From assembly GCA_013416795.1 (NCBI GenBank), contig RQSC01001286.1, positions 8,304-14,607 on the forward strand: a stretch of DNA of 6,304 nt. Direction: 5' to 3'. This DNA is from Prasinococcaceae sp. CCMP 1430. Lineage: Eukaryota > Plantae > Prasinodermophyta. Each line of letters opens with the position of its first letter. The first letter of the stretch is position 1. Below the pieces are notes generated by a model. That model was not told where the DNA came from. It searched no databases and saw only the letters and a program-made list of their open reading frames with translations. A program made the position numbers and the translations under genes. Below are positions 1 to 6,304 of this stretch, in pieces.

Positions 1-140
1 GCTCGCGCGAGCGCTCGAGATGCGCGCACGCTGGGGCCCGTCCCGTCCGCGCTTGGCCGGGCGGGGGTCGAGCGAGCGGGCGGGCGGGGAGGGGGGCGAG
101 CGCGCGGGCTGCGCCTGCGGTGTGGCGCGGCTCGGGGGCG

Positions 141-267
141 ATGACGCAATCTTATCCAGATGATGGCGGGATCGAACCCGAAGCTGACTCGATTAACCCT
201 GATCTTAAACCTCAATATGGTCGCGGGGGCTCAGCAGGGGCAAAACCTAAAGCCGGCGATTTGGCGC
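141..267. promoter_or_regulatory. AT-richer island, probable promoter upstream of the EXPERA gene
   Basis: 141-220 is 37/80 G+C (46%) against much higher GC in the flanks. It contains TGACGCAA (142-149), GATAAG on - (156-151), telo-box-like TAACCCT/AAACCT/AAAACCTAAA (194-200, 207-212, 242-251) and an E2F-consensus TTTGGCGC (260-267). Short motifs alone are weak evidence. Confidence 0.4.
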
Positions 268-449
268 CGCGCGCGCCACGGCCTCGGCAGCGCCACACGC
301 CGCGCGCGCAGCGGCCGCGGCAGCAACGCGGGCGCGCGCGTCAACAGCCCCGCGGCGGGGCCGGCGGGTGGGGGGGGTGGGCCGAGGTAGGGAGTCACAG
401 GCGTGGACGGCGGAGGCGCGGGAGAGCGGGGCGCGCCGCCGCCGGCGGC

Positions 450-1427
450 ATGGAGGCTGGCGGCGCGGAGGCGGAGGCGGGGGCGGAGGTGCCCGAGCTG
501 GTGCCGCAGCAGGAGGAGTGCGCGTGGGAGGGCGCGGAGAGCGGCGACGGCACGCTGCGGTGGCACCTGCGGGAGGCAGCCGATCAGACGGCCAACTTCG
601 ACTTCGATGACGCCGCGCGCCAACTGTGGTTGGCGGTGGCCATGTGCGCGGGCTTCCTGATCCTCGCGGCGGTGCTGCCGCCCATCCCGGCCGCAGGCGC
701 CGAGGAAGCCAAGAAGGAAAAGGAGCGAGAGGCGCCGCCCACGCGCTCCCCAAGGACGACAAAGATCCTCCCTGCGTGGGTGCTGTGGTGGCTGGCGGTG
801 TCCGCAGTCATCTGCCTCTGGGACGCGAGCTATGTGTTGCTGCGCCCATGGAGTGCGTCGCAGCAGCTGTGGGCGCCATATGAGGCGTACGCGCGCGTCG
901 ACAGGCGGTACGGCGTGGATGAATCGGACGCTTTCAACAAGGCGCAGAGCCTCATCAACATAGCCGAGGTCTTTTTGGGGCTCATCGCCGTGGCTCGTGC
1001 GCGCCGAATCGGCCGCGGTGACGCGAGCGCGGTCGCGCTCGCGCTGTTTGCGTGCGCTGCCACGTGCTCCAAGACAGTGTGCTACTTCATCGTGGAGGCG
1101 TGCGGCGGCCTCGAGTACATCAGCCACAACACGCCGCAAACGGCGCTCGCGCTCTTCGTCCTCCCAAGCTCCATCTGGATAGTGGTGCCCGCGCTCGCGT
1201 TCTCCGCCATCACATCCAACATCTCCAAGGAACTAGCGCTGACAGCGACAGACAACGCACCCACTGCGCTGCCAGCTGCCGAGCCAGACGCAAACACCCG
1301 CACTGACTCGAAGAAGACAAAGAAGGCCAGTGCCGGAGAGAGCAAGGCGCGCAAGAAGAAGGAAGCCAGAGCGCGTGCGCCCTCGACAGAGGAGGCCAGT
1401 GCCGTGACCGCGTCAACCGATGCGTGA
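450..1427 (+). CDS. EXPERA (EBP/emopamil-binding protein superfamily) multi-pass membrane protein, 325 aa, single exon
   Basis: Open frame 120..1427. I place the start at ATG 450 (GCGGCATGG) because codons there become GC3-rich and the upstream in-frame part looks like promoter/UTR. Hydrophobic helices carry EBP-like motifs: LWWLAVSAVICLWDASYVLLRP, LWAPYEAYARVDRRYG (cf. EBP LWKEYAKGDSRY), KTVCYFIVE (cf. GDVLYFLTE), FVLPSSIWIVVP (cf. FVFMNALWLVLP). Ends in tandem TGA TGA (1425-1430). Confidence 0.8.
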   Translation: MEAGGAEAEAGAEVPELVPQQEECAWEGAESGDGTLRWHLREAADQTANFDFDDAARQLWLAVAMCAGFLILAAVLPPIPAAGAEEAKKEKEREAPPTRSPRTTKILPAWVLWWLAVSAVICLWDASYVLLRPWSASQQLWAPYEAYARVDRRYGVDESDAFNKAQSLINIAEVFLGLIAVARARRIGRGDASAVALALFACAATCSKTVCYFIVEACGGLEYISHNTPQTALALFVLPSSIWIVVPALAFSAITSNISKELALTATDNAPTALPAAEPDANTRTDSKKTKKASAGESKARKKKEARARAPSTEEASAVTASTDA

Positions 1428-1672
1428 TGACGAGGCGACTGGGACAGGAGCCGGCCCTGCCGCCTCCGACCTGCCGGCCCCGCCACCCGTCCAAGCAAGA
1501 CTTCTCGACGTACATGACGGCGGCCAACAAGCGACTTTGAAGTAGTGCGATGCTAGCGCACCGCCGAGCATGCCGACGCGCCAGCGCGCGCGCATGCGTA
1601 GCACTGCCCACAGTTGATGATACATGCTCGTGAGATTAGTTTACAGGCGTCGAGCGTTTATACCTCTGGCAG

Positions 1673-3033
1673 TCAGCTCTCGAAGTTAGACTCCACCTTG
1701 ATTGTTAGGTGCTCGCCGTACACCACGCTTGAGTACTCCTCGCCGTGCGCATCCTCGGCCGCAAGCTCAGGCAGCGGCGCTATGACCGCGTCAAAGCTGG
1801 GCTCGTAGAAGAACGGCACAGATATGCGCGAGCGTGCTGAGTCGTCGCTGCCGCCATCCACACTGCCTCCACTGGTGTGAATCACGCGGTGCGGCGTGGC
1901 GATGTATCTCCCATTCGTCCAACGCGTGAGCATGTCGCCAACATTCATGACGAGCAATTGCTCCCCGTCAGCTCCGATCGCCGGGGGTGCGTCGATCCAC
2001 GTGCCATCGCGCGCCTTCACCTGCAGCGACGCCCTCTCCGCGTGGTCCTGGTTTACAAAAGTTAGGCAGCCGTAGTCAGAGTGCTCGCCGCACGATATTG
2101 GCACCGATCGAGGCACCTCCCCCGTCCGCAGCACCTCCCATCCGCCCGCCGCCGCACCGCCGTCGGCGGCGCCCTCGGTGGCCGCGCCCGGAGAGCGCGG
2201 CTCCAGCGGCGGATAGCATATTGCCCGCATCGACCAGAAGGGCTCCTGCAAGGCGTAGTCGAAGGCATCCGCTCGGGCGCCCAGCCCGACGGCGAGGCCG
2301 CGCATGACGTCAGCACCCAGAGCCTCCATCTCTGAAACGTACATTCGCATGGCGGGTTCGAACTCGCTGGGGCTCGCCGGCCATGGGTTCACTCCGCGCG
2401 CCCAGCTCCCAAGGGGAAACGAGCTTGCATCTTGCTCGGCGTACATGTCGAAGGCCTGTCGCCAAGCGCGCGCGCGGCGTGCGAGCTCGCGTCAGCGCCC
2501 TCCACACAGACTGCACCGAAAGCATGCATGCGCACTCACACGCGCGTCCCACGCACCTCGTGGTGGTCTCTCGAGAATGAGCTGGCGTCGCGGTCGTCGG
2601 CACCATCGGCGCCGTAGCGCGTCACGTTCTCACCCAGCCTCTGCCAGCCTCTGTACGCGCCAGCCGCTCCGAGCGCGTGCGCGCGCTTGTAGTCCTCGCC
2701 TTGAGCGAAGAACGTGCGCGCGGCCGAGCGCGCGCCCTCGAGCACCGCTGCGCGCACGCCGTGGCCCGCGAGGTACGCGAAGCCTACGTCACGGCACGCG
2801 GCGTCAAGCGCTCGTGCTGCCGAGCGGAACGCCGCACTGTCCACGGCGGCGCCCTGCCTGCGAAGCCCGCTCACGTCAACCACGGGCAGCGAGCGCAGCG
2901 CCTCCCGCGGCAACGCCGGCGCCGCGGCGGCAACGCCGCGGCAGTCCGCCCCCGCGGGCCGACACAGCGCAGTCCCTGCCGCGAGCGGCGAGGCCAGGCT
3001 CGGGGCGCGCAACAGCGCCCTCCTCGCCGCCAT
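1673..3033 (-). CDS. 2-oxoglutarate/Fe(II)-dependent dioxygenase (DIOX_N + 2OG-FeII_Oxy), At3g50210/DIN11 (2-ODD-C23)-like; exons 3033..2557 and 2455..1673, 419 aa
   Basis: Exon 1 has SLPVVDVS, LDAACRDVGFAYLAGHGV and YRGWQRLGENVT. A phase-0 intron joins ...RDHHE|AFDMY.... Exon 2 has the HxD iron ligands (CGEHSDYG, 2083-2075), the distal His (ATPHRV, 1891-1889), the RxS 2OG-binding motif (RIS, 1828-1820) and a C-terminal VYGEHLTIKVESNF. TGA at 1675-1673. Confidence 0.93.
2456..2556 (-). other. Spliceosomal GT-AG intron (101 nt) of the 2OG dioxygenase
   Basis: Donor GAG|GTGCGT, branch-like GCGCTGAC (CTGAC at 2495-2491), acceptor GACAG|GCC. Removal is phase 0 and restores the conserved D-x-H-E-A-F-D motif. 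Confidence 0.9.
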
Positions 3034-3362
3034 AGTGCGCCGACGGCAGCGCGCGCCGCGCGAGGAGTGGCGTCCCTACACCTCTCCCCAGGCCCCTGCA
3101 CCACACTCGTGTCGCTGCAAGCTTCGCTTTCGGTTTTCTGCCGCAGGCGACAGCGCGCGCTCGGGGGGTCGCGAACAGGCACGGGCGCGTGCGCATATGC
3201 GCGCCTGCACGCCACAGGGGACGACAGCAGCGCGGCGCGGCGCGGCGCGGTGGTGGTGCGTGTGGGGGGCGGCAAGATCCGCGCCGCCGCCATCCCGCAC
3301 GCGCGCGCGCGCGCCCACCGCGCGCGCACGCGCCCGTGCGTGCGCGCGCGCGCTCGTCGGCG
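3034..3362. promoter_or_regulatory. Divergent (probably bidirectional) promoter/5'UTR region between the dioxygenase and ASI1-like genes
   Basis: 329 bp separate the two head-to-head start codons (CAT 3031-3033 and ATG 3363-3365). The region has (GC)n tracts and a short T-rich patch (~3121-3140). Promoter function is inferred from position only. Confidence 0.6.
3297..3350. repeat. (GC)n / alternating purine-pyrimidine tracts with a 13-bp inverted repeat
   Basis: GCACGCGCGCGCGCGCGC at 3297-3314; CGCGCGCGCACGC (3319-3331) is the exact reverse complement of GCGTGCGCGCGCG (3338-3350), with a 6-nt loop. Confidence 0.75.
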
Positions 3363-5424
3363 ATGGTGAAGGTGGTCGAGTATACGCTCGAGGACGAGGT
3401 GCCGCCGGCGCTCAAGGCGCGTCGCTACTTCAGCCGCATCGTCTTGCGGGTCCAGACGAAGGCCGCCGAGGAGGGCAAGCGCTATGAGATCCGGAAGGTC
3501 CAGGTGGGTGACTTCGTGCTGTTACGCACGCGCACGTACCAGGCGGGCGCGGACGACGAAGACAAGGTGCGCCACTTGATGCGCCGGCGTGCGCCTGAGC
3601 GCAGCGCATGCGCGAGCGAGCGACAGAGAGAGAGGGACAAAGCGGGCAGGTACACTGCCGCTCGAGCGCGGTGACGCGCGGGGCGGCGCAGCGCCCCTGA
3701 CTCAGTCGATCGCGCGCGCGCACGCCCCTCTCCATCGTCCCTCTCTCGCAGGCGGACAACCAGGTGGCGCGGGTAGTGTCGATCTTCAAGGTCATGAAAG
3801 ACACGAACAAGCACAAGGAGGGGGAGCAGCTCATGGTGGTGCGCTGGCTGTGGAGGCGTGGGCGTGCCGTGCGCGCGCCACGGGCGCTGCAGGAGGCCAC
3901 ACGCGTGTACGACAACCTCATGAGCGCGCTACCCAAGGGCTGCCAAGAGCTGTACTACGCGTCCAAGTGCGACGAGGCCAACTCTCCCGCCGAGAGCGTG
4001 GTCGCAGTGGAGCTCATCTTGCGAAAGGTCGAGGTGTGCTGCCTGGCGGTTCACAAACGCAATTTCCAGGTGAGCATCAACGACCTGACGAACGTCGAGT
4101 TCTTTTACCGCCTTGCCCTGCGCTGCAACAATCCCGCCGTGTTCCACCCGCTGGACGACATTTACGTCGATGAGACGTGCCCGCTCGCCGTCAAGGTGGT
4201 CAAAAACGTGGACCACTACGCGGTGAAGAAGGGCTTTAATCCGCACTATCTGCCCCCGTCGGTCTTCAACTCGGTCATCGAGAGGTACGTGGCATGACGG
4301 TAGCAATGCCCCTACTGCAGCCACTGAATGCCACGCCTCTGCCGCACGCCAATGCGCACGCCGAGCGCTGACACCACCGGCGGCGACGTTCTTGGTGCGG
4401 GTGTTGTCATAGAACGCACAAGGAAGGCTCTTCTGATAAACTTATGACGGCCTGCAAGGACGCGCAGAACTCGCGCATGGACCCTGCGGCTGCGGCGGCT
4501 AGGAGAGACATGGAAGGAACTGCAGGCGCTGAGGGGTTGAGCCTCGCCAAGTCAGCGGACAATGGTGGCGGCAGCTCCGCACCGCCGCAGAAGAGGGCCC
4601 GAGTATCAGGCGCGCACGAAGAGTCGGCCATCTTCAAGAAGGTGACAGCAGCATCTGTCGCTGATGCCGCAAGGCAACAGAACCACGCGCAGGCGCGTCG
4701 ACCGTCGCTTCAGGCTGCGCAAAGTCAAAAGAAGGCGGCGCGACAGGCTTCGAGGGCGAAGGACAATGCCGCCGATCAGCAGCTTGCTTCTGGCGCGCAA
4801 GGGCACGTGCGCCTGGTGGGTGTGCCCGTTGCGCTCGAGGCTGCCGTGGTGATGCAAGCGCTGCGAGCGCACCTGGTGCGCCACGGCTCATCTGCGCTGG
4901 CGGAGGCCCTTCTGAAAGTGTCTCTCGAGGAGCTGTGGCGCACGTCGACGCTCGGCAGCGCCACCGGCGGCGGCGTGGACGAGCCTTGGGTGAGGGACAT
5001 TGCCACGATGCGCGCCGAGGCACTTTGCTCGCCCGGTCGGCGCAACCTCATCGCACACTTCCGCACGGCTGCGGACGCAGCGGAGGCCATTGCGTTGCTG
5101 TGGGAGCACATGTTGCTTCTGACGCCTCCCGTGAAGGGCGGCGCTGAGGGCTCGCATGCGCCCTCGCCGCTGGTTGCAACGAAACCCGCGCCGCCCCCGC
5201 GGCCACCCATCGGCGAGAGCCCCGACGTGAATCCTGGCTGGATCGTGAATCACGACGGCATGCAGGGCATCGTCGCTGGTCACTTCGCGCAGCGAAACAC
5301 GCTCGAGTTCAGGCAGGCCCTGGAGTGGCGAGCCCTGTCCGTCCAGGCGGAGGGCGAGGTGCAGGCGCTGAGAGAAAGGCAGCAGAAGGAGCTGCGGGGG
5401 CTCATGGAACAGAGGCCCGCATGA
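3363..5424 (+). CDS. ASI1: ANTI-SILENCING 1 (ASI1/IBM2/SG1)-like BAH + RRM protein; exons 3363..3566, 3752..4284, 4413..5424, 582 aa
   Basis: BAH domain: VQVGDFVLLR...VARVVSIF...VVRWLWR...ELYYAS...KVEVCCLAVHKRNFQVSINDLTNVEFFYR. Low-complexity linker with NLS-like PPQKRARV (4582-4605). RRM-like GHVRLVGV (4801) ... RNLIAHFRTAADAAEAIALL (5041). ASI1-type C-terminal motif HFAQRNTLEFRQALEW...RERQQKELRGL (5281-5403). Both introns have canonical signals and keep the frame (3752 is in frame with 3764; phase-2 AG+A, then 4414 is in frame with 4444 with no stops between). Confidence 0.8.
3567..3751 (+). other. Spliceosomal GT-AG intron 1 (185 nt) of the ASI1-like gene
   Basis: Donor AAG|GTGCGC, CTGAC at 3697-3701, CT-rich tract, acceptor CGCAG|GCG; phase 0. 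An alternative in-frame acceptor CCAG|GTG at 3763/3764 would drop 4 aa. Confidence 0.82.
4285..4412 (+). other. Spliceosomal GT-AG intron 2 (128 nt) of the ASI1-like gene
   Basis: Donor GAG|GTACGT, branch-like GCGCTGAC (CTGAC 4368-4372), acceptor CATAG|AACG. Phase 2; it joins the BAH exon in frame to ORF 4444..5424, whose C-terminus independently matches the same protein family. Confidence 0.78.
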
Positions 5425-5631
5425 CGGACGGCAAGGGCCGCCCCCTCCATGCGTGCTGCTCTCTTTCGCGCATGCACACGCATAACTACGACGCACGTGG
5501 TGTGTACTAATGTTTCCGTTGCCACGCTCGAATGCGTTCGCACCGTGGCACCCACCGCGCTGCCATACATCGTGCATGCCTCAAAAAGGCGCGGCAGGCA
5601 TGCGCCGTCGCGTGTTTCTATCTAGGGCACT

Positions 5632-6304
5632 TCAGCTTCCATCGCGTCCCCCCATGATCGCCCTGACCCTGCGCTCGATCTCGTCGCGCAGGCTGGCGCC
5701 CTTCGCCGACTGCGCGTCCGCCTGAGTGAAGGTGCCGCTGGCCTCGTCCTGCAGGCGTAGCTGGCGCGCCTTGCGCGCCGCGACGTCCGCCTCGAGCGAG
5801 GAGGCGGCGTCCGACATCGCCGCCTGCGAGTCGGCCACGGCCTTGGCATCCTCGGCGCTCCCCAGTGCGCTCTCGAGCGCGCTCCTGTCCGACTCGACGC
5901 GCCGCTGCAGCTGTTCCTTGAGGTTCTCGTTCTCGGCTTTCGTGGCGTCCACCTCGAGCTGCAGCTCGCGCACCAGCGCCTTGCGCGTAGCCATCGCCTC
6001 GCTCTCCGCCGCGNCGCCGCGCTCTTGGCCGCGCCGACCGCGGCGTCGCGGGCGCCCGCGAGCGCCCGCACGACTTTGGACGCGGGCACGGTGAGCTCCT
6101 CGCCCGCGTAGAGGGTGGAGCCGCGGCGCTTCTCGAGGAACGGGTTGAGGCGCTTGATTTCGGCGACCGTGGTGTCGAAGCGCTGCGCCAGCACGGAGAG
6201 CGTGTCCCCGGTGTCCACCACCACCGTGGTCGTCACGACGGCGACCGTCGCCGCCGCGGGCGCCGCGGCCGCCTTGGCGAAGATGCGCGCGCGCGCGGGC
6301 GCGC
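5632..6304 (-). CDS. LysM-domain protein with C-terminal coiled coil; 5'-partial, apparent frameshift at ambiguous base N6014
   Basis: The frame is open to the window edge (APARARIFAKAAAAPAAATVAVV...). LysM motif VVVDTGDTLSVLAQRFDTTVAEIKRLNP...LYAGEELTVP (~6227-6084). After N6014 the reading continues in the frame of ORF 5632..5994 with a heptad-rich A/E/L/Q/K/R segment (LVRELQLEVDATKAENENLKEQLQRR). TGA at 5634-5632. Confidence 0.8.
   Translation of the reverse strand, partial: RARARAHLRQGGRGARGGDGRRRDDHGGGGHRGHALRAGAALRHHGRRNQAPQPVPREAPRLHPLRGRGAHRARVQSRAGARGRPRRRGRRGQERGXAAESEAMATRKALVRELQLEVDATKAENENLKEQLQRRVESDRSALESALGSAEDAKAVADSQAAMSDAASSLEADVAARKARQLRLQDEASGTFTQADAQSAKGASLRDEIERRVRAIMGGRDGS

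Follow-up and report, generated by a model that had tools for sequence, protein, structure and literature searches.

The window analysed here, the whole 6,304-nt stretch of contig RQSC01001286.1, holds a gene of Prasinoderma coloniale that is genuine and expressed, has three exons and encodes a 582-residue protein that likely begins with a BAH domain. Judged from its sequence, this protein most likely belongs with the plant ASI1/IBM2/SG1 BAH-RRM family as a prasinodermophyte homologue that has diverged very far, an identity to which we give about an even chance; the kinship is plausible, and the similarities that point to it are faint. In flowering plants, ASI1/IBM2 forms a key connection from heterochromatin to the choice of mRNA 3' ends. 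It promotes distal polyadenylation across heterochromatic introns, and its partners are AIPP1/EDM3, EDM2 and SUVH6, the last with an ASI1-binding peptide. ASI1, IBM2 and SG1 are names of Arabidopsis At5g11470 (UniProt Q9LYE3); the rice counterpart is OsASI1/TN1 (Q5ZE12), with its BAH structures deposited as 7XPJ and 7XPK. The gene is divided among three entries of the ORF track (3189..3674, 3764..4297 and 4444..5424), and the sequence-only reading had described it as hidden. It is in fact already listed in public annotation: after splicing, the translation matches UniRef100_A0A7R9TEH5 / PRCOL_00006660-RA at every one of its 582 residues, and is identical also to an MMETSP transcript of P. coloniale. 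The database entry A0A7R9TEH5 (P. coloniale; Viridiplantae, Prasinodermophyta) is named "BAH domain-containing protein" and is uncharacterised. The gene itself is already annotated, and the ASI1 reading is the only new element.

Joining 3363-3566, 3752-4284 and 4413-5424 gives one frame with no internal stop, the exon lengths of 204, 533 and 1012 nt adding up to 1749 nt, or 582 codons plus stop. The introns removed measure 185 nt (GTGCGC..GCAG) and 128 nt (GTACGT..ATAG). A 1088-nt RNA contig from run X1 maps to 3366-3564, 3750-4282 and 4411-4766 and crosses both joints; when the cuts are shifted by +2, the joints become GT..AG and fall exactly at 3566/3752 and 4284/4413. Two more RNA contigs from run X2 each lie over one joint, and a second X1 contig covers 4815 to 5528. 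The splicing of three segments into a single 582-aa protein, as the sequence-only reading had proposed it, is thus borne out by the in-frame join and by RNA contigs over both junctions, with one X1 contig spanning all three exons. The features of the gene are as follows.

3363..3566, plus strand: exon 1, residues 1-68, opened by the first in-frame ATG; the X1 contig begins at 3366, and the start aligns with that of the 628-aa orthologue
3495..4132 (approximate limits, interrupted by intron 1), plus strand: BAH-like core, from about residue 45 (KVQVGDFVLL) to about residue 195, with QVARVV, VVRWLWRR, ELYYASK and CLAVHKRN..FFYR
3567..3751, plus strand: intron 1, 185 nt, GT..AG, within the BAH-like domain; skipped in X1 and X2 RNA and absent from the intronless orthologue
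3752..4284, plus strand: exon 2, residues 69-245 plus 2 nt, carrying BAH-like core and post-BAH extension
4133..4282, plus strand: post-BAH extension, residues 196-245, strongly conserved (61% between species)
4285..4412, plus strand: intron 2, 128 nt, GT..AG, skipped in X1 and X2
4413..5424, plus strand: exon 3, residues 246-582 and the stop at 5422-5424; covered by RNA contigs, with a 99% identical protein on a Tara scaffold
4414..4797, plus strand: low-complexity linker rich in Ala, Ser, Lys, Arg and Gln, residues 247-374, 25% Ala, 21% identity between species
4798..5133, plus strand: RRM-like region, residues 375-486, with Atlas RRM-clan matches and 36% identity to the orthologue
5218..5331, plus strand: conserved C-terminal motif, residues 515-552, PDVNPGWIVNH..VAGHFAQRNTLEFRQALEW, 60% identity between species
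5332..5421, plus strand: C-terminal helix, residues 553-582, charged and coiled-coil-like, from AlphaFold2
5425..5528, plus strand: 3' UTR, minimum extent, from the second X1 contig

A phmmer search of 1.84 billion representative proteins with the exon-2 BAH piece found a sole relative, the orthologue from Prasinoderma singulare, to which the exon 2 product is 55% identical; no plant protein was returned, and the second match, a bacterial Ig-repeat protein, was rejected as spurious. The P. singulare-like orthologue is encoded on metagenomic DNA contigs as a single uninterrupted ORF of 628 aa with no introns. Because it is uninterrupted and its alignment to the P. coloniale protein runs over both exon joints, the joins are independently supported. 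The two proteins share one layout, and the pattern of conservation between the two species mirrors it, with identities of 50% in the BAH-like core, 61% in the post-BAH extension, 21% in the linker, 36% in the RRM-like region and 60% in the C-terminal motif. Compared with the Tara strain, whose scaffold encodes the near-identical exon 3 product, the coding sequence differs by eight synonymous and three non-synonymous substitutions and by a single in-frame indel of 3 nt. The coding sequence is under purifying selection, and the family comprises two species. Word-indexed protein searches with exon 3, with the whole orthologue and with orthologue region 66-325 returned only the query itself or the protein of the same species, and scans of the JGI metagenomes with the BAH alignment or the C-terminal alignment gave no relative.

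An N-terminal BAH domain, which the sequence-only reading had assigned, is likely present, with profile support below threshold. BAH was the sole Pfam family matched, residues 45-170 aligning with profile positions 2-96. On the fragment 40-250 the match has an E-value of 0.007 and 16.7 bits, below the 30.8-bit gathering cut-off; on the whole 582-aa protein the E-value is 0.072, and Pfam gave no BAH match for the orthologue. The separate exon pieces matched no Pfam family because intron 1 splits the BAH domain. Compared through language-model features with the clusters of the Atlas, exon 2 scored 0.93 against BAH clusters with 193 shared features, and its ten best matches were all BAH, in agreement with the database name. 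The motifs GDFVLLR, QVARVV, VRWLWRR, ELYYASK and KVEVCCL follow one another in what we take to be the usual order of BAH domains. In OsASI1, the BAH domain reads SUVH6 Arg through an aromatic cage of Tyr55, Trp75 and Phe77 (PMC9910501). The VVRWLWRR stretch of the algal protein has a W-x-W, formed by W100 and W102, whose spacing agrees with that of W-x-F in this cage; both tryptophans are invariant in the two species. The first cage position, Tyr55 in OsASI1, is apparently Gln72 in both algal species, by an alignment to Y-VARV that we assume to hold. At residue 80, 20 residues ahead of W100, P. coloniale has Phe and the P. singulare-like orthologues have Trp.

The linker that follows contains PPQKRAR, a basic patch whose KRAR lies at residue 306 (nt 4591-4602) and which has the look of a nuclear-localisation signal. 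The RRM-like region beyond it opens with HVRLVGVP, a β1/RNP2-like start, and has RRNLIAHF at the RNP1 position; both the RNP1 and the RNP2 positions are without the usual aromatic residues. RRM-clan clusters form most of the 100 best Atlas matches of exon 3, at scores of only 0.65-0.72. An RRM fold is hinted at by these features. For the RRM-like part of the layout described in the sequence-only reading, Pfam gave no RRM-clan family at E<=10, either with the full-length sequence or with the region taken by itself; a PDB sequence search with the region also gave no match. The start of β1, VRLVGVP, resembles VRLRGLP, which we take to be the signature of the hnRNP F/H quasi-RRMs, and the RRM_11, hnRNP H2 and RBM12 clusters are among the exon-3 Atlas matches, at only 0.65-0.67. 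Canonical RNP aromatic residues are absent from the hnRNP F/H quasi-RRMs as from the algal region, but the latter differs in having no Pfam match and a ~35-residue loop between the putative β2 and β3.

In the C-terminal motif, NPG, NH, VAGHFA, RNTLE and LEW are invariant in both species. The motif matched no Pfam family, PDB entry or metagenome sequence. A plant motif that the sequence-only reading had put forward for this part, H.SQPNTIEYDMAMEW, would, if real, score 51 against residues 536-551, a score reached by 0/5000 shuffles; the plant motif itself was not found in paper texts or the PDB. AlphaFold2 was given the whole orthologue (4-row alignment) and the C-terminal half of the 582-aa protein (5-row alignment). 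The mean pLDDT values were 42.5 and 39.6, and the all-helix models are regarded as meaningless apart from the C-terminal helix, the only confident segment, where the mean pLDDT of 10-residue blocks reached up to 82-92 in both runs.

One pointer to ASI1 comes from the whole P. singulare orthologue, whose best match among 7.7 million Atlas clusters is 'Protein ANTI-SILENCING 1-like', at a score of 0.80 that counts as a lead only by the tool's own calibration; BAH-only clusters come next, at 0.72. The representative of the ANTI-SILENCING 1-like cluster is 673 aa long, and its members carry BAH in 95% of cases and RRM_1 in 14%, so that the RRM of ASI1 itself is also weakly seen by Pfam. The plant BAH-tail pattern given in the sequence-only reading proved accurate, its sole match in the PDB being the rice ASI1 BAH domain (7XPJ/7XPK). 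The 25-residue tail of rice ASI1, aligned locally with each algal protein, scores highest at the corresponding place in the BAH domain, with 17/5000 and 1/5000 query shuffles reaching the score (p ∼0.003 and 0.0002) for a segment that was picked post hoc, and the similarity of the tail may be generic to BAH domains. That the match extends beyond generic domains, as had been claimed, was not borne out: in addition to the phmmer result above, OsASI1-BAH, which is present in the PDB, was not retrieved at E<=10 by the algal BAH, the family profiles, the tail or the conserved-tail pattern. The best PDB match of the algal BAH tail is clathrin, at chance level, as are PDB matches to thioredoxin, a methyltransferase, an MSP domain and FBXL5. 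The ASI1-like assignment as a whole is partly supported: the likely BAH domain, the Atlas cluster and the tail pattern speak for it, while significant similarity, reciprocal retrieval and an RRM family were not obtained. No discussion of ASI1 in algae was found in the literature searched.

Set beside ASI1, the algal protein has the same order of N-terminal BAH, long linker, RRM or RRM-like region and short C-terminal tail, and both belong to the green lineage. Rice TN1/OsASI1 has its BAH at 28-145 and its RRM at 340-416 in 502 aa (PMC10106862), and this length and the 673 aa of the Atlas representative compare with 582 and 628 aa in the algae. The BAH tail C..K..RN.Q.S...L...[DE][YF].FYR is partly common to ASI1 and the algal proteins. 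The differences are a lack of database-level sequence similarity, a ~30-residue loop that separates the WLWRR strand from ELYYAS in the algal BAH, the apparent Gln in place of Tyr at the first cage position, and an RRM-like region that is without RNP aromatic residues. Moreover, long heterochromatic, TE-bearing introns, the known substrate of ASI1, are not evident here, with repeats at 6.5% of the genome (PMC7455551) and, in the window, introns of 128 and 185 nt as the only ones seen.

The most serious alternative, of appreciable probability though short of even, is that this is a Prasinoderma-specific BAH protein whose C-terminal half serves protein interaction as a lineage-specific module and is not an RRM. 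Its likeness to ASI1 would then go no further than generic BAH features, a similar length and a disordered linker, and its architecture would be convergent or unrelated. It would account for a family of two species-level members among 1.84 billion representatives with none in the JGI metagenomes, for the failure of every reverse search to retrieve ASI1, and for an RRM-like region that has no RRM match in Pfam or the PDB, reaches only 0.65-0.72 in the Atlas and was drawn by AlphaFold2, at low confidence, as helices only. It fits less well with the top Atlas cluster of the whole orthologue, which is ASI1-like and outscores every BAH-only cluster, with the dominance of the RRM clan in the exon-3 list, and with the succession VRLVGVP..(helix)..NLIAHF..(helix)..LLL, which on a reading of the sequence is compatible with RRM topology. 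The OsASI1 tail also aligns at the homologous place, with the p values given above, and the proposed C-terminal plant motif, if real, is unmatched by shuffling.

Membership of another established BAH family, such as EBS/SHL BAH-PHD, AIPP3/BDT BAH-TFIIS, ORC1, CMT/MET1-type DNA methyltransferases or BAHCC1/BAHD1, is improbable. The BAH domain is generic, and ASH1L-like, EBS-like, Agenet-BAH and DNMT1-RFD-BAH clusters are among the Atlas neighbours of exon 2, but for the whole protein those clusters score 0.59-0.69 against 0.80 for the ASI1-like one, and Pfam at E<=10 found no PHD, TFIIS, AAA+, Agenet, chromo, methyltransferase, Tudor or SANT domain in either orthologue. The core motifs GDxVLxR, [YQ]VARV, RW.[YW]R, ELF/YxS and KCxV are presumably shared with EBS/SHL, the plant BAH-PHD histone readers, from which the algal protein differs in having no PHD finger and a much longer and different C-terminal half. 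Least probable is that two separate genes or transcripts, one BAH-only and one for a 326-aa C-terminal protein, were joined artificially into the 582-aa product. An ATG at 4444 does open a 326-aa ORF, and intron 2 is kept in one metatranscriptome contig (X3, 4170-4593); its retention would lead to a stop at 4295-4297 and, on a reading of the sequence, to a BAH-only product of ∼249 aa. However, the X3 contig has the Tara-strain variants 4396 C and 4443 G and may be DNA or pre-mRNA, and two separate genes as the main form are refuted by the X1 contig that covers exons 1-3 with both introns removed, by the confirmation of each joint in X2, and by the uninterrupted orthologue ORF on DNA contigs.

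On the favoured reading, the protein is a fast-evolving, probably nuclear chromatin adaptor built of four parts: a BAH domain and the conserved extension behind it, a linker that is basic and disordered, an RRM-like module, and the C-terminal motif with its helix. The BAH domain would dock either to chromatin itself or to a peptide belonging to a chromatin enzyme, and the C-terminal half would bind nascent RNA, a partner protein or both. Acting jointly, the two halves might tie the elongation or 3'-end processing of transcripts to the state of the chromatin, which would give the protein a role in RNA processing.

The compact microalgal genome that the sequence-only reading had guessed at is that of P. 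coloniale, with 25.3 Mb, 69.8% GC and 6.5% repeats, on a branch of the green lineage that split off before Chlorophyta and Streptophyta (PMC7455551). A stramenopile (pelagophyte) origin, suggested at first by GC content and the Tara match, was dropped in view of the Prasinoderma source names. The ASI1-type BAH-RRM factor has been described as plant-specific (PMC7472560). Because the Prasinoderma lineage branched before Chlorophyta and Streptophyta, a true homologue in it would place the origin of the family at the base of Viridiplantae. It is possible, if rather doubtful, that such a factor was already there in the ancestor from which all green plants descend and was kept in Prasinodermophyta, in a repeat-poor genome and in a gene with either two short introns or no intron, that its ancestral job was more general than read-through of long heterochromatic introns (for example, linking the handling of nascent RNA to a chromatin mark or to a histone methyltransferase), and that the land-plant function was a later co-option. 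Should the kinship fail, the protein would still show plainly that a BAH domain can diverge beyond the reach of curated profiles, and would be of local interest only. Should it hold, P. coloniale, with its 25 Mb, few repeats and short introns, would offer a minimal system for the BAH-RRM pair as it was before TE-rich introns.

The gene encoding the BAH-domain protein, which the sequence-only reading found scattered over three entries of the mechanical ORF list (3189..3674, 3764..4297 and 4444..5424), proved to be a single spliced unit. In the window (6304 nt, 68% G+C), its three exons join into 1749 nt, an uninterrupted frame of 582 codons followed by the stop.

Features of the window (coordinates, strand, description)
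450-1427, + strand: 325-aa upstream ORF starting at the ATG at 450, with several hydrophobic segments and a tail rich in Lys
1673-3033, - strand: 2-oxoglutarate/Fe(II) dioxygenase neighbour, DIOX_N in ORF 2536-3033 and 2OG-FeII_Oxy in ORF 1673-2446
3363-3566, 3752-4284 and 4413-5424, + strand: exons of the BAH-domain protein gene; intron 1, 185 nt, GT..AG; intron 2, 128 nt, GT..AG
5632-6304, - strand: convergent LysM neighbour, N-terminal LysM at 6020-6236 (E 1.5e-9), coiled-coil tail at 5635-5994

Contigs from four RNA-type sequencing runs (X1-X4) were aligned to window positions 3100-5700. One X1 contig of 1088 nt lies on 3366-3564, 3750-4282 and 4411-4766 and so joins all three exons; at its joints the cut can be shifted 2 nt rightward, giving exactly 3566/3752 and 4284/4413 with GT..AG borders. 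Two further contigs, from X2, each cross one joint, and a second X1 contig extends the 3' end to 5528. Splicing of three segments into one protein, as proposed, is thereby confirmed. Because RNA contigs span 4284/4413, the single-gene model stands, and the alternative of two separate genes is refuted as the main form; the gene model and its expression are in our view virtually certain. A contig from metatranscriptome X3 (4170-4593) keeps intron 2 unspliced. As it carries both variants of the Tara strain (4396 C, 4443 G), it could represent DNA contamination, pre-mRNA or a genuine minor isoform. With intron 2 retained, translation would end at 4295-4297, leaving a BAH-only product of ~249 aa.

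When exon 3 was used as query, the sole match was P0001, whose Tara Oceans metagenome scaffold shares 99% identity with the window. The spliced translation equals at every residue a 582-aa protein of Prasinoderma coloniale (UniRef100_A0A7R9TEH5, "BAH domain-containing protein", PRCOL_00006660-RA), also present as an MMETSP transcript. In public annotation the gene is therefore not hidden: its protein is listed under a generic automatic name, and only its reading as an ASI1 relative would be new. P. coloniale is a prasinodermophyte (Prasinodermophyta, Viridiplantae), its lineage branching before the Chlorophyta/Streptophyta split, and has a 25.3 Mb genome with 69.8% GC, 6.51% repeats and 7,139 genes (PMC7455551). 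Compared with the Tara strain, the CDS contains 8 synonymous and 3 non-synonymous changes, and in the linker a single indel of 3 nt that keeps the frame. The pattern fits purifying selection.

A phmmer search of 1.84 billion representatives with the exon-2 piece returned one true relative, P0002 (55% identity); a second match, a bacterial Ig-repeat protein, was spurious. In the P0002 cluster, a Prasinoderma singulare protein (MMETSP1315) is joined by several Tara and Logan variants, with at least 97% likeness among all members. This orthologue has the same layout as the window protein and is 39% identical to it overall, with identity distributed unevenly along the chain.

Identity between the two species by region (residues of the window protein)
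45-195: BAH-like region, 50%
196-245: post-BAH, 61%
246-374: linker, 21%
375-486: RRM-like region, 36%
515-552: C-terminal motif, 60%
terminal helix: 20%

On three metagenomic DNA contigs (L003:718-2604, L004:507-2393 and L005:503-2389) the orthologue is one unbroken 628-aa ORF, and this lack of introns gives independent support to the exon joins in the window gene. Two introns in the P. coloniale gene versus none in the P. singulare-like one imply gain or loss between congeners. The window has other genes than the downstream neighbours listed for the orthologue (TTL, ACBP and GxGYxYP), so there is no synteny on that side. Scans of JGI metagenomes with the BAH and with the C-terminal alignments found no relatives.

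Pfam named no family on the separate exon pieces because intron 1 divides the domain. On the intact protein BAH was the sole family (residues 45-167 against profile positions 2-93, E 0.072), improving to E 0.007 for residues 40-250 at 16.7 bits, far under the 30.8-bit gathering score; the P. singulare proteins gave no BAH match in Pfam. In the Atlas of language-model feature clusters, exon 2 fell into BAH clusters at 0.93 (193 shared features), and its ten best named matches were all BAH. By eye, motifs typical of BAH domains follow one another in the expected order (GDFVLLR, QVARVV, VVRWLWRR, ELYYASK and KVEVCCL), and an unusually long loop of ~30 residues after the WLWRR strand would account for the poor profile score. 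A BAH domain is very probably present. The aromatic cage of the rice family member OsASI1 consists of Tyr55, Trp75 and Phe77 (PMC9910501). W100 and W102 of the window protein are unchanged in both species. By alignment to the Y-VARV motif, the cage Tyr position is presumably Gln72 in both.

The RRM-like region matched no RRM-clan family in Pfam, whether within the whole protein or isolated, and nothing in a PDB sequence search. Exon 3 listed mostly RRM-clan clusters in the Atlas (RRM_1, RRM_11, PARP14-type), at only 0.65-0.72, which the tool rates as lead-level. One possible reading of the sequence is a succession of beta1 (HVRLVGVP), a helix, beta2, a long loop, beta3 (RRNLIAHF), a second helix and beta4 (MLLLTP). 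The aromatic residues usual in RNP motifs are absent; an RRM, if it is one, would be degenerate. AlphaFold2 modelled only the terminal helix confidently; in this family of two effective sequences, pLDDT was 42.5 over the entire orthologue and 39.6 over residues 365-582. Of the BAH, RRM and C-terminal motif originally proposed, the BAH was thus supported by a sub-threshold Pfam match and the Atlas, and the RRM was matched neither in Pfam nor in the PDB; we lean slightly towards an RRM-type fold.

The Atlas placed the whole P. singulare protein best in a Streptophyta cluster, "putative Protein ANTI-SILENCING 1-like" (673 aa, 1556 members, BAH in 95%, RRM_1 in 14%), with 152 shared features and a score of 0.80, a level that, according to the tool, a third of shuffled proteins attain with their first match. 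BAH-only clusters followed at 0.72, and every other BAH architecture scored at most 0.69. Membership of another BAH family is unlikely because Pfam found no accessory domain in the window protein or its orthologues. Searched against the whole PDB with X at the dots, the plant BAH-tail pattern given in the sequence-only reading matched 7XPK/7XPJ alone (22.5 bits, E 3e-4; rice segment CISKDERNRQPSPRELAMADYIFYR); these are OsASI1-BAH entries (PMC9910501), so the pattern was accurate. The rice segment, picked after the fact, aligned best at the homologous position of each algal protein, scoring 38 against P. coloniale 165-188 (equalled by 17/5000 query and 5/2000 target shuffles) and 47 against 192-215 of the P. 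singulare-like orthologue P0005 (1/5000 and 0/2000). Its ..FYR end is common to BAH domains generally. The putative plant C-terminal motif of the sequence-only reading, HCSQPNTIEYDMAMEW, is absent from the paper texts and PDB searched; if real, it aligns ungapped with residues 536-551 (score 51, equalled by 0/5000 shuffles) and scores 34 against the P. singulare-like orthologue (reached by 14/5000). The layout of rice TN1/OsASI1 (BAH 28-145, RRM 340-416, 502 aa; PMC10106862) matches that of the window protein, and the organism is, broadly defined, a green plant, which was counted for the ASI1 link.

The main rival reading, in which the BAH protein is specific to Prasinoderma and carries an unrelated module at its C-terminus, is a serious possibility. 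The phmmer search recovered no plant proteins with the exon-2 piece, and OsASI1-BAH was not recovered by the algal BAH, two family profiles, the tail alone (best PDB match clathrin, 15 bits) or the conserved-tail pattern. A match beyond generic domains, as claimed, was not borne out by these searches. The evidence for ASI1 kinship is suggestive and falls short of proof: the window protein is probably a new, very divergent member of an established kind, and our judgement on a shared BAH-RRM ancestor with plant ASI1 is evenly balanced.

An ASI1-like function in chromatin-coupled RNA processing is proposed tentatively. A basic patch in the linker, PPQKRAR, would direct nuclear import, and the BAH domain, with apparently two of three cage aromatics, would bind a histone tail or chromatin-enzyme peptide; OsASI1 binds SUVH6 Arg297 (PMC9910501). 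The RRM-like module, invariant VAGHFA.RNTLE.R..LEW motif and terminal helix may bind RNA and/or a partner. ASI1 binds AIPP1, and the introns on which it acts are long, heterochromatic and TE-bearing. No such substrate is evident in a genome with 6.5% repeats and, in the window, introns of 128-185 nt; should the kinship hold, a more general ancestral role is probable. ASI1 has been termed plant-specific (PMC7472560), and no paper on ASI1 in algae was found. A prasinodermophyte homologue, if true, would extend the age of the family modestly but really.

Among the neighbours, the upstream ORF matches no Pfam family at E<=0.01 and probably encodes an uncharacterised membrane protein. The divergent dioxygenase gene has a candidate intron, predicted from sequence, at 2456-2556 (101 nt, GT..AG) that keeps the frame and yields 419 aa. 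Only 329 nt separate its start from the ATG of the BAH gene, which makes a shared bidirectional promoter region probable. X4 contigs touch this GC-rich, GCGC-repeat region at 3233-3352 by 18-19-nt pieces with changing strands and long loose ends; they look like chance low-complexity matches and were rejected as transcripts. The LysM frame appears broken near an N at 6013; since Tara scaffold L001 has a different read-through at this point, an assembly flaw is the probable cause. At 5510-5528 the RNA contigs of the two convergent genes (BAH, to 5528; LysM, from 5510) overlap by ~19 nt, so that their 3' UTRs meet or overlap.
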